The notes beneath the pieces were generated by a model. It was not told where the DNA came from. It did no database searches and saw only the letters and a program-made list of their open reading frames with translations. Below, piece by piece: positions 1 to 64,000 of a stretch of 64,000 nucleotides of DNA (positions within the stretch are counted from its first letter, which is position 1; each line of letters starts with the position of its first letter). Made by a program: the position numbers and the translations under genes. Source of the DNA: an uncultured Chloroflexia bacterium (GTDB lineage Bacteria; Chloroflexota; Chloroflexia; QHBQ01; JADMIH01); the NCBI GenBank assembly GCA_963797095.1, contig CAWCNY010000004.1, positions 663,632 to 727,631 on the forward strand, read 5' to 3'.

Positions 1-1
1 C

Positions 2-205
2 TACAAGGATATTGATCGCCGCGTCTTCAATGCGGGCGGTATGCCAGAGCAACCACGCGATTGAGTTCATCCCCGGACGTGGGCATGTGCGCAACTGCTC
101 TTCGGTAAGGCCCTTCACGATCTGGTCGGCAAGGTACCACTCGCCCTGGCCTTCGCTAACCTCGGCGGTGTGGACTATTGAATGTTGGTTGAGGAAGGTG
201 TCCAT
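2..205 (-). CDS. DinB/YfiT-like family protein, N-terminal part (runs off the window)
   Basis: Manual translation, not in the ORF track: MDTFLNQHSIVH...LTEEQLRTCPRPGMNSIAWLLWHTARIED. The 'NSIAWLLWH..R.ED' motif is typical of the DinB superfamily. Confidence 0.7.
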   Translation of the reverse strand, partial: MDTFLNQHSIVHTAEVSEGQGEWYLADQIVKGLTEEQLRTCPRPGMNSIAWLLWHTARIEDAAINILV

Positions 206-234
206 AGTTCGTATTGCATACAGCTTGCCTTCAT

Positions 235-2013
235 TCACTCGCCACTCGCCACTCGCCACTCGTCAACAAACAGGCTGCATAGCTCGAATTTTACCACGTC
301 CACCAACCCCAGGTCAGTCAGCTTTAGCTCAGGGATTACGGGCAGAGCCAGGAAGGCCATCTGCATATAGGGGTTGGCGAGCGGACAGCCTAGCTCGCGG
401 GCAGCGGCGAGGAGTTTCAGCAAGCCCTCGCGCACAACCGCATGAGGCTTGTCGGACATGAGGCCAGCTACCGGCAGAGGCAGTTGGGCCAGCACCGTGC
501 CATCCATCACAGCCGCGATACCCCCTTGCATATCGTTTACTGTACGAGCCGCTAGCATCATATCGGCATCGTTGGTGCCAACAACCACCACATTGTGCGA
601 GTCGTGAGCGATGCTCGAAGCAAGCGCACCTTTCTTGAGGCCCATGCCCGTGACGAGCGCAACCCCAACATGGCATGTGCCGCTGTGCCGCTCCACCACC
701 GCGATCTTGAGAAGGTCGCGTCTTACATCTGCTATCACGCGGCCCTCTTCGACCTTCGGCTCAGTCACTTCCGCTTTAGTGACGATTTGCTCAGGCAATA
801 CGCGGATTACTCTGGCTTGCTTGCCTCCGGCAACGATCTCAAATGAGCGTTCTGTGACAAAGCTGGCGGTCATATTGTTGGGCGGAGGCTGGACACGATT
901 GCGCACAGGCGAGAGGGTTTGCCCATCTAGTGCGACCAGTTTTCCCGCCGCAAAGGTGCGGGTTGGCCTGATATTCTTCAGGTCGCGGAAAGTCACTATG
1001 TCGGCGTGATAGCCCGGCGCGATTGCGCCCAGATCGTTGAGTCCGTAGTGGCGGGCAGTGTTGATGCTCGCCATCTGCAAAGCCAGTATCGGATCGAGGC
1101 CCTGGGCCACCGCCTTGCGAATGTTGTGGTCTATGTGGCCCTGTGTTTCCAGGTCGTCCGGCTGCTTGTCGTCGGTGGCCCATGAGCAGAAGCGGGCAGT
1201 ACGCTCATTGACGATGGGCAAAATCGCATCCAGGTTCTTGGCGGTGGACCCTTCGCGGATGAGCACCTGCACACCAGCGCGCAGTTTATCAAGCGTCTCG
1301 GCGGCAGCCACGCTCTCGTGGTCTGACGACACGCCCGCCGCCGCGTATGCCTGCAAAGTCAGCCCGCGCACCAAGGGCGCGTGCCCGTCAACCCTTATTC
1401 TATTTGTGTGCCCCAGGAGGGCTTTGGCAGCCATATCGTCGGAGGCTGACACCACGCCAGGGTAATTCATCATCTCAGCGATACCGAGCACGCGCGGCTC
1501 GTCCAACAGGGTCGCCAGGTCATCGGCGCTCAGGCGTGCCCCTGAGGTCTCCATATGGGTGGCAGGCACACACGACGATAGCATCACGAACACGTGCAGA
1601 GGCAATCCCTCGCTTGCACGCAGCATAAACCTGATGCCATCCAGGCCATGCACATTGGCGATCTCATGTGGGTCGCTGACAACGGCTATGGTGCCATGTG
1701 GCAGCACTGCGTTAGCATATTCGGCAGGGAGCATGAGGCTGCTCTCGATGTGCACATGGGCATCTATGAAGCCCGGTGCGACAAAATCACCCCCCACGTC
1801 CATCGTCTCACGGGCGCTATAGACACCAGGCTGCTCTGAAACCCCGGCGATCCGGCCACCCTGGATCGCAATCTCCGCAGGGTAAATCTCGCGGGTGAGG
1901 ACATTCACTAGTTGGCAGCCTGTGAGGAGCAGGTCTGCCGGTGCATCGCCGCGCGCCACCGCCAGCAGCGCGCGCATCTCGGCATCGCTCGCCACGAAGC
2001 TCCTGACGCTCAC
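235..2013 (-). CDS. ade: Adenine deaminase
   Basis: 592 aa with PGFIDAHVHIESS, SDPHEIANV, EMMNYPGV, DGHAP, SDHE and SIAHDSHN motifs. Confidence 0.95.
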   Translation of the reverse strand: MSVRSFVASDAEMRALLAVARGDAPADLLLTGCQLVNVLTREIYPAEIAIQGGRIAGVSEQPGVYSARETMDVGGDFVAPGFIDAHVHIESSLMLPAEYANAVLPHGTIAVVSDPHEIANVHGLDGIRFMLRASEGLPLHVFVMLSSCVPATHMETSGARLSADDLATLLDEPRVLGIAEMMNYPGVVSASDDMAAKALLGHTNRIRVDGHAPLVRGLTLQAYAAAGVSSDHESVAAAETLDKLRAGVQVLIREGSTAKNLDAILPIVNERTARFCSWATDDKQPDDLETQGHIDHNIRKAVAQGLDPILALQMASINTARHYGLNDLGAIAPGYHADIVTFRDLKNIRPTRTFAAGKLVALDGQTLSPVRNRVQPPPNNMTASFVTERSFEIVAGGKQARVIRVLPEQIVTKAEVTEPKVEEGRVIADVRRDLLKIAVVERHSGTCHVGVALVTGMGLKKGALASSIAHDSHNVVVVGTNDADMMLAARTVNDMQGGIAAVMDGTVLAQLPLPVAGLMSDKPHAVVREGLLKLLAAARELGCPLANPYMQMAFLALPVIPELKLTDLGLVDVVKFELCSLFVDEWRVASGE

Positions 2014-2558
2014 GGCCCATCTCCTCCCTGGGCTATACTCGTTATGCCCGCACGCTCCAAATCCGCCATCGGGAAGGACATCTCGTTGGTCTGGGTGAAA
2101 CCGAGTCGCTCATAGAGCGTCCTGCCCATCTCCGATGCGTGCAGCACCAGGCTGGATACTCCATGCTCTCAATTCCACCCCATAATTGCGCGCATCACCA
2201 TCTCTCCAAGGCCCATGCGCCTCCATGCCTTCTCCGTGTAGACGTTCACGATCAGACCCTGTGGCCCAGGTTTCAGAAGATACCCATCGGTCGTTGGCCT
2301 GGGCAGAATGCGCCTAAACTGCACCCCTCCTCCTGCTACTACCATGCCGGGATCGGAGGCGGGAGTAACTACCCACGCTACGCACTCGCCCGAAGGGATC
2401 GCCTCCCGGTAATAGGCTGCGGATGACTCCGCCAGGAGTGGATAGGCATCCTCGCGCAACTGGCCCATATCCCGGAACATCTCGCACCTGTGCCGCACGA
2501 GGGCCGGTATATTCTCTACAGTCGCGGGGCGGATGTTGAACTGGGCAGGGCGTCCCAT
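2010..2558 (-). pseudogene. GNAT N-acetyltransferase with an in-frame TGA at 2169-2171
   Basis: The acetyl-CoA motif (VYTEKAWRRMGLG) lies before the TGA. The same frame continues EHGVSSLVLHASEMGRTLYERLGFTQTNEM, the GNAT C-terminal motif, to a TGA overlapping the ade start (GTGA). Confidence 0.8.
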
Positions 2559-2560
2559 GT

Positions 2561-3868
2561 CTACTCGATAGATAGAATATTCGCGAGGCTGTCCATATCG
2601 CGGGCGGGGCCGACAAGCGACAGATGCAGTTTATCCGTGCTAAATAATTGGCCCGCCAGGGTCTGTACCTCTTCCGCCGTGACCGCTTCGATCTTGTCCA
2701 GAACCTCGTCCATTGGCTCGATATGGCCGAGCATCAATTCCTGCCAGCCTCCCCAGTGAGCCACGTAGGTGCTTCGCTCCAGGCTCAGGAGGGTATTGCC
2801 TTTGATGTATTCCTTCACCTTGCGCAGCTCGGTGCCTGAAACAGGTTCGTGTTTGATCCGGGCTAGCTCATCCATTATAGCCTGCAACGTTTCATCAACG
2901 CGCTCGTTATCCACAGCGGCATGCACACCGAATGCGCCTACATCATGGTATGTCTTTACGAAGCTGGACACGGCGTAGGCCAGGCCTCTGTTCTCCCTGA
3001 TCTCGATGAAGAGGCGCGACGACATTCCCGCCCCAAGCAGAGCATCCAGCACATCTTGTGCGTAGCGCCCTGGGTGAGTATAGGGCAGCGCTGGCACGCC
3101 CACCAACAGGTTGGCTTGCTCGGTGCGCTTCTTGTAATGCGTAAGCCTGGGGCCGCGCTCGACCGTTGGGCTAACGTTTTCCTGATAGATACCATTCCCC
3201 GAGCGTGGCATATCGGCCCAAAGTTGAGAGATAGCTTCCACAACATCATCGTGGCTGACGTTGCCAGCCACGCTCACCACAAGCGCGTCAGGGCGGTAAT
3301 AATGCTCAACGTGCGCCAAAAGATTGTCCCTGGTGATACGCTTCACGCTCGCCTTGGTGCCGGCCACATCTTTTCCGAGCGCGTGGCCGGGCCACAGCAA
3401 AGCGTCAAACTCAAGGTCGGCGATATCTGAGGGCGAATCGAAAGTTGAGTCGATCTCTTCCAGGATCACATCTCGCTCTTTGGCGATTTCTTCGGGCCTG
3501 TACTCGGAACCGCGCAGCATGTCGGTTAGCACGTCCAGGGCCGTATCCAGGTAGCTGCACGGCACAAGGGCACGATAGTTGGTATGCTCATGGTCGGTAG
3601 CCGCATTGAGGTTGCCCCCCACCCCCTCTATATCCTCCGAAATCTGGGCCGGGTTGGGGCGCTTATACGTGCCTTTGAAGACCATGTGCTCGATGAAGTG
3701 GCTAACTCCCGCCACCTTGGGGTTTTCATGGCGCGCCCCAACTCGCAGGTAAAGCTGCACCGCCGCCGAACGCGTATGGGGCATGCTCGCCGTAACGACC
3801 CTCAAACCGTTGGCGAGGGTAGTCTTCTCATAAACTGTTTCTGTCTTATATGCCAGCTCTGTCTTCAT
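2561..3868 (-). CDS. M16 family (pitrilysin-like) zinc peptidase
   Basis: HFIEHMVFKGT (HxxEH) and SSRLFIEIRENRGLAYAV. Start placed at MKTEL to avoid overlap with pncC. Confidence 0.92.
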   Translation of the reverse strand: MKTELAYKTETVYEKTTLANGLRVVTASMPHTRSAAVQLYLRVGARHENPKVAGVSHFIEHMVFKGTYKRPNPAQISEDIEGVGGNLNAATDHEHTNYRALVPCSYLDTALDVLTDMLRGSEYRPEEIAKERDVILEEIDSTFDSPSDIADLEFDALLWPGHALGKDVAGTKASVKRITRDNLLAHVEHYYRPDALVVSVAGNVSHDDVVEAISQLWADMPRSGNGIYQENVSPTVERGPRLTHYKKRTEQANLLVGVPALPYTHPGRYAQDVLDALLGAGMSSRLFIEIRENRGLAYAVSSFVKTYHDVGAFGVHAAVDNERVDETLQAIMDELARIKHEPVSGTELRKVKEYIKGNTLLSLERSTYVAHWGGWQELMLGHIEPMDEVLDKIEAVTAEEVQTLAGQLFSTDKLHLSLVGPARDMDSLANILSIE

Positions 3869-3873
3869 TTTGC

Positions 3874-4356
3874 TCAAAGTAGGTATTCCAGTATCAATTG
3901 TAGCGCCCGTCGAGCCGATTGCTCTCGATTCTCCTGGCGGTCGCCTTGCCATATATGTTGCTCAACCCTCTCAGACTGTGGGCCTGCGAGAGCGATGTAG
4001 GTCAGGCCGACGGGCTTGGCGGCGGTGCCGCCAACCGGCCCTGCCACGCCCGTTACCGAAACGGCGAGATCGGATCCAACCAGCGAGCGCGCCCCCTTCG
4101 ACATTGCGGCGGCGCACTCGGCGCTAACTGCCCCATACTCTCGGATGAGGTTAGCCGGTACGCCAAGCACTCGCTCCTTTACGCTATTATCGTAAGAGAT
4201 CACGCCGCCCAGGAAGTAGGCCGACGATCCGGGCACGGCGGTGATCCATTCACCGACCATGCCGCCCGTGCACAATTCGGCTACGGCGAGACGCAATCCT
4301 GCTTGCGTCAAAGCCTTGCCCACTTGAACCGCCAGGGCATAATCGTTCTCGTACAT
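3874..4356 (-). CDS. pncC: CinA C-terminal domain protein / NMN deamidase (PncC-like)
   Basis: AE(L)CTGG, PGSSAYF, GAVSAECA, SVTGVAGP and KPVG motifs. The conserved Ser appears as Leu. Confidence 0.85.
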   Translation of the reverse strand: MYENDYALAVQVGKALTQAGLRLAVAELCTGGMVGEWITAVPGSSAYFLGGVISYDNSVKERVLGVPANLIREYGAVSAECAAAMSKGARSLVGSDLAVSVTGVAGPVGGTAAKPVGLTYIALAGPQSERVEQHIWQGDRQENREQSARRALQLILEYLL

Positions 4357-4441
4357 CGTCCGCTAGAAGTCCCCAAAAGAGGGTAGTTCTATCAGTATAC
4401 CACAGCCTTTTGATCTTCGTGGTATGTGGTGGGATAATTCA

Positions 4442-4535
4442 CAGGGCGGATGCAAAGAGTTGTAGGGGCGAGGCATGCCTCGCCCCTACAACGGATTTAT
4501 CCTTCCAACCACATATTGACTTTGAATCCGCCCTG
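4442..4535. repeat. GTAG-type REP palindrome nested in an outer inverted repeat
   Basis: Perfect palindrome TTGTAGGGGCGAGGCATGCCTCGCCCCTACAA (4460-4491), flanked by CAGGGCGGATGCAAAG / CTTTGAATCCGCCCTG. Confidence 0.75.
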
Positions 4536-4579
4536 GGATCATTCAGGACCATCAACAGCCTAGAAGGACCCATTAACCC

Positions 4580-4912
4580 ATGAACACACTCCATTATGAC
4601 CTCGCCTTACTCATAGGCAAAGAGAGCAGCGCCGAACAAGTACACCTGCTCCTGGCGGATGCACGCGACTTCTTGCGCGCATTGGGAGAAGCGGATTTCA
4701 CCCGGCATAACCTGGATCAAGGGCTGCGCGCCGTTGCAGGCAAACGGGGGATCGATCCTGCCTGGCTATTTCGCCCGCTTCGCGTCGCCCTCCAGGGCAA
4801 CATGGGGCAACCCGACCTCTACGAAACAATGCTGGCACTTAGGCGGGACCGCACCCTGAAGCTGGTAGAGGAGGCAATAAGATCTCTGGGCAGCATGGCA
4901 AATACAACATAG
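4580..4912 (+). CDS. Standalone glutamyl-tRNA synthetase anticodon-binding-domain-like protein
   Basis: FRPLRVALQG..GQPDLYETMLALRRDRTL resembles the GltX C-terminus (PLRVALTG...P.LFE.M.LLG.E..L). No catalytic domain; RBS AGAAGGA upstream. Confidence 0.65.
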   Translation: MNTLHYDLALLIGKESSAEQVHLLLADARDFLRALGEADFTRHNLDQGLRAVAGKRGIDPAWLFRPLRVALQGNMGQPDLYETMLALRRDRTLKLVEEAIRSLGSMANTT

Positions 4913-4969
4913 TCAAGAACAAAGCGAGCGAGCAGCCAGGCTGCTCGCTCGCTTTGTTCTTGACTATGT
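4907..4969. terminator. 31-bp perfect inverted repeat between convergent genes (bidirectional terminator)
   Basis: ACATAGTCAAGAACAAAGCGAGCGAGCAGCC-A-GGCTGCTCGCTCGCTTTGTTCTTGACTATGT. Confidence 0.75.
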
Positions 4970-4989
4970 GTAAGACGTTATTGAATGCC

Positions 4990-5259
4990 CTATGCCTCCG
5001 TATGTGCCAGAGGCGATTCGCTCCTGCTCTCGAGAGAAAGCATCTTCGACAAGATGCGCTGAAGTGCCATAGCGTGGCTGCACGTTCCGTACACAGCATA
5101 GGTGCTGCAATTGCATATCCAGTGATTTTCGTTGAGTGTAAGTTGATAGTCGCTGTGCTCGCCCCTGAAATTGGCTTGCAGGTTCAAGATGGTCACGCGT
5201 TCCGGTTCGTGCTCATACCGCTGGGCCTTCTCTATCTTGCCGATCATGCTTGAGTTCAT
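4990..5259 (-). CDS. Small conserved protein with a SWIM-type zinc finger
   Basis: 89 aa with CNC...CSH (CxC-n-CxH); GGAGG RBS upstream. Confidence 0.75.
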   Translation of the reverse strand: MNSSMIGKIEKAQRYEHEPERVTILNLQANFRGEHSDYQLTLNENHWICNCSTYAVYGTCSHAMALQRILSKMLSLESRSESPLAHTEA

Positions 5260-5399
5260 TGAGGAACCTCCGATCTTGAATTGAGAAAGAATATTGTCCG
5301 ATACGGCAACCCCTTTGCGCCGGGGCTACCATTGCCCACTGTTTCGTGCAGCCTATAGAACACAAACACCGGCAAGAGTTCATGCTCTCAGCCGGTGTT

Positions 5400-5462
5400 C
5401 TAGTCTTCACGCAGGGGCACCTCGCGAACTGTTCGCAATGCCCCTGAAGAATTCCTGTCCAT
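5400..5462 (-). CDS. Putative 20-aa leader peptide (uORF) MDRNSSGALRTVREVPLRED
   Basis: GGAGG 9 nt upstream of ATG; the stop abuts a terminator-like hairpin. Confidence 0.35.
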   Translation of the reverse strand: MDRNSSGALRTVREVPLRED

Positions 5463-5499
5463 AAGCGGTTCCCTCCGTATCCGGAGTTTCGATAGGCTA

Positions 5500-5528
5500 A
5501 TTATACTCCTACTACCAGGTCGAGTCAA
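5500..5528 (-). promoter_or_regulatory. Sigma70-type promoter
   Basis: TTGACT-17 nt-TATAAT on the minus strand. Confidence 0.75.
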
Positions 5529-5630
5529 CATCTTTTCCCCATAATTAACCCGCAGTTAGCCCCAATGGGCTAACCCCACGGCGAGTTGCGCCCAGATGCG
5601 AAGACCGCTTGTGATATAATTAGTGACAGC

Positions 5631-7115
5631 ATGAATGCTTGGTTTTGTAGGCATAAATTCAAGCTTAGAAAAAGAATATCACGCCGCAGTGCCCGCGTCC
5701 TGGTGTGTCTGGTTGCCCTCTGGATATCAGTGGCGGGCCTCCTATTGTGGCGAATGCCATCGCCTGCGCACGCCGCTGTACCGGTCAATATGCTGTACGG
5801 ATCCGCCCCCGACACGCCCGACAGCCAGCTACAGGCGATCATTGAGGACGTAATAAAGGACCACTCAGGGACCTGGGGGGTGGCGGTCAAAAAGCTCGAT
5901 ACCGGGCAGTATGCTGCGGTAAATGGGGACGTGCAGCAGGTATCCGCATCTCTCTATAAGCTGTGGGTGCTGTCGGAGCTTTATCACCAGGTCAGCTCCA
6001 GAAAGGTCGACCTCGACGACACCGGCACCGTCACCAATGCCGACGCCTCCGAGGATTCCTTTTACGGCGATTTGCGTATCTACCCCGGCACCGTGCTAAC
6101 CTTCCGTAGCGCAGCCCGCCAGATGGTGGTGGTTAGCGACAACACCGCCGCCCACTTTCTCGTGCGCAACCTGGGTGTGGACCGCGTCAATGCCTTCATG
6201 CAGGCTAACGGCCTCACGCACTCGTATCTTGCCTGGGACAACGGCGGTGACAACGTAACCACCCCCCTCGATGTGTTGCGCGAGCTTGAGATGATGGCGA
6301 CCTCGCAGATGGTGGATGCCGCCTCCAGCCAGGCTATGATCAACACCATGCTCGACCAGCAGATCAACAACCGCCTGCCGCTGGGTGTCCCTTCTGAGGC
6401 GCGCATAGCCCACAAGACAGGCGACCTCGGCAATCTCCTGCATGATGTGGGGATCGTATATGGTCCCTCCGGGCCGTTCGTGATCGTGGCTATGTCAAGC
6501 CATCTATACTCGCTCCAGGACGCATTCCAGGCTATGCCTGAGCTTGCAAGTCGCGTGTACGCGTATTTCAATAACCAGGAGTCAAGCCCCGCCCGCTACT
6601 TTCCTGAGACAAAACAGACGGTGGGCCACGACTTCCTGAAAGTATGGAATGAGTACGGCGGCCTGGATATCTTTGGGTTTCCAATCGGGCCTGAGCACAT
6701 CAAAAACGGCCTCCTTGTGCAAGATTTCGAGCGTGCCCGTATGGAGTTGCACCCGGAGTTGGCGGGATCGGGCGGCCCCGACCCGACAGTTGCGCTGGGG
6801 CTGGTGGGGCAGGAACGAGCCGCCCAACTTGGCCTGCAATGGCCCCGCGCGGACAACACGGGCGAGGGACTCTATTTCGACGCGACCGGGCAGGAGATCA
6901 CGGGCGACTTTCTCTGGTACTGGCAAAACAGGGGAGGCGAGCGCATTTTCGGCTGGCCTATCTCCCCGGCGGCGGAGATGGTGAACCCGGCTGACGGCAA
7001 GAGCTACCTCACTCAGTGGTTCCAGCGAGCACGCATGGAATATCATCCTGAGATGCCTGAGGGCCAGCGCATCGTTTTGGGTGCTCTCGGCACGGAACTG
7101 GCATCCGATAGATAA
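5631..7115 (+). CDS. Secreted class A beta-lactamase-like serine hydrolase with C-terminal Chloroflexi-type surface repeats
   Basis: SLYK (SxxK), SDN and HKTG motifs; signal peptide; FPET/GFPI/FERARME repeats. Confidence 0.85.
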   Translation: MNAWFCRHKFKLRKRISRRSARVLVCLVALWISVAGLLLWRMPSPAHAAVPVNMLYGSAPDTPDSQLQAIIEDVIKDHSGTWGVAVKKLDTGQYAAVNGDVQQVSASLYKLWVLSELYHQVSSRKVDLDDTGTVTNADASEDSFYGDLRIYPGTVLTFRSAARQMVVVSDNTAAHFLVRNLGVDRVNAFMQANGLTHSYLAWDNGGDNVTTPLDVLRELEMMATSQMVDAASSQAMINTMLDQQINNRLPLGVPSEARIAHKTGDLGNLLHDVGIVYGPSGPFVIVAMSSHLYSLQDAFQAMPELASRVYAYFNNQESSPARYFPETKQTVGHDFLKVWNEYGGLDIFGFPIGPEHIKNGLLVQDFERARMELHPELAGSGGPDPTVALGLVGQERAAQLGLQWPRADNTGEGLYFDATGQEITGDFLWYWQNRGGERIFGWPISPAAEMVNPADGKSYLTQWFQRARMEYHPEMPEGQRIVLGALGTELASDR

Positions 7116-7247
7116 GCTCGATCCTGGTGTAAAGCGCAACCATATCGCCTGCCCGACCGTTATACTTGCTAGGCAGGCATGCATCCTGCGAGGCTATGTC
7201 GTTCCCACCGATCGCGCTCGCCTATTGCCCGAACAGGAATCCCACCC

Positions 7248-9443
7248 ATGACCCACGGAAGAAACCGCAAGAGTATCCTGTCTGCCCTTCTGTTAGCCTG
7301 CTCGGTGCTGGTATCGGTTGTAGTCACGAGCGAAGCCGCCGATAAGCCATCTGACCCGAATATCGCCCAGAGCACGACTCCACTGGCAACTGCCCAGAAG
7401 AGCCTGCAATCGAAATCCGCCGGTGAGGACCTCGAAGCTGACACAATCAAGTACGGATTCTTGATGGCACTGACCGGGAATAACTCCGCCGTTCGCACTA
7501 TGGGCTTTACTTGGGTATCATACGGCGTCTTCTGGAGCGAAGAAGAACCTACGCAGGGGCAGTATAGCTGGCTCTCAGGCGCAAACAACGTAGATAACAT
7601 AGCGGACGCGGCGCGCACCGCCAACGTAAACCTCCTTATCCGTATCAGCCGCACGCCCGATTGGGCGCGTGACCCTAATTGCGCGGGCAACGACACGTGC
7701 CCCCCTGCGGACGCCACCAACTTCGGCAGGTTCGCCGGCGTCCTGGCCGCCAGGGTGCGCTCTCGTTTGAGCGGCCAGCAGGTGGCGTACGAGATATGGA
7801 ACGAACCCAACACGTCGGGCGAATGGGGCGGCCTGTGCCCCGATCCCGCCAGGTACACCGCTTTGTTGCGGGCCGCCTACCCTCGGATCAAAGCCAGTGA
7901 CCCCTCGGCCACCGTCGCCGGAGGGGCGGTCACCACCGTGGCCGAGGTGCGTACAAACTGCCACGTAGACGATCTCAACTTCATCCAGGGGATGTACAAC
8001 GCGGGCGCGGCCCCTTACTTCGACGTACTTTCCGACCATCCCTACGGTTTCATCACCGCCCCCGAGGCAGACCCTGTGACAAGTCCCAGCGGACTGGTGT
8101 TTCGAAGGGCCGAGCGCCACCGGGCGTACATGGTGGCAAACGGCGACGGCAGCAAGAAGATTTGGGCTACCGAGTTGGGCTGGGCCATCAACCCGGCCAC
8201 CGAGGGCTATAGCTGCCCGGCGAGCGAAATTCAGTGGTACCAGATATACAACCAGCAGCAGCAGGCCGATTACCTTGTGAGGGCCTACCAGTGGGCGCGC
8301 TCGTATTGGCCCTGGATGGGTGCGATGTTCACCTGGAACTTCGACTTTGACGAGGCCCCCTGGTACTCGGAGTGCAATTCGTTCCGCTTCTACGCCGTGA
8401 AGAATCGCCTGGCGAAAAGCGCGCTCCAGAACCTGGTGCTACACCCGCCACCCACCTACACGCCCGTGCCCGTAAGCCCCACTCCTTCGGCTACTCCTAT
8501 TGATGGCCCGCCTGTGATCACCGATGTGCGCTACAACGCGACCCATTTCACTAGGGACGGGGGGCCGCTGACCATTGACCTTGACGCACATGATAACGAT
8601 ACAACGCCGATTGATACCGCCCAGGTGCTGGTGACCTTCCCAACTACCGGCACGCAGCTATTAAGCATGACCCTCGCATCCGGCACCCAATATTCGGGTA
8701 CATGGCATCTCGACTTCACTATACCATCTAATAACGGCCCGACCGTGCTCACTTACACTATGCAGCCATATGTTGTCGAGCAATTCCCGCCGCGCCGCAC
8801 TACGATGGCCCCCAGCCAGCAGATCGTGCTGGCGAACACACGCTTCTGGGATGTGCCAACCGATTACTGGGCCTACAGCTATATCGAATCACTCGCGTCC
8901 GGGGGAGCTATCGGTGGCTACAGTGATGGCTCATTCAAGCCGGGCAATAACGCGACACGTGCCCAGTTGTCGAAGATAGTGGTGCTGGCGTTCGGGTTCC
9001 CGTTATTGAACCCGACAAACTCCAGCTTCCACGATGTGCCAGCCGGGTCTACTTTCTACCAGTATGTGGAGACCGCAGTCGCGCGAAGTCTCGTGAACGG
9101 TTATACCTGCGGAGGCGCTGGCGAGCCTTGCGTGCCGCCCGGCAACAAGCCCTACTTCCGCCCCAACGACCCCGTCACCAGGGCGCAGATCGCCAAGATC
9201 GTGGTGCTCGCAGGGGGCTGGAACCTCCTCAATCCTGCCGCGAGCACTTTCGAGGATGTGCCGCCAGGCTCGACTTTCTACCGGTATGTAGAGACCGCCT
9301 ACACGCGGGGCATCCTCGCAGGCTACGAGTGCGGCAACCCTGAGCCATGCGTGTCCCCAGGCGACAAGCCCTATTTCCGACCCAACAGCAACGCCTCGCG
9401 TGCCCAGATCAGCAAGATGGTGTATCTCGCGGCCAACCCGTAA
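7248..9443 (+). CDS. Secreted clan GH-A glycoside hydrolase (GH39/GH5-like) with SLH domains
   Basis: YEIWNEPN, HPY and ATELGW motifs; P/T linker; three SLH repeats (F.DVP...TRAQ..K). Start is uncertain (7179 or 7248). Confidence 0.85.
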   Translation: MTHGRNRKSILSALLLACSVLVSVVVTSEAADKPSDPNIAQSTTPLATAQKSLQSKSAGEDLEADTIKYGFLMALTGNNSAVRTMGFTWVSYGVFWSEEEPTQGQYSWLSGANNVDNIADAARTANVNLLIRISRTPDWARDPNCAGNDTCPPADATNFGRFAGVLAARVRSRLSGQQVAYEIWNEPNTSGEWGGLCPDPARYTALLRAAYPRIKASDPSATVAGGAVTTVAEVRTNCHVDDLNFIQGMYNAGAAPYFDVLSDHPYGFITAPEADPVTSPSGLVFRRAERHRAYMVANGDGSKKIWATELGWAINPATEGYSCPASEIQWYQIYNQQQQADYLVRAYQWARSYWPWMGAMFTWNFDFDEAPWYSECNSFRFYAVKNRLAKSALQNLVLHPPPTYTPVPVSPTPSATPIDGPPVITDVRYNATHFTRDGGPLTIDLDAHDNDTTPIDTAQVLVTFPTTGTQLLSMTLASGTQYSGTWHLDFTIPSNNGPTVLTYTMQPYVVEQFPPRRTTMAPSQQIVLANTRFWDVPTDYWAYSYIESLASGGAIGGYSDGSFKPGNNATRAQLSKIVVLAFGFPLLNPTNSSFHDVPAGSTFYQYVETAVARSLVNGYTCGGAGEPCVPPGNKPYFRPNDPVTRAQIAKIVVLAGGWNLLNPAASTFEDVPPGSTFYRYVETAYTRGILAGYECGNPEPCVSPGDKPYFRPNSNASRAQISKMVYLAANP

Positions 9444-9612
9444 AGCGTAGCTGATAGGTCTGCTACCATATTTTGCCCATGAAGATCGCCTCTCTAGATC
9501 CTCCCAGGCTTGTGGATGTTGCGGCATATAGGCTAATCTACACTGTAAATGTGTACTTTGATATAACCGCTGATCCGGATTTTGTGAGGGTGGAGTGAAG
9601 GTAGTTATTCTT

Positions 9613-9671
9613 GCCTTCATATACTAAATGGCATTGGTAGGACAAAACGGGACAGGTCTTGAGGTGTACTT
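9613..9671. repeat. Dispersed intergenic repeat, copy 1
   Basis: 50/59 identical, ungapped, to 56075-56133 by manual alignment. Confidence 0.7.
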
Positions 9672-9855
9672 AAGTACAGTTTTTTAGTGTGCAAGGATTG
9701 GGAAGGGATAGAAGAGGCTGGGCACAAAATTGATGCGTGACCTTGCCCGCCATGCTCCTACTACGTTATAATATGCTGCCTCAGTGCGTGTTCTCTATTA
9801 AGGACCGGAGTATTCCACGCACCACAGACAAGCAAGGCGACGGAGCAGGAGGAGC

Positions 9856-11244
9856 ATGGATACCGAGACCCCCAACGCACCGGATGAGGTCGAAAGCGGC
9901 GAGATTGAACAGCCCCAGGCCGATATTCCGCCCGAACCACAACCAACGGAAGCCGCGCCCGAAGCTCAAGCGCAACCACAAACCCAGCCCCCTCCCCAGA
10001 ACCTGCCCCCGCCTACAGCCCTCATCATAGGCCAGTCGGGCGGGCCAACGGCAGCCATCAACTCCTCTCTGGTGGGCGTGATCCGCGAGGCACGCGCCCA
10101 GGGTGTGCGTCGCATCTATGGGATGAGGAACGGCATCCAGGGACTATTGCGCGGTGACCTGGTAGACCTGGGCAGCCTGCCCAACGACGTGCTCCCCGCC
10201 CTTCAGCAGACCCCCTCGGCGGCCCTCGGCTCGTGCCGCTACCACCTCACTGACGCCGATGTGCCCCAGGCCCTGGCCGTCCTTCGCGAACACGGCGTTC
10301 AGTGCATGGTCTATATAGGAGGCAACGACTCCGCCGACACTTCCCATCGGCTTGCGACGGCGGCAATGACTTCCGACTACGACCTGAGGGTGGTGGCGGT
10401 TCCCAAGACCATCGACAACGACCTGCCGGTGACCGACCACTGCCCCGGCTACGGCTCAGCCGCCCGATACGTCGCCATCTCTACCCTTGAAACTACCCTC
10501 GATACAAAGGCCATGCCCGACATCTATCCGGTAAAGATCCTGGAGACGATGGGCAGGCACGCGGGGTGGCTGACCGCTTCGGCGGCGCTGGCACGAGCCA
10601 CCGGTTGGGAGACACCTCACCTGATCTATGTGCCAGAATGCCCCAAGGAAGTAGACGAAATCCTGGGCGACGTGACCCGTGTTTACCAGGACTACGGGCA
10701 TGTGGTGATCGCGATGTCCGAGAACCTGCGCAGCCGCGATGGCAAGCCTTTCGCGCTGGCTGCCCTGGAAGCGCTGGGCGAGAATGTCGCATCTTCGGGC
10801 AATGGAACGCCGGGGCCTGATTTTGTCGATCCGTTCGGGCACCAGTATTACCGGGGCATCAGCGCAGCCTGGACTCTCAGCCAATTGATCACCAAGCGCC
10901 TGGACCTGCGCTCGCGTGTGGACCAGCCTGGCACTCTCCAGAGGATGTCACAGGCCCACCAGAGCGAGGTCGACCTGATCGAAGCGGAGGAATGCGGCAG
11001 GGCAGCGGTGCGCGCCGCATTGTCGGGCGAGACCGATTGCATGGTCATTCTTGAGCGCGCGGAAGCCCCGGTGTACAGGGCCACAATCGGCCTGGCTCCG
11101 CTCGACACAATCGCTAATATCGAGAAACACCTGCCGGCCGACTTCCTCAACCCGGCAGGCAATTTCGTCACTCAAATGTTCATAGACTATGCTCTTCCAC
11201 TCATCGGAGGGCCATTACCACAGTATGTAGAACTGCAAGCGTGA
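9856..11244 (+). CDS. pfp: Diphosphate--fructose-6-phosphate 1-phosphotransferase (PPi-PFK)
   Basis: GQSGGPT, GGNDS, PKTIDND and MGR motifs; N-terminal acidic/Pro-rich extension. Confidence 0.88.
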   Translation: MDTETPNAPDEVESGEIEQPQADIPPEPQPTEAAPEAQAQPQTQPPPQNLPPPTALIIGQSGGPTAAINSSLVGVIREARAQGVRRIYGMRNGIQGLLRGDLVDLGSLPNDVLPALQQTPSAALGSCRYHLTDADVPQALAVLREHGVQCMVYIGGNDSADTSHRLATAAMTSDYDLRVVAVPKTIDNDLPVTDHCPGYGSAARYVAISTLETTLDTKAMPDIYPVKILETMGRHAGWLTASAALARATGWETPHLIYVPECPKEVDEILGDVTRVYQDYGHVVIAMSENLRSRDGKPFALAALEALGENVASSGNGTPGPDFVDPFGHQYYRGISAAWTLSQLITKRLDLRSRVDQPGTLQRMSQAHQSEVDLIEAEECGRAAVRAALSGETDCMVILERAEAPVYRATIGLAPLDTIANIEKHLPADFLNPAGNFVTQMFIDYALPLIGGPLPQYVELQA

Positions 11245-11310
11245 CCCAAGCCCGATATTCTTACTGAGCTTGACACGCACAAACCTCAATCAAAGGAGAT
11301 TGATAACCAC

Positions 11311-12159
11311 ATGGAAATCAAGACAGTAGGTGTAGTAGGCGCTGGCACGATGGGCAATGGGATCGCCCAGGTATTCGCGACGGCAGGCTTCGCGGTGAAG
11401 CTGCGCGACGTTGGTGAAGCGCCCCTTGAGCGCGGGATCAGCAACATCCGCAAAAGCCTCGCCAAGTTCGTGGAGAAGGGTAAGATGACCCAGGACGAGA
11501 ACGACGCAGCCCTGGGCCACATCACCACCACCACAGAGCTTTCGGACCTGTCCACCTGCGACCTCGTTGTAGAGGCGATCTTCGAGAATTACGAGATCAA
11601 AGCCGCGGTCTTCAAGGAATTGGACGGCATGCTTGGTCCCGACGCGATCCTTGCCTCCAACACATCCTCTATCGACATTACGCGCCTGGCGGCGGTCACA
11701 GGCAGGGCCGACCGAGTGATCGGTATGCACTTCTTCAACCCCGTACCCCTCATGCAGTTAGTCGAGATTATTCGTGGCTTGTCTACGAGCGACGAGACCT
11801 ATGCAACGATCCGCGACCTGGCCCTGAAGCTGGGTAAGACGCCCGTGGAAGTGCGCGACTATCCCGGCTTCGTCTCCAACCGAGTGCTGATGCCGATGAT
11901 AAACGAGGCGGTGTTCGCCCTGTATGAAGGTGTGGCCTCCAAAGAAGATATCGACACCGTCATGAAATTGGGCATGAACCACCCGATGGGGCCGCTCACC
12001 CTGGCCGACTTCATCGGCCTGGATGTGTGCCTGGATATTCTGAACGTGCTATATGACGGCTTCAAAGACCCCAAGTACCGGCCATGCCCTCTGCTGGTGA
12101 AGATGGTGCAAGCAGGTAAGCTGGGTCGCAAGTCGGGCGAAGGGTTCTATAAGTACTAG
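11311..12159 (+). CDS. hbd: 3-hydroxybutyryl-CoA dehydrogenase
   Basis: GAGTMG, SNTSS, GMHFFNP and NHPMGP motifs. Confidence 0.93.
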
Positions 12160-12288
12160 CCGGGGCAAAGCACTGAACGAGTAGCAGGTAGCGAGTAGCG
12201 AGTTTTCCTAGTTCTGACTACCGACTACCGACTACCGACTGCCGACTACCAGTAACTAGGAACTTGGAACTTGGAACGAGGTAATCAG

Positions 12289-13440
12289 ATGGAATTCGCC
12301 TTAACAGAAGAACAAAGATTGATCCAGCAGACGGCCCGCGAATTCGCGGACGAGAAGCTGGCACCCCTGGCCGCCGAGTACGACCGGAGCGAAGAGTTCA
12401 CGGCCCCGCAGGCCAAAATGCTGGCCGAGATGGGCTTCCTTGGCATGATGGTGCCCGAAGAATACGGCGGCGCGGGCCTGGACACCGTCTCCTATGTGCT
12501 CGCCATGGAGGAAGTCAGCCGGGCATGCGCTTCAAGCTCGGTGACTATGACCGTCCAGAACTCGCTCGTCAACTGGCCCATCCAGTATTACGGGAACGAA
12601 GAACAGAAGCGCAAATACCTGGTGCCCCTCGCACGGGGCGAGATCCTGGGGTGCTTTGGTCTCAGCGAACCCGCCGCAGGCTCGGACCCCGCTTCGATGG
12701 CGACCACCGCCATTGAGGACGGCGACAGCTACATCCTCAACGGCTCCAAGATATTCATCTCCAATGGAGGGGTATCGCAAATAGCCCTCGTGTGGACGCA
12801 AACCGACCGCGACCTCAAGCACAAAGGGATCACCTGCTTCATCGTCGATGCGGATGCTCCCGGCTTCGTCATAGGGGCTGAGGAGAAGAAGCTCGGCATC
12901 CGAGGCTCCAACACCACCGAGCTGCACTTTGAGAATTGCCGCGTGCCCAAAGCCAATATGCTTGGCAGCCTGGGCGAGGGGTTCAAGATCGCCATGCAAA
13001 CGCTCGATGGGGGGCGGATCGGGATCGCGGCGCAAGCCGTCGGGATCGGGCAGGCTTGTGTTGATGCATCCGTCAAATATGCACATGAGAGGCAGGCGTT
13101 CGGCAAGCCGCTGGGAGACATTCAGGCGATCCAGTTCAAGATAGCAGATATGGCTATGGAGGTGCAGGCATCGCGCCTACTGACTTTGCACGCGGCCTGG
13201 ACCAAAGACCAGGGGGTGCGCTTCTCCAAGGAAGCCGCGATGGCGAAATTGCACGCCTCTGAAGCCGCCACAAATGCCGCGCATATGGCGGTGCAGGTGC
13301 ACGGCGGTTACGGCTACCTGCGCGACTTCCCGGTGGAGAGGCTCTACCGCGACGCTCGCATCACCGAGATCTACGAGGGCACCTCCGAGATACAACGTAT
13401 CGTGATAAGCAGCATGGTGCTCAAGGAAGGCCAGCGGTAA
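12289..13440 (+). CDS. Acyl-CoA dehydrogenase (butyryl-CoA dehydrogenase-like)
   Basis: FGLSEPAAGSD, RIGIAAQ, HGGYGY and IYEGTSEIQR motifs. Confidence 0.93.
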   Translation: MEFALTEEQRLIQQTAREFADEKLAPLAAEYDRSEEFTAPQAKMLAEMGFLGMMVPEEYGGAGLDTVSYVLAMEEVSRACASSSVTMTVQNSLVNWPIQYYGNEEQKRKYLVPLARGEILGCFGLSEPAAGSDPASMATTAIEDGDSYILNGSKIFISNGGVSQIALVWTQTDRDLKHKGITCFIVDADAPGFVIGAEEKKLGIRGSNTTELHFENCRVPKANMLGSLGEGFKIAMQTLDGGRIGIAAQAVGIGQACVDASVKYAHERQAFGKPLGDIQAIQFKIADMAMEVQASRLLTLHAAWTKDQGVRFSKEAAMAKLHASEAATNAAHMAVQVHGGYGYLRDFPVERLYRDARITEIYEGTSEIQRIVISSMVLKEGQR

Positions 13441-13461
13441 TGGCTAAATAACGGATAAAAG

Positions 13462-13493
13462 AAAGGACGGGTGTGCTCTTGCACCCGTCCTTT
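13462..13493. terminator. Bidirectional intrinsic terminator
   Basis: AAAGGACGGGTG...CACCCGTCCTTT. Confidence 0.75.
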
Positions 13494-13511
13494 TGCCGCA
13501 GTCGTCGTGAC

Positions 13512-13637
13512 TTACTTGTCGCGCTTCTGGTTCGCCTTGCGAACCTTGCTGAGAAGCCTGCTAACCTTGGCGTCCTTGGCGCGCTCGCGGTCAATGTCAC
13601 GTGCGATCTGGTAAATTGCATACATATTGGAAAGCAT
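13512..13637 (-). CDS. 41-aa basic small protein
   Basis: MLSNMYAIYQIARDIDRERAKDAKVSRLLSKVRKANQKRDK; RBS GAGGAGGAGG; terminator immediately downstream. Confidence 0.65.
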   Translation of the reverse strand: MLSNMYAIYQIARDIDRERAKDAKVSRLLSKVRKANQKRDK

Positions 13638-13935
13638 CGCTTTGTCCCTCCTCCTCATTAGTCTTCAGCCGTCTCTTGTTATTCCTCACACTGCTATTGT
13701 AGCCGTGTACAGGCTTCGGCACATCGGAAATAGGAGGTAACAATCGGATAGACTATAGTCTCATTAACCGGGTGTAAAGGGTACACCTAACGATGCGAGA
13801 GAGCATACATCTATAGATGTATGTCTAAGTGACCCTGCAAACACGCGAAAATCGGGGTTTGAACCGGTGCTAAAAGAACTTGAGAGGAGGGGGAAAGTAT
13901 TCGGAAAAAACTGCCGTTAAGTCCAGTATTTGAAA

Positions 13936-14481
13936 CTACTTGCCGGTTGCTGCTGTTCTTATCGCGCTAATCAACTGCTTGTAAGGAACGCCTTTTTCCA
14001 AAAATAGATTGACACCTGCTCTTTGTGCTGCCGTTCTGTCTGCTTCCCCGTCGTGAATGCTGAGTGCCACCACCGAATTTGCCAGGTTACCTTCCTTGAT
14101 CTCAGTCAGTGCATCAAAATCATCGCAGCAGTGCATATCCAGATCAACTAAAACAACATCGGGGCGCATTCGGTAGGCCATCTTGATCATTTCGCAATCG
14201 TCGGCGGCCTCGCCCACTACACTGATCTGCGGGTCCAATTCCAACATCGTCTTGAGGCAGGAGCGAAGGGTCGCATGATCGCCCGCAATAAGGACGCGCA
14301 CCGCAGAAAGTTGAGGGGAAACGGTTGGGGAAACTACCGGGGAATTCTGAGGGGAGACGGAGGTAACAGAAGAAGCGCCTGATCTGGATTTAGTCTCGCC
14401 GCCTATCGATATACGTGGAAAGCGCTGTCGTCCAGCATATTCAGCAGGTGATATTTGGCGAGTATTCAGGGTCATCAGCAT
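13936..14481 (-). CDS. Receiver-only response regulator with N-terminal extension
   Basis: VLIAGDH...PDVVLVDLDM...FLEKG; no output domain. Confidence 0.8.
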   Translation of the reverse strand: MLMTLNTRQISPAEYAGRQRFPRISIGGETKSRSGASSVTSVSPQNSPVVSPTVSPQLSAVRVLIAGDHATLRSCLKTMLELDPQISVVGEAADDCEMIKMAYRMRPDVVLVDLDMHCCDDFDALTEIKEGNLANSVVALSIHDGEADRTAAQRAGVNLFLEKGVPYKQLISAIRTAATGK

Positions 14482-14686
14482 CCTCCGTAGGTATCTAGTC
14501 TGTTATGAACTTGTCCCCACTGATGCCGTAAAAACTTATACCAGGCCGGGGATAAATGTCATCCTTTTTATATATATCACAATTTATCGCCGTTGTCACT
14601 GGTATTTAGGCACTAATTTGCTTATATCCGCTGGTAGTATGTAAGATACATCGCAAGACCTAGAAATAATGTTCCAAAAATGTGGA

Positions 14687-15343
14687 TTAATCCACAATTC
14701 GCTGCCGTAGTGCGTAAACGGCGGCTTGAGTCCGGTCTGACAGGTGCAACTTTTGGAGTATGTTGCTGACGTGGGTCTTGACGGTCTTTTCGCTCAGAAC
14801 CAGCTCTTCCGATATATCTTTGTTGCTTTTGCCCTGCGCTATCAGCCTTAATACCTCAAGTTCTCGCTCGGTCAGGTCGTGTTTGGGGGCCGAGGGTTGG
14901 GGGTTGGCGAACTCTTGCATCACCTTGCGGGCGATCTCAGGGTCGAGCTGGGCTTCTCCCCTGTTGACGGTCCTGATGGCCGTCACAAGATCGCTGGGAT
15001 CAACATCTTTCATCAGATAGCCCTGCGCGCCCGCCTTAATGGAAGCAAAGACCTTCTCATCCTCGCTGAAAGATGTGAGCACTATCACTCGCGTATTGGG
15101 AGAGAGGTTGCGAACGGCCCTGGTGGCCTCAACACCATCCATCACGGGCATGACAAGGTCCATAAGCACTATGTCGGGCAGCTTTTCGCCCACCAGTGCC
15201 AGCGCCTCGCGCCCATTAGCGGCTTCGCCAACCACCTCTATGTCCGGTTGCAATTGCAAGTAAGTCATAAGTCCCTGCCGCACGATAGCGTGGTCGTCCA
15301 CTATGATCACGGTGATCTTGTCAGCATCTCCTGAATTCGCCAT
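14687..15343 (-). CDS. NarL/LuxR family response regulator
   Basis: REC domain plus LTERELEVL...SNKDIS...TVKTHVSNIL HTH. Confidence 0.95.
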   Translation of the reverse strand: MANSGDADKITVIIVDDHAIVRQGLMTYLQLQPDIEVVGEAANGREALALVGEKLPDIVLMDLVMPVMDGVEATRAVRNLSPNTRVIVLTSFSEDEKVFASIKAGAQGYLMKDVDPSDLVTAIRTVNRGEAQLDPEIARKVMQEFANPQPSAPKHDLTERELEVLRLIAQGKSNKDISEELVLSEKTVKTHVSNILQKLHLSDRTQAAVYALRQRIVD

Positions 15344-15441
15344 TGCTCCCTCCCAGAGAGTGATACGTGACCTGCTTCGTACTGCGTGCTGCGTATTTAC
15401 TCGTCACTCGTCACTCGTCACTCGTAATCATCAGCCTCGTC

Positions 15442-17115
15442 TCACACGCACGGCACTTCAACTACCACCATCGTACCCTGGCCTGATGGGTTGGGGCCTA
15501 TTTCGAACCTGCCGCCCAGTTGTTCTACTCGCTCCCTCATAGAGGTGAGACCAAGCGTGCCCGGCTTCACCAGGCCCGTCTCAATTCCCACACCGTTGTC
15601 CTTTATCTTCAGCATAACACATTCGTCCTGTGAGTTGAGATAGATGGCGGCTTCGGTAGCCTTGGCGTGCTTGACTATATTATTTAGGGCTTCCTGGGCC
15701 ACTCGGAACAGGGCTTTTTCGATGTTCAGAGGGAGCCGTCCCTGCCCCTTCGTGTCCACGCGCACCACCAAACCATAGCGGTCGCTGATCATTTTGGCGT
15801 GCTTGGTGAGCACCGCTGCCAAACCCTCCTGCTCAAGATTAGCGGGCCGCAGCTCGAAGATCAGGGTGCGCATCTCCTTGAGAGCAGCGTTCGCCGTTTC
15901 GTACAGCAACCTGATCTGAGAGCGGGCTTTCTCCTGGTCGCTGTCGAAAAAGAGATTGGCTGCCTCTGCATTCAGCACCATGCTGAACAACGACTGTGAT
16001 AGGCTGTCGTGCAACTCACGCGCAAGCCTGTTGCGCTCTTGCAAGATATCCTGCTCGCGAGACCTATCGTAGAGGCGAGCGTTCTCTATCGCGATAGCCG
16101 CCTGATTCGAGAAGGCCAGCACGGTCCTTCCGTCGTCCTCGTCATAATACTCAGGATCGCTCTTGTCGAGGGTCAGCGCACCGATTACTTCATCACGGAA
16201 CATGAGGGGCACGCCAATCCAAGATCGCGTTGGATCGTCTCGGTTGCCTATGTAGCCCGGTTCTTCACGCACGTTGCTAAGCACCACCGGGGCCTGGCCT
16301 TCGAGGAGCCTCCTGGTTAGCTCGTTCTCATTGCGGTCGAAGCTGACGCCTATAATATCCTCACCTTCGGTAAATCCCTTGGCCGCAATCACGCGCAGGT
16401 GGTCCCCGAACAGGAGCATTATCGAGGACCGGTCGTATTGCACCACCTCGGCAAGCTGGTCGAGGATGAGGGCAAGCACGTTATCCAGGTCGAGCGACGA
16501 AGATATCAGGGCGCTTGAACGCACCAGCGCAGACACTTCGCGCACGCGCCGCTTCAGTTGCAGGCGCTGGCGCTCAAGCTCGGACACCTGCTCCTGCAAT
16601 TGCGCGTTGAGAGCCAGCGAATAGAGCTTGCTGAACCGGATCACAAGCCAACGCAAGGCAGAATCGAGCGACCGCGCCATCTCCAGCGCGGCGCTGTCAT
16701 CACCGTCCCAGCCCTGCTCGCGGCGGATGATTGGGAGCAACGCCTCGTCAAGAAGCAGATGCCCCTCGATCACCTCCGATATGTCGAATCCCTGCTCGGC
16801 TCTTTGCTCGCAAATCGTTTGCGAGTAAGCTATAAGCCCATCATAGTTCCCCGACCGGAACAGATCGGCCAGCGCGGTGATGCAACTGTTCGAGCAGCTC
16901 TGTAGCTCGGTGACGGGGCGCTCGCGGTAGTGGGAATCCTCCATCGAGTAGAGGAGCTTGACCCAGGCGGCGATCAATTCGTCCTTATAGGCTTCTAACA
17001 GGTCAGCCAGGCTTGGATTTTGGATCTTGGGCTTGGGATTTTGAATCTTGGCACGCGCTTTCTGCGCACCCTGATCGGTGTAAGGTTTTGTTTCTGTCGA
17101 TTCTACTCTAGCCAT
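15442..17115 (-). CDS. Cytoplasmic sensor histidine kinase (RsbRD_N-like + GAF + HisKA_3)
   Basis: ERNRLARELHDS, QEALNNIVKHA, DNGVG; GAF domain; N-terminal RAEQGFDISEV globin-like segment. Confidence 0.9.
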   Translation of the reverse strand: MARVESTETKPYTDQGAQKARAKIQNPKPKIQNPSLADLLEAYKDELIAAWVKLLYSMEDSHYRERPVTELQSCSNSCITALADLFRSGNYDGLIAYSQTICEQRAEQGFDISEVIEGHLLLDEALLPIIRREQGWDGDDSAALEMARSLDSALRWLVIRFSKLYSLALNAQLQEQVSELERQRLQLKRRVREVSALVRSSALISSSLDLDNVLALILDQLAEVVQYDRSSIMLLFGDHLRVIAAKGFTEGEDIIGVSFDRNENELTRRLLEGQAPVVLSNVREEPGYIGNRDDPTRSWIGVPLMFRDEVIGALTLDKSDPEYYDEDDGRTVLAFSNQAAIAIENARLYDRSREQDILQERNRLARELHDSLSQSLFSMVLNAEAANLFFDSDQEKARSQIRLLYETANAALKEMRTLIFELRPANLEQEGLAAVLTKHAKMISDRYGLVVRVDTKGQGRLPLNIEKALFRVAQEALNNIVKHAKATEAAIYLNSQDECVMLKIKDNGVGIETGLVKPGTLGLTSMRERVEQLGGRFEIGPNPSGQGTMVVVEVPCV

Positions 17116-17161
17116 GTATGTCCACCATAATAACCGAAAATCCGCAGCCTGTTATTCATAA

Positions 17162-18592
17162 TCACTTCTTGCCTGGTACACCAGGCTCGGTCATAGCCAC
17201 CGGATCGAGGATGCGGTCCAATTCCTCGGCGGTGAGGAAGCCGTTTGCCAGCACGATCTCGCGGATCGGCTTGCCGGTGCGCGAGTTCTCCTGGGCAACT
17301 TTGGCGGCGGCGCTGTACCCTATGTAAGCGTTGAGAGCGGTCGCCAGGCCGTTGCTGTTCTCCACATACCAGGCGCAACGCTCCTCGTTGGCCGTGATCC
17401 CTTCAATGCAGTACTCGGCCACGACCTCCATAGCGTTACGCAATATATCTATGCTCATCAGCATATCGAACGCCATTACCGGCATCATCACGTTCAATTC
17501 AAGCTGGCCTGCCTGCACAGCCATCGTGATAGTAGTGTCGTTGCCGATCACCTGGAAGCATGCCATGTTGAGCATCTCAAGCAAGACCGGGTTGACCTTG
17601 CCCGGCATGATCGAGGAGCCGGGTTGCACCGCTGGCAGACTGATCTCGGAGAGGCCGGTCTGCGGGCCGGACGACATCAAGCGCAGGTCGTTGGCAATGC
17701 GGGTCAATTCGAGCGCCAGCAGCTTGAGCGCGCCGTGGGCTTCGGCCATCGCATACTGCGACTCGGTCATCTCCACAAGGTGCTCGGCGGGTTTGAGGGG
17801 AAGGCCCGTTAGCTCGGAGAGCTTGGTGACCACCGCTTTCTGGTAGCGCGGATCGCTGTTGAGACCGGTGCCTGCCGCCGTCGCGCCGATGTTCAATTCA
17901 AGCAGGGCTTCAGCAGCGTGCCTGATCTTCTTGTTCATCTTGTCGAGGGTTCGACCGTATGCGGTGAACTCCTGCCCTAGCCTGATCGGAACAGCATCCT
18001 GCAAGTGGGTCCTACCAGACTTTACGATGTGGTCGAACTCCTTCCCTTTGGCCGCGAAAGCCTTTTGCAGGCGCTCCAGCGAAGGGTAAAGAAGCTGCAA
18101 TTGCATCAGGGAGGCCAGTCGCATAGCGGTCGGGAAAACGTCGTTGGTCGATTGCGCCATATTTACGTGGTCGTTGGGGTGGATAGGCTTGTACTCGCCG
18201 CGCTTGCCGCCCAGGCTCTCGTTGGCTATGTTGGCAAGCACTTCGTTGGTGTTCATATTGTGCGAGGTGCCCGCGCCCGCCTGGATCGGGTCCACGCGCC
18301 ACTGGTCAAGATACTCGCCGTTCAACACCCGCTCGGCGGCGGCTACGATGGCGCTTGCGCGCTCAGGGTCAAGCTGGCCCAGGTCGCGGTTCACCTCGGC
18401 TGCTGCGCGCTTGACGAGCACCGTGGCCCGCACAAGCGTAGGGTGGGGCCGCAGACCTGTGATCGGGAAGTTGCGAATGGCCCGCGAAGTCTGCGCGCCG
18501 TACAACGCATCCACCGGCACCTGCACGTCGCCCAGCGAGTTTTTTTCGATCCGATATGCGTCACTAGCCCCATTGGTAGTGTTTTCAGCCAT
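17162..18592 (-). CDS. aspA: Aspartate ammonia-lyase (fumarase/aspartase family)
   Basis: GSSIMPGKVNP signature, QSTND, GRTHLQDA. Class II fumarase is not excluded. Confidence 0.8.
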   Translation of the reverse strand: MAENTTNGASDAYRIEKNSLGDVQVPVDALYGAQTSRAIRNFPITGLRPHPTLVRATVLVKRAAAEVNRDLGQLDPERASAIVAAAERVLNGEYLDQWRVDPIQAGAGTSHNMNTNEVLANIANESLGGKRGEYKPIHPNDHVNMAQSTNDVFPTAMRLASLMQLQLLYPSLERLQKAFAAKGKEFDHIVKSGRTHLQDAVPIRLGQEFTAYGRTLDKMNKKIRHAAEALLELNIGATAAGTGLNSDPRYQKAVVTKLSELTGLPLKPAEHLVEMTESQYAMAEAHGALKLLALELTRIANDLRLMSSGPQTGLSEISLPAVQPGSSIMPGKVNPVLLEMLNMACFQVIGNDTTITMAVQAGQLELNVMMPVMAFDMLMSIDILRNAMEVVAEYCIEGITANEERCAWYVENSNGLATALNAYIGYSAAAKVAQENSRTGKPIREIVLANGFLTAEELDRILDPVAMTEPGVPGKK

Positions 18593-18673
18593 GATGTAAG
18601 ATTCCTCCGTGTTCGTAAATGCTCACACCCATTATAATCTCCCATATCTACCCCCACAAGGCGCGCTGCCCAC

Positions 18674-19465
18674 ATGACCACACTCATCGTAAAACTCCTG
18701 CTAACTCCTATCCTCATAGCCCTCGTATCCCTGGCGGGCAGGAGGTGGGGACCGGCGGCAAGTGGTCTCCTTGTGGGATTACCCCTAACTTCGGGGCCGG
18801 TGTCAGTGTTTCTTGCTCTCGAACAGGGCACGACCTTTGCGGCGCTGGCCGCCACCGGCACGCTGGTTGGCCTGGCTGGCGTATCGGTCTTCTGCCTTGC
18901 TTACTGCCTTACGGCACGCGGGCGCTCATGGGGGCGATCCACGCTGGTGGCGTTGGGGGCCTTTGTGCCGACAATGGCGCTGCTCGGCGTTTGGACCTAC
19001 ACGCTGCCCGTAGCCTTCGCGATGGCGTTTGCCTTCCTTCTCGGAACTTACCTGCTGATCCCCAACCTGAAAGAGACGCTAAACAAGTCCAAGCCACCCA
19101 AATGGGACCTCCCTGTTCGTATGTTGATCGCGACCGGACTGGTGTTGAGCTTAACCGAAGCCGCCTCTCTGCTGGGGCCGGAGTTGAGCGGGCTGCTCTC
19201 TCCACTGCCTGTCTTCTCGACAATCCTGGCCGTGTTTGCCCACCACACTCATGGGGCTGCCTCCGGCATCAGGGTGCTCAAAGGCCAGATCATAGGGTTG
19301 TTTGCGTTTGCCACCTTCTTCCTCATAGTCGGTAGTCTCCTTACCCAGCTAGAAATCCTGCTCACTTACACCATAGCCACAGCCGCCGCCCTGGTGATAA
19401 GCGCGTTCGCGCACCTCTATGTGCGCCGCGAAGGATCGCGCCGCTCGCTTCCAGTAGGGAAGTAG
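18674..19465 (+). CDS. Conserved integral membrane protein
   Basis: About 8 hydrophobic segments with an internal duplication (WGPAASGLLVGLP / LGPELSGLLSPLP). Confidence 0.75.
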   Translation: MTTLIVKLLLTPILIALVSLAGRRWGPAASGLLVGLPLTSGPVSVFLALEQGTTFAALAATGTLVGLAGVSVFCLAYCLTARGRSWGRSTLVALGAFVPTMALLGVWTYTLPVAFAMAFAFLLGTYLLIPNLKETLNKSKPPKWDLPVRMLIATGLVLSLTEAASLLGPELSGLLSPLPVFSTILAVFAHHTHGAASGIRVLKGQIIGLFAFATFFLIVGSLLTQLEILLTYTIATAAALVISAFAHLYVRREGSRRSLPVGK

Positions 19466-19676
19466 GGGCACCAAAGGTGGGCAATGTTGTCGCATAGACC
19501 CAAGAACGTGGCCCAAGTGCGGGCACTATGCTGGTGTTCTTTTGCGACAACATTGCCACTTCCTGAAAAGAGGCGAAGCCAACCGACTCTTCTGCCGCGT
19601 ACCTCGTGCTATAATACGTCTGATGAGGGTCGTAGGCGTGCCCTGAAACTGACATAGCATCAAAAGCACAACAAAG

Positions 19677-20378
19677 ATGAGCGACAAGATCATCCTGCTT
19701 GTAGACGACGAGCCGCATATACTTGAGCTTATCAAGCTCTACATGGCGAGCGAGCCGTACAACATCGAGACCGCCACCACCGGGCCGGAGGCGTTGAGCA
19801 AGTTCGCCTCACTTAGGCCCGATCTGATTGTGCTCGACCTCATGCTCCCGGAGATCGACGGCTGGGAGGTGTGCCGCAGGATCAGGCGCGAAAGCGAAGT
19901 GCCGATCATCATGCTCACGGCGCGCACCGACGACGTGGACAAGATCGTTGGCCTTGAACTTGGCGCGGACGACTACATGGGCAAGCCGTTCAACCCACGC
20001 GAACTGGCGGCCCGCATTAAGGCTGTACTGCGCCGCGCATCGGCCCCCGAACGCCCCCTCACCGCGGGCCGCCCTCCAATGACCTTTGGCAACACCACCA
20101 TCGACCAGGATCGCCACGAAGTCACCATAAACGACGAGCAGATTGAGTTGCGCACCAAAGAATTCGAGCTATTGGTGGCTTTCGTTCAGCACAAGGGGCT
20201 TGTCCTGGAACGCGACAAGTTGCTCAACATAGTGTGGGGCTACGAATATTTCGGCGACACGCGCACAGTTGATGTGCACGTAGCCCATCTGCGCGACCGG
20301 TTGGCAGGCTCCAACATCAATATCCAGACGATAAGAGGCGTAGGTTACAAGGCGGTGCTGTCGGACGAAGAACGATAG
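19677..20378 (+). CDS. OmpR/PhoB family response regulator
   Basis: REC domain plus winged helix (RTVDVHVAHLR...TIRGVGY). Confidence 0.95.
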   Translation: MSDKIILLVDDEPHILELIKLYMASEPYNIETATTGPEALSKFASLRPDLIVLDLMLPEIDGWEVCRRIRRESEVPIIMLTARTDDVDKIVGLELGADDYMGKPFNPRELAARIKAVLRRASAPERPLTAGRPPMTFGNTTIDQDRHEVTINDEQIELRTKEFELLVAFVQHKGLVLERDKLLNIVWGYEYFGDTRTVDVHVAHLRDRLAGSNINIQTIRGVGYKAVLSDEER

Positions 20379-20544
20379 ACGGACGAAGGACGAAAGCGAT
20401 TTTACAAGCATTTTACACTCACGCTACCCTCATCTAATCGCACCCTGCTAAGGTAGAATGATAACCGCACGATCGAACTTCACTAGCAATTCGTCACTCG
20501 TCACTCGTCACTCGTCACCCGTCACTCGTCGTCCGCCCAAAACA

Positions 20545-22140
20545 ATGTTTCGCACTCTAAGGTCCAAGCTAACATTCTCTTACCTGGCGGTGGCGCTCCT
20601 TTGCCTGCTGCTTGCAATCGGAGGCACGCTGGCGCTGGCGCGTAACTACGCACAACGCGAGGGCTACAAAACGCTGGACGAGAAGTGGTCGCTGGCGATG
20701 CCCCTCATTAGAGTAGCAGCCAACAACGAGGCCCGCCGCGACACCGTCCTCACGCGGGCGATCCTGGGCACTGTTCAGGATGCCATACGAAACGCCAACG
20801 TGCGCGTGCTGCTGGTGGACCCCGCTACCCTCCAGGTGGTCGAGGACACGTCGACGCGCTACAACGCCACGGGCCAGCGCATCAATTTCGACGTGGACGA
20901 TGCCGACCTTCAAGACCAACTGCTATCCAGCGACGGCGTGCAGGGGGTCTATCGCTTCGGTGGCGAGGTCGAGGCGCTCCAATATGTAGCCAGGCGCGTG
21001 CCCGCTGTGCGCATCGGCGCCGGTGCTCAGGCACAAAATGACCTGGGGGCGGCCATTTCCTACATAGTGGTGCTCGCCCAGCCTGTGCCACGACTATTTA
21101 CCGGGCTGATCGGTGAGCTTCGCGATGCCCTGATCCCTTCAATAGTAGTGGCTCTGCTTGTGGCGCTCATTGTCGCCTATCTTCTCGCTAGATCGATCTC
21201 AAGGCCAGTGAGCAGGCTGGCGACCGCAGCCGCGGCCCTCGCGAAAGGCGATTACACCCAGCGAATTGAAGTGAACGGCCAGGACGAGTTGGCGACCCTC
21301 ACAGGCCGGTTCAACGAAATGGCAGCCGAGGTGGGGCGCGCCCACCAGATGCAGCGTGATTTCATCGCGAACGTGTCGCACGACCTCAAAACACCTCTCA
21401 CATCGATTCAGGGATTCTCTCAAGCCATGCTGGATGGCGCTATCCGGGATGAAGCGGGCTACCGGCAGGCGGCGGGCATCATCAACACCGAGGCCCACCG
21501 CATGACCCGATTGGTGGCCGAACTCCTCACCCTGGCGCGTCTTGAGTCCGGTCTCCACTCGCTTGAGATGCGCCCCGTCGATTTGGGCGAGGTGATCACG
21601 CAGCTTGCGCTAGCCATGCAACCGCAGGCCCGAGATGCAGGGGTCACTCTGTCGGCGCGCCTTCTCGTGCAGGATGCTATCGTGCTGGCCGACGTGGACA
21701 AGCTCAAGCAAGCGTTCGGCAACCTGGTAGATAATGCCCTCAAGCATACGCCGCCCGGAGGCAAAGTCACCCTGGAAATGAGCCGCATACCCGGTGGCGT
21801 GATGGTCAAGGTGGTGGACACCGGTAAGGGCATCCCGCCCGACGAGTTACCCCGCGTTATGGAGCGCTTCTACCAGATAGAGAAGGCGCGCACATCAAGC
21901 GGGTTGCCCAATGCCGACGAGCGCCGCATCGGCCTGGGCCTCGCTATAGCACGCGAGATTGTGAACGCGCACCGGGGCGGCATCACCATCGAAAGCGCGG
22001 TGGGCGTTGGAACGACGGTGCTGGTCAGCCTCCCCGCCGAGCCTGCCCACGCCGAACCCCAGGCAGGCCAAAAGAGGCCCACCCGCGTCCCCAACGGTAA
22101 AGAGCCTGCGGAACCTCTCCTCCCCAGCAGCCCCAGGTGA
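20545..22140 (+). CDS. HAMP-domain sensor histidine kinase
   Basis: Two TM segments, HAMP, SHDLKTPL, NLVDNALK, DTGKG, GLGLAI. Confidence 0.93.
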   Translation: MFRTLRSKLTFSYLAVALLCLLLAIGGTLALARNYAQREGYKTLDEKWSLAMPLIRVAANNEARRDTVLTRAILGTVQDAIRNANVRVLLVDPATLQVVEDTSTRYNATGQRINFDVDDADLQDQLLSSDGVQGVYRFGGEVEALQYVARRVPAVRIGAGAQAQNDLGAAISYIVVLAQPVPRLFTGLIGELRDALIPSIVVALLVALIVAYLLARSISRPVSRLATAAAALAKGDYTQRIEVNGQDELATLTGRFNEMAAEVGRAHQMQRDFIANVSHDLKTPLTSIQGFSQAMLDGAIRDEAGYRQAAGIINTEAHRMTRLVAELLTLARLESGLHSLEMRPVDLGEVITQLALAMQPQARDAGVTLSARLLVQDAIVLADVDKLKQAFGNLVDNALKHTPPGGKVTLEMSRIPGGVMVKVVDTGKGIPPDELPRVMERFYQIEKARTSSGLPNADERRIGLGLAIAREIVNAHRGGITIESAVGVGTTVLVSLPAEPAHAEPQAGQKRPTRVPNGKEPAEPLLPSSPR

Positions 22141-22171
22141 GAACCGGCTCGATCTCGCCAAAAGCTCCTAT

Positions 22172-22222
22172 AGGAGCGAACGGTCGTAAGGAGCGAACGG
22201 TCGTAAGGAGCGAACGGTCGTA
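22172..22222. repeat. Three perfect tandem 17-mers AGGAGCGAACGGTCGTA
   Basis: Direct reading; no spacers. Confidence 0.9.
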
Positions 22223-22239
22223 CGCACACAAAGCAAGTA

Positions 22240-22320
22240 GTCCCAAAGGGACGCAAGAGAGTAGCCCAGGGCGTAAGCCCTGTGGTAAGGCAAGGAAAGT
22301 GCCAAAGCCCCGAGGGGCGT
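22240..22320. repeat. REP-like composite palindrome cluster
   Basis: GTCCCAAAGGGAC, AGCCCAGGGCGTAAGCCCTG and GCCCCGAGGGGC hairpins. Confidence 0.6.
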
Positions 22321-22442
22321 AAGAGGACGCACAAGACAACAACCCCAACCCCTTTGTGATCCCTTCGTGCTCTTTGCGCCTTAGTAGTTCAAAACACCAG
22401 GCTTCGCACATCTCACGCATAAAAAGTCATACCAATAGGTAC

Positions 22443-22471
22443 TTGCATCCACAGAACAAGTGCGCTAAGAT
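22443..22471 (+). promoter_or_regulatory. Sigma70-type promoter
   Basis: TTGCAT-17 nt-TAAGAT. Confidence 0.55.
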
Positions 22472-22477
22472 CCTACA

Positions 22478-22927
22478 CAAGAAGTACTTTCAACCTCCCT
22501 GCCGCGCAGCAAGGAGGGCAAAAGGACAAGACTGGTGTCCCTGTGTATCTTTGCGTTAGTACCTTTACAAACCACATAAACCATCACTACTACCAGCACT
22601 TTACAAACCAAAGAGAATGGTGAGCCAAAAGCCGGTGGCTCTCTCAACACCACCCCCCACCCCTCCGGTCTCTCATCACCGGACCCTTACAGCAACCCGC
22701 AAGTAGCCCACAAGGCGAACACAAGGGAACCTCACAAGGGAAACAGCACGGAGCAGCGAAGCAGTGTGCATTCGTGTCGCACCCTCTAAAGGCAAGAGCA
22801 ATCTTGTGCTAACTGCAAACACGAGCCCAGTTGCGCCATAGGGACATCCCTTCTATTCAGCAACAGCCACAACGAAACACAAAAAGGAAAGGGTGCACAA
22901 GCCCAAAAGCAAGTGCACCCCCTTTCC
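22478..22927 (+). ncRNA. Candidate ~450-nt multi-hairpin A/C-rich ncRNA
   Basis: Promoter upstream, terminal hairpin at 22886-22927, about 10 short hairpins, no credible ORF. Confidence 0.4.
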
Positions 22928-23073
22928 CATACCCATCAATCACCAAATCCAACAAGAAATCCGCAATTCCGAACTCTGCACTCCGCACAAGGCCTTCCAT
23001 TGATCTTGTTTGCACTGGAAACTTGCGGCGGGCAAAGTTATAATTCTCAGGATGGGGAAACGAACGGACACCA

Positions 23074-23253
23074 ATGCCTGAAATCGGCAACTGGCTCTTG
23101 CCTCTACTTGTGGTGGTCGTGCTGGCAGTTGCCACGCTCGTATTTGCGCGCTTCATCGGCCAATGGATTGACGCACAGGGCAACTCCGTCGTAGACAAAC
23201 CACGTGAGACGCGCAAGCGGCGATCACAGGACACGGAGCACCGTTCGGAATAA
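23074..23253 (+). CDS. 59-aa single-TM small membrane protein
   Basis: MPEIGNWLLPLLVVVVLAVATLVFARFIGQWIDAQG...; ends just before the RBS of the next gene. Confidence 0.6.
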   Translation: MPEIGNWLLPLLVVVVLAVATLVFARFIGQWIDAQGNSVVDKPRETRKRRSQDTEHRSE

Positions 23254-23271
23254 CAACCTCGGAGGAATCTA

Positions 23272-23631
23272 TTGAACTGGACCGGAATCATATTCGGCCT
23301 CTTTTCTGCGCTTGTAATAGGCATGGGCTTCGTGTGGGTGATCAGGTTCGAGTACCTGGTTGGCGCGTACAGGTGGAAGTGGGTGGCAGCTGCCGGCCTC
23401 GCACTGGTGGCCGCGTCAATCTTCATGCCCAACTTTGCCCTCGCCGCCCTCCTGGGCATCGCGGGAGGCAGCATCACATGGGGCGCTATGGAACTACCTC
23501 ACCAGGAGGAACGCGTGGACCACGGCCTCTTTCGTGCGCACCCCAGGCGCGCCGAGCGCCCTCACCTGGCACACAATGACAGCAATGCTCACGGCAACAA
23601 GCCAGGTCTCGGCAAATGGTGGAGCTTTTAG
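23272..23631 (+). CDS. DUF4491-like membrane protein
   Basis: MNWTGII...VIRFEYLVG...WGAMELPHQEERV pattern. Confidence 0.75.
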   Translation: MNWTGIIFGLFSALVIGMGFVWVIRFEYLVGAYRWKWVAAAGLALVAASIFMPNFALAALLGIAGGSITWGAMELPHQEERVDHGLFRAHPRRAERPHLAHNDSNAHGNKPGLGKWWSF

Positions 23632-24117
23632 ATGCTATTCGGCCTTGATCTACAAATAGCAGGACCCATCCTGGCGGGAGTGACCTTCCTGACCATCTGG
23701 TGGGGTCATGTGCTTGTGCGTATCGTCCACTACTATTTTGGCACGCGTCCAGCACCTATCCTGTTCGTGGTGGGGTTGCTACTCCTGTTCACAAGCACGC
23801 AGTTGGGCAGCGATCTTTTGTCGGCGGGGCTTGGCATAGTGGGCCTCACGCTACTGTGGGATGCCTTCGAGCTACATCGCCAGGAGGCGCGGGTGCGCCA
23901 GGGCCATGCGCCGCTCAACCCAAGAGTCCATCACGAGGCGGCGGGTATGCTCGCGTCAAGTCTTGCTACCGAGCATGTTGGTGAGAGCGAAGAAGGTGTA
24001 TGCCTCTCCTGCGGCTCGACCGACACAACCCGCTTCCTGTGCAGGCACGGGCCTTACTGCAAGGTGCGACAGTGGGACCGCTACCAACCGCCCCAGCCCA
24101 TCCCCATCGAGGAATGA
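23632..24117 (+). CDS. DUF4491-like membrane protein with Cys-rich C-terminal tail
   Basis: HVLVRIVHYYFG...WDAFELHRQEARVRQG..P.NP; tail CLSC...CRH..YC. Confidence 0.7.
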   Translation: MLFGLDLQIAGPILAGVTFLTIWWGHVLVRIVHYYFGTRPAPILFVVGLLLLFTSTQLGSDLLSAGLGIVGLTLLWDAFELHRQEARVRQGHAPLNPRVHHEAAGMLASSLATEHVGESEEGVCLSCGSTDTTRFLCRHGPYCKVRQWDRYQPPQPIPIEE

Positions 24118-24121
24118 TCTG

Positions 24122-24176
24122 GTCCTAAGATAGAGAGAATGGGCGGTTTTGCCGCCCATTCTCTCTATCTTAGGAC
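24122..24176. terminator. 25-bp perfect inverted repeat between convergent genes
   Basis: GTCCTAAGATAGAGAGAATGGGCGG-TTTTG-CCGCCCATTCTCTCTATCTTAGGAC. Confidence 0.75.
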
Positions 24177-24185
24177 GTGTATTGG

Positions 24186-25712
24186 TTACTCGTCCTCTTT
24201 GGGGGGCACGGGCTTGGCGGTGCCTTCTATCACATGCTGTGCGGCTACCCCATCGCCGGTGCCGTTGGTCGAGGTTGCGGCTGAGTTATCCAGACCGGTC
24301 ACGTGGCTGAGTAGGTCGGCTACCTTCACACCCGTCAGTGTCTCGAACAATTCGGGGATCTGGGCAACCATGCGGGCGATGTCGGCGGTAAGCTGGTTCG
24401 CACCCGCGCCTTTGCCGTCGTTGCTGCCGGTAGACACGATGGTGATCTTATCCACCTGGCTCAAAGGCTGGGCGATAGCGCGAGCCACTTCAGGCATGCC
24501 TGACAGGAGCTTATCGAGCACGGCTGCCTGGTTGTATTCGCGGAACGCGCCCGCACGCATATGCATAGCGTCGGCTTCCGCCTGGCCCTTGGCACGAATA
24601 ACTTCTGCCTCTGCGAGACCACGCGACCTTTCGGCGTCGCCATCGCCGGCACCTTGCACCCTGGACGCTTCAGCCGCGCCCTGTGCTTCCAGTGAGCGGC
24701 GCTGCTTCTCGGCTTCGGCAAGGGTCTCTATCCGCTGGCGCTCGATCTCGGCAGGCTTGAGCACGGTAGCGATAAGCTCGCGCTCTCGGCGCTGGATCTC
24801 GGCGTCCTGCACCTTGATCTGCTCTTCGCGCTGGATGCGCTCGATGCGCACTGCCTCAGCAGCCACCTGCTGCTGCATGATGTTAGCCTGGATGTCGTAC
24901 GTCTTGTCGGCGGTAGCCTGCTGCTTGCGTACTGAGGCCATGTAATCGGCCCGCTTTAGCTCAAGGTCGCGCTGGGCCTCGGCCTGCTTGGCAGCCGAAG
25001 CGGTCTCGGCCATCACTCGCTCCTGGTCGGCCTGCGCGCGTGCGATTGCCGACTCGCGCAACGCCTGGGCGCGCTTGATCTCGGTGTCGCGCTCGGCCTC
25101 CGCCGTGGCGATATCGGCCTGCCTCTTGATCGAAACGATATCAGGGCGACCCATGTTCACGATATAATCGTTCTTGTCGCGCACCTCTTTGATGGTGAAC
25201 GACACAATCTCAAGACCCATCTTGTCCATATCGTCCGCGGATGTGGCACGCATCCGGTCGGCAACCATTTCGGGCTGCTTCACAATCTCCTCGACCGTAA
25301 GCTGGCCCACGATGCCGCGCAAGTGACCTTCCATCACGAGCCGGATGAAAGCTTCGCGCTGAAGGGCGTTCTTGGTAAGCAATTGCTCGGCAGCGGTGCG
25401 GATCGAGTTGGGATCGCTCTTGATCTTGATCTGGGCAACCGCCTCCACGTTGACCGCCACACCCTGCTTGGTGAAGAGGTCCTGGGTGGGAGCCACATCG
25501 AACGACATCAACTCAAGCGAGAGGAGCTTGGAATCCTGCAATACAGGGAGGACTACAGCGCCTCCGCCCTTGATCACCCTGGGCTGACCACCGGTGCCAA
25601 GACCGTAGATCACCAGCGCCTCGTTCGGGCCAACCTTGCGCACGAGGCTTACTATCCAGGCCAAACCCAGAAGGATCACTACAACCAAACCAATAATGAT
25701 ATACAGTTCCAC
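24186..25712 (-). CDS. Flotillin (SPFH domain) protein
   Basis: N-terminal TM, SPFH domain (EGHLRGIVGQLTVEEI), AEA-rich coiled coil, VDKITIV. Confidence 0.93.
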   Translation of the reverse strand: MELYIIIGLVVVILLGLAWIVSLVRKVGPNEALVIYGLGTGGQPRVIKGGGAVVLPVLQDSKLLSLELMSFDVAPTQDLFTKQGVAVNVEAVAQIKIKSDPNSIRTAAEQLLTKNALQREAFIRLVMEGHLRGIVGQLTVEEIVKQPEMVADRMRATSADDMDKMGLEIVSFTIKEVRDKNDYIVNMGRPDIVSIKRQADIATAEAERDTEIKRAQALRESAIARAQADQERVMAETASAAKQAEAQRDLELKRADYMASVRKQQATADKTYDIQANIMQQQVAAEAVRIERIQREEQIKVQDAEIQRRERELIATVLKPAEIERQRIETLAEAEKQRRSLEAQGAAEASRVQGAGDGDAERSRGLAEAEVIRAKGQAEADAMHMRAGAFREYNQAAVLDKLLSGMPEVARAIAQPLSQVDKITIVSTGSNDGKGAGANQLTADIARMVAQIPELFETLTGVKVADLLSHVTGLDNSAATSTNGTGDGVAAQHVIEGTAKPVPPKEDE

Positions 25713-25714
25713 CT

Positions 25715-26380
25715 CTATCGAACCTCCCTTTCAGTCAACAGCGCGTCAACGTCTTGCACATAAGCAAGACCGCGCTCGTACCTGATGATCACCACTTCTG
25801 CCCCTTTGGCGATGGCACTATCGTCAACACTGCGGGCGCCCGCAGTGAAGCGCGTGCCCTTCTTAGTATAGACGATCTCGCCCACACCGCCTGAGCGTAT
25901 GGGGCTGACAACCCTGGCCGCCGTCCCCGGCAGGCGAAAGTCGCTATCCTCCAGGGGCTTGCTCATCATGGGCCACAGCACGCGGGCCAGCAAGACGAAC
26001 ATGATCGCGCCTCCCACTAACCCGCTTGCCACCGCCAGCAGAGCCGCCAGCCAGCCGTAAAGCCCCAGCGATTGGCGGAGCAGATAGCCGACCCCACCGA
26101 ACCACGTAATCGTAGCCATGATGGTCGGCATATTAAGGAAGCCTGGGCCATCGTGGCCGGCATGGGCGGCATGCGCCAACTGATGGCCCCCTGCATCGGC
26201 ATGAGCATCCCCGATTTCGATCTGGATATCGTGCCCACCAGGCAAGTCTATATGTATGTCGTGACCTCCCGCGTCCGCGCCGCCCCCAACCCAACCGAGT
26301 AGGAGGGACGCGACCGTGAAGATCAGTCCGAAAAGGAAGAACGACAGAAATAGATTCGCCAGCCAGTCAGAACCAAACAT
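25715..26380 (-). CDS. NfeD-like membrane protein (flotillin partner)
   Basis: TM segments, His-rich loop and C-terminal OB fold; directly upstream of flotillin. Confidence 0.85.
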   Translation of the reverse strand: MFGSDWLANLFLSFFLFGLIFTVASLLLGWVGGGADAGGHDIHIDLPGGHDIQIEIGDAHADAGGHQLAHAAHAGHDGPGFLNMPTIMATITWFGGVGYLLRQSLGLYGWLAALLAVASGLVGGAIMFVLLARVLWPMMSKPLEDSDFRLPGTAARVVSPIRSGGVGEIVYTKKGTRFTAGARSVDDSAIAKGAEVVIIRYERGLAYVQDVDALLTEREVR

Positions 26381-26478
26381 AGCGCACTCACGCTCCTTTC
26401 ACTCAGTCCCAACCCACCGGCATGGTTCATTATTTATTTACGCAACAAGTCCAATAAAGTTGCATGGGGCAGATTCTG

Positions 26479-26784
26479 TTAGAACATGCCGGGGATATTC
26501 AGCCCGCCCGTTATTGCCCCCATTTTCTTTTGGGCCATGTCTTGAGCGTGTTCAAGTGCCTGGTTGAATGCGGTCATCAACATATCCTGAAGTGTTTCCA
26601 CATCATCAGGATCTACGGCATCGGGGTCAACGGTCACCGCCATTACCTTGTGGTGACCGTTCATCTCGATGGTAACGGCTCCGCCGCCAGAGGTGGCCGT
26701 GACGGTCTCATTGGCGAGGTCCTCCTGAGCCTTGAGCATCTTCTTTTGCATATCCTGCAACTGGCGCATCATTCGATTGTCCAT
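26479..26784 (-). CDS. ybaB: YbaB/EbfC nucleoid-associated protein
   Basis: SGGGAVT, DPDDVETLQD, GGLNIPG; follows dnaX. Confidence 0.93.
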   Translation of the reverse strand: MDNRMMRQLQDMQKKMLKAQEDLANETVTATSGGGAVTIEMNGHHKVMAVTVDPDAVDPDDVETLQDMLMTAFNQALEHAQDMAQKKMGAITGGLNIPGMF

Positions 26785-26862
26785 ATGGGGTTATCTCCTT
26801 GTTGAGTGGATAGACGCTGGATGATGGACCGCAGACGATTTCTCTAAGTCCAGTCCTGTTGT

Positions 26863-28758
26863 CTATTCATCAGTCGTGTCGAATTTATCAACTCCAAATG
26901 TGTTCATAACCGCCCTGCCCCTGGGCGTTTCGTGCGGCGCGGGCGGCTTGCCTTTGGGATTGCGTGGGGCAGGCTTGCCGCCAACGTCCTCGCCACCCAA
27001 GTCGCTGTCATTTCCACCGCCGGAGCCGTTACCCTCCTGATCGAAAGTGATAGTCTCCACCAAACAGGGTCGTCCAAGGGTGCGAGAAAGAGCCTGCTCC
27101 AGCAGGCCGCGCTGCTGCTCGCCCCTGGCCCGCTGAGCGTGGATCGGATACCTGAAGCTGATCGTCACGGTCTTGCCCGACATGGCGAACGGGCGTACCT
27201 GCGCAGGATCGCGGAAGACCGCAGCCATCTGCTTGCTTCGGGCGTTGATCTGGTCTATCAGGTTGGGCCATAGCCTCTTGAGCTTGCTCAGGTCATCGCC
27301 GTCATCTTCAGGCTCGGAAGGTGCCTCGGCGTGTGCCACCTCTTCAGATTCAGAGGGCACATGGCCGTTAGCAGCAACCGTTGGCTCGGCCTCATCCGGC
27401 GCGGGCTTCTCCTGGGAAGCCACGATCTCCAGGTGGGGTTGGGCCGTTCCATTCAAATAGCCTCCCAACTCAACGTTTATGGGCGGTGGAGGACCGGAAG
27501 GTTGGGGCGCAGAGCCATTCCCGCCGCGCGCAGACTGCGAACCTCGCGAGGCGGCAGGGCGCTCAGGCGTGGGCTGCGCGGGCCTGGCACGCTCGGATGG
27601 GGGCACGCCGACCTGTTCGGCAGCCTGCGCGATCTCGGCGCTGTGATCTTTGGGCTGAAGCGCTACAGGAGGCAATATTGCTTCTACGAGGGCCATCTCC
27701 AGCGGTAACTGCCGGTATGATGTGGAGCGCAGTTCGCTATCGGCTGCGGCAAAGACCTTCGTCCAGCGCAGCAGGTCGGGCAAAGCAACCTTCGCGGCCT
27801 GCGCTTCCATGCGGCGCTTCATCTCCTCGGTCACGTCTAGCAGCGAGCCCTCCGAGGATTGGGCTGCACCTGATTTAATCAACATCAACTGGCGCAGGTG
27901 CTCGACGGTCTGGTGGTTGAACTGCCGCACATCGAGTCCCTCGTCTAGCACCGCATTGATCAGGCGCAAACCGGAAGGCAGGTCGGCGGCTACCAGGCAA
28001 TCAACGAAATCGGCCACGCGCTCGGAGCCTGAGGCACCAAGCATGTCTTGAACTTCGGCAAGCCTGATCCCGCCCTCCGAGAAGACGCGCAACTGGTCGA
28101 GCAGGGAGAGGGCATCGCGCAACGACCCTGTGGCCTGCCTCGCCACCAATTCAAGGGCGGCATCCTCGACCTCTATCAATTCCTGGTCGCACACCCACCG
28201 GAGGCGATCTACCATCGCTTTGAGAGGCACCCTCCTGAAATCGAACCGCTGGCAGCGCGATGCCACGGTTGCGGGCACCTTGTGTACCTCGGTAGTCGCC
28301 AGGATGAAGGCGACATGGGGCGGCGGCTCCTCTAAAGTCTTGAGCAGGGCATTGAAAGCCGACACACTTAGCATGTGCACTTCATCAATGATATAGAACT
28401 TGGTGTTCCACACGGCGGGGGAGAACTGGGCGCGCTCGATCATCTCGCGGATGTTGTCCACGCCTGTGTTGGAGGCGGCATCGATCTCGATCAGGTCGGT
28501 GGCGATATCGCGCCCGGCGGCAATGCAGTTGGGGCACTCATTACAAGGTTTGTCGGGACCTTCAGAGAGGCAGTTGGCGGCCCGCGCCAGCAAGCGAGCG
28601 GCGCTTGTCTTGCCGACTCCGCGCGGCCCCGTGAAGAGGTAGGCATGGCCGATGCGCCCTGACGATATGGCGTTCTTGAGGGTCTTCACCACAGGCTCCT
28701 GACCCACGAGTTCGTCAAATGTCTGGGAGCGGTACTTTCTATAGAGGGATAGGGACAT
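26863..28758 (-). CDS. dnaX: DNA polymerase III gamma/tau subunit
   Basis: LYRKYRSQTF, GPRGVGKT, EIDAAS, IIDEVHML, SRCQRF. Confidence 0.96.
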   Translation of the reverse strand: MSLSLYRKYRSQTFDELVGQEPVVKTLKNAISSGRIGHAYLFTGPRGVGKTSAARLLARAANCLSEGPDKPCNECPNCIAAGRDIATDLIEIDAASNTGVDNIREMIERAQFSPAVWNTKFYIIDEVHMLSVSAFNALLKTLEEPPPHVAFILATTEVHKVPATVASRCQRFDFRRVPLKAMVDRLRWVCDQELIEVEDAALELVARQATGSLRDALSLLDQLRVFSEGGIRLAEVQDMLGASGSERVADFVDCLVAADLPSGLRLINAVLDEGLDVRQFNHQTVEHLRQLMLIKSGAAQSSEGSLLDVTEEMKRRMEAQAAKVALPDLLRWTKVFAAADSELRSTSYRQLPLEMALVEAILPPVALQPKDHSAEIAQAAEQVGVPPSERARPAQPTPERPAASRGSQSARGGNGSAPQPSGPPPPINVELGGYLNGTAQPHLEIVASQEKPAPDEAEPTVAANGHVPSESEEVAHAEAPSEPEDDGDDLSKLKRLWPNLIDQINARSKQMAAVFRDPAQVRPFAMSGKTVTISFRYPIHAQRARGEQQRGLLEQALSRTLGRPCLVETITFDQEGNGSGGGNDSDLGGEDVGGKPAPRNPKGKPPAPHETPRGRAVMNTFGVDKFDTTDE

Positions 28759-28868
28759 GGTCTATTGCTTACTTCGTATTGCGTATTGAGGGATAAAAAG
28801 ACGGCACTCGGCGACAGCAGCCACCGCGAGGCTATTATACCATGCCAAAGTTGCCAGCACACGGCGGA

Positions 28869-28897
28869 TTGACACCCTCTGGGGGCACTCATATAAT
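28869..28897 (+). promoter_or_regulatory. Perfect consensus sigma70 promoter
   Basis: TTGACA-17 nt-TATAAT, 10 nt upstream of ATG 28908. Confidence 0.8.
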
Positions 28898-28907
28898 CAA
28901 CTTGCTA

Positions 28908-29798
28908 ATGACTCCAACTCCATCAACTGTACACAAGACCAGCCCTGTCTCACCTAACGGCAAGGCGCATGTGGTCACATCCGGCGAAGCGTTCAGCCGT
29001 GCGGCATCGCTCTACGATGCGGACGAAGAGCAGAACGTGATGGCGCGGTGGGCGCGGAAACGCAGCCTTTCAGTGCTACTGAAGGCGTTTAAGCCAGGTG
29101 ACCGGGTGCTGGAGATCGGTTGCGGCACGGGGATAGAGGCTCTGCAACTGGCGAGGCGCGGCATCAAAATAGTAGCCACCGATGCAGCGCCGGGGATGAT
29201 TTCGACCCTCAGCGCAAAGTTGTCGGAAGGCGGCTCGGCCCACGAACTGGCAGAGATGATCGAGCCGGTGCTTGTGCCCGCACAAGATCTCGGCGATCTA
29301 GTAGTGCGTTACGGGGCAGGCGCGTTCGATGGCGCTTACTCAAGCATGGGGCCGTTGAACTGCATCCCGGACCTGCAACCTGTGGCCGGTGCGCTGGCTC
29401 GGCTTGTCAGACCGGGGGGGCGGGTGGTGCTAAGTCTGCTGAACCGCTATTGCCTGTGGGAAACCGCCTGGTATATGCGCGCGCTCCAGCCTGGGCTGGC
29501 CTTCAGGCGCTGGGGCGGGGAGGCTGAAGCCACTTCGCGCCCCGATTGGCAGGAGGAGAAGTTCACCTGCTACTATTGGAACAGAGGCACAATAGAGAGG
29601 GCTTTCCAACATGACTTCTGCGTTGTAAGGCGTGAAGGATTACCCTGGCTAATGCCACCGCTCTACCTTGACGGATTGATCAAGCGTGCGCCGCGACTTT
29701 TCCGGGTGCTATCTCGTCTCGACCGCCGCCTGGCTCACTTGTGGCCCGCATACGACATCGGGGATCACCTGCTAATCCAGCTCGAGCGAAAGGGCTAG
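28908..29798 (+). CDS. Class I SAM-dependent methyltransferase
   Basis: VLEIGCGTG, FDGAYS and LVRPGG motifs. Confidence 0.88.
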   Translation: MTPTPSTVHKTSPVSPNGKAHVVTSGEAFSRAASLYDADEEQNVMARWARKRSLSVLLKAFKPGDRVLEIGCGTGIEALQLARRGIKIVATDAAPGMISTLSAKLSEGGSAHELAEMIEPVLVPAQDLGDLVVRYGAGAFDGAYSSMGPLNCIPDLQPVAGALARLVRPGGRVVLSLLNRYCLWETAWYMRALQPGLAFRRWGGEAEATSRPDWQEEKFTCYYWNRGTIERAFQHDFCVVRREGLPWLMPPLYLDGLIKRAPRLFRVLSRLDRRLAHLWPAYDIGDHLLIQLERKG

Positions 29799-32700
29799 AT
29801 TACAGCCTGCGCCTGAGGCTCCACGTACCCGCGCCCTTCTTCCTCTTCTTGCTCTTCGCTGACAGCGCGCTCACCCTTGTTGAGCGGGCGCGTGGTGTAG
29901 TACTTTGCCTGGGGGTGGTGGGCCACCAGCGCCGCCGTTGACTGTTCCGGCACCAGCACGAACCCATCGGTCAGGCTGACGCCGATCTTGTCGGCGGGAA
30001 GCACCTGCAAGAGCTTCACCTGCTCGGATGGGTCGGGGCAGGCAGGATAACCCCAAGAGTAGCGCCTCCCCTGTCCTTCCGGCAAACCAAGCTCGCGCCT
30101 GACCATTTTGTGCGTCCATTCCGCCAGGGCTTCCGCAAGCGCCACGCTCAGGCCGTAAATATAGTAGCCCTCTGAGTAATTGCCGTCGCGCTGCATCTGC
30201 TCGAACGCTTCGGTGGCGCGGTCGCCCATGGTCACGACCTGCAAAGGCAGCACATCCAGCTTGCCCGATTCCAGCGAAGCATAGTAGTCGGCAAGGCACA
30301 AATGCTCTCGGTCGGGCTGGCGAGGGAACATGAAGGCGATCTTAGATTTTAGATCTCGGATTTTGGATTGATCGAAACTTCCATGGTCCGGATCGTATAC
30401 CAGCAGATCGTTGCCTTGCGATTGGCACGGGAAGTAGCCGTAAATCACCTTGGGAGTAAGCAACTGCCTGGCCCGCATCTCGCGGCGCATGCGGTCGAGC
30501 CTGGGAAGTAACTCGTCCTCCACGGCGCGGTCGTACTCGGCCCCATGCAATTTGTGCGCGCCCCACGACAGCCTGAACAGCGATTTCAGGTCCAGGCAAT
30601 CGAACACTTCATCTAGCGGGATATGTCGCTGGTCCAGGGTCTTGTAGCCCCAGAAAGGAGGTGTCGGGATCCGCACGTCCTGCGCGACATCGGAGCGGAT
30701 GATCGGCGCAGCAGATTCGGTGCTGCTCTGCGTCGCGCCCTTGGCCTCGCGATCGTGAAGCAGGACCGCCTCTCGATGCTTGCGCTCGACAAACTTGATC
30801 CGCTCTTGTTCATCCGTAAGGGCTTCCATTGTATCGAGGCCCTCGAAGGCATCGCGGCAATAATAGACGCCCGGCGCGTAACGTTCGGCCACGGCATCAT
30901 CCCCCACGAACCCGATGCGCGCTCCAAATGGCCTGTTGATCGCCGCACCGCCCACCAGCACAGGATATTCCAGCCCGCGCTTGTAAAGCTCTTGCACGCA
31001 CAGAGGCATCTGCTTGGAGGTGCTGACGAGCAGCGCGCTCAGGCCGATGGCGGTAGCATCCACCTCCACGGCCTTGTCGATGATAACGTTCAACGGCACT
31101 TGCTTGCCAAGGTCGTACACGGTGTAGCCGTTATTGGTGAGGATCGTATTGACCAGGCTTTTGCCTATGTCATGTACGTCGCCGAACACCGTGGCAAGCA
31201 CCACCTTGCCTTTGGTGTAGCCTTCCTTCTTCTCAAAATACTGCTCAAGGTGAGCTACAGCCTTCTTCATTACCTCCGCCGATTGGAGGACGAAGGGCAA
31301 AATGAGCTCGCCCGCCCCGAATTTGTCTCCTACTTCCTTCATGGCGGGTAGCAGCACATTGTTGAGCACCCATATGGCGTCATGCGCTTGCACCGACTCG
31401 TCCAGCAGGGCCTCGATCCCATCCTTCTTGCGGTGCAATATCTGGTAATGTATGCGCTGTTCGACGGTCATCCCGGCCAGTGCATCCTCTGTCGATTGGC
31501 GGTTATCGTCCACCGAGCGCTTATTTACCTCAAAGTAGGCGATGTACTCAGGCAGCGCGTTCGATTCGTTGTTGATCAGCCTGTCGGCCAGCCGCCGCTC
31601 GTTCTCATCGATCTCGGCGTAGGGTGTTATGTGCGCAGGATTCACAATCGCGAGGTCCAGGCCCGCCTGCACCGCGTGGTGCAAGAAGACCGAGTTGAGC
31701 ACAGCCCTTGGGTAGGGGTCTATGCCAAAGGACACGTTGCTGACACCCAGGATCGTAAGAGCGCCCGGAAGCTCCGCCTTCACGCGCCTGATACCTTCCA
31801 GCGTTTCTATGGCAGACCGCGCAAGGTCCTCCTGCCCTGTAGTCACCGGAAAGGTGAGCACATCGAAGATAAGCGCGCCCGGCTCCAGCCCGTACTCCTG
31901 GGTGGCGATATCGAATATCCGCTTACAGATCTCCACCTTGCGGTCGGCGGTGTGAGCCATGCCGATCTCGTCAATGGAGAGTGCCACCACTGCCGCGCCA
32001 TGCTCAACGGCCAGAGGTAGCACAGCCTCTATCCTCTCGCGTCCGCGTTCCATGTTGATCGAGTTGATGATCGCCCTGCCGGGATACGCTTCCAGGGCCG
32101 CTTTGATAGACGAAGCTTCTGTGCTGTCGATCACCAGGGGCGCTTCCACCGCCAGACTCAGCTTCTTAACCAGCTTGCGCATCTGGTCATCTTCGTCAAC
32201 GCGCTCGGTGAGAGCGACCTGCACATCGAGTACATGCGCGCCGCCTTCCACCTGCTCGCGGCCTACCTGCACGATGGCGTCGTAATCGTCGGCCAGCAGC
32301 AGGCGCTTTACCTTGCGCGAACCCTGCGCGTTCACCCGCTCGCCCACGATCATAGGAGCGGGTTCCTGTTGCAATGAAAACGCCCTCATGCCGCTTGAGA
32401 CGCGTGGCACATAGTAGCTTGGACGCCCGGTCTGCCTTCTGCTGTGCCCAACAGCCTCAACGAAGGCTCGGATATGTTCGGGTCCGGTGCCGCAACAGCC
32501 ACCCACCACGCTCACGCTGAACTCATTGACGAACTCATAGAGGTCACGCGCCATCGGCTCCGGCTCTTCGGGATAGACCGCCTGCCCGCCTACATTGATC
32601 GGCAACCCGGCGTTCGGGATGCACGACACCCACTTGGTGGCGTTCTCCCCCAGGAAGCGAACGGGCTCGCGCATATGCTCGGGCCCCGTCGAGCAATTGA

Positions 32701-33391
32701 GGCCGATCACCTGCGCTGGCAAGTATTGGAGGGTGGTGAGGGCTGCCACGATATCGGTGCCCAGGAGCATCCTCCCGGACGTGTCGAGCGTGACCTGCGC
32801 CTGGATCGGCACCCAGCGTCCACTCTCTCTGAAGTATTCGTTCGCTCCGGCGATGGCTGCTTTCAGTTCGAGGATGTCCTGAGTGGTCTCGATAACAAGG
32901 AGGTCCACGCCGCCCTCAACGAGGGGCTTGGCCTGCTCGCTGTAGATAGCCTTCAGTTGTGCATAGGTGATATTCGAGAGGGTTGGGTCGTCGGCGGAAG
33001 GCAAGAATCCGGTCGGACCCATAGAGCCTGCTACATACCTGGGCCTGGAAGGAGAGGCGAAGCTATCGGCCACCCTACGCGCTAGTTGAGCCGCAGTGTA
33101 GTTCTGGTGGTACACCTCGCCGGGGATGCCATATTCACCAAGCTTGGGGCGCGTACTGCCGAAGGTGGCGGTCTCCAATACGTCAGCGCCAGCCTCCATG
33201 AATGAAGCGTGTATCTCCTCGATCACGCGTGGATTGGTCACGCACAGGTAATCGTTGCACCCCTCGAACTGGGCTCCCCCAAACTGCTCAGGCGTGAGGT
33301 TGTACTTCTGCACGGAAGTTCCCATCGCGCCATCGAAGATCAGCACGCGCTCTTTCAGGCTATCCAGGTATGATTTGTTGCTCATGGGCAA
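29795..33391 (-). CDS. metH: Cobalamin-dependent methionine synthase
   Basis: DGAMGT, NCSTGP, GGCCGT, DVHDIGK (B12 binding), RYSWGYPACPD. Confidence 0.97.
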   Translation of the reverse strand: MPMSNKSYLDSLKERVLIFDGAMGTSVQKYNLTPEQFGGAQFEGCNDYLCVTNPRVIEEIHASFMEAGADVLETATFGSTRPKLGEYGIPGEVYHQNYTAAQLARRVADSFASPSRPRYVAGSMGPTGFLPSADDPTLSNITYAQLKAIYSEQAKPLVEGGVDLLVIETTQDILELKAAIAGANEYFRESGRWVPIQAQVTLDTSGRMLLGTDIVAALTTLQYLPAQVIGLNCSTGPEHMREPVRFLGENATKWVSCIPNAGLPINVGGQAVYPEEPEPMARDLYEFVNEFSVSVVGGCCGTGPEHIRAFVEAVGHSRRQTGRPSYYVPRVSSGMRAFSLQQEPAPMIVGERVNAQGSRKVKRLLLADDYDAIVQVGREQVEGGAHVLDVQVALTERVDEDDQMRKLVKKLSLAVEAPLVIDSTEASSIKAALEAYPGRAIINSINMERGRERIEAVLPLAVEHGAAVVALSIDEIGMAHTADRKVEICKRIFDIATQEYGLEPGALIFDVLTFPVTTGQEDLARSAIETLEGIRRVKAELPGALTILGVSNVSFGIDPYPRAVLNSVFLHHAVQAGLDLAIVNPAHITPYAEIDENERRLADRLINNESNALPEYIAYFEVNKRSVDDNRQSTEDALAGMTVEQRIHYQILHRKKDGIEALLDESVQAHDAIWVLNNVLLPAMKEVGDKFGAGELILPFVLQSAEVMKKAVAHLEQYFEKKEGYTKGKVVLATVFGDVHDIGKSLVNTILTNNGYTVYDLGKQVPLNVIIDKAVEVDATAIGLSALLVSTSKQMPLCVQELYKRGLEYPVLVGGAAINRPFGARIGFVGDDAVAERYAPGVYYCRDAFEGLDTMEALTDEQERIKFVERKHREAVLLHDREAKGATQSSTESAAPIIRSDVAQDVRIPTPPFWGYKTLDQRHIPLDEVFDCLDLKSLFRLSWGAHKLHGAEYDRAVEDELLPRLDRMRREMRARQLLTPKVIYGYFPCQSQGNDLLVYDPDHGSFDQSKIRDLKSKIAFMFPRQPDREHLCLADYYASLESGKLDVLPLQVVTMGDRATEAFEQMQRDGNYSEGYYIYGLSVALAEALAEWTHKMVRRELGLPEGQGRRYSWGYPACPDPSEQVKLLQVLPADKIGVSLTDGFVLVPEQSTAALVAHHPQAKYYTTRPLNKGERAVSEEQEEEEGRGYVEPQAQAVI

Positions 33392-33454
33392 TACCCTCTT
33401 AACTTGATACTTTACTATTGCGTACTTCGTTAGTGTTCATTCGGCGTCCTACAA

Positions 33455-33594
33455 CAAAAAACCTCTCACAGGGAGAGGTACGTCTCTTGCCGCGAACGGC
33501 CTAATCCTTCCCCGTTGGGGCTGGGTGTGGCACCGCGCTTCGCCGGTTGCCGGGTAGGTCTACGAGCCAGTTCTCTCACTACCACTCTCGATTT
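33455..33594 (-). promoter_or_regulatory. SAM-I (S-box) riboswitch with intrinsic terminator
   Basis: AUCGAGAG...GAGAGAACUGGCUC...CGGCAACC...GGUGCCA...GAUU, then CCUCUC-CCUGU-GAGAGGUUUUUU, upstream of metH. Confidence 0.88.
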
Positions 33595-33615
33595 CTGTTC
33601 AGTTGTACTGTGTCC

Positions 33616-33644
33616 AGTTTACAGGAGAGGCAAGAACCTGTCAA
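33616..33644 (-). promoter_or_regulatory. metH promoter
   Basis: TTGACA-17 nt-TAAACT on the minus strand. Confidence 0.7.
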
Positions 33645-33654
33645 GATATGAGAT

Positions 33655-35145
33655 CTGACATCCGGTCATAAATAGCAGAGGGTATTAAGATGGGCTAGAA
33701 TCGAGCATCCTAAAGTGAGGGGGTTTGTATGTCAGCCGCTCAATCAGTGTTGCTTGATGAGTACGTTGCTCAGTTCTCTACTCTGTTCGGGGACAAGCGC
33801 AGTCGGGCTACGTTTGAGGCTATCATTAGCGGCATCCTGGCAGCGGGCAGCCTTGTGTGTTCTCGGATCGCTGCTGTGGCTCCACTGCTGTCAGGAGTAG
33901 GTGACGGAGCACAAAGGGTGCTGCGCTTTGCCGAGGGAGAGAGCACTCGGCGTTCCTCAGTAACAGCTTCACGCCTGGTAGAGAAACTGGCCGAACGGGG
34001 TGTGGCTCAACTAGGGGAAACCCCCTCGGCACTGACGTGTGGCTGGTGCTGGATGGGTCGGACCTGCGCAAACCTCACGCCAAACAGATGCCCAATCTGA
34101 TGCGAGTACGCAGTCTGCAAGGCACAATGGTAAACGGCTACCGCACACTCAACGTGCTGGCTGTTACCCCGCAGCAACGCGCCTTGCTGTACCATCGCCT
34201 CTACTCAAGCAAGGAGAAAGACCACCTCTCAGAGTCACACGAGGTACAGAGTGCTCTCAAAGAGGTGGGTACGGCGCTGAAGTCCATCCAAGCGGAGCAC
34301 CCGGTCACATGGATTATGGACAGTGGCTCTGATAACGTGGCGGTGTGGCGCACCATATGGGAGAGGGAGCAACACGTTTTGTGTAGGGTTCAACATATGG
34401 ATCGGCTTGTCCAATACCAATACCGAACCTCCTTATCAGGCCAATGGGGTCAGGGCCATCTTGAGGAGGCTGGGGCTCACCTGAGTAAGGCAGGCACTGT
34501 GCAAACAAGCATGGTAGTACGCCTGAAGGGGCAGCGGTACGAGAAGCGCCAAAGTGTGACGGTGGAGTTGAGCAGTTGCCAGGTTCTGGTAAGCTACGAA
34601 CCTGACATACGACGGGTGGGACCAAGGAAAGGGGTAGGTGAGAAAGTCACACACGCACTGTGGCTGCTGAGAGTAGAGATACGCGACAGCCAGATGCAAC
34701 CATGGTACTTGCTGACCGACTGGGCGTGCAACACTGCACAACAAGCAGCACGCATCTTCCAAATGTATAGGCAGAGGTGGAGTGTGGAGGAAGCCTTCCA
34801 ATTCCTCAAGACATGTGTTGGTTGGGAAGAGGTGCAGGTACTCGACTTGGAGGGGATACGCACGCTGGTGGCGCTGGGGTGGGTAGCAGCAGGCTTTCTT
34901 TATGAGATAGATGGCGGATGGGAATGGGTAGACGTGGAGTTGTTGGCAAAGTTGGGTGGATACGTGCCGCACAAGGGGCGCAAGCCAGGGAAGAAGATAC
35001 TCCTGTGGGGGCTACAACGGGTGCAAGACTACATGGTTACTGAGGCTATCCTACGTCAGCATAAGGCTGCCACTGGCTCTATCCCTCCTGGTATCGCTGC
35101 CCTGCTTGGCAAAGAGGTCGTCGATAAGTTATGACCGGATGTCAG
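33655..35145 (+). mobile_element. IS4-family (IS50/Tn5-like) insertion sequence, 1491 bp
   Basis: 17-bp perfect TIRs CTGACATCCGGTCATAA; direct repeat ATGAGAT at 33648-33654 and 35146-35152. Confidence 0.9.
33729..35134 (+). pseudogene. IS4-family DDE transposase, frameshifted near 34014-34025
   Basis: Two overlapping ORFs; YRQRWSVEEAFQFLK (YREK motif); LAKLGGY..PG Tn5-like C-terminus; frame break at GGGGAAACCCCC. Confidence 0.82.
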
Positions 35146-35234
35146 ATGAGATCTGAGCGCTGTGCAGGGCTGAGGTTCCTGCCCTTAGGCTAACTTGCCC
35201 TCGGCTGAGCAGCATGTAGGACCTAACAAGCTAA

Positions 35235-35849
35235 CTAGGACATTATCTCATCGATACCAATTGATGCATCAACTGCTCCCGGTACAGATAGAAACTCACC
35301 CTTACCTACCCGCCGGGTATTTGCGTAATCTCCATTTTGCAGGTTGGTGTACACTTCGACAGTGCCTCGCCTGAGATTGATTATCCAATATTCCGGAATT
35401 TCTGACTCCGCATAGAGAGCACGCTTCATTTCTGACTCCTCATAGAGAGCACGCTTCTTTGTTCTATCATGCTGGAGTGACGTGTCAGAAACTTCAATAG
35501 CCAGCAAAACATCTTTAGCTACGGGCGGCGTTGATCGGGAATAATTATCGGGTAAACGTAGTAGAGCAACGTCAGGCTGAGGTTGAGAGTCGCTTTCAGG
35601 TAGATCGATTGAGTTGCCTTGAGGCCAAATGAGCACGAAATCACCCGCTCTTCGCTCAAGCAACTTTATTAGGCGAGCAACAATACGTTGATGATCGTAA
35701 CTGGGCGGCGGCATCTCGAGAATTTCCCCTCTTATGAGTTCCAGGCGAGTATTATCCTCAAAGACGCCAGCCTCCACCATCCGCTCGAACTCTTCAAGGC
35801 TGATGTGGTGTCGTTTTGGTTGGGTGGTTTGTTTGAGCGCAACTGCCAT
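35235..35849 (-). CDS. Uma2 family endonuclease-fold protein
   Basis: ELIRGEI, PQPDVA, IEVSDTSL.HDR..K..LY, IPEYWIIN; internal 10-aa duplication. Confidence 0.9.
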   Translation of the reverse strand: MAVALKQTTQPKRHHISLEEFERMVEAGVFEDNTRLELIRGEILEMPPPSYDHQRIVARLIKLLERRAGDFVLIWPQGNSIDLPESDSQPQPDVALLRLPDNYSRSTPPVAKDVLLAIEVSDTSLQHDRTKKRALYEESEMKRALYAESEIPEYWIINLRRGTVEVYTNLQNGDYANTRRVGKGEFLSVPGAVDASIGIDEIMS

Positions 35850-35917
35850 GTTTCGGCCGGTACTTTCGTGATTCTCCTGATCGGATGTGTTGAATAATAC
35901 GTGTTCATGATAGCGCA

Positions 35918-36739
35918 CTACTGCCACCCGGTCAATATCTCCTCGCGCCTGAACAAGCGCACACTTACCACGAGCAGCATAAGGTCGACTACCCCCGCGA
36001 CCACAGCGATCCCGACCACGATTCCTATACCAACATGTACGGCCCCCGACACCTGGGCTATCAGCATCCCTATAACGGGCAGGATCACAAGCGATCCCAG
36101 CTGTTGCGCGCTGTTGGGGTCCTTCACCCTCGAAGAGATAAGCACGCCAAGCCCCACAGCCAGAAAAGTGAAGATCGGTGTGAGCAACACAATAGCCAGC
36201 AGCCAGGTCGGACTCATGATCAGGCCGGAAAATACCTCATTGGTGGTTACGAAGCGGGCCACCAGCGCGAACACTGCGAAGCCCCACCACGTGGAGAGTA
36301 TGCCTGGAATGGCCGCCGAAAAACCTTTGGCCGCCAGTAGCTCCCATGTCTTGATAGGTGTCGCCAGCAGCGGCTCTAGCGTGCGTAATTGCTTCTCACC
36401 CACGATAGAGTAGCTGGCAATCGTGATAGGAACAACCAGAGGGATCACCTGGAACAGCACAAGGAATGGGCTGAGCAGAGTTACCCTGAGGTTATCTGCC
36501 CCGCTAAACAGGAAGCCATCCATGGATTGCATCTGTGTTAGCGTATCGGTCGCGCCTTTCAGCGAGGTGTTGTCTACTGTCAGGAAAGATGACAGGGCGA
36601 GCACCGCCACCGCCAATGCGACCAGCAGGAACGTGGGCACAAGCGTGGTAAAGACAACCACTCTATTGCGAATCAATTGCGCCCATTCGTTCTCAATCAC
36701 AGCGATGATGCGCATGTTCAAAAGGCTACTGGCTTTCAC
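35918..36739 (-). CDS. ABC-2 type exporter permease
   Basis: SIVGEKQLRTLEPLLATP motif; 6 TM segments. Confidence 0.9.
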   Translation of the reverse strand: MKASSLLNMRIIAVIENEWAQLIRNRVVVFTTLVPTFLLVALAVAVLALSSFLTVDNTSLKGATDTLTQMQSMDGFLFSGADNLRVTLLSPFLVLFQVIPLVVPITIASYSIVGEKQLRTLEPLLATPIKTWELLAAKGFSAAIPGILSTWWGFAVFALVARFVTTNEVFSGLIMSPTWLLAIVLLTPIFTFLAVGLGVLISSRVKDPNSAQQLGSLVILPVIGMLIAQVSGAVHVGIGIVVGIAVVAGVVDLMLLVVSVRLFRREEILTGWQ

Positions 36740-37833
36740 GCGCTCTTTACTCCGTCCATACTATCTGCGCTCCCATTTCTACTTCGCTTCGTGTGCATGC
36801 GCGCGACCTCAATGGCTGCCTCCGCCTCAAGCAACTCCTGTCTTGCCACCAGGTCCAGGTAGGCGCGCTCCAGAGTATGCTCAACCTCGGCCACCCTGGT
36901 GATGTCAACTCCATGCTGCACCAGTGCCCTTACGATCTGCGGGGTATGCTCGTCGGGGTCAAGCATAGAGACCAGCAAATGAGTGCCAGCCACTCCAACA
37001 TCGCCCACACCCTGCATCTTCGATACAAGCACCGCAAGATCGTTCATTGTATGCCCGAACCGTTCGTCAAGATGGGCGTGCGCGCCCATCTCAAGCATGG
37101 GATTGGCGATCCTTATCTCAATTTGCCTGCCATAGAGCGCCCGCTGCAGTTCGCGCGGCGTGCCGACCTTGATCAGCGTGCGCTTGACTATGCCCACACG
37201 CCCGCATAGACTCCCCGCTTCGTACAGATTGTGTGTGCACAGGATGATAGTGCGCCCTTCGTCCTGTAACGAAACTATCGCATCGCGCACCAGTTTTGCG
37301 CCCTCCGGGTCCAACGCTGATGTAGGCTCATCGAGGATCACCACAGGCGGCTCGTGCAATAGCGACCGCGCCAAACTCAGCTTCTGCTTCATGCCGCGAG
37401 AGAAAGTGCCTGCCGCGTCGTTTCGCCTCTCCCACAGCCCGAACAGTTTGAGGTAGTGCTCGATCTGTTGCCGTGCCCGGTCCGCCTCCAGGTAGTAAAG
37501 TTTGGCGAAGAACTCGAGGTTGCGCTTGGCCGACAGGTTATCGTAGAGGCCCGCCGGCTCGGTCAGGATGCCCACCCTGCGGCGCACCTCATCAGGACGC
37601 GCCACTACATCAAACCCACAAACGGTCGCGTGCCCCTCGGTGGGCGCGATCAGGCTCGATAGCATCCTCATGATGGTGGTCTTGCCCGCGCCATTGGGAC
37701 CAAGCAGACCGAACACCTCACCCGGCTCTATGCCCAGATTGAGGCCCTGCACTGCCCAGCGTTCACCAAACTTGCGGCCAAGCCCATTTGCTGTGATTGC
37801 GTACACAGGTTGGCTCTTCCGAGGGATCGACAA
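36736..37833 (-). CDS. ABC transporter ATP-binding protein
   Basis: GPNGAGKT, FSRGMKQK, LDEPT. Confidence 0.93.
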   Translation of the reverse strand: MSIPRKSQPVYAITANGLGRKFGERWAVQGLNLGIEPGEVFGLLGPNGAGKTTIMRMLSSLIAPTEGHATVCGFDVVARPDEVRRRVGILTEPAGLYDNLSAKRNLEFFAKLYYLEADRARQQIEHYLKLFGLWERRNDAAGTFSRGMKQKLSLARSLLHEPPVVILDEPTSALDPEGAKLVRDAIVSLQDEGRTIILCTHNLYEAGSLCGRVGIVKRTLIKVGTPRELQRALYGRQIEIRIANPMLEMGAHAHLDERFGHTMNDLAVLVSKMQGVGDVGVAGTHLLVSMLDPDEHTPQIVRALVQHGVDITRVAEVEHTLERAYLDLVARQELLEAEAAIEVARMHTKRSRNGSADSMDGVKSA

Positions 37834-38022
37834 CGGACGAAAGACTAAAGGCCTGGTATTTTGAATACATCGCCCTTCGTCCTTCGCCTATCTCTTGCTT
37901 ACTGAAACATCGCTTCCCACATCTTATCAGGTGCGCGGCGTATCAGTCAACGCCTCAAGAGGTATTTCAAGGGTACTTACCGGGCAGTATAAGTACCACT
38001 CTTGGATGGGTAAGCTCTCAGA

Positions 38023-39707
38023 TTAAGGGTGGGAGGGCTGGGAGAGGAGGGCCAAGCACTGGTCAAAGGGGTTGAGACCCTTAGCTCGCCAGGTGCCGAA
38101 CAGGGTAGCCAACGTCATCCGGGTGGCTGATCCCTTGGGCGATTGACTACCACCTGATACCTTGCGCATCACCACCACAGGACGGATTGACCGTTCCGCC
38201 AGGTTGTTGTCAGAGGATAAGGTGGGCACTATCACGAACTGGAATAACTCCTCCTGGTGGCGCAGCAGTCTCTTGCACAAGGTGTGGCATGGGTGCTTGC
38301 TCTTTGGGGGCCGTTACCGTTCTTGCCCCCGCCCCCGCCCCCGCCCCCGCCCCCGCCCCTGCCCTGTGGCCCTTGTTTGCCCCCGCCCTGTGGCCCGAAC
38401 TCCTTGGCATCGGCATACTGCGCACCTAGCTTGGCAACCCCTTCCACCAACCGCCGGTACTCTCTTACACGCTGCTCCCACTTGTGTGGCTCTTTTGTGG
38501 CTTCGTCTGCAGTGGGAGGGCCAAGTTCGTGTTCTTCCAACAGCTTATGGGCATCATCGTACAGTGCTCGCACTCCCCTGGCCCATTCATGCACTTCCTC
38601 GTTAGTGGGGTTAGTGGGGTTGGTAGGGTTGGTAGGGTTGGTAGGGTTGGTAGGGTTGGTAGGGTTGGTAGGGTTGGTAGGGTTGGTAGGGTTGGTAGGG
38701 TTGGTAGGGTTGGTAGGGTTGGTAGGGTTGGTAGGGTTGGTAGGGTTGATGGGGTGCTCCTCTTTCAGCTTATGCAAATCACGGAGCAGATGTGCCCAGC
38801 ACCGCTGGTGCTCTCCTGGGAAGTCGTTGTAGCCACCGTAGAAGTCACTCGACATTACTTGACCCTTTTCCCCAAAGTTAGACCCCATTATTCGTTTGGC
38901 TACCGCTCCCCCTCGGCTCTGGTCGTACTCGTACAATCGCTCTCCATCGGGCGTGAAGAAGCCCCAGATATAGCCGTTTTGTCCCCCTTCTCGCCAGGTG
39001 GTTTCGTCACCATGTACCACATGGCTATGGCTCCTTCGAACCCTCTTCTTTATGGAGGCAGCAGCCTCCTTCAGAGGTTCGGCTTGCACCATTCGATGCA
39101 ACAACTCCACAACCTCACCCGAAGAGATGGTCAACTTGTGTATGGTGTACAGGTACTCTTTTATGAGGAGGAGGGGCATCCTCAACGATGTGCGCAGATG
39201 AGCTATGAGGGAGGCGATACGCACCCCCATTCTGCCTTGCCCAATCACCTGACCTGTAAGGTCGACAGTGGGGTAGTGCCACCTCCCACAACGAGCACAC
39301 CACCCCTTGAATAGCTGGTGCTCAGTGACTTGCACAGGAGGGGGTGGAGGGAGTTCTATCACCTGGCGTCTGGAGGCGAGTTGGTGCTGACGAAGGGTGT
39401 AGCCACAATCGGGACACTGCTGCAGGTGGTGCTCAATTGTTGAGGTGGGCGATTGTTCACGGCGGCGGGCACCATTGTGCTCTTTAGCTCTGGGGCGTCT
39501 GGGAGGCTTTGGGGTGTTGTTCTTCTTGGGAGTGGAGGGCTTGACGAATGATGGGGCACCTGGCGAGCCAGAGCCAGAGGCTAGCTGTGTCTGCATCTGC
39601 TCCAACCTGGCTTCCAACTCGGCGATGCGCTCCAGAGCAAGGCGCAATTGCTCTTTGAGTTGTGCATTCTCTGCCCGCAGATGGGCTAGTTCTTCTTCCA
39701 GGTTCAT
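38023..39707 (-). pseudogene. IS66 transposase TnpC, frameshifted near 38305-38360, with repeat insertions
   Basis: Leucine zipper, CPDCG/CARCG zinc finger, HGDETTW, SDFYGGY, QRCWAHLLRD; the C-terminal DNNLAERSIRP is in another frame. Confidence 0.88.
38601..38753. repeat. 9-bp tandem repeat (GTTGGTAGG)n encoding (PTN)16
   Basis: 14 identical and 2 variant units plus a PIN unit, in frame within tnpC. Confidence 0.95.
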
Positions 39708-39916
39708 ACTTCATAGAATACAGTGGAAATTGCTCCACCTCAAGTCTGACCGCATACCTTGGATGGTACAATATGCATAGGCCGTTTCGCTATGCTATAA
39801 TCAGTTCAATTCGTAGGTTCGCAGCTTTACCTTAATCGCAGTTTCGTCATGCCGGAGAAGGGTTCTTGTTTAGCTCAATAGCAAGGGCAGCCACACCAAT
39901 CTACCATACCCGAGCC

Positions 39917-41878
39917 ATGCGCCGCCTCTTATTCAGGCGCACGCGGCTTATTGTCACTCTTATACTCCTATTCACCGTAGCATTCACTGCCGGGCGCCCC
40001 ACCCTCGCCCAATCTGAAGACGAGGGCGGCCATTACTATTCGGAAACGGGCTATACGCTAGCCCAACAATTCCTCGATTTCTACGACCAGAATGGGGGCG
40101 TCCTCCAGTTCGGCTACCCGATCAGCGAGGCCCGGATGGAAGGCGGCTACCTGGTCCAATGGACCGAGCGCCAGCGCCTGGAATACCACCCCGAAAATGC
40201 GGGCACCCAGTTCGAGGTGCTCCTTGGCTTGCTTGGTCGGGAGCTAACTAAAGGATTAGAAGGGCCGCGCTTCCAGGCCTCCGCTCCTGACAGTTCCGCA
40301 ATCGGCACTCAAGCACTTGAGATGGGCAGCCAACAGACCGATTTCTATACGTTTGATCAAACCGGCTACACGGTGGAGGAGCCATTCCTTCAATATTGGC
40401 GGGATCACGGCGGCCTGGCAATCTTCGGCTACCCCATCTCCAACCTCTACCAGGATGGGAGCCTCAAAGTGCAGTGGTTCGAGCGGGCGCGCATGGAATT
40501 ACACCCGGAGAACCCACCCGACACCCAGGTTCTGCTGGGGCACCTTGGCTACGAGGCTCTCAAGGAGCGCGAGCTTATCCCCTACAACGTGGAGATATAT
40601 GGTAATCCCGCACCCGATACAAATATGCAGATCGGACTGGCCCAGGGCGGCGAATCGGTCGATCCAGGCTTCTTCGACAACATTCGTGACGCAGGCCGGG
40701 ATCTTGGTCCTGGGCTGGTGAGGCTCGATAACATCTTCACCGCTTACGATATTGTGCATCGCGGTGCGGATGGGTTGATCAGCTACAACTGGACCAAGCT
40801 GGATCGCGTGCTCGACGCCATCAAGGCTATGGGCAAAGAGCCTTTAATCTGCCTCTCCTACATGCCCGAAACCCTCTCAGTATCAGGCAGCAGCCGCGTT
40901 GAACCCCCGGCCAACTATGATGAATGGGCCGACCTGGTGCGCTCAACAGTTTATCACGTCAACATCGAGCGCAAGATCGGAGTACGATATTGGGAAGTAT
41001 GGAATGAACCGAATATCTGGAGCTTCTGGCAGGCTCCGTTCACCGACTTTCTCAAGCTGTACGATGTCACCGCAGAAGCTGCGCTGCTGGCCGATCCCAC
41101 CATCAAGATAGGAGGTCCCGCGGTCTCCTACTTCTCGACAGATCATATAGGTGAGTTCCTTGAGCATGAACGCTGGAACGTGGCAATGGGTCTCCCGGCT
41201 CATGTGGACTTCATATCGTGGCATTCATACGGTCGCTCTCCTGAACTGGTAGCTGCCAATATTCGAGAGCTTCGCAAGATTCTCGAAGATTACCCGATGT
41301 TCAGCCCCCAGATTTTCATCACGGAATTCAATGTGCTGCAAGGCGGGCCGGGCGATACCAGCGCGGGCAAAGAGACCGATACAGTGGATGGAGCGATAGC
41401 CTTCCTATCGTCTATCGAGAGTATGCAGCGCGAGCGCCTTGACCGCGCCTTCCTCTTTGAATTGAAGGACGGTCAGGGCCCTACCTCCTATTGGGGCCGT
41501 TGGGGCATCCTCACCTACGACGGCAAGCCTAAACCGATCTACCACGCCCTCGAAGCCTATCAGAACAGGCCCAGTGGGATGCTCCCTGTAATCCGCAAGA
41601 GCGGCCCAACAGGCACTGATCTTGGTATAATGGCTTATGGGTCGCCATCACGCGCCACTATCTTTGTCTGGTACACAGGCGCGGAAGATGCGCGGGTGAA
41701 AGTCGGGATGCCACTGCAATTCAGCGGTACCGACTTCGATGTGACTCTCTTTGATGCGACCCACAACAACCCAGCACGCACCGGAGACCCTGCGGTGCAG
41801 ACGCTTGAGGAGCTAAACGCGGGCGATCTGGTGCTCGACCTCAAGCCTGACTCGCTCGTGATCCTGACATCGCGTTAG
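39917..41878 (+). CDS. Secreted GH39-like glycoside hydrolase with N-terminal Chloroflexi-type repeats
   Basis: YWEVWNEPN, DFISWHSY, ITEFN; ETG/GYPIS/ERARME repeats. Confidence 0.85.
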   Translation: MRRLLFRRTRLIVTLILLFTVAFTAGRPTLAQSEDEGGHYYSETGYTLAQQFLDFYDQNGGVLQFGYPISEARMEGGYLVQWTERQRLEYHPENAGTQFEVLLGLLGRELTKGLEGPRFQASAPDSSAIGTQALEMGSQQTDFYTFDQTGYTVEEPFLQYWRDHGGLAIFGYPISNLYQDGSLKVQWFERARMELHPENPPDTQVLLGHLGYEALKERELIPYNVEIYGNPAPDTNMQIGLAQGGESVDPGFFDNIRDAGRDLGPGLVRLDNIFTAYDIVHRGADGLISYNWTKLDRVLDAIKAMGKEPLICLSYMPETLSVSGSSRVEPPANYDEWADLVRSTVYHVNIERKIGVRYWEVWNEPNIWSFWQAPFTDFLKLYDVTAEAALLADPTIKIGGPAVSYFSTDHIGEFLEHERWNVAMGLPAHVDFISWHSYGRSPELVAANIRELRKILEDYPMFSPQIFITEFNVLQGGPGDTSAGKETDTVDGAIAFLSSIESMQRERLDRAFLFELKDGQGPTSYWGRWGILTYDGKPKPIYHALEAYQNRPSGMLPVIRKSGPTGTDLGIMAYGSPSRATIFVWYTGAEDARVKVGMPLQFSGTDFDVTLFDATHNNPARTGDPAVQTLEELNAGDLVLDLKPDSLVILTSR

Positions 41879-41909
41879 CGTGTGACCGCTAAGGAAAGAG
41901 CATGCGCAC

Positions 41910-42704
41910 ATGAAGAGTCTTTTCAGCCGAACCAATCTGACATGGTTCTTCCTGGCTGCCATCATATGCGGGGCCATATTCATAATCTGGGTGCTCGCAT
42001 CAGGTGACGCCCCTCCCGCTAATGCCGTGCTCATCGATGGTGCAGGCACCGGACGCGTGGGCAACAGCGCGCTGGGGCTACCTGCCTCCTCTCTCGGTGA
42101 CCAGAGTCCGACAGCTACGCCTTACACAATCAAGCTGGAAAACGGCAAAGACACCGACCCTTCGCGGGCCCAAAATTCAATCCTGAATGCACGAACTCCC
42201 ACGCCTGGAACCGTAACCGTCTACGTCAGCGGCGCGGTTGCTCAGCCCGGGGTCTATACCCTCCCCGAGGGAGCGAGGGTGCAGGATGCTATTGCTGCTG
42301 CAGGTGGGGCTATGATCGAGGCCGACCTCGATACTATCAACCTGGCCCAAAAGCTGGTTGACGAAGCCCACATCACAATCGGACGCCGAGACGAAGGCAC
42401 ATCCTCCAGTGTGCAGCAGCCTGCCACCAGTGAAGGCACTCTGGGAAGCGCTCCTGCCGCTGGGCAGTCGATCTCTCAGCCCGCAGCGGCCAAGCCCACC
42501 CCAGACGCTCTCATAAACATCAACACAGCCAACGCCGCCGAACTTGAGACCCTCCCAGGTGTAGGCCCATCTTTAGCAGCCCGCATCATCACCGACCGCG
42601 AGCAAAACGGCCCGTACAGTTCAGTGGAAGACCTGATGCGCGTCAGCGGTATCAAAGACGGCATCCTCTCCAAAATCCGAGCCTATATCACGGTCGGACC
42701 ATAG
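41910..42704 (+). CDS. comEA: Competence DNA-binding protein ComEA
   Basis: TM segment, SLBB domain (VYVSGAV..PGVY.L) and HhH (ININTA..LETLPGVGP). Confidence 0.92.
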   Translation: MKSLFSRTNLTWFFLAAIICGAIFIIWVLASGDAPPANAVLIDGAGTGRVGNSALGLPASSLGDQSPTATPYTIKLENGKDTDPSRAQNSILNARTPTPGTVTVYVSGAVAQPGVYTLPEGARVQDAIAAAGGAMIEADLDTINLAQKLVDEAHITIGRRDEGTSSSVQQPATSEGTLGSAPAAGQSISQPAAAKPTPDALININTANAAELETLPGVGPSLAARIITDREQNGPYSSVEDLMRVSGIKDGILSKIRAYITVGP

Positions 42705-42962
42705 ACGAAAAACGGTTGTCAATTACCGGAACCCGCAACTACCACTCGTCACTCGCCACTCGTCCAGCTATGCAACATCACCAACATGACCCACGTAGAT
42801 AATATAGGCAGGGTGTCCTGCGCCACACAGGTATGATACAATGTGGGGGCAGAAGTTCACTGCTCTAAGGTAAGACCGTTACGCATAACGCCCCACGTAT
42901 CACGTTCATGTCTTACGCACGAGGCCCGAAGCGTTACGTATGAACAACAGGAGGATACACAC

Positions 42963-43625
42963 GTGTCTATCTTGACCCGGATTTCAACCCTGATCTCCGC
43001 TAACATCAACGCGATGATTGATGCTGCGGAAGACCCGGAAAAAATGGTAAACGAGTATCTGCGCCAGATGCGAGCAGAGCTATCCGAGGCGCGCGCCGCC
43101 ACCGCCATGGCGATGGCCGACGAGACCCGCCTTCGCTCCCAGTACGAGCGCAACAAGGCCGAATCCGATGAATGGCAGAAGAAGGCAGAGCTTGCTGTGC
43201 AGCGCGATGACGACGAACTGGCGCGCGAGGCTCTTAGCAGGCGCACTACTGCCCAGCAGTTGGCCGACAGCTATTACACTCAATGGGACAGCCAGCACGA
43301 CCAGGTGGCCGAGTTGCGCGATGCCCTCGCCAAGCTGGAGGCCAAGATATCTGAGGCCGAAGGCAAGCGCGAGATGATCATCGCCAAGCAGCGCCGTGCC
43401 GCCACCCAAGAGGCGATCAACACTGCCCTTCAGAGCGTGCAAGGTGTCAACACCGATCAATCGCTTGACCGCATGGAAGACAAGGTCGATGAGCGTCTTG
43501 CCCGCGCCCAGGCCCAATCCGAGCTTGCGGGCCAGGACATGGACAGCCGCTTCGCCGACCTTGAGCGGCAGGCTCAGGTTGATAGCGATCTGGCAGAGCT
43601 AAAGAAAAAATACGGGAAAGAATGA
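42963..43625 (+). CDS. pspA: PspA/IM30 family protein
   Basis: SILTRIS...AEDPEKM, LAREAL, coiled coil; GTG start after AGGAGG. Confidence 0.92.
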   Translation: MSILTRISTLISANINAMIDAAEDPEKMVNEYLRQMRAELSEARAATAMAMADETRLRSQYERNKAESDEWQKKAELAVQRDDDELAREALSRRTTAQQLADSYYTQWDSQHDQVAELRDALAKLEAKISEAEGKREMIIAKQRRAATQEAINTALQSVQGVNTDQSLDRMEDKVDERLARAQAQSELAGQDMDSRFADLERQAQVDSDLAELKKKYGKE

Positions 43626-43712
43626 CCAGTACCGGGTAACGAGTACCGAGTATCGAGTGACGAATTTGCCGCAACGTACTCGGCACTTGTTACCCGGTAC
43701 CCGGCATAAATT

Positions 43713-44882
43713 ATGCGCCGTAGAAACCTTGTCATTTTCGTCCTCTTCCTCCTGATAGCAGGTGGGGTGGTTGCCAGCCAATACTTGTTCCAGTGGTCGC
43801 CGGGGTCCCTGGTAAACCCCAAACCTCCGCTTAATATCTCCATCCTCTACTCAGCCGAGCTTCGATCCTGGTTGCAACCAGCTACAGACGCTTTCAACGC
43901 GCAAAACAAGAAGGTGGGCGACCAGCCCGTTCAGGTAACTATCGAATCGCTCGACGATGGCGCGGCGATGCGTGAGATCGTATCAGGCAAGCGCACCCCC
44001 ACCGCCTGGATACCGGCCTCCACCATCTGGGTCAACCTTCTCAACCAGCAGTGGCGCGCCAACCATCCCACCGACCTCCTCCTGCGCTCAGGCGAATATG
44101 GCACAACACCAATGGCCCTCACCCCCATGGTGTTCGTGATGTTCGCCGACAAAGCAGACGTGTTCAGCAAGAACCGGGCGGTCGACTGGAATGAGATCGA
44201 GCAGGCCGTCACCGACCCGCAGGGCTGGCTGGCCCTCGGCGGCTCCGAAGAGTGGGGCCGCGTCAAGTACAGCCAGACCGACCCCTCAGATTCAAATGCG
44301 GGTCTGCTCGCTGTAACCCTCGCCACCTACACTTATTTCAACAAGACGGGTGGTCTCACACAGGACGACCTGAACAACGCGGACTACCAGCAGTGGATCG
44401 AGGGCCTCGCAAGCGGTCTCGTAGATGATACCCCGCCTACAGCCCAGCAGCAAATGGAAGATGTGCTGCGCTACGGACCTTCCAAGTATGATGTAGTAAG
44501 CATCTACGAAAGCCTGGTGGCCCAGCAGATCAAGAACGCCCCCGGACGCTTCGGCACAGATCTGAAGGTATTCTATCCGCGCCTGAACATCTGGAGCGAT
44601 TACCCCTATAGCATCCTGGTGGGCGACAACAGCACCGCCGAAGAAAAGGACGCGGCTCTTCTCTTCCGCAGCTATCTTTACAGCGTGCCCGTGCAGGAGC
44701 AGGCGTTGCGCGTCGGATTTCGCCCTTCAAACCCCGATGTGCCTCTCCTGACAAACGATGCGGACAACCCATTTAACCGCTACAAGGACGCCGGTCTCGA
44801 AATCAACATCCCTCGCACGACTATTGCTGACACCCCCACCGGCGATGTATTAAATAGACTAATGACAGTATTTGGCAGATGA
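43713..44882 (+). CDS. Extracellular solute-binding protein (type usually fused to vWA domains)
   Basis: PTAWIPAS, TDPSDSNAG, IYESLV, WSDYPY and GFRP motifs. Confidence 0.75.
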   Translation: MRRRNLVIFVLFLLIAGGVVASQYLFQWSPGSLVNPKPPLNISILYSAELRSWLQPATDAFNAQNKKVGDQPVQVTIESLDDGAAMREIVSGKRTPTAWIPASTIWVNLLNQQWRANHPTDLLLRSGEYGTTPMALTPMVFVMFADKADVFSKNRAVDWNEIEQAVTDPQGWLALGGSEEWGRVKYSQTDPSDSNAGLLAVTLATYTYFNKTGGLTQDDLNNADYQQWIEGLASGLVDDTPPTAQQQMEDVLRYGPSKYDVVSIYESLVAQQIKNAPGRFGTDLKVFYPRLNIWSDYPYSILVGDNSTAEEKDAALLFRSYLYSVPVQEQALRVGFRPSNPDVPLLTNDADNPFNRYKDAGLEINIPRTTIADTPTGDVLNRLMTVFGR

Positions 44883-45280
44883 TTATGAACGAACAGAACG
44901 GACCACTCCCGCCTAACCGACTTGCTCTCTATGCTACCCTCCAGGCCGCAACACTCATCGGGTCCTGGATAGTGTTCGTCGTACTTTGGACGTATGCCCT
45001 CTTCAACTATGACCTGGGCGATTTTGAATGGTGGCTACTTGTGGTGGTGGCGTGCATGGGTGTATATGGGCTAAGGCCTAACCTTGAGCGTGCCATCAAC
45101 TCCGCCTGGTTGGGCGATGTCAAGAACTCGCAAGCCATCGCCGACCGCATCGCCCAGTTGCGCCCGATCAAGCGCCGCATCGATATCGTCTTCTCCATAG
45201 GCGTGATTTCGATATTTATCCTGGGTGTGATCGTCTGGAGCATCCTTATTGCCTTCAACGTTATCGGGCTTGACGCCTGA
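44879..45280 (+). CDS. Hypothetical 3-TM membrane protein
   Basis: ATGA overlap with the upstream gene; three hydrophobic segments. Confidence 0.65.
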   Translation: MIMNEQNGPLPPNRLALYATLQAATLIGSWIVFVVLWTYALFNYDLGDFEWWLLVVVACMGVYGLRPNLERAINSAWLGDVKNSQAIADRIAQLRPIKRRIDIVFSIGVISIFILGVIVWSILIAFNVIGLDA

Positions 45281-45336
45281 CAGACGACGAACAAACCACA
45301 ACAACAAACCAGTTAGCAAAAGGCAGCAGGCCAGAA

Positions 45337-46152
45337 GTGAAACAAACAAGCAGCATCCAGCCCCCAAGCCAGGGAGATAAATTCAGGATACTCCTGTTGA
45401 ACGCCATGACGCGCCCCCTTTCGGCTGCTGTCGTGGCGATCACCGTGATCGTAGGCTTGCTGGTAAATCCCTGGTTTTTCCTGGTGGGCGGCGCGTTCTA
45501 CGCCTTCCTGATATGGAGCACTTTGCAAGATGCTCGGGAATCGAAACAGGTGCTGAACGAGGTACTCTACCCTGAGCGCGCACGCAAGTTCGATCTCAAC
45601 AAGCTCCAGGGCAGCTATCGCGAAGCTCTGCAGCGCGCCCTCGACACTCGCAAGAAGATCGAGACCGCCGTAGCTGAAACCGACGACCCTGGTATCCGCA
45701 AGGCTCTTACCGACTCCACAGACAATCTCGGTGAACTCACCGGCACCATCTATGACCTGGCCCTCAAAGCCCAGAGCGTGCAAAGTGGGCTCCAGGGCTA
45801 CAGCATAGATATCGAAGGAGTGCAGTCGGACATCCTGCGGCTGGAAAACCTGATAAAGAACACCACCGACACCTTCGCGCGCAGCCAGTACCAGGCCACC
45901 CTCGACGGCAAGCGCCAGCAACTTCAAAACTACAGTGATACGACCGAGGCACTCAACCGCTGGCACGCCCAGCTTGATAACGCCCTCTCCACGCTCGATA
46001 CCATCCTCTCGCAGGTGCTGCGCATCCGCTCGTCCGAGGTGCTCAGTCTCTCCTCTGCCACCGACGAAGTGTCCACCAGCCTGCGCGATCAAGTAGACCA
46101 ATTGAAAGCAACTTCGGACGCCCTTGATAAGGTCTATGGGTTTAGCCAATGA
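45337..46152 (+). CDS. 2-TM coiled-coil protein (XpaC-like architecture)
   Basis: N-terminal TM hairpin followed by a long helical domain; family call is tentative. Confidence 0.65.
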   Translation: MKQTSSIQPPSQGDKFRILLLNAMTRPLSAAVVAITVIVGLLVNPWFFLVGGAFYAFLIWSTLQDARESKQVLNEVLYPERARKFDLNKLQGSYREALQRALDTRKKIETAVAETDDPGIRKALTDSTDNLGELTGTIYDLALKAQSVQSGLQGYSIDIEGVQSDILRLENLIKNTTDTFARSQYQATLDGKRQQLQNYSDTTEALNRWHAQLDNALSTLDTILSQVLRIRSSEVLSLSSATDEVSTSLRDQVDQLKATSDALDKVYGFSQ

Positions 46153-47288
46153 GAAAATACTCGCGTGCTCTTGCCCTCTTGCTCCTTTTACTTACCGCTT
46201 GCGATACAGGCCCGCAACCTACGCCGACCTTCACAGGCGTGATCAAAGTGGGAGTGGCCGCACCCTATACGGGCGATACTGCCGACGGCGGCATCCAGAT
46301 ATGGCAGGGCGCGGAGCTTGCCGCTGACGAAGTCAACGCGCAGGGTGGCATCATGGGCAAAAAGATCGAGATCGTGCCAGCCGATGATTCTGCCGACCCA
46401 AACAAGGCGCAGTCCGTAGCCAATAACCTCATATCTCAGGGCATAGTTGCCGTGGTGGGCCACAAGGACAGCGGTGTGTCGATCCCCGCGTCCGCTGTAT
46501 ACCACGCGGCAGGAATAGTGCAGGTCACTCCGACCTCAAGCAACCCGCAACTGACCGACCAGGGCTTCGACACCGTTTTTCGGGTCTGCCCTGTGGATCA
46601 GACGCAGGGCCCGGTGCTGGCCGAATTCATGATTCAGACCCAGGGGCTGAAACAGATCGCCGTCATATACGCCAATACCGCCTACGGCATTGGTCTGCAC
46701 GACGAGTTCGAGCAGCGGGCCAAAGAGCTTGGCGTTACCCCCGTCGCCTCGGAGGAGATCAATCGTGGAGACAAAGATTTCACAACCACCCTTCAGAAGA
46801 TACAGCCCCTGGCTCCCCAGGCGATATTCTACGCGGGCAGCCTGCCGGAGGCAATCATAATCGTCCAGCAAATGAAAGAGCTTGGCATCAAAGCTGTGTT
46901 CGTCGGCGGCGACACCCTTTTCCAACCCGAGTTCATAGTGCAAACAGGCTCGGCATCTGAAGGTGACTACGTCTCGTCTTTCTTCCCCGACATGCTCCAG
47001 GCAAGCAATCAGGCCGACAAGAATTGGGTCAGCGAATACCGCGACACGTTCAAGCGCAACCCCGGCGGCAATTCGTCGGGCGGTTATGTGGCGGCAATGG
47101 CGATCTTTCAGGCGATAAAGAACGCCAACTCAACCGACCCAGCTAAGATAAAGACGGCCATGGAATCGCTGAACATGGACAGCTTCATAGGCCGCATAGC
47201 CTTCGACCAGAAAGGCGACCTACAGGACCAGCGCGCTCACCTGCATCTATTCAAAGTGCAAGACGGCACTTTCGTACCCGTCCCGTGA
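46149..47288 (+). CDS. Branched-chain amino acid ABC substrate-binding lipoprotein (LivJ/K-like)
   Basis: Lipobox LTAC; GAELAADEVNAQGG, FRV, AYG.GL, FDQKGD. Confidence 0.9.
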   Translation: MRKYSRALALLLLLLTACDTGPQPTPTFTGVIKVGVAAPYTGDTADGGIQIWQGAELAADEVNAQGGIMGKKIEIVPADDSADPNKAQSVANNLISQGIVAVVGHKDSGVSIPASAVYHAAGIVQVTPTSSNPQLTDQGFDTVFRVCPVDQTQGPVLAEFMIQTQGLKQIAVIYANTAYGIGLHDEFEQRAKELGVTPVASEEINRGDKDFTTTLQKIQPLAPQAIFYAGSLPEAIIIVQQMKELGIKAVFVGGDTLFQPEFIVQTGSASEGDYVSSFFPDMLQASNQADKNWVSEYRDTFKRNPGGNSSGGYVAAMAIFQAIKNANSTDPAKIKTAMESLNMDSFIGRIAFDQKGDLQDQRAHLHLFKVQDGTFVPVP

Positions 47289-47348
47289 TATGTGAGAACG
47301 AAGGACAAATGCCGAAAGAGGTAATCACTCGCCACTCGTCACTCATTA

Positions 47349-47954
47349 TCACGTATCACGCTCCATCTCACTCGCAAGCAGGATCGCCTCCGCGACCTCA
47401 CGCATAGTCTTGCGGGTGTCCATGCTGCGCTTCTGGATGCGGCGGAAGGCATCGGCCTCGGACAGACCAAAGCGGTCCATCAAGAAGCCCTTGGCTCTGT
47501 CGATGATCTTGCGGGCCTCAAGAGCCTCTTTCAGGTCGCCCAGTTCCTTCTGCAATTGCTGGAACTCGCGGAACCTGCCCAACGTCACCTCGATAGCCGG
47601 GCCAAGTTGGGCCTCCCTGAACGGCTTCACCAGATAACCCACCACGCCAGCCTGCGTTGCTCTCTGCACAAGCTCGGGCTCGCTGTAGGCCGTCAGTAGC
47701 AACACAGGAGCGATACTCTCCTGCGTCAGCACCCGCGCCGCTTCGATGCCGTCCATCTCCGGCATCCTGATATCCATGATCACCAGTTCAGGCTTCAGAT
47801 CGCGCGCCAGCGTCAGAACATTCCTGCCGTCCGCGGCCTCACCCACCACCTGGTAGTTCAGGTCGGTTAGCATCTCGCGCAAATCCATACGAATGATCGG
47901 GTCGTCGTCCGCGATCACCACCTTGCTGCCTGTTCTTGTTCCGATCCCTGCCAT
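47349..47954 (-). CDS. ANTAR-domain response regulator (PdtaR/EutV-like)
   Basis: REC domain plus RKIIDRAKGFLM...SEADAFRRIQKRSMD. Confidence 0.92.
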   Translation of the reverse strand: MAGIGTRTGSKVVIADDDPIIRMDLREMLTDLNYQVVGEAADGRNVLTLARDLKPELVIMDIRMPEMDGIEAARVLTQESIAPVLLLTAYSEPELVQRATQAGVVGYLVKPFREAQLGPAIEVTLGRFREFQQLQKELGDLKEALEARKIIDRAKGFLMDRFGLSEADAFRRIQKRSMDTRKTMREVAEAILLASEMERDT

Positions 47955-48090
47955 AGTGCACTCTCCTGAAGAAAGTTTACTCTCAATTATAACATGCACC
48001 CATTAGTCAAGCTCGTATACAATTCACCGGCCCACACCTTTTCTTGCGCAAAACTTCACTCCCAGAACACACCTGTGGTATAATAGTTTT

Positions 48091-49470
48091 ATGCACAAAC
48101 GTTCTGATTCGGCGCTCAAAACCGCATCGCTGGAGGTCGCGTATCCACCCCAAGAAGAGCACACTGTAAACACTATGAACTCCCAGGTGCCACTCGCCGC
48201 CCGCATGCGCCCGCGCATTCTTGATGAGATTGTTGGGCAGGAGCATATCCTTGCTCCGGGCAAGACTCTGCGCCGCGCAATCGAGGCCGACCGTCTCCCT
48301 TCGCTCATTCTTTGGGGACCACCAGGCAGCGGCAAAACCACCCTGGCCCAGGTGATCGCCAACACCAGCCACCGCATCTTCGCGCCCGTAAGCGCCGTAT
48401 CCGCGGGTGTAGCCGACCTGCGCCGAATCGTCAAAGAAGCCGCCGAACGCCTGGCTGATACAGGGCAGCGCACGATGCTCTTCATAGATGAAATCCATCG
48501 CTTCAACAAAAGCCAGCAAGACGCCATCCTCCCACATGTCGAGGACGGCACGGTTACCCTCATTGGCGCTACCACCGAGAACCCATCCTTCGAGGTCAAT
48601 TCGGCCCTTCTCTCTCGCTCGCGCGTGGTAGTGCTCCAACCCCTCAAGCCTGAACACCTCGAACGCATAGTGGACAATGCCCTCACCGACAAGGAGCGGG
48701 GTCTGGGCGGCCTGCACGCCAGCCTCAGCGCCGACGCACGAACTCATCTGCTCGCCGTTTCAGACGGCGACGCCCGTTCACTCCTCAACACCCTTGAGCT
48801 TGCCGCTGTTTCAACACAACCCAACCCTGATGGACAGCGCACGATCACAATTGAAGTGATAGAGGACGCCGCCCAGAAGCGTTGGCTCCAATACGACCGC
48901 GCAGGCGACGGGCACTACGACGCCATATCCGCCCTCCACAAATCGGTGCGCGACTCCGACCCCGACGGCTCCCTCTACTGGCTGGCCCGTATGCTTGAGG
49001 CAGGCGAAGACGCGCTATATGTTGCCCGGCGCATTGTGCGTATGGCGACCGAGGATATCGGTATGGCCGACCCCCACGCGCTCACCCTCTGCATGGCCGC
49101 TCAACAGGCGGTGCACTTCCTCGGTATGCCCGAAGGCGAGCTTGCACTGGCCGAGGCCGTGGTCTATCTATCGGTCGCACCCAAGAGTAATGCTGTCTAT
49201 ACCGCCTACAGCATGGTCAAGGATGATGTAGCCCGCACCCGCAACGAGCCTGTACCCATTCACCTGCGCAACGCCCCCACCCGTTTGATGAAAGGCCTCG
49301 GCTACGGCAAGGGCTACAAGTACGCCCACGACTACGAGGGCGCGCAGGTTGACCAACAGCATCTACCCGATTCCCTGAAAAGTCGCCACTACTACCACCC
49401 AACCGATCGAGGCCACGAAGCTCGCATCAGCCAGAGAATGGAGGAACGGCGGACGACGAGTGAAGAGTGA
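48091..49470 (+). CDS. rarA: Replication-associated recombination protein A
   Basis: PLAARMRP, GPPGSGKT, IDEIHRF, GATTENP, SALHKSVRDSD, GYKYAHD. Confidence 0.95.
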   Translation: MHKRSDSALKTASLEVAYPPQEEHTVNTMNSQVPLAARMRPRILDEIVGQEHILAPGKTLRRAIEADRLPSLILWGPPGSGKTTLAQVIANTSHRIFAPVSAVSAGVADLRRIVKEAAERLADTGQRTMLFIDEIHRFNKSQQDAILPHVEDGTVTLIGATTENPSFEVNSALLSRSRVVVLQPLKPEHLERIVDNALTDKERGLGGLHASLSADARTHLLAVSDGDARSLLNTLELAAVSTQPNPDGQRTITIEVIEDAAQKRWLQYDRAGDGHYDAISALHKSVRDSDPDGSLYWLARMLEAGEDALYVARRIVRMATEDIGMADPHALTLCMAAQQAVHFLGMPEGELALAEAVVYLSVAPKSNAVYTAYSMVKDDVARTRNEPVPIHLRNAPTRLMKGLGYGKGYKYAHDYEGAQVDQQHLPDSLKSRHYYHPTDRGHEARISQRMEERRTTSEE

Positions 49471-49479
49471 AGAGTGAAG

Positions 49480-50250
49480 GTGCGCCCGTAAAGGGTCTTA
49501 GTGCCAGTGAGATTGCTCCGAACAATCTCGCTTCCTGAGGGAAAGGAAGCTACTCAGTGCCTTACCTCAAGAGTGAAAACTCGTGAGGGAACATAGCACG
49601 GCATCAGTAAGGGAAAACAATGGTTCCAGTCAACCGGAGGGTTTCTCAGAGTAATTTCGACATGGTGAAGGCTAAACTGCTTGAAGCTCAGAACCGAGTG
49701 GGGCAACTTGAACCGGGTGAGCAGGCTGGTGACAGGTGACAGCAAGGCTGGTGACACTCACTTTTGGCCCAACATCCCATTTCTCCTCATGATGGGATGT
49801 ACCCTCTAGGCCAACACAGTCTCAGTAAGAGAATAAAGGTTTGAACGAGCCACCTAAATCGAAAGCATCTGGTTTAAGACTAAACGGGGATAGCTCGAGT
49901 GTAAATGCCACTGCGTTAGATACAAGTCTGACACAAGGCTATGGTTGCAGGACCTGAATATTACACCAGGCTACGGAGCGAGAGTAGTAGTCAGTGGAGT
50001 AATGCCCACTCTCGGCGCACGTTAACGGCGTGTACAAGGCGAAGTCTCGCAGGTCCTTCACTTGCAAGGGGGAAAGGAGGAGCACATAGTGCCACAACAA
50101 CCGAAAATCCTACTTGCAATACTTGGCTTGCCAGCCAAGGAACGAAGGACGGGAAAGCCGAGATACTCAGAAATGAGTACGTCCGGTTTGGAGGCGAGGG
50201 CAGTGAAACCTGAGATAGCAATACCTCAAGGCGCACGGCCCTTAGCCTAC
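49480..50250 (+). mobile_element. ORF-less group II intron (subgroup IIA, Ll.LtrB-like), 771 nt
   Basis: 5' GTGCGCCC; GGGAACATAGCACGG and ACGGAG..GTAGTAGTC resemble Ll.LtrB as recalled; DV AAGCCGAGATACTCAGAAATGAGTACGTCCGGTTT; DVI with bulged A ending CCTAC. Removing it restores a perfect (AGTGAAG)4 array. Confidence 0.92.
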
Positions 50251-50293
50251 AGTGAAGAGTGACTACCGACTGTTAATAGTTCGATAATAGACC

Positions 50294-53200
50294 GTGGACC
50301 TGACCTGTCTTGCTTTTATCGGCGCAATCTTGCTCCTGCTGGGGCTGGGTGTGCTAGTCTATGACTCGCTTCGGCGCAAGCAAAACCAGAATCCCTATCA
50401 TTTCCCCGACGTTACAACCCATGCCCTTGACGATACGGCCCTTCAAGCGCAGCTACAGCCTTCCCCCCCTTCACAAACGAGCAAACCGCAAACTCCCGGT
50501 ATAGCAACAACCTTCTTGCGCCTTTATTCCGCGGCTGTACAGGCCGGTGGCAGGCGGATCAGCAGATGGAAGCAGCCTCGTAGCAGCCAGACAGCCATTC
50601 CCACAGTACAGAGTAGACCAACAGATCTCATGGCGCGCATAGCAGCCGTGATATCCCGCCGGGCATTGGTAGTAATCGTGACGGCCTCTCTTGCCCTCTG
50701 CGTCGTGAGTGTCACCATCCTGGTGACAGGCGCGAATGGTTCATCGAGACCTCCCGGCGTAGTGATAGGCATTGCGCGCTTTGCAGGCGCACCCCAGGAA
50801 GGGTCGTCTGATCCAACCACCTTGTTAGCCGACGATATCCTCCGAGGCGCGGATGGTGCTGCTATCACTATCCGCTCATCACGCATCGTCCCTGTGAACG
50901 ACTCGCAAGCCCAGGCCGAGCGCGCCCGCCTCGACGCCGATTTCCTCATCTGGGGCGATTTCGGGCCATCAGGAGCGATCACGGCCAACCTCGTCCTCTC
51001 ACCCGATTTCGCTCCTGTTACACAGCCGTGGCAAACCTATGACGATCCGGATCCCGATCTGCTGATCCTGCCCGCGAGTGCCACCGTCTATCTACGTGCT
51101 GGTGGTGGCCTCGATCCCCTCGTGCCTCTCTCACTCGCACTGGTACGCTGGCACTGGGGCGACTTTGCGGGCGCGTCCGTTGCGGCCTGGGGCGCGCAGG
51201 CCACCCTCGACGAGAATGGCGGCTCCAGCCTGGCACGCTTCCCATCCGTCGTGCAAGCCTACGCCCGCCTCGCCCAGGGAGACTATTCTGATACCGCTTC
51301 TGTCGTTGACAGCATTGAGGACGCGGGCGCTATCGGCCCGCCCGCGCTGCTTGCCCGCTCTGCCGCTCGCCTTCTCACCAACGATTATTCGGGCGCGAGC
51401 GACGATGCAAATCGCGTGATCTCCGACCGCGACGCTACAGCCGCCATCCTTGCTCGCGCTTACCTGCTTCGAGCCAGAGCACGCTACAACGTGGGCAGCC
51501 TTACCGATGCGCTCGGCGACCTCGATCAAGCCGCGCGCCTCGACCCTACCCTTCTGAGGGTTCGCCTCGAGCGCGCCGAAACTTACTATCGCCAGGCCCA
51601 GCCATCGCTCGCCAACGACGAGCTGGTCGCTCTCCTGAAGTCCGCCCCTTCAGCCGCTCCCGCCTACCGTCTGCTCGGCCTCGTGCGCCTTATGCAGGGC
51701 CAGCCCGATGGCGCTCTGGAACCGTTGAGCAAAGCCCGCGAGCTTTACGCTGGCTGGACCGACGCCCAACGCAAAGACGAAGCGCAGGCCGAGGCCCAGG
51801 GTGATAGCCACCGCGCCCATGCTGCCTCTGACAATATCGTAACGCTCAACAAAAGGCTGGCGGGCATCGCCCTTTACGAGGGGATGGCCTATGCAGATAA
51901 AGCCCGTAACGAGCCTTCCGAAAGCTTCCTTGCGGGCATATGGCGCGGCATTCGCGGCGAGCCATCGACAGCAGACCGCGCACTTGCCAGAATGCAAGAG
52001 GCATCCCGCCTCGACCCCCGCAGGCCCGATATACCACTCCAGATGGGTAGCTTCTACACGTTTCTCGGCCAGTTCGACAAGGCCGAAGAGCAGTTGCGCC
52101 TCGCTCTCGATCTCGATCCCAACTCGCCCGACTCTTACATGGCTCTCGCACAGCTACAAGAGAACGAGGGCAAAGCCGCCGATGCTATTTCTACGCTCGA
52201 ATCGTTCGTTGCAACCTCGCCCCGCTACTATCCTGCTTATGACTACCTCTACAATCTCTACACCTCGGCAGGCAACCCTCAGCAAGCCCAAGCGGCCCTT
52301 GAGAACGCCCTCTCCGTAGAGCCACTAACACCGGGTGACCACCTCTGGCGCGGGAAAATCCTGATTACCCTGGGCCGCCAGGATGAAGCAATTGGCGAAT
52401 TGCAAGCCGCCACCGCCGATCCCGAAGTGTGGGAGGCCCATTTCCTCCTTGGTAACATCTATGCGGACCAGGGACGTGGACCCGACGCCCTGGCCGAATA
52501 CCAGGCTGTGCTTGCCAAGCGACCCAACCACGCAGGCGCCTTGCTGGGCGCGGGGCGCTTGCTGGTGCTGGCGGGCAGGGGAGACGAAGCACAGACCCTG
52601 TTGGAAAGGCTGACATCGGTCGCGCCTTCCAACGTTGAAGGCCACATCTCTCTGCTTGGCCTGTTGCTGGCAAAAGGAGAGACCGACCGCGCGGTGGCCG
52701 AAGGGGAGCGTGCCGTGGCGGCAAACCCCGAGCGCGCCGACGCCTACTTCTTCCTGGGCACTGCCTACGAGGCCAGGGAGGATTGGGCCAAAGCCGCCGA
52801 CGCCTACAAGTCGGCCACCGACCGCAACCCGCAGGACTTCCAATCGTTCTTAAACTGGGCGCGTACCCTATTGCGGCAGGACCTCTATAGCTCCTCTATC
52901 GACGTGAGCAACCAGGCAATAACTCTTCGACCCTCCGATCCCCAGCCTTACCGCTGGCGGGCAGAATCCCAGCTTGCGCTTGGCAATGCCGATGGCGCGC
53001 TTTCGTCGCTCGGCGACGCAGTGCGGCTCGGCCCCAACGACCCATTCGCGCTTGCCCTCACCGCCCGCGCCTATACCACCAAAGGCGACGAGCAATCCGC
53101 TCTCGATTATGCAAACCAATCTTTCAAAGCCAGGCCGCAGGATGCTACAGGTCAGCTTGCCCTGGGCGACATCTACCTCACCTGGGGTCAGGCAAGTGAG

Positions 53201-53809
53201 GCCATCCAGGCATTCGGCACCGCCACCGAGCTAGCTTCCACAGACTATGACGTGGCGCTTGCTCTCACGGGCGAGGCACGAGCCTACATGCTATCGGGCG
53301 ATACGCAACACGCGATGCAATACTTCGCACAGGCCACCCAGCGCGACCCCAACGCGGGAGAGCCACACCTCTACCTGGGCACGCTTTACACTCAGGCGAA
53401 CGCCGGCGACGACGCTTTGCGCGAGTACCGCTCTGCCGTCGCGTTGCGCCCCAACTGGCCCCTTGCGCTATACTATGTCGGTAAGGCTTACCTGCTCCGG
53501 CGCGACCTCACCGACGCAGGCGCCTCCTTTTCCAGGGCGGTTCAGTATTCGCCCAACATGTTTCAAGCCTGGTTCGGCCTCGGCCTCGCCTACCGCGATG
53601 GAGGGCACCCACAGGAAGCGGTGCAGGCGTTCACCAAAGCCTCAACCCTCAAGCCCGACTACGCGGAAGCCTGGCTCTACCTGGGCCTTACCCTCGAAGA
53701 ATCAGGCGACCGGGCCAGCGCAACCGAAGCCTTCAGCCACGCTCGCGACACCGCCCCCACCGACGCCATCCGCGCCCAGGCCGAAGAAGGCCTCTCAAGA
53801 GTAAGATGA
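50294..53809 (+). CDS. Large membrane-anchored tetratricopeptide repeat protein
   Basis: Two N-terminal TM segments and about 20 TPR units (e.g. LKPDYAEAWLYLG). Confidence 0.9.
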   Translation: MDLTCLAFIGAILLLLGLGVLVYDSLRRKQNQNPYHFPDVTTHALDDTALQAQLQPSPPSQTSKPQTPGIATTFLRLYSAAVQAGGRRISRWKQPRSSQTAIPTVQSRPTDLMARIAAVISRRALVVIVTASLALCVVSVTILVTGANGSSRPPGVVIGIARFAGAPQEGSSDPTTLLADDILRGADGAAITIRSSRIVPVNDSQAQAERARLDADFLIWGDFGPSGAITANLVLSPDFAPVTQPWQTYDDPDPDLLILPASATVYLRAGGGLDPLVPLSLALVRWHWGDFAGASVAAWGAQATLDENGGSSLARFPSVVQAYARLAQGDYSDTASVVDSIEDAGAIGPPALLARSAARLLTNDYSGASDDANRVISDRDATAAILARAYLLRARARYNVGSLTDALGDLDQAARLDPTLLRVRLERAETYYRQAQPSLANDELVALLKSAPSAAPAYRLLGLVRLMQGQPDGALEPLSKARELYAGWTDAQRKDEAQAEAQGDSHRAHAASDNIVTLNKRLAGIALYEGMAYADKARNEPSESFLAGIWRGIRGEPSTADRALARMQEASRLDPRRPDIPLQMGSFYTFLGQFDKAEEQLRLALDLDPNSPDSYMALAQLQENEGKAADAISTLESFVATSPRYYPAYDYLYNLYTSAGNPQQAQAALENALSVEPLTPGDHLWRGKILITLGRQDEAIGELQAATADPEVWEAHFLLGNIYADQGRGPDALAEYQAVLAKRPNHAGALLGAGRLLVLAGRGDEAQTLLERLTSVAPSNVEGHISLLGLLLAKGETDRAVAEGERAVAANPERADAYFFLGTAYEAREDWAKAADAYKSATDRNPQDFQSFLNWARTLLRQDLYSSSIDVSNQAITLRPSDPQPYRWRAESQLALGNADGALSSLGDAVRLGPNDPFALALTARAYTTKGDEQSALDYANQSFKARPQDATGQLALGDIYLTWGQASEAIQAFGTATELASTDYDVALALTGEARAYMLSGDTQHAMQYFAQATQRDPNAGEPHLYLGTLYTQANAGDDALREYRSAVALRPNWPLALYYVGKAYLLRRDLTDAGASFSRAVQYSPNMFQAWFGLGLAYRDGGHPQEAVQAFTKASTLKPDYAEAWLYLGLTLEESGDRASATEAFSHARDTAPTDAIRAQAEEGLSRVR

Positions 53810-53834
53810 ACGCTAACGCTCATTCCATCGGCGC

Positions 53835-56021
53835 TTGTCGTCCGTCGTCCATCGTCCATTGACCACCCTGACACTTACTGCCGCGCAGACTGACGCCCGC
53901 ATCCGCGCCAACGAAGGGACCGTAAGCTGGCGCACTGCCGCCCTCGATATTGGAGCGGTGGGGCTGGCGTGTATCATCTTCCTGGCCCTTACCCTCTACC
54001 ACCTTGATCTTCCTGGCCTCTACGCCGACGAAGCCTTCGACGTGATCCCGGCCATGCAACTCTTGCTCGGCCACCCGGTGGAGCTACAGCGCAACGTCGG
54101 CCTCCATGTCTTCGGTCTCGATCTGCCCCTCATGTCAAGTAGCGACTATCAGGGCGTTACCAGCACCTACCTCGTTCTACCTTTCTTCGCGCTCTTCGGC
54201 ATTAACGTGGTGTCACTCCGCCTGATGACCGTAAGCGTGGGCGTGCTGGGTGTAATTCTTACTTTCTTCCTGGCGCGCCGCTGGTTCGGCGCTGGTACGG
54301 CACGTGTCTCAGTACTCCTGATGGCTACCTCTCCCGCCTGGGTCTTCTGGAGCAGGCTCGGCGTGTATGTCGTCTCCCAGGTGATGCCAATCGCCGCCGG
54401 ATCGTTGATCGCCTTCACTGTATGGGTGCGCAGAAGGCCCATGGGCCACCGCAACGGCCCCCTTTACGCCGGGCTGTTTCTCCTCGGCCTTGGCCTTACC
54501 ACCAAGCTCCTTTTCCTCTGGTTCATCGTAGCTGTACCCCTCGCCGCGCTCGTACTTTATGGAAAGCGCGTCTGGGACACACGGCGTGATTGGCGGCTCG
54601 AACGTGGACGCTGGCTGCGCATCGCCATTCTATCGGCACTGGCGTTCTGTCTCGGAGCCTCGCCCTTCATCCTATACAACATCCTTTCAGGCGGCACCTT
54701 CAGCCTGATCCGCCACACTCTCTCTGCGCCGGGTACCACCAGCGGCGTAGACAACACCGCTATCCTTCGCAACCTCTGGACCCGCGCGGACGACTTCCGG
54801 GTGCTGCTCGATGGTGGCTACTTCTGGTTCCAGGCACAGCCCGGCACCATACACTTCAACCCGCTCACACCCCTCGTCTTCGTGCTATCCGCAATCGGCT
54901 TGATCGTATTGATATTCACCGACCACCCGAACAGCGGCCCTACATTGACCGCCGCCAGGCCGCTGGCCCAGGGTGCGGGGCTTACACTCCTCTCCCTTTT
55001 TGTTGCTTTCTTACTTTCCTTAGGTTTCCTAACCGGCACGCCCGCTTCAATCCTGGTGCTGTTCGTTGCTCTCCTTGCCTTTGTGGCGGCGATATTGGTG
55101 GTGCGATTCGCCTTGCTCAATCCTGGCGCGTGGCTGGCTTCCGGTTGGCTCCTGCTGGCGGCAACCGTACTTTCCGGCACAATATGGTGGATTGGTGGGG
55201 CAGGCCGTCCCGAAGGACGCGCCCCCGAGGCCTTCGTGGGCCTCTGGCCAATCGACGCCACCGGAGCAATCTTCTGGATATCAGGTGCGGGCCTGATGCT
55301 CCTCCTGGGCTGGGATGCCACACCCGTGCCGGGCCAGCGTCCCGCCACAGCGGCCATTGCCCTCACCGGGCTGGTGATCGGGCAGAGCGCCGTCACCGTT
55401 TCCGGCCTCTGGAGCACCCATCTTATTGTGCTATTCCCCCTGCCCCAGATGGTGATCGCCGCCTTCGCCATCTCGCTCGCCCGCCGCTTCGCCGCCCGCG
55501 TTCGCCGCGACTGGCAGGGCTGGCGGCGAAGGCTCGCATTTACTCTCACCCTGGTGGCCCTCGCAGGCTCTATTATGGCCTTTGATGTAGGTGTAGCCTA
55601 CCAGTATCACAGCGATATGGCGATCACAGGCGGCAGCGCCACTTTCTCAGACTCGATCTACACTCTTTCCACCTATCTTGATACCCTGAACCCACGCCCC
55701 AAAGTGATCAGCCTCGATTGGGGCATCAAGCGCCCCGTCCAGTTACTCACCCAGGACCGCGTGAACACCATTGACGCATATGGGTACGAAACCACCCCCA
55801 GCGATGCAACCAAGCAGGCCTTAGCCGACCTCGTAAACCAGCCTGACACCCTCTATCTGTTCCATGACAAACAGGCGGGCATAGCATACCCACGCTTCGA
55901 TCTCTTCAAGCAAATCGCAGCCAACGCGGGCAAGCAACCCTCCCTGGAGCGCACATTCTACAGCCGCAACGGACTCCCCGTCTACGAAGTCTACTCACTA
56001 TCACCCGGCCCCAAACCCTGA
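53835..56021 (+). CDS. GT-C fold glycosyltransferase (PMT_2/ArnT-like)
   Basis: PGLYADEA loop, FALFG...SLRL, many TM segments; start is uncertain. Confidence 0.82.
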   Translation: MSSVVHRPLTTLTLTAAQTDARIRANEGTVSWRTAALDIGAVGLACIIFLALTLYHLDLPGLYADEAFDVIPAMQLLLGHPVELQRNVGLHVFGLDLPLMSSSDYQGVTSTYLVLPFFALFGINVVSLRLMTVSVGVLGVILTFFLARRWFGAGTARVSVLLMATSPAWVFWSRLGVYVVSQVMPIAAGSLIAFTVWVRRRPMGHRNGPLYAGLFLLGLGLTTKLLFLWFIVAVPLAALVLYGKRVWDTRRDWRLERGRWLRIAILSALAFCLGASPFILYNILSGGTFSLIRHTLSAPGTTSGVDNTAILRNLWTRADDFRVLLDGGYFWFQAQPGTIHFNPLTPLVFVLSAIGLIVLIFTDHPNSGPTLTAARPLAQGAGLTLLSLFVAFLLSLGFLTGTPASILVLFVALLAFVAAILVVRFALLNPGAWLASGWLLLAATVLSGTIWWIGGAGRPEGRAPEAFVGLWPIDATGAIFWISGAGLMLLLGWDATPVPGQRPATAAIALTGLVIGQSAVTVSGLWSTHLIVLFPLPQMVIAAFAISLARRFAARVRRDWQGWRRRLAFTLTLVALAGSIMAFDVGVAYQYHSDMAITGGSATFSDSIYTLSTYLDTLNPRPKVISLDWGIKRPVQLLTQDRVNTIDAYGYETTPSDATKQALADLVNQPDTLYLFHDKQAGIAYPRFDLFKQIAANAGKQPSLERTFYSRNGLPVYEVYSLSPGPKP

Positions 56022-56074
56022 CCGCCACTTGATGCGATAGAAGAAAGGACCATGCAGGGAGGATGGTCGGATTC

Positions 56075-56133
56075 GCCCTCACATGCTAAATGACATTGGC
56101 GGGACGAAACTGGACAGGTTTTGAGGTGTACTT
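56075..56133. repeat. Dispersed intergenic repeat, copy 2
   Basis: 50/59 identical to 9613-9671. Confidence 0.7.
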
Positions 56134-56333
56134 TCGGGTAGTTTTTCGGGATCTTGAGGAGCCACACATGGCCTTCACGCTAAACAAAAGTAGCACATCT
56201 ATGCTACAGGGCACGCTATTACTTCTTAAGTCCTATTGACTGAGACGCCCGGATATGATAATGTTAGTTGTATAGTCAGGCACCGAAAGTGCACTGGCCG
56301 ACACTTATTTTCATGCAGTAAAGGAGAAAAGAC

Positions 56334-57017
56334 ATTACAAGAGATTTCCGTGTAAATGGTAGAATCAGGGCGAGGGAAATACGCCTGATCGGTGAAGGCG
56401 GTGAAAACACCCTCATGTTCACACGCGACGCTATAGCCCTGGCACAACAGCGTGGCCTCGACCTCGTAGAGGTCGCACCCAATGAGAATCCGCCGGTCTG
56501 CAAGTTGATGGACTATGGTAAGTTCAAGTACGACCAGACCAAGAAGGAACGAGATGCTCGCAAGAGCCAGAAGCAAGTAGTCCTCAAGGAAGTCCGGCTC
56601 AGCCCCAAGATCGATGAACATGACGTCGACTACCGCACCAAGATGGTGCGCCGATTCCTGGAGGAAGGCAACAAAGTCAAGCTGGCAGTCAGGTTCAAGG
56701 GCCGTGAGCTGGCCCACACCAATCTTGGCCGCGACGTTTTGGAGCAAGTGCGCCTCGCATTGGGCGACAATGTCATTATAGAATCGCCCCCCAAAATGGA
56801 AGGCAAGAGCATGATCATGATCATTGCCCCGCGTCCCGCCAAAGGTGCCACTCGTCCACCCCGCCCTCAACCGCAGGCCGCCCAGGCTTCCTCAGAAGGT
56901 GAAGCCCCAGCCCCCGGCCCCGCTGCTCCTCCCAGAACCCCGGCACCTGCACCTGCCACAGCAGCAGTAGCCGCCCCCGCAACCGCCGAGCCTGCGGTTG
57001 CTCGTCCCACAAGATAA
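56334..57017 (+). CDS. infC: Translation initiation factor IF-3 (ATT start)
   Basis: AAGGAG RBS then in-frame ATT giving ITRDFRVNGRIRAREIRLIG; LDLVEVAP, PPVCKLMDYGKFKY, RFKGRE. Confidence 0.95.
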   Translation: MTRDFRVNGRIRAREIRLIGEGGENTLMFTRDAIALAQQRGLDLVEVAPNENPPVCKLMDYGKFKYDQTKKERDARKSQKQVVLKEVRLSPKIDEHDVDYRTKMVRRFLEEGNKVKLAVRFKGRELAHTNLGRDVLEQVRLALGDNVIIESPPKMEGKSMIMIIAPRPAKGATRPPRPQPQAAQASSEGEAPAPGPAAPPRTPAPAPATAAVAAPATAEPAVARPTR

Positions 57018-57389
57018 ACTTCAATCCATATTTGCCGAATTCAAGGGTCATAGGAATATGTATGACACCCGATTCGAGCACCCACAAGCGAGCCTGAATT
57101 TAGAATTCGGGATGTCTTATATTTGAACCGGATTGCACGCCTGCGAAGCTGAATCTAATATTCGTGGTGACACGTGCTTATGCCTGCTCTTCAGGCTTGA
57201 CAGCATAGACCCAACCAAAGTCCTACCCCCAATTAGGCCCATTGACGCATCCCAAATTTACCCCATGCTGCTATACTGGAGATGTGGGACATTCTGTGAA
57301 ACCGGCGCAACCAACCACACCCCTATCCGTTAGTTTAACTGTCGACCAAAACCGGCGACCGCACTATCAACTACGAAAGGAGGCCATAA

Positions 57390-57473
57390 ATGCTCGAAAT
57401 CGTCATGGCGCTGATCGCGCTCGTCGCTATCGACATCTACATAGCCTCCGCTCATCACAGCCGAGGTCGATAA
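57390..57473 (+). CDS. 27-aa hydrophobic peptide, type I toxin-like
   Basis: AAAGGAGG RBS; MLEIVMALIALVAIDIYIASAHHSRGR; terminator directly after. Confidence 0.6.
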   Translation: MLEIVMALIALVAIDIYIASAHHSRGR

Positions 57474-57478
57474 AAGAA

Positions 57479-57508
57479 AAGAGGGGGCCCGATGGGCCTC
57501 CTCTCTTC
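57479..57508. terminator. Bidirectional terminator
   Basis: AAGAGGGGGCCC-GAT-GGGCCTCCTCTCTT with an A-run on the left. Confidence 0.7.
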
Positions 57509-57524
57509 GTAGGCAGCAAATTGC

Positions 57525-60038
57525 TCACATCACGATGCTAACCAGCCGGCCCGGTATGTACCGCGCCTGCCGTACCTCTTTGCCATCCAGCATCGCCTTC
57601 ACGCGCTCGCTTGCCAGCGCCATCTGAATAGCATCTTCCTCAGTGGCCTCCGCATCCAGCGTAATGTGATCGCGCACCTTGCCGTTCACCTGCACCGCCA
57701 CTTCGATATGATCGGCGGCGGCCAGTTCCAGGTTGAACGTGGGCCACGGCTGCTCATGTATATGCCCTTGGCCACCTGCGCGCTCCCACAGTTCGGCAGT
57801 AATGTGGGGAGTCATCGGGGCCAGCAGCAGCAGGATGGTGGTTGCTGCTTCACTGTACGCATAGGTTTCAGGCCCGTGAGCGTCCCGGTATGCCTGCATA
57901 GCGTTCGCCAACTCCATGATCGCACTTACCGCCGTGTTGAAGTGGAACCGGTCGATGTCGTCGGTCACCCTGCGTATCGTGGCATGCACCTTACGCAGCA
58001 GTTCCCTGTCCGAAGGCGAGTAGTCTGCGATGTCCTGGTCCTGGCCGTCTGCGCCCACCGTCACATTCCCCTCGAACAGACGCCAGATGCGGTTCAGGAA
58101 ACGGTACATACCTTCGGCTCCCCGGTCGCTCCACTCGGCATCCTCGTCGGGTGGCCCTATGAACAGCACGAACAACCTTCCGGTATCGGCCCCGTGCGTG
58201 TCGGTCATTACGTCCACCGGCACCACGTTACCCTTGCTTTTAGACATCTTCGCGCCGTCTTTGGTGATCATGCCCTGCGTGAATAGCCTGCTGAAAGGCT
58301 CCTGCACGTCCACCATACCCTCATCCGCCAGCATCTTCGTGAAGAAGCGTGCATACATCAGGTGCAGGATCGCGTGCTCCACACCGCCCGTGTACTGGTC
58401 AACCGGCATCCAGTAGTTCGCCTTCGCAGGCTCGAACGGTGCGGTATCGTCGTGAGGGTCGCAGAATCGCAGGAAGTACCACGATGAGTCCACGAACGTA
58501 TCCATCGTGTCGGTTTCCCTACGGGCGGGCCCGCCACAATTGGGGCAAGTTGTATTGACGAAGCTTTGCACCTTTGCCAGAGGTGACACGCCACCCGGCG
58601 TAAACTCCACGTCGATTGGCAGCACCACGGGCAGATCGCTCTCCGGCACCGGCTGCTCGCCGCATTCATCGCAGTAGACGATCGGGATCGGCGCGCCCCA
58701 GTAGCGCTGTCGGGAGATCAGCCAGTCGCGCAGACGGAAGTTGGTGGTGCCCTTGCCTTTACCTGCTTCTTCCAGCATTTTGATGATGATCGCCTTGCTT
58801 TCGGTCGTCGGCACTCCATCCAGCGGTCCCGAATTGACCATTCGCCCAGGACCGTAGTACAGAGGCACGCTTGCGCCCGCCTTCAGCACGAGCTGAACAC
58901 TAGCATCTCCCTTGCCCTGCGCTATTTCTACGTCGCCCTCGGGCTCCACCACCTGCACGATAGGCAGCCCGTACTTCAGCGCGAAGTCGTAGTCGCGCTC
59001 GTCGCCGCCGGGCACCGCCATGATCGCGCCGGTGCCATATGTGACCAGCACATAATCGGCTATCCACACGGGGATCGGAACATCCGTCATCGGGTTTCGT
59101 GCATAGGCTCCCGTCCATACGCCCGTCTTCTCCTTCTCGGTCGACAGGCGCTCTATCTCTGTCTGCTTTTTTGCCTGGTCTATATAGTCGTCCACTGCCT
59201 GCCGCTGCTCATTCGTGGTGATCTGGGCCACCAGTGGGTGTTCCGGTGCCAGCACCATGAAGGTTGCGCCATACGCCGTATCGGGACGAGTCGTATAGAC
59301 CTTTATCTGCCCGTCATGGCCTACCAGCGGGAAATCGATCTCGGCACCGTAGGACCTACCGATCCAGTTGCGCTGCATCGTCTTTACCCGGTCGGGCCAT
59401 TCGTCCAGAATATCCAGGTCGTCCAACAGGCGATCAGCATAGGCTGTGATCTTGAAGAACCACTGCGTCAGGTCTTTCTTGGTGACCTCGGCCCCGCACC
59501 GCTCGCAATGCCCGTTGACCACCTGCTCGTTAGCCAGCACTGTCTGATCGACGGGGCACCAATTGACGAGCGCATTCTTGCGGTAGGCCAGCCCTTGCTC
59601 GTACATCTTCAGGAACATCCACTGGGTCCATTTGTAGTAATCGGGCATACACGATGCCACTTCGCGGTCCCAGTCGTAGACGATACCCATCTTATAGAAC
59701 TGGCCCTTCATATCGGCGATGTTTTGCAGCGTCCTGATGGCCGGGTGCATACCGTCCTTGATGGCCGCGTTCTCGGCGGGCAGCCCGAACGCATCCCACC
59801 CCATGGGATTCATCACGTTATAGCCGCGCATAGTCTTATACCGCGCCGTCAGGTCTCCGATTGTGTAGTTGCGCATGTGCCCCATGTGCAGGTCGCCAGA
59901 AGGATAGGGGTACATCACGAGAGCGTAGAATTTGGGTTTGCTCTCGTCCATGTGTGCGTAATATGTCTTGTTATCCTGCCAGTATTTCTGCCATTTAGGC
60001 TCGATGGCCTGCGGGCTATATCGCTCATCCCTGTCCAT
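57525..60038 (-). CDS. leuS: Leucine--tRNA ligase
   Basis: PYPSGDLHMGH, TTRPDT and GTGAIMAVP editing domain, DWLISRQRYWG, KMSKS. Confidence 0.97.
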   Translation of the reverse strand: MDRDERYSPQAIEPKWQKYWQDNKTYYAHMDESKPKFYALVMYPYPSGDLHMGHMRNYTIGDLTARYKTMRGYNVMNPMGWDAFGLPAENAAIKDGMHPAIRTLQNIADMKGQFYKMGIVYDWDREVASCMPDYYKWTQWMFLKMYEQGLAYRKNALVNWCPVDQTVLANEQVVNGHCERCGAEVTKKDLTQWFFKITAYADRLLDDLDILDEWPDRVKTMQRNWIGRSYGAEIDFPLVGHDGQIKVYTTRPDTAYGATFMVLAPEHPLVAQITTNEQRQAVDDYIDQAKKQTEIERLSTEKEKTGVWTGAYARNPMTDVPIPVWIADYVLVTYGTGAIMAVPGGDERDYDFALKYGLPIVQVVEPEGDVEIAQGKGDASVQLVLKAGASVPLYYGPGRMVNSGPLDGVPTTESKAIIIKMLEEAGKGKGTTNFRLRDWLISRQRYWGAPIPIVYCDECGEQPVPESDLPVVLPIDVEFTPGGVSPLAKVQSFVNTTCPNCGGPARRETDTMDTFVDSSWYFLRFCDPHDDTAPFEPAKANYWMPVDQYTGGVEHAILHLMYARFFTKMLADEGMVDVQEPFSRLFTQGMITKDGAKMSKSKGNVVPVDVMTDTHGADTGRLFVLFIGPPDEDAEWSDRGAEGMYRFLNRIWRLFEGNVTVGADGQDQDIADYSPSDRELLRKVHATIRRVTDDIDRFHFNTAVSAIMELANAMQAYRDAHGPETYAYSEAATTILLLLAPMTPHITAELWERAGGQGHIHEQPWPTFNLELAAADHIEVAVQVNGKVRDHITLDAEATEEDAIQMALASERVKAMLDGKEVRQARYIPGRLVSIVM

Positions 60039-60054
60039 AGTCTTCCTCCCCAGA

Positions 60055-60325
60055 CAACAAAAACGCCCTCCGCCCCACTCAGGGACGAAAGGCAAACAGC
60101 TTCCGCGGTACCACCCCGGTTAGCACGCAACGCATCGCGCAACGTACTCACTCGCTAGCGCTGTATCGGGCGCTCCCGGCTCAAGCTATGACCTCTCAGG
60201 CCATTCACCAAGCGGCTCCCCGGCGAGTTCAGCCATTACCTTCACGCGTCATGGCGTCCAATGCAGGGCTTGCACCAACCCCTGCTCGCTGTATACGGAC
60301 CGACCTACTACTCCGGCTCAATGCC
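60055..60325 (-). promoter_or_regulatory. T-box leader with Leu (CUC) specifier
   Basis: AGTA/AGCGAG/GGTGCAAG stem I, GAACUC specifier (60225-60230), T-box AACCGGGGTGGTACCGCG, terminator with U-run. Confidence 0.93.
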
Positions 60326-60356
60326 AATCTAATCTATACAATTGTGCCTGTAGTGG

Positions 60357-60386
60357 ATTATACCTTAGACGTAACGACAGTGTCAA
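60357..60386 (-). promoter_or_regulatory. leuS promoter
   Basis: TTGACA-18 nt-TATAAT on the minus strand. Confidence 0.75.
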
Positions 60387-60541
60387 TCGGTCCTGCGACG
60401 TAGTATAATCAATCATCTGTACGTTACAGTTCCTGGTTCCTGGTTCCTGGTTCCTGGTAGTCGGTAGTCGGAGGACGAGTGGCGAGTGGCGAGGGACTAT
60501 CGCAACCAGGAACTTGAAACAAACATCCGGAGGTCACAATC

Positions 60542-60814
60542 GTGCCGAGGCCGATACTGACAATCGATGCCGTGCGAATAAGACGAACACCCCTGTACGA
60601 TGGCGGTCGCATAATCGGTTTCAGCGCCGAAACGCCCGTCGAAGTGCGCGGCACTCTCTATTTCCAGAACGGCTCGACCATGAAACTCTTTCAAACCCTC
60701 AACGAAGAAGAGCAGCAAGAGCTTGAAGCCCTACTTTCGAGTGCAACCACGCGCATCCTTTCCTTGATGACGGTCGCCCTCAGCCAGGACGACACACCAA
60801 CCAGTGACACATAA
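60542..60814 (+). CDS. Hypothetical protein (90 aa)
   Basis: GGAGG RBS, GTG start, protein-like composition. Confidence 0.6.
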   Translation: MPRPILTIDAVRIRRTPLYDGGRIIGFSAETPVEVRGTLYFQNGSTMKLFQTLNEEEQQELEALLSSATTRILSLMTVALSQDDTPTSDT

Positions 60815-60820
60815 TCCAAT

Positions 60821-61021
60821 ATGGAAGAGATAGACTACAAGAAGCTACAAGACGACCTGCGACGCGCCTGGGAAGAGCTTGAGTACGCTCACCTCTGGCT
60901 TACGGCCTCTGACTGGGATCATGAGACTGATATAGACGACAAACTGGCTTCGGCGCAGGTAAAAACGCGAGCCTACCTGGAGCTTGTAGATCGCATAAGC
61001 TGGACGATGCGCCGTGGCTGA
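60821..61021 (+). CDS. Hypothetical helical protein (66 aa)
   Basis: Operonic spacing; overlaps the kinase start. Confidence 0.55.
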   Translation: MEEIDYKKLQDDLRRAWEELEYAHLWLTASDWDHETDIDDKLASAQVKTRAYLELVDRISWTMRRG

Positions 61022-63101
61022 CATGAGAGTTACCACCTCTCTAATCGATCTACTTGGGGCCGTTTCGATTGCCACAAACGAGGCAAGCACCATCGAAGAG
61101 GCTGCCCAGTCCTGCGTAGATGCAGTATGCCGCTTCACCGGCTGGCCTATCGGCCATCTTTACCTCGTCTCCAACAATCCGACGGATGACCGCTTGCTCT
61201 ACCCCACCTCGGTGTGGCATATCAGCGATCCCGGTCGATTTGCGCGCTTCCTGGAGACTACAGCGGAGCGCAGGTTCGCTCCAGGCAGAGGTCTGCCTGG
61301 CCGAATCTTTGCGTCGGGCAAACCTGAGTGGTTGATCGACATCCCGGCAAGCCCCAACCACCCCAGGGCGGCCAGTGCCCTGGAAGTTGGCATTCGCACA
61401 GCCTTCGGCGTACCAATCCTGACGGGTTACCAGGTTTCGGGCGTGCTGGAATTCTTCACGACCGAGGTATTTGAGCCTGACCTGCAGATGCTCGACGTAA
61501 TGGCTAATATAGGAGCGCAACTGGGGCGCGTGATCGAGCGCGAACGATCTCGCGAAGCACTGGCAGCCTCGGAGCTAAAATTCAGGTCGGTCACCCAATC
61601 AGCCAGCGATGCTATAATCTCGGCTGACAGCACAGGCGCGATCATATCCTGGAACCGGGGTGCGCAAGCGATCTTTGGTTACACAGAGCAAGAAGCTCTT
61701 GGTAAGTCAATCACAATGCTCATCCCCGAACTCTACAAAACCAGGCATGCGGAGGGTATGGCACGGGTGCGCCACACCGGTGAGTTGCATATCAGCGGGC
61801 GCAGGGTTGAGACGCGCGGCCTTCGCAAAGACGGTGCAGAGTTCCCCGCCGAAGTTTCGCTGGCGTCCTGGGAAGTTGACGGTGAGAAATCGTTCAGCGG
61901 CATTATTCGCGATATCACCGAGCGCAAGGCGGTCGAAGAAGCCTTACGCAACAGCGAGAGCCGCTACCGGCTGGTTGTAGAGCAGGCATCGGATGGCATT
62001 TTCATCTTTGACCGGCATGCGAACTTCATAGACGCAAATCCACATGCCCAGGAGTTGGTAGGCTACACCCTGGACGAGCTTCGCAAGCTCAATATCAGCG
62101 ACACGATCCAGCCGGACGATCTCACCCGCAATCCGGTCCATGAAGAGGATGTACTGGCAGGTGCGGTCGTGTTCAACGAGCGCCGGATGCTCCGCAAAGA
62201 TGGGTCTGTGATCGTGGTGGACTCCACAACCAAGTTGCTGGAGGATGGGCGCATACTCGCCATAGTGCGCGACGTAACCGAACGCAGACGCGCTGAAGAA
62301 GCGATCCGAAAGCTCAACCAGGAGCTTGAGTTGCGCGTCAAGGAGCGCACCGCCAGGCTGGAAGAGGCTATTCAAGTTCGCGATGAGCTTTTGCAGGTGG
62401 TCTCGCATGACCTCAGAAATCCTCTTGCCGGTATTGTTGGTAATGTCCATTTCCTGCACGGCCAGTTGGCCTCAGCAGTCGAGCCTGATCCCCACAAGAT
62501 GAAGGCTATCCTGGCGCGCATCAGGAACGCCACCAATAAGATGCAGCGCCTCATCGATGAGCTACTTGATTTTGGACGCCTACAATCCGGAGAACCACTG
62601 TCGCTGCAACTCAAACCCGTAGACCTCGTTCCCCTGGCATCCCAAGCTGCCGACCAGCATCAACACACTTCTGACATCCACAACATAAGGTTTGAATCAG
62701 CGATTCCAAGCCTGATCGGGATGTGGGACGGCGCACGCCTGGACCGAGTGATCGACAATCTCCTCTCTAATGCCATCAAGTACAGCCCTAACGGGGGCGA
62801 GGTGCTGGTCAGGGTGTCAAGGAGCAAACGCGGGGGTGTCGAGCACGCATTTGTTACTATCCGCGATGAGGGCCTGGGGATCGCCCCTGACGAGCTACAG
62901 CAGATTTTCGAGTGGTTCAGGCGGGGGCCGAAATATGCAGGCAGGATCAGTGGCGCAGGCATAGGCCTGGCAAATTCCCGCCAGATAGTGGAGCAGCATG
63001 GGGGCAGCATCGATGTGGTGAGCCAGGAGGGCGCAGGCTCCTCCTTTACTGTCTGCCTCCCCCTCGATCAACCTCAAGTCAACCGGTCTACAGAACAATA
63101 G
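61014..63101 (+). CDS. GAF-PAS-PAS sensor histidine kinase
   Basis: GRGLPGR GAF; two PAS/PAC (RDITERK, RDVTERR); SHDLRNPL, NLLSNAIKYS, GIGLA. Confidence 0.93.
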   Translation: MADMRVTTSLIDLLGAVSIATNEASTIEEAAQSCVDAVCRFTGWPIGHLYLVSNNPTDDRLLYPTSVWHISDPGRFARFLETTAERRFAPGRGLPGRIFASGKPEWLIDIPASPNHPRAASALEVGIRTAFGVPILTGYQVSGVLEFFTTEVFEPDLQMLDVMANIGAQLGRVIERERSREALAASELKFRSVTQSASDAIISADSTGAIISWNRGAQAIFGYTEQEALGKSITMLIPELYKTRHAEGMARVRHTGELHISGRRVETRGLRKDGAEFPAEVSLASWEVDGEKSFSGIIRDITERKAVEEALRNSESRYRLVVEQASDGIFIFDRHANFIDANPHAQELVGYTLDELRKLNISDTIQPDDLTRNPVHEEDVLAGAVVFNERRMLRKDGSVIVVDSTTKLLEDGRILAIVRDVTERRRAEEAIRKLNQELELRVKERTARLEEAIQVRDELLQVVSHDLRNPLAGIVGNVHFLHGQLASAVEPDPHKMKAILARIRNATNKMQRLIDELLDFGRLQSGEPLSLQLKPVDLVPLASQAADQHQHTSDIHNIRFESAIPSLIGMWDGARLDRVIDNLLSNAIKYSPNGGEVLVRVSRSKRGGVEHAFVTIRDEGLGIAPDELQQIFEWFRRGPKYAGRISGAGIGLANSRQIVEQHGGSIDVVSQEGAGSSFTVCLPLDQPQVNRSTEQ

Positions 63102-63148
63102 CCAGTCATCGGTTCATGCTGCCTCAACACCAGCCATTCTTCCTCATC

Positions 63149-63721
63149 TCAGCGAATGGCACGTCTTTGCAACACCAATCCTCGCACGCTGACGGCGAGC
63201 AAGACGCTACCCGCAACGATGAAGAACGCCCCGGTAAAAGGCAAGACAGCTCCTGTCACGACCGGGCTATCTTCCGCGATCAGGTATTGACCTGCGTCAT
63301 CATCCAGCCGGATGACGGTGCCTTTCCATAACTCTGCATTCAACTCCTCGGTGACATACAACTGAGAAAAGAGGTCGCCCTCGTGGTCTTGCACATTCTG
63401 GATGCTGCCGTCCGGCGTTTGCACCTTCACAAAGCGGTTAATTGGCCCACGGCCTGGGGCAGTAGTGTCCAGATCGACTACTGTCACACGTTCGTCCAAC
63501 CTGCACCCGTCCACCTGCCCGGAAGCGCAAACGGGTGCCGAGGCCAGGAGTGCTGCTTCTTGGTGCCCGGACAGACCATTGGCAAGAACGACTATTCCCC
63601 CAACAATTGTCAGCAGCCAGAACAGGGTCAGAAAGATCGGCCCGCCCACCTTGAGGACCCGCCCGACAATGAGCCGACGCTGTACGACTTTGGAAGATGG
63701 ATCCTCAGATAGATCACGCAT
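63149..63721 (-). CDS. Hypothetical 2-TM membrane protein
   Basis: Two TM segments around an extracellular domain with a Cys pair. Confidence 0.65.
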   Translation of the reverse strand: MRDLSEDPSSKVVQRRLIVGRVLKVGGPIFLTLFWLLTIVGGIVVLANGLSGHQEAALLASAPVCASGQVDGCRLDERVTVVDLDTTAPGRGPINRFVKVQTPDGSIQNVQDHEGDLFSQLYVTEELNAELWKGTVIRLDDDAGQYLIAEDSPVVTGAVLPFTGAFFIVAGSVLLAVSVRGLVLQRRAIR

Positions 63722-63907
63722 TGGGTCGCTATCCTCTTACACGTCCAACAGCGTGTAGTCACTGACAAGATGGATGTGCTACTGAGTGCGCAAGTGCAGC
63801 ATGTACAGGATAACCTGAAAATTGGCTGGATCCAAGTAACAAAAAGCCCGGATGGTATACCATCCGGACCGTTCTTGTGGTGGGGCAGATAGTGGGGTAG
63901 TAAAACA

Positions 63908-63944
63908 AAGCCCTCCGCTCAGTTGCAACGGAAGGGCTATTTTC
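63908..63944 (-). terminator. Hairpin downstream of the tRNA
   Basis: AAGCCCTCCG...CGGAAGGGCT. Confidence 0.55.
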
Positions 63945-63956
63945 GTGCCTAAAATA

Positions 63957-64000
63957 TGGTGGAGATGTGGGGACTCGAACCCCAGACCCTCACACTGCCA
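63957..64000 (-). tRNA. tRNA-Ala(GGC), 3' part
   Basis: Reverse complement TGGCAGTGTGAGGGTCTGGGGTTCGAGTCCCCACATCTCCACCA shows anticodon GGC, T-loop GTTCGAGTC and encoded CCA. Confidence 0.88.

What the first reader, a model, noticed from the sequence alone, without database searches (positions are those of the whole stretch)
49459..50262. ORF-less group IIA intron apparently specialised to home into tandem heptamer repeats
Seen: a complete ribozyme outline (49480-50250) is inserted 9 nt after the rarA stop, exactly between units of (AGTGAAG)4. The stem-loop ACATCCCAT/ATGGGATGT presents U-CCUCAU (49784-49790), which pairs with GTGAAG|A as EBS1 (5/6) plus delta. An upstream loop presents CUCACU (49757-49762), pairing with the preceding unit as EBS2. 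Both EBS elements read the same unit, with an ideal target near (AGTGAGG)n. Established: IIA introns choose targets by EBS1/EBS2/delta pairing, and some intron classes exploit repeated safe sites (terminators, attC). Inference: this lineage uses the host's intergenic heptamer arrays as a multi-copy safe harbour. I do not know of a described case. The EBS assignment is by eye.
Basis: partly seen in the sequence, partly recalled or inferred. Interest (0 to 1): 0.85.

Follow-up and report, generated by a model that had tools for sequence, protein, structure and literature searches.

The report
ORF-less intron strayed into heptamer repeat
A small self-splicing group II intron that has lost its own enzyme gene normally lives in a jumping-gene (IS3 transposase) and has made one stray copy inside a 7-base repeat behind the rarA gene; this is ordinary intron behaviour, not a lineage built to target such repeats.

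Summary
Window 49480-50250 (+) is a complete 771-nt ORF-less group II intron, 9 nt after the rarA stop, splitting an (AGTGAAG)4.7 array.

The interpretation does not hold.
- A second copy (770/771 identical) sits in a non-repetitive site inside an IS3-family transposase gene, with a perfect 6/6 EBS1 match.
- The same IS3 site is occupied in a truncated third copy, in an 81%-identical intron of another Chloroflexota family, in a soil-metagenome contig, and by the ORF-containing parent type in another metagenome contig.
- Only 1 of 22 insertion sites examined for this intron family lies in a heptamer array.
The real EBS2 is CUUGAA (49707-49712).
- AGTGAAG forms a tandem array only once in this genome, and the "ideal" AGTGAGG array is empty.

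Best reading: a deletion derivative of an IS3-homing IIA intron retrotransposed once to an imperfectly matching site (EBS1 5/6, EBS2 4/6, delta 1/1) in a genome full of STRR-like heptamer arrays. It is a new member of a known kind. The scan had already noted these arrays elsewhere in this genome.

The parts
48091..49470 (+). rarA/mgsA-type AAA+ ATPase gene. Its last codons (S E E stop) are encoded by the heptamer array.
   Evidence: ORF list. Pfam MgsA_C E 1e-69, AAA_assoc_2, AAA. Conserved in 23 of 25 other same-genus genomes.
49458..49479 (+). 5' exon part of the heptamer array (G + AGTGAAG x3). It carries the IBS2-like UGAAG (-12..-8) and the IBS1-like GUGAAG (-6..-1).
   Evidence: Exact period-7 run at C4:713089-713110. 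Pairing EBS1 5/6 and EBS2 4/6.
49480..50250 (+). ORF-less group IIA intron, 771 nt, GUGCG...CCUAC.
49707..49712 (+). EBS2 (CUUGAA), unpaired, just 5' of the conserved hairpin.
   Evidence: Aligned 6-mers pair with exon -13..-8 at a mean of 4.6/6 in 10 cognate cases against 2.43/6 in 90 non-cognate pairs. Three relatives pair 6/6.
49715..49763 (+). Conserved hairpin, helix GGGUGAG (49715-49721) / CUCACUU (49757-49763), with conserved loop motif GGUGACA.
   Evidence: RNAalifold on 9 sequences: 7 pairs, 0 broken cells. 22-nt gap in the alignments. 22 nt left out at 49723 in the contig of run X2.
49772..49800 (+). EBS1 hairpin. Loop 49781-49791, delta U at 49784, EBS1 CCUCAU at 49785-49790.
   Evidence: 6/6 with the IS3 site AUGAGG and 5/6 with the array site GUGAAG. 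Delta pairs with +1 in 7 of 7 sites where the 3' exon is known.
50075..50139 (+). Domain IV remnant. It holds a Shine-Dalgarno-like GGAGGAG, a GTG start (50089) and the first 13 codons of the lost IEP gene (VPQQPKILLAILG, 50089-50127), then a capping hairpin CUUGGCU/AGCCAAG (50122-50139) at the deletion breakpoint.
   Evidence: The full-length parent type L101 has an IEP with the same first 13 residues and continues where this intron breaks off. L079 has the same breakpoint and a compensated hairpin.
50153..50250 (+). Domains V and VI, with AGC triad region, GAAA loop and an unpaired A near the 3' end.
   Evidence: RF00029, 43.7 bits, alignment shown.
50251..50262 (+). 3' exon part of the array (AGTGAAG AGTGA). 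+1 A is delta'.
50294..53809 (+). Downstream gene for a TPR-repeat protein with a hydrophobic N-terminus. Without the intron it would lie 52 nt after rarA. The same neighbour follows rarA in same-genus genomes.

Best explanation
The element is a non-autonomous (ORF-deleted) group IIA (mitochondrial-like, Ll.LtrB-type) intron. Its home site is a conserved spot in the C-terminal part of an IS3-family transposase gene (...ERLWRxxxxEE | VYLxE...).

Shown:
- Intron identity and exact ends.
- Loss of the IEP gene with a 13-codon remnant.
- EBS1, EBS2 and delta positions, by covariation with exons in relatives.
- Occupancy of the IS3 site in five independent contexts.
- Near-identity of the two full copies, which points to a recent copying event.

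Inferred:
- The copy behind rarA arose by a rare ectopic retrotransposition. The excised intron RNA, in a ribonucleoprotein with a reverse transcriptase supplied in trans, reverse-spliced into DNA at a site that only partly matches its guide sequences (IBS1 GUGAAG 5/6 with one G-U, IBS2 4/6, delta' A).
- The 7-base period of the array equals the IBS2-to-IBS1 offset of IIA introns. Adjacent units therefore offer both partial matches, at three equivalent registers, and the intron sits in one of them.
- The site lies in a 52-nt spacer between co-oriented genes, beyond the rarA stop, so the insertion breaks no ORF and can persist.

The array is one of about 1,200 STRR-like heptamer arrays of this Chloroflexota genome. 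It is not a dedicated target.
For: Intron and ends. The two copies differ at 1 of 771 positions.

Home site. The second copy is in an rve-domain ORF. An empty paralogue matches the IS3 family model NF033516 in three pieces. The same site is occupied in:
- the C5:4890-4925 remnant;
- L079, an 81%-identical ORF-less intron of another family;
- a 957-nt contig of run X2;
- L101, the ORF-containing parent type.

Guide sequences:
- EBS1 6/6 with the IS3 exon and 5/6 with the array.
- EBS1 cognate mean 5.44/6 (9 cases) against 3.81 non-cognate (81 pairs).
- EBS2 cognate mean 4.6/6 (10 cases) against 2.43 non-cognate (90 pairs).
- Delta pairs with +1 in 7 of 7 sites, switching between U:A and G:C.

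IIA class: the IEP of the full-length relative P0001 matches LtrA (5g2x) end to end at E 2.5e-130, against 2.6e-34 for a IIB protein. Pfam finds RVT_1, Intron_maturas2 and AI2M-like HNH.

Deletion derivative.

Register explained by pairing.

Not array-specific:
- 1 of 22 family sites is in an array.
- 0 of 22 3' flanks of all RF00029 hits in this genome carry 2 or more exact heptamers.
- There is only one AGTGAAG array, and the AGTGAGG array is empty.

Literature, passages read:
- IIA introns use EBS1, EBS2 and delta and integrate rarely into ectopic sites (PMC3898094).
- ORF-deleted introns keep ORF remnants and are mobilised by IEPs in trans (PMC2882425).
Against: - No cognate IEP is in this assembly (93% complete). 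The best reverse transcriptase is only 48% identical to the parent-type IEP over 241 aligned residues and 38% identical to P0001. The source of the mobilising protein is therefore unknown.
- About 11,251 genome sites pair at least as well as the rarA site, and only 114 of them (1.0%) lie in period-7 arrays. Under RNA pairing alone, landing in an array was about a 1-in-100 outcome. This is a single event picked out after the fact, but it leaves room for some array preference.
- No read or contig bridges the rarA junction or shows an empty allele. None of the 22 same-genus genomes whose rarA downstream region was read has this array. The state of the site before insertion is therefore unknown.
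- EBS2 pairing at the home IS3 site is itself only 4/6.
- L079's EBS1 loop pairs only 4/6 with its exon.
- Splicing and mobility were not tested.
Confidence: 0.8

Rival explanations
1. One reading: the intron lineage is specialised to home into tandem heptamer arrays, which it uses as a multi-copy safe harbour, with EBS1 and EBS2 both tuned to the repeat unit.
For: - The intron sits in an array at the register that pairing predicts.
- The 7-nt period equals the IBS2-IBS1 offset.
- The genome has about 1,205 period-7 arrays.
- Only 1.0% of equally good pairing sites lie in arrays, so the hit is not expected by chance.
Against: - The identical second copy and a remnant are in IS3 genes, with a better EBS1 match (6/6) than the array gives (5/6).
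- Only 1 of 22 family sites is in an array.
- The supposed EBS2 is a helix strand.
- AGTGAAG is arrayed once in the genome. The ideal AGTGAGG array and the 90 arrays of the AGTGACG family are empty.
- In-genus relatives of the intron (G001, G016) are not in arrays.
Confidence: 0.04
2. A weaker form: heptamer arrays are preferred ectopic landing sites for IIA introns. They repeat a partial IBS2+IBS1 motif in phase, and may expose single strands through slipped or hairpin structures. The lineage would not be specialised for them.
For: - Three equivalent registers exist within one array.
- Candidate sites are about twofold enriched in arrays (1.0% of sites against 0.55% of bases).
- The one ectopic copy seen is in an array.
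Against: - It rests on n = 1.
- None of the about 20 other group II introns of this array-rich genome has an array at its 3' flank.
- No inverted partner array is seen beside this site.
Confidence: 0.1
3. The array grew after the insertion. The intron landed at a single or double AGTGAAG-like unit, a one-base variant of the common GACGAGT unit, and replication slippage later expanded the units on both sides.
For: - Heptamer arrays differ between species at this very spacer: G017 and G011 carry other units, and most genomes carry none.
- The unit is one substitution away from the commonest family in the genome.
Against: - The two intron copies differ at 1 of 771 positions, so little time has passed.
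- EBS2 pairing needs at least the preceding unit to be present already.
- Nothing in the data gives the order of events.
Confidence: 0.05

Closest known systems
Ll.LtrB-type (IIA, mitochondrial-like class) mobile group II introns with LtrA-like IEPs
   Same: - GUGCG start and a domain V/VI match.
- EBS1 in a hairpin loop, with delta directly 5' of it pairing to +1 of the 3' exon.
- EBS2 pairing to -13..-8.
- Full-length relatives encode an RT-X-D-En protein that aligns with LtrA over its whole length.
   Different: - This copy has lost the IEP gene.
- No Rfam D1-D4 model matches it.
- The host is an uncultured Chloroflexota bacterium.
- The home site is an IS3 transposase gene, not a relaxase gene. 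The Ll.LtrB host gene is recalled, not taken from a call.
ORF-less TeI3 introns of Thermosynechococcus elongatus (PMC2882425, passages read)
   Same: - Derived from an ORF-containing intron by deletion in domain IV, with remnants of the ORF left.
[quoted passage not shown]
- Presumed mobilisation by an IEP in trans.
- The genome also holds twintrons.
   Different: - Those are IIB-like and have many copies, with related driver IEPs in the same genome.
- Here the class is IIA and there are only two full copies plus a remnant.
- The closest IEP in the assembly is 48% identical to the parent type.
Ectopic retrotransposition of Ll.LtrB (PMC3898094, passages read: 0.1 to 30 x 10^-6 in E. coli)
   Same: A single copy at a site that matches EBS1, EBS2 and delta only in part, away from the home site.
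   Different: It is inferred here from sequence only. The pathway (endonuclease-dependent, or into single-stranded DNA at a replication fork) is unknown.
Group IIC introns and attC-targeting introns
   Same: An insertion just behind a gene, in a repeated non-coding motif.
   Different: - Those classes lack EBS2 and recognise a hairpin, and many independent copies share the motif.
- Here the class is IIA, with EBS2, and only 1 of 22 sites is repetitive.
STRR-type heptanucleotide arrays (heterocystous cyanobacteria; noted earlier for this genome by the scan)
   Same: The target is one of about 1,205 period-7 arrays (407 of them exact and 21 nt or longer, in 77 unit families) at gene boundaries.
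   Different: This unit (AGTGAAG) is arrayed only once. No link between such arrays and group II introns turned up in the papers searched.

Membership tests
Group II intron ribozyme | Domain V/VI consensus (Rfam RF00029) above the gathering score | tested here: met
   43.7 bits against 40, window 50153-50250.
Group II intron ribozyme | GUGYG 5' end and AY 3' end, with boundaries defined by independent copies | tested here: met
   GTGCG...CCTAC. Identity with the second copy ends exactly there.
Group II intron ribozyme | EBS1-IBS1 pairing with the 5' exon | tested here: met
   6/6 at the IS3 site and 5/6 at the rarA site. Cognate mean 5.44/6 against 3.81 non-cognate across relatives.
Group II intron ribozyme | Self-splicing or protein-assisted splicing with a lariat | not testable with these tools
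   No RNA run covers the junction.
Subgroup IIA / mitochondrial-like class | Delta directly 5' of EBS1 pairs with the first 3' exon base | tested here: met
   7 of 7 sites pair: U:A, G:C and U:G, with a U:A to G:C switch.
Subgroup IIA / mitochondrial-like class | EBS2 pairs with exon -13..-8 | tested here: met
   Cognate mean 4.6/6 against 2.43 non-cognate. Three relatives pair 6/6. This intron pairs 4/6 at both of its sites.
Subgroup IIA / mitochondrial-like class | LtrA-like IEP (RT, X, D, En) in full-length members | tested here: met
   P0001 from L096 against 5g2x, E 2.5e-130 over residues 13-593. Pfam RVT_1, Intron_maturas2 and AI2M-like HNH. This was tested on relatives, because this copy has no IEP.
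Subgroup IIA / mitochondrial-like class | Match to a curated domain I-IV RNA model | tested here: inconclusive
   No group-II-D1D4 family matched, even at E up to 10. Those models may simply not cover this class.
ORF-deleted, trans-mobilised derivative (as TeI3) | No IEP gene, but a remnant of it at a fixed breakpoint | tested here: met
   13 codons identical to the start of the L101 IEP. The breakpoint is shared with L079. The internal ORFs have no Pfam hit.
ORF-deleted, trans-mobilised derivative (as TeI3) | A closely related IEP elsewhere in the same genome | tested here: not met
   Best hit is 48% identity over 241 residues. The assembly is 93% complete, so a cognate copy may be unassembled.
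   1 of 22 family sites is in an array. The ideal array is empty.

The most novel reading that the evidence does not exclude
Heptamer (STRR-like) arrays may be favoured ectopic landing pads for IIA introns. Their 7-nt period equals the IBS2-to-IBS1 offset, so one partly matching unit, repeated, offers both guide matches at several phased positions. That would link two so far unconnected features of array-rich genomes and give the arrays a role as sinks for retroelements.
Probability: 0.08. Interest if true: 0.6.

Novelty: new member of a known kind. Interest (0 to 1): 0.25.

Why it matters
It matters mainly as a correction: the proposed new targeting strategy is not there.

What remains is a modest addition to known biology.
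- It is an ORF-less IIA intron subfamily in Chloroflexota. Its members keep the same deletion breakpoint and home to the same IS3 transposase site in at least two bacterial families.
- It appears to have been mobile recently in a genome that, as assembled, lacks a cognate reverse transcriptase.
- A review (PMC4424553, passages read) calls bacterial ORF-less introns rare and says they nearly always occur alongside a related IEP. A case without one would therefore be worth a look if a closed genome confirmed it.

Tried and rejected
- An Rfam scan of the intron at E up to 10 gave no domain I-IV family.
- The minimum-free-energy fold of the whole intron paired the 5' end with domain VI and did not give a group II architecture. 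I did not use it.
- A phylum-wide DNA search of 400 other genomes, with only 2 candidates scored per genome, found nothing beyond this genome. It says little about absence.
- Sequencing runs: no run held more than 0.21 of the sampled words. Of the four runs laid, none bridges the rarA-intron junction or shows a joint, and X4 laid nothing. There is therefore no empty-site allele and no spliced junction to report.
- I looked for EBS2 in the conserved GGUGACA loop and in the internal loop 3' of the EBS1 hairpin. I rejected both. The first is invariant across different exons, and the second matched in one relative only.
- A sensitive blastn of the intron against the resident twintron loci found only domain V-level similarity.
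- The exact-pattern scan of genome contigs returned two loci. Their flanks, where compared (for L100), or their length and match position (L099) equal those of L079 and L080, so I did not count them as new sites.
- One search failed on a wrong reading frame for one exon fragment. I sent it again without that fragment.
Full report
**1. What is in the sequence**

Window 49480-50250 (+) is a 771-nt element that starts GTGCG and ends CCTAC.
- Rfam's group II domain V/VI model matches 50153-50250 at 43.7 bits, above the gathering score of 40.
- The upstream ORF 48091-49470 is an MgsA/RarA AAA+ ATPase. Its TGA stop is at 49468-49470, so the intron follows after 9 nt.
- The flanks read G(AGTGAAG)3 | intron | AGTGAAG AGTGAC.
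- The array starts at 49458, so it also encodes the last rarA codons and the stop.
- The next gene, a TPR protein, starts at 50294. Without the intron the spacer would be 52 nt.
- ORFs inside the intron (90 and 81 aa) have no Pfam match.

**2. Other copies in the same genome**

The window is G000:C4:663632-727631. The genome has 6.02 Mb in 8 contigs and is 93% complete.
- A second full copy lies at C6:300490-301260 (minus strand) and differs at 1 of 771 positions. Its flanks are ...atcaactATGAGG | Aggtgtacctg..., with no repeat. They translate to ...ERLWRTINYEE | VYLHEY..., an rve integrase-core ORF.
- A paralogous, intron-free copy of this insertion sequence matches the IS3 family model NF033516 in three pieces of 34.7, 74.7 and 139.3 bits.
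- At C5:4890-4925 a 36-nt 3' remnant of the intron, 94% identical, is followed by the same IS3 3' exon.

The IS3 gene is thus occupied in two IS copies, against one heptamer site.

**3. Relatives elsewhere**

Searches of relatives and of one other family of the same class and exact-pattern scans gave the following.
- L079 is a 732-nt ORF-less intron, 81% identical to this one. It sits in an IS3-type site (...ERLWRSVKQEE | ...) in a genome of another family.
- L101 is a metagenome contig with the ORF-containing parent type, 86% identical over intron positions 1-648. It is again in the IS3 site (...ERLWRTVKYEE | ).
- A 957-nt contig of soil run X2 carries a copy laid at the 90% threshold (36 other letters and 42 gap positions over 778 nt). 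Its loose ends read as IS3 exons.
- More distant members lie in IS6-like transposase genes (L039, L047) and in other unique sequence.
- L094, L095 and L096 are full-length, at about 2.48-2.51 kb, with 617-620-aa open reading frames.

I tested 60-nt flanks of 22 insertion sites of the family for two or more exact heptamer units, and 1 of 22, the rarA site, has them.
- Some rows may be the two ends of one copy (L080 and L086).
- L043, L040 and L050 are the same kind of site in related genomes.
- One row (L040) comes from the unpublished genome G016.

Of the 22 domain V hits in G000, 0 have such repeats in the 60 nt after the intron. The rarA copy's own 3' side holds fewer than two full units.

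**4. Class**

- The IEP of L096 (P0001) aligns with LtrA of Ll.LtrB (5g2x) over residues 13-593 at E 2.5e-130. The next best matches are around E 1e-45 or weaker, and a IIB protein (6me0) scores 2.6e-34.
- Pfam finds RVT_1, Intron_maturas2 and the AI2M-like HNH domain.
- The base directly 5' of EBS1 pairs with the first 3' exon base in 7 of 7 sites, switching between U:A and G:C. This is the IIA delta-delta' arrangement described in PMC3898094 (passages read).

**5. Guide sequences**

An alignment of nine family members folded with RNAalifold gives 28 pairs, 24 of them with compensatory changes.

EBS1:
- The EBS1 hairpin is confirmed. In this intron the loop is 49781-49791, EBS1 is CCUCAU at 49785-49790 and delta is U at 49784.
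- EBS1 pairs 6/6 with the IS3 exon AUGAGG and 5/6 (one G-U, one C-A mismatch) with the array's GUGAAG.
- Across relatives, the best 6-mer in the loop pairs with the cognate exon at a mean of 5.44/6 (9 cases). Against non-cognate exons the mean is 3.81 (81 pairs), and 1.2% of those reach 6/6.

- CUCACU (49757-49762) is the 3' strand of a 7-bp helix with GGGUGAG (49715-49721).
- No cell of that helix is broken in nine sequences, and four pairs change on both sides.

The real EBS2:
- It is the unpaired 6-mer just 5' of that helix, CUUGAA at 49707-49712.
- Aligned 6-mers pair with exon -13..-8 at a mean of 4.6/6 in 10 cognate cases against 2.43 in 90 non-cognate pairs.
- L044, L094 and L036 pair 6/6.
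- This intron's EBS2 pairs 4/6 at both the IS3 site and the array site. It pairs 5/5 at -12..-8 with the UCAAG of the L079-type IS3 site, by my hand comparison of the table.

Weak points are L079, whose EBS1 loop pairs only 4/6 with its own exon, and L083, whose EBS2 pairs 2/6.

**6. Origin of the ORF-less form**

- After a GGAGGAG and a GTG at 50089, the intron keeps 13 codons (VPQQPKILLAILG).
- These are identical to the start of the IEP in L101, whose ORF continues exactly where this intron breaks off.
- L079 has the same breakpoint. It also has the same capping hairpin, with compensated changes (CUUGGCU/AGCCAAG here, CUUAGC/GCUAAG there).
- Other ORF-less relatives (L044, L083, L037, L038) have different remnants.

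This is the pattern described for the TeI3 introns of T. elongatus (PMC2882425, passages read).

**7. The mobilising protein**

- G000 has 22 domain V hits and 10 maturase-domain hits, including five loci with full-length LtrA-like ORFs.
- These are only 35-38% identical to P0001. The best is 48% identical to the L101 IEP over 241 residues.
- Their ribozymes show no more than domain V-level similarity to this intron.

A cognate IEP is thus not in the assembly, although the two copies are nearly identical. PMC4424553 (passages read) says ORF-less bacterial introns nearly always share a genome with a related IEP. A less related resident IEP may act on this intron, or the cognate copy may be unassembled or lost.

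**8. The heptamer background**

- TRF finds 1,205 period-7 arrays covering 33,125 nt, or 0.55% of the genome.
- 407 arrays are exact runs of 21 nt or more, in 77 unit families. The AGTGACG family has 90, AGTGAAG has 1 and AGTGAGG has 1.
- Earlier notes of this scan describe the same STRR-like arrays in this uncultured Chloroflexota genome. I confirmed their abundance but did not study them further.
- The only tandem AGTGAAG array is the one holding the intron.
- I read the rarA downstream region in 22 same-genus genomes, three of them unpublished (G016, G021, G022). None has this array or the intron. G017 and G011 carry other heptamer units there, and most have none.

**9. Was the array hit by chance?**

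- Counting G-U as a pair, 11,251 genome positions match EBS1 at 5/6 or better, EBS2 (CUUGA) at 4/5 or better, and delta. Of these, 114 (1.0%) lie in period-7 arrays.
- Pairing alone therefore does not single out this site, and an array hit was about a 1-in-100 outcome. This is one event, chosen for attention because it looked odd, so I give it little weight. It is still the reason I keep a weak "arrays are favoured ectopic sites" reading alive.
- Within the local sequence the observed position and its two 7-nt shifts score 10 of 13. Every other position within 30 nt upstream and 20 nt downstream scores 9 or less. The register is therefore explained by pairing.

**10. Verdict**

- It is a deletion derivative of an IS3-homing intron, and the rarA copy is best read as one ectopic retrotransposition into a partly matching site.
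- Searches of the paper library for group II introns with STRR, heptanucleotide or tandem-repeat terms gave nothing relevant. The supplements of the papers cited were not available to me.

Noticed in passing
G000:C2:822379-826468 (-), C3:569041-573007 (+), C1:492792-495757 (+), C3:116393-119358 (+): Twintrons, each present twice. A full-length intron with an LtrA-like ORF ends directly before codons F-V-V or F-I-I of another intron's reverse transcriptase ORF, by recalled motif order just after its YADD motif. The outer intron's maturase domain and domain V follow about 1 kb later.
   Followed up: partly
G000:C6:301503-302231 (-), locus L098: The IS3 copy that hosts the second copy of the intron carries another ORF-less intron of 729 nt, 242 nt upstream (...VLDWHSR | YIVSW...). 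It is 70-81% similar to ribozyme parts of the resident full-length LtrA-type introns, so one transposase gene holds two ORF-less introns of different families.
   Followed up: partly
window 49458-49470: The heptamer array overlaps the end of rarA. The last codons (S E E) and the TGA stop are made of repeat units, and same-genus orthologues end differently.
   Followed up: partly
window 49723-49744: A 22-nt internal duplication (repeating GGCUGGUGACA-like sequence) lies in the loop of the conserved domain I hairpin. It is present in both G000 copies but absent from L079, from all other relatives and from the X2 contig.
   Followed up: partly
L038 (G001:C143) and L083 (G452:C83): Two ORF-less relatives begin GCACG instead of GUGCG, yet L038's EBS1 still pairs 6/6 with its exon. 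In L038 a group-II-D1D4-7 match (107.9 bits) starts inside or at the end of its domain VI, so another intron seems to be nested there.
   Followed up: no
window 22239-22284 (-): Acido-Lenti-1 RNA motif (RF01687), 47.4 bits against a gathering score of 37, in a Chloroflexota genome.
   Followed up: no
L052 (G017) and L059 (G011), downstream of rarA: The same rarA spacer in two other species of the genus holds different heptamer arrays, apparently as inverted pairs (GGGTTAG-like / CCCTAAC-like; CGAATTA-like / TAATTCG-like). This spacer seems to gain and lose arrays repeatedly.
   Followed up: no
window 49480-49486 and 50230-50236: The intron's first 7 nt (GUGCGCC) are exactly complementary to GGCGCAC in the domain VI extension. 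The GCGC core recurs in relatives. The MFE fold pairs them, but I could not tell whether this has any meaning.
   Followed up: no
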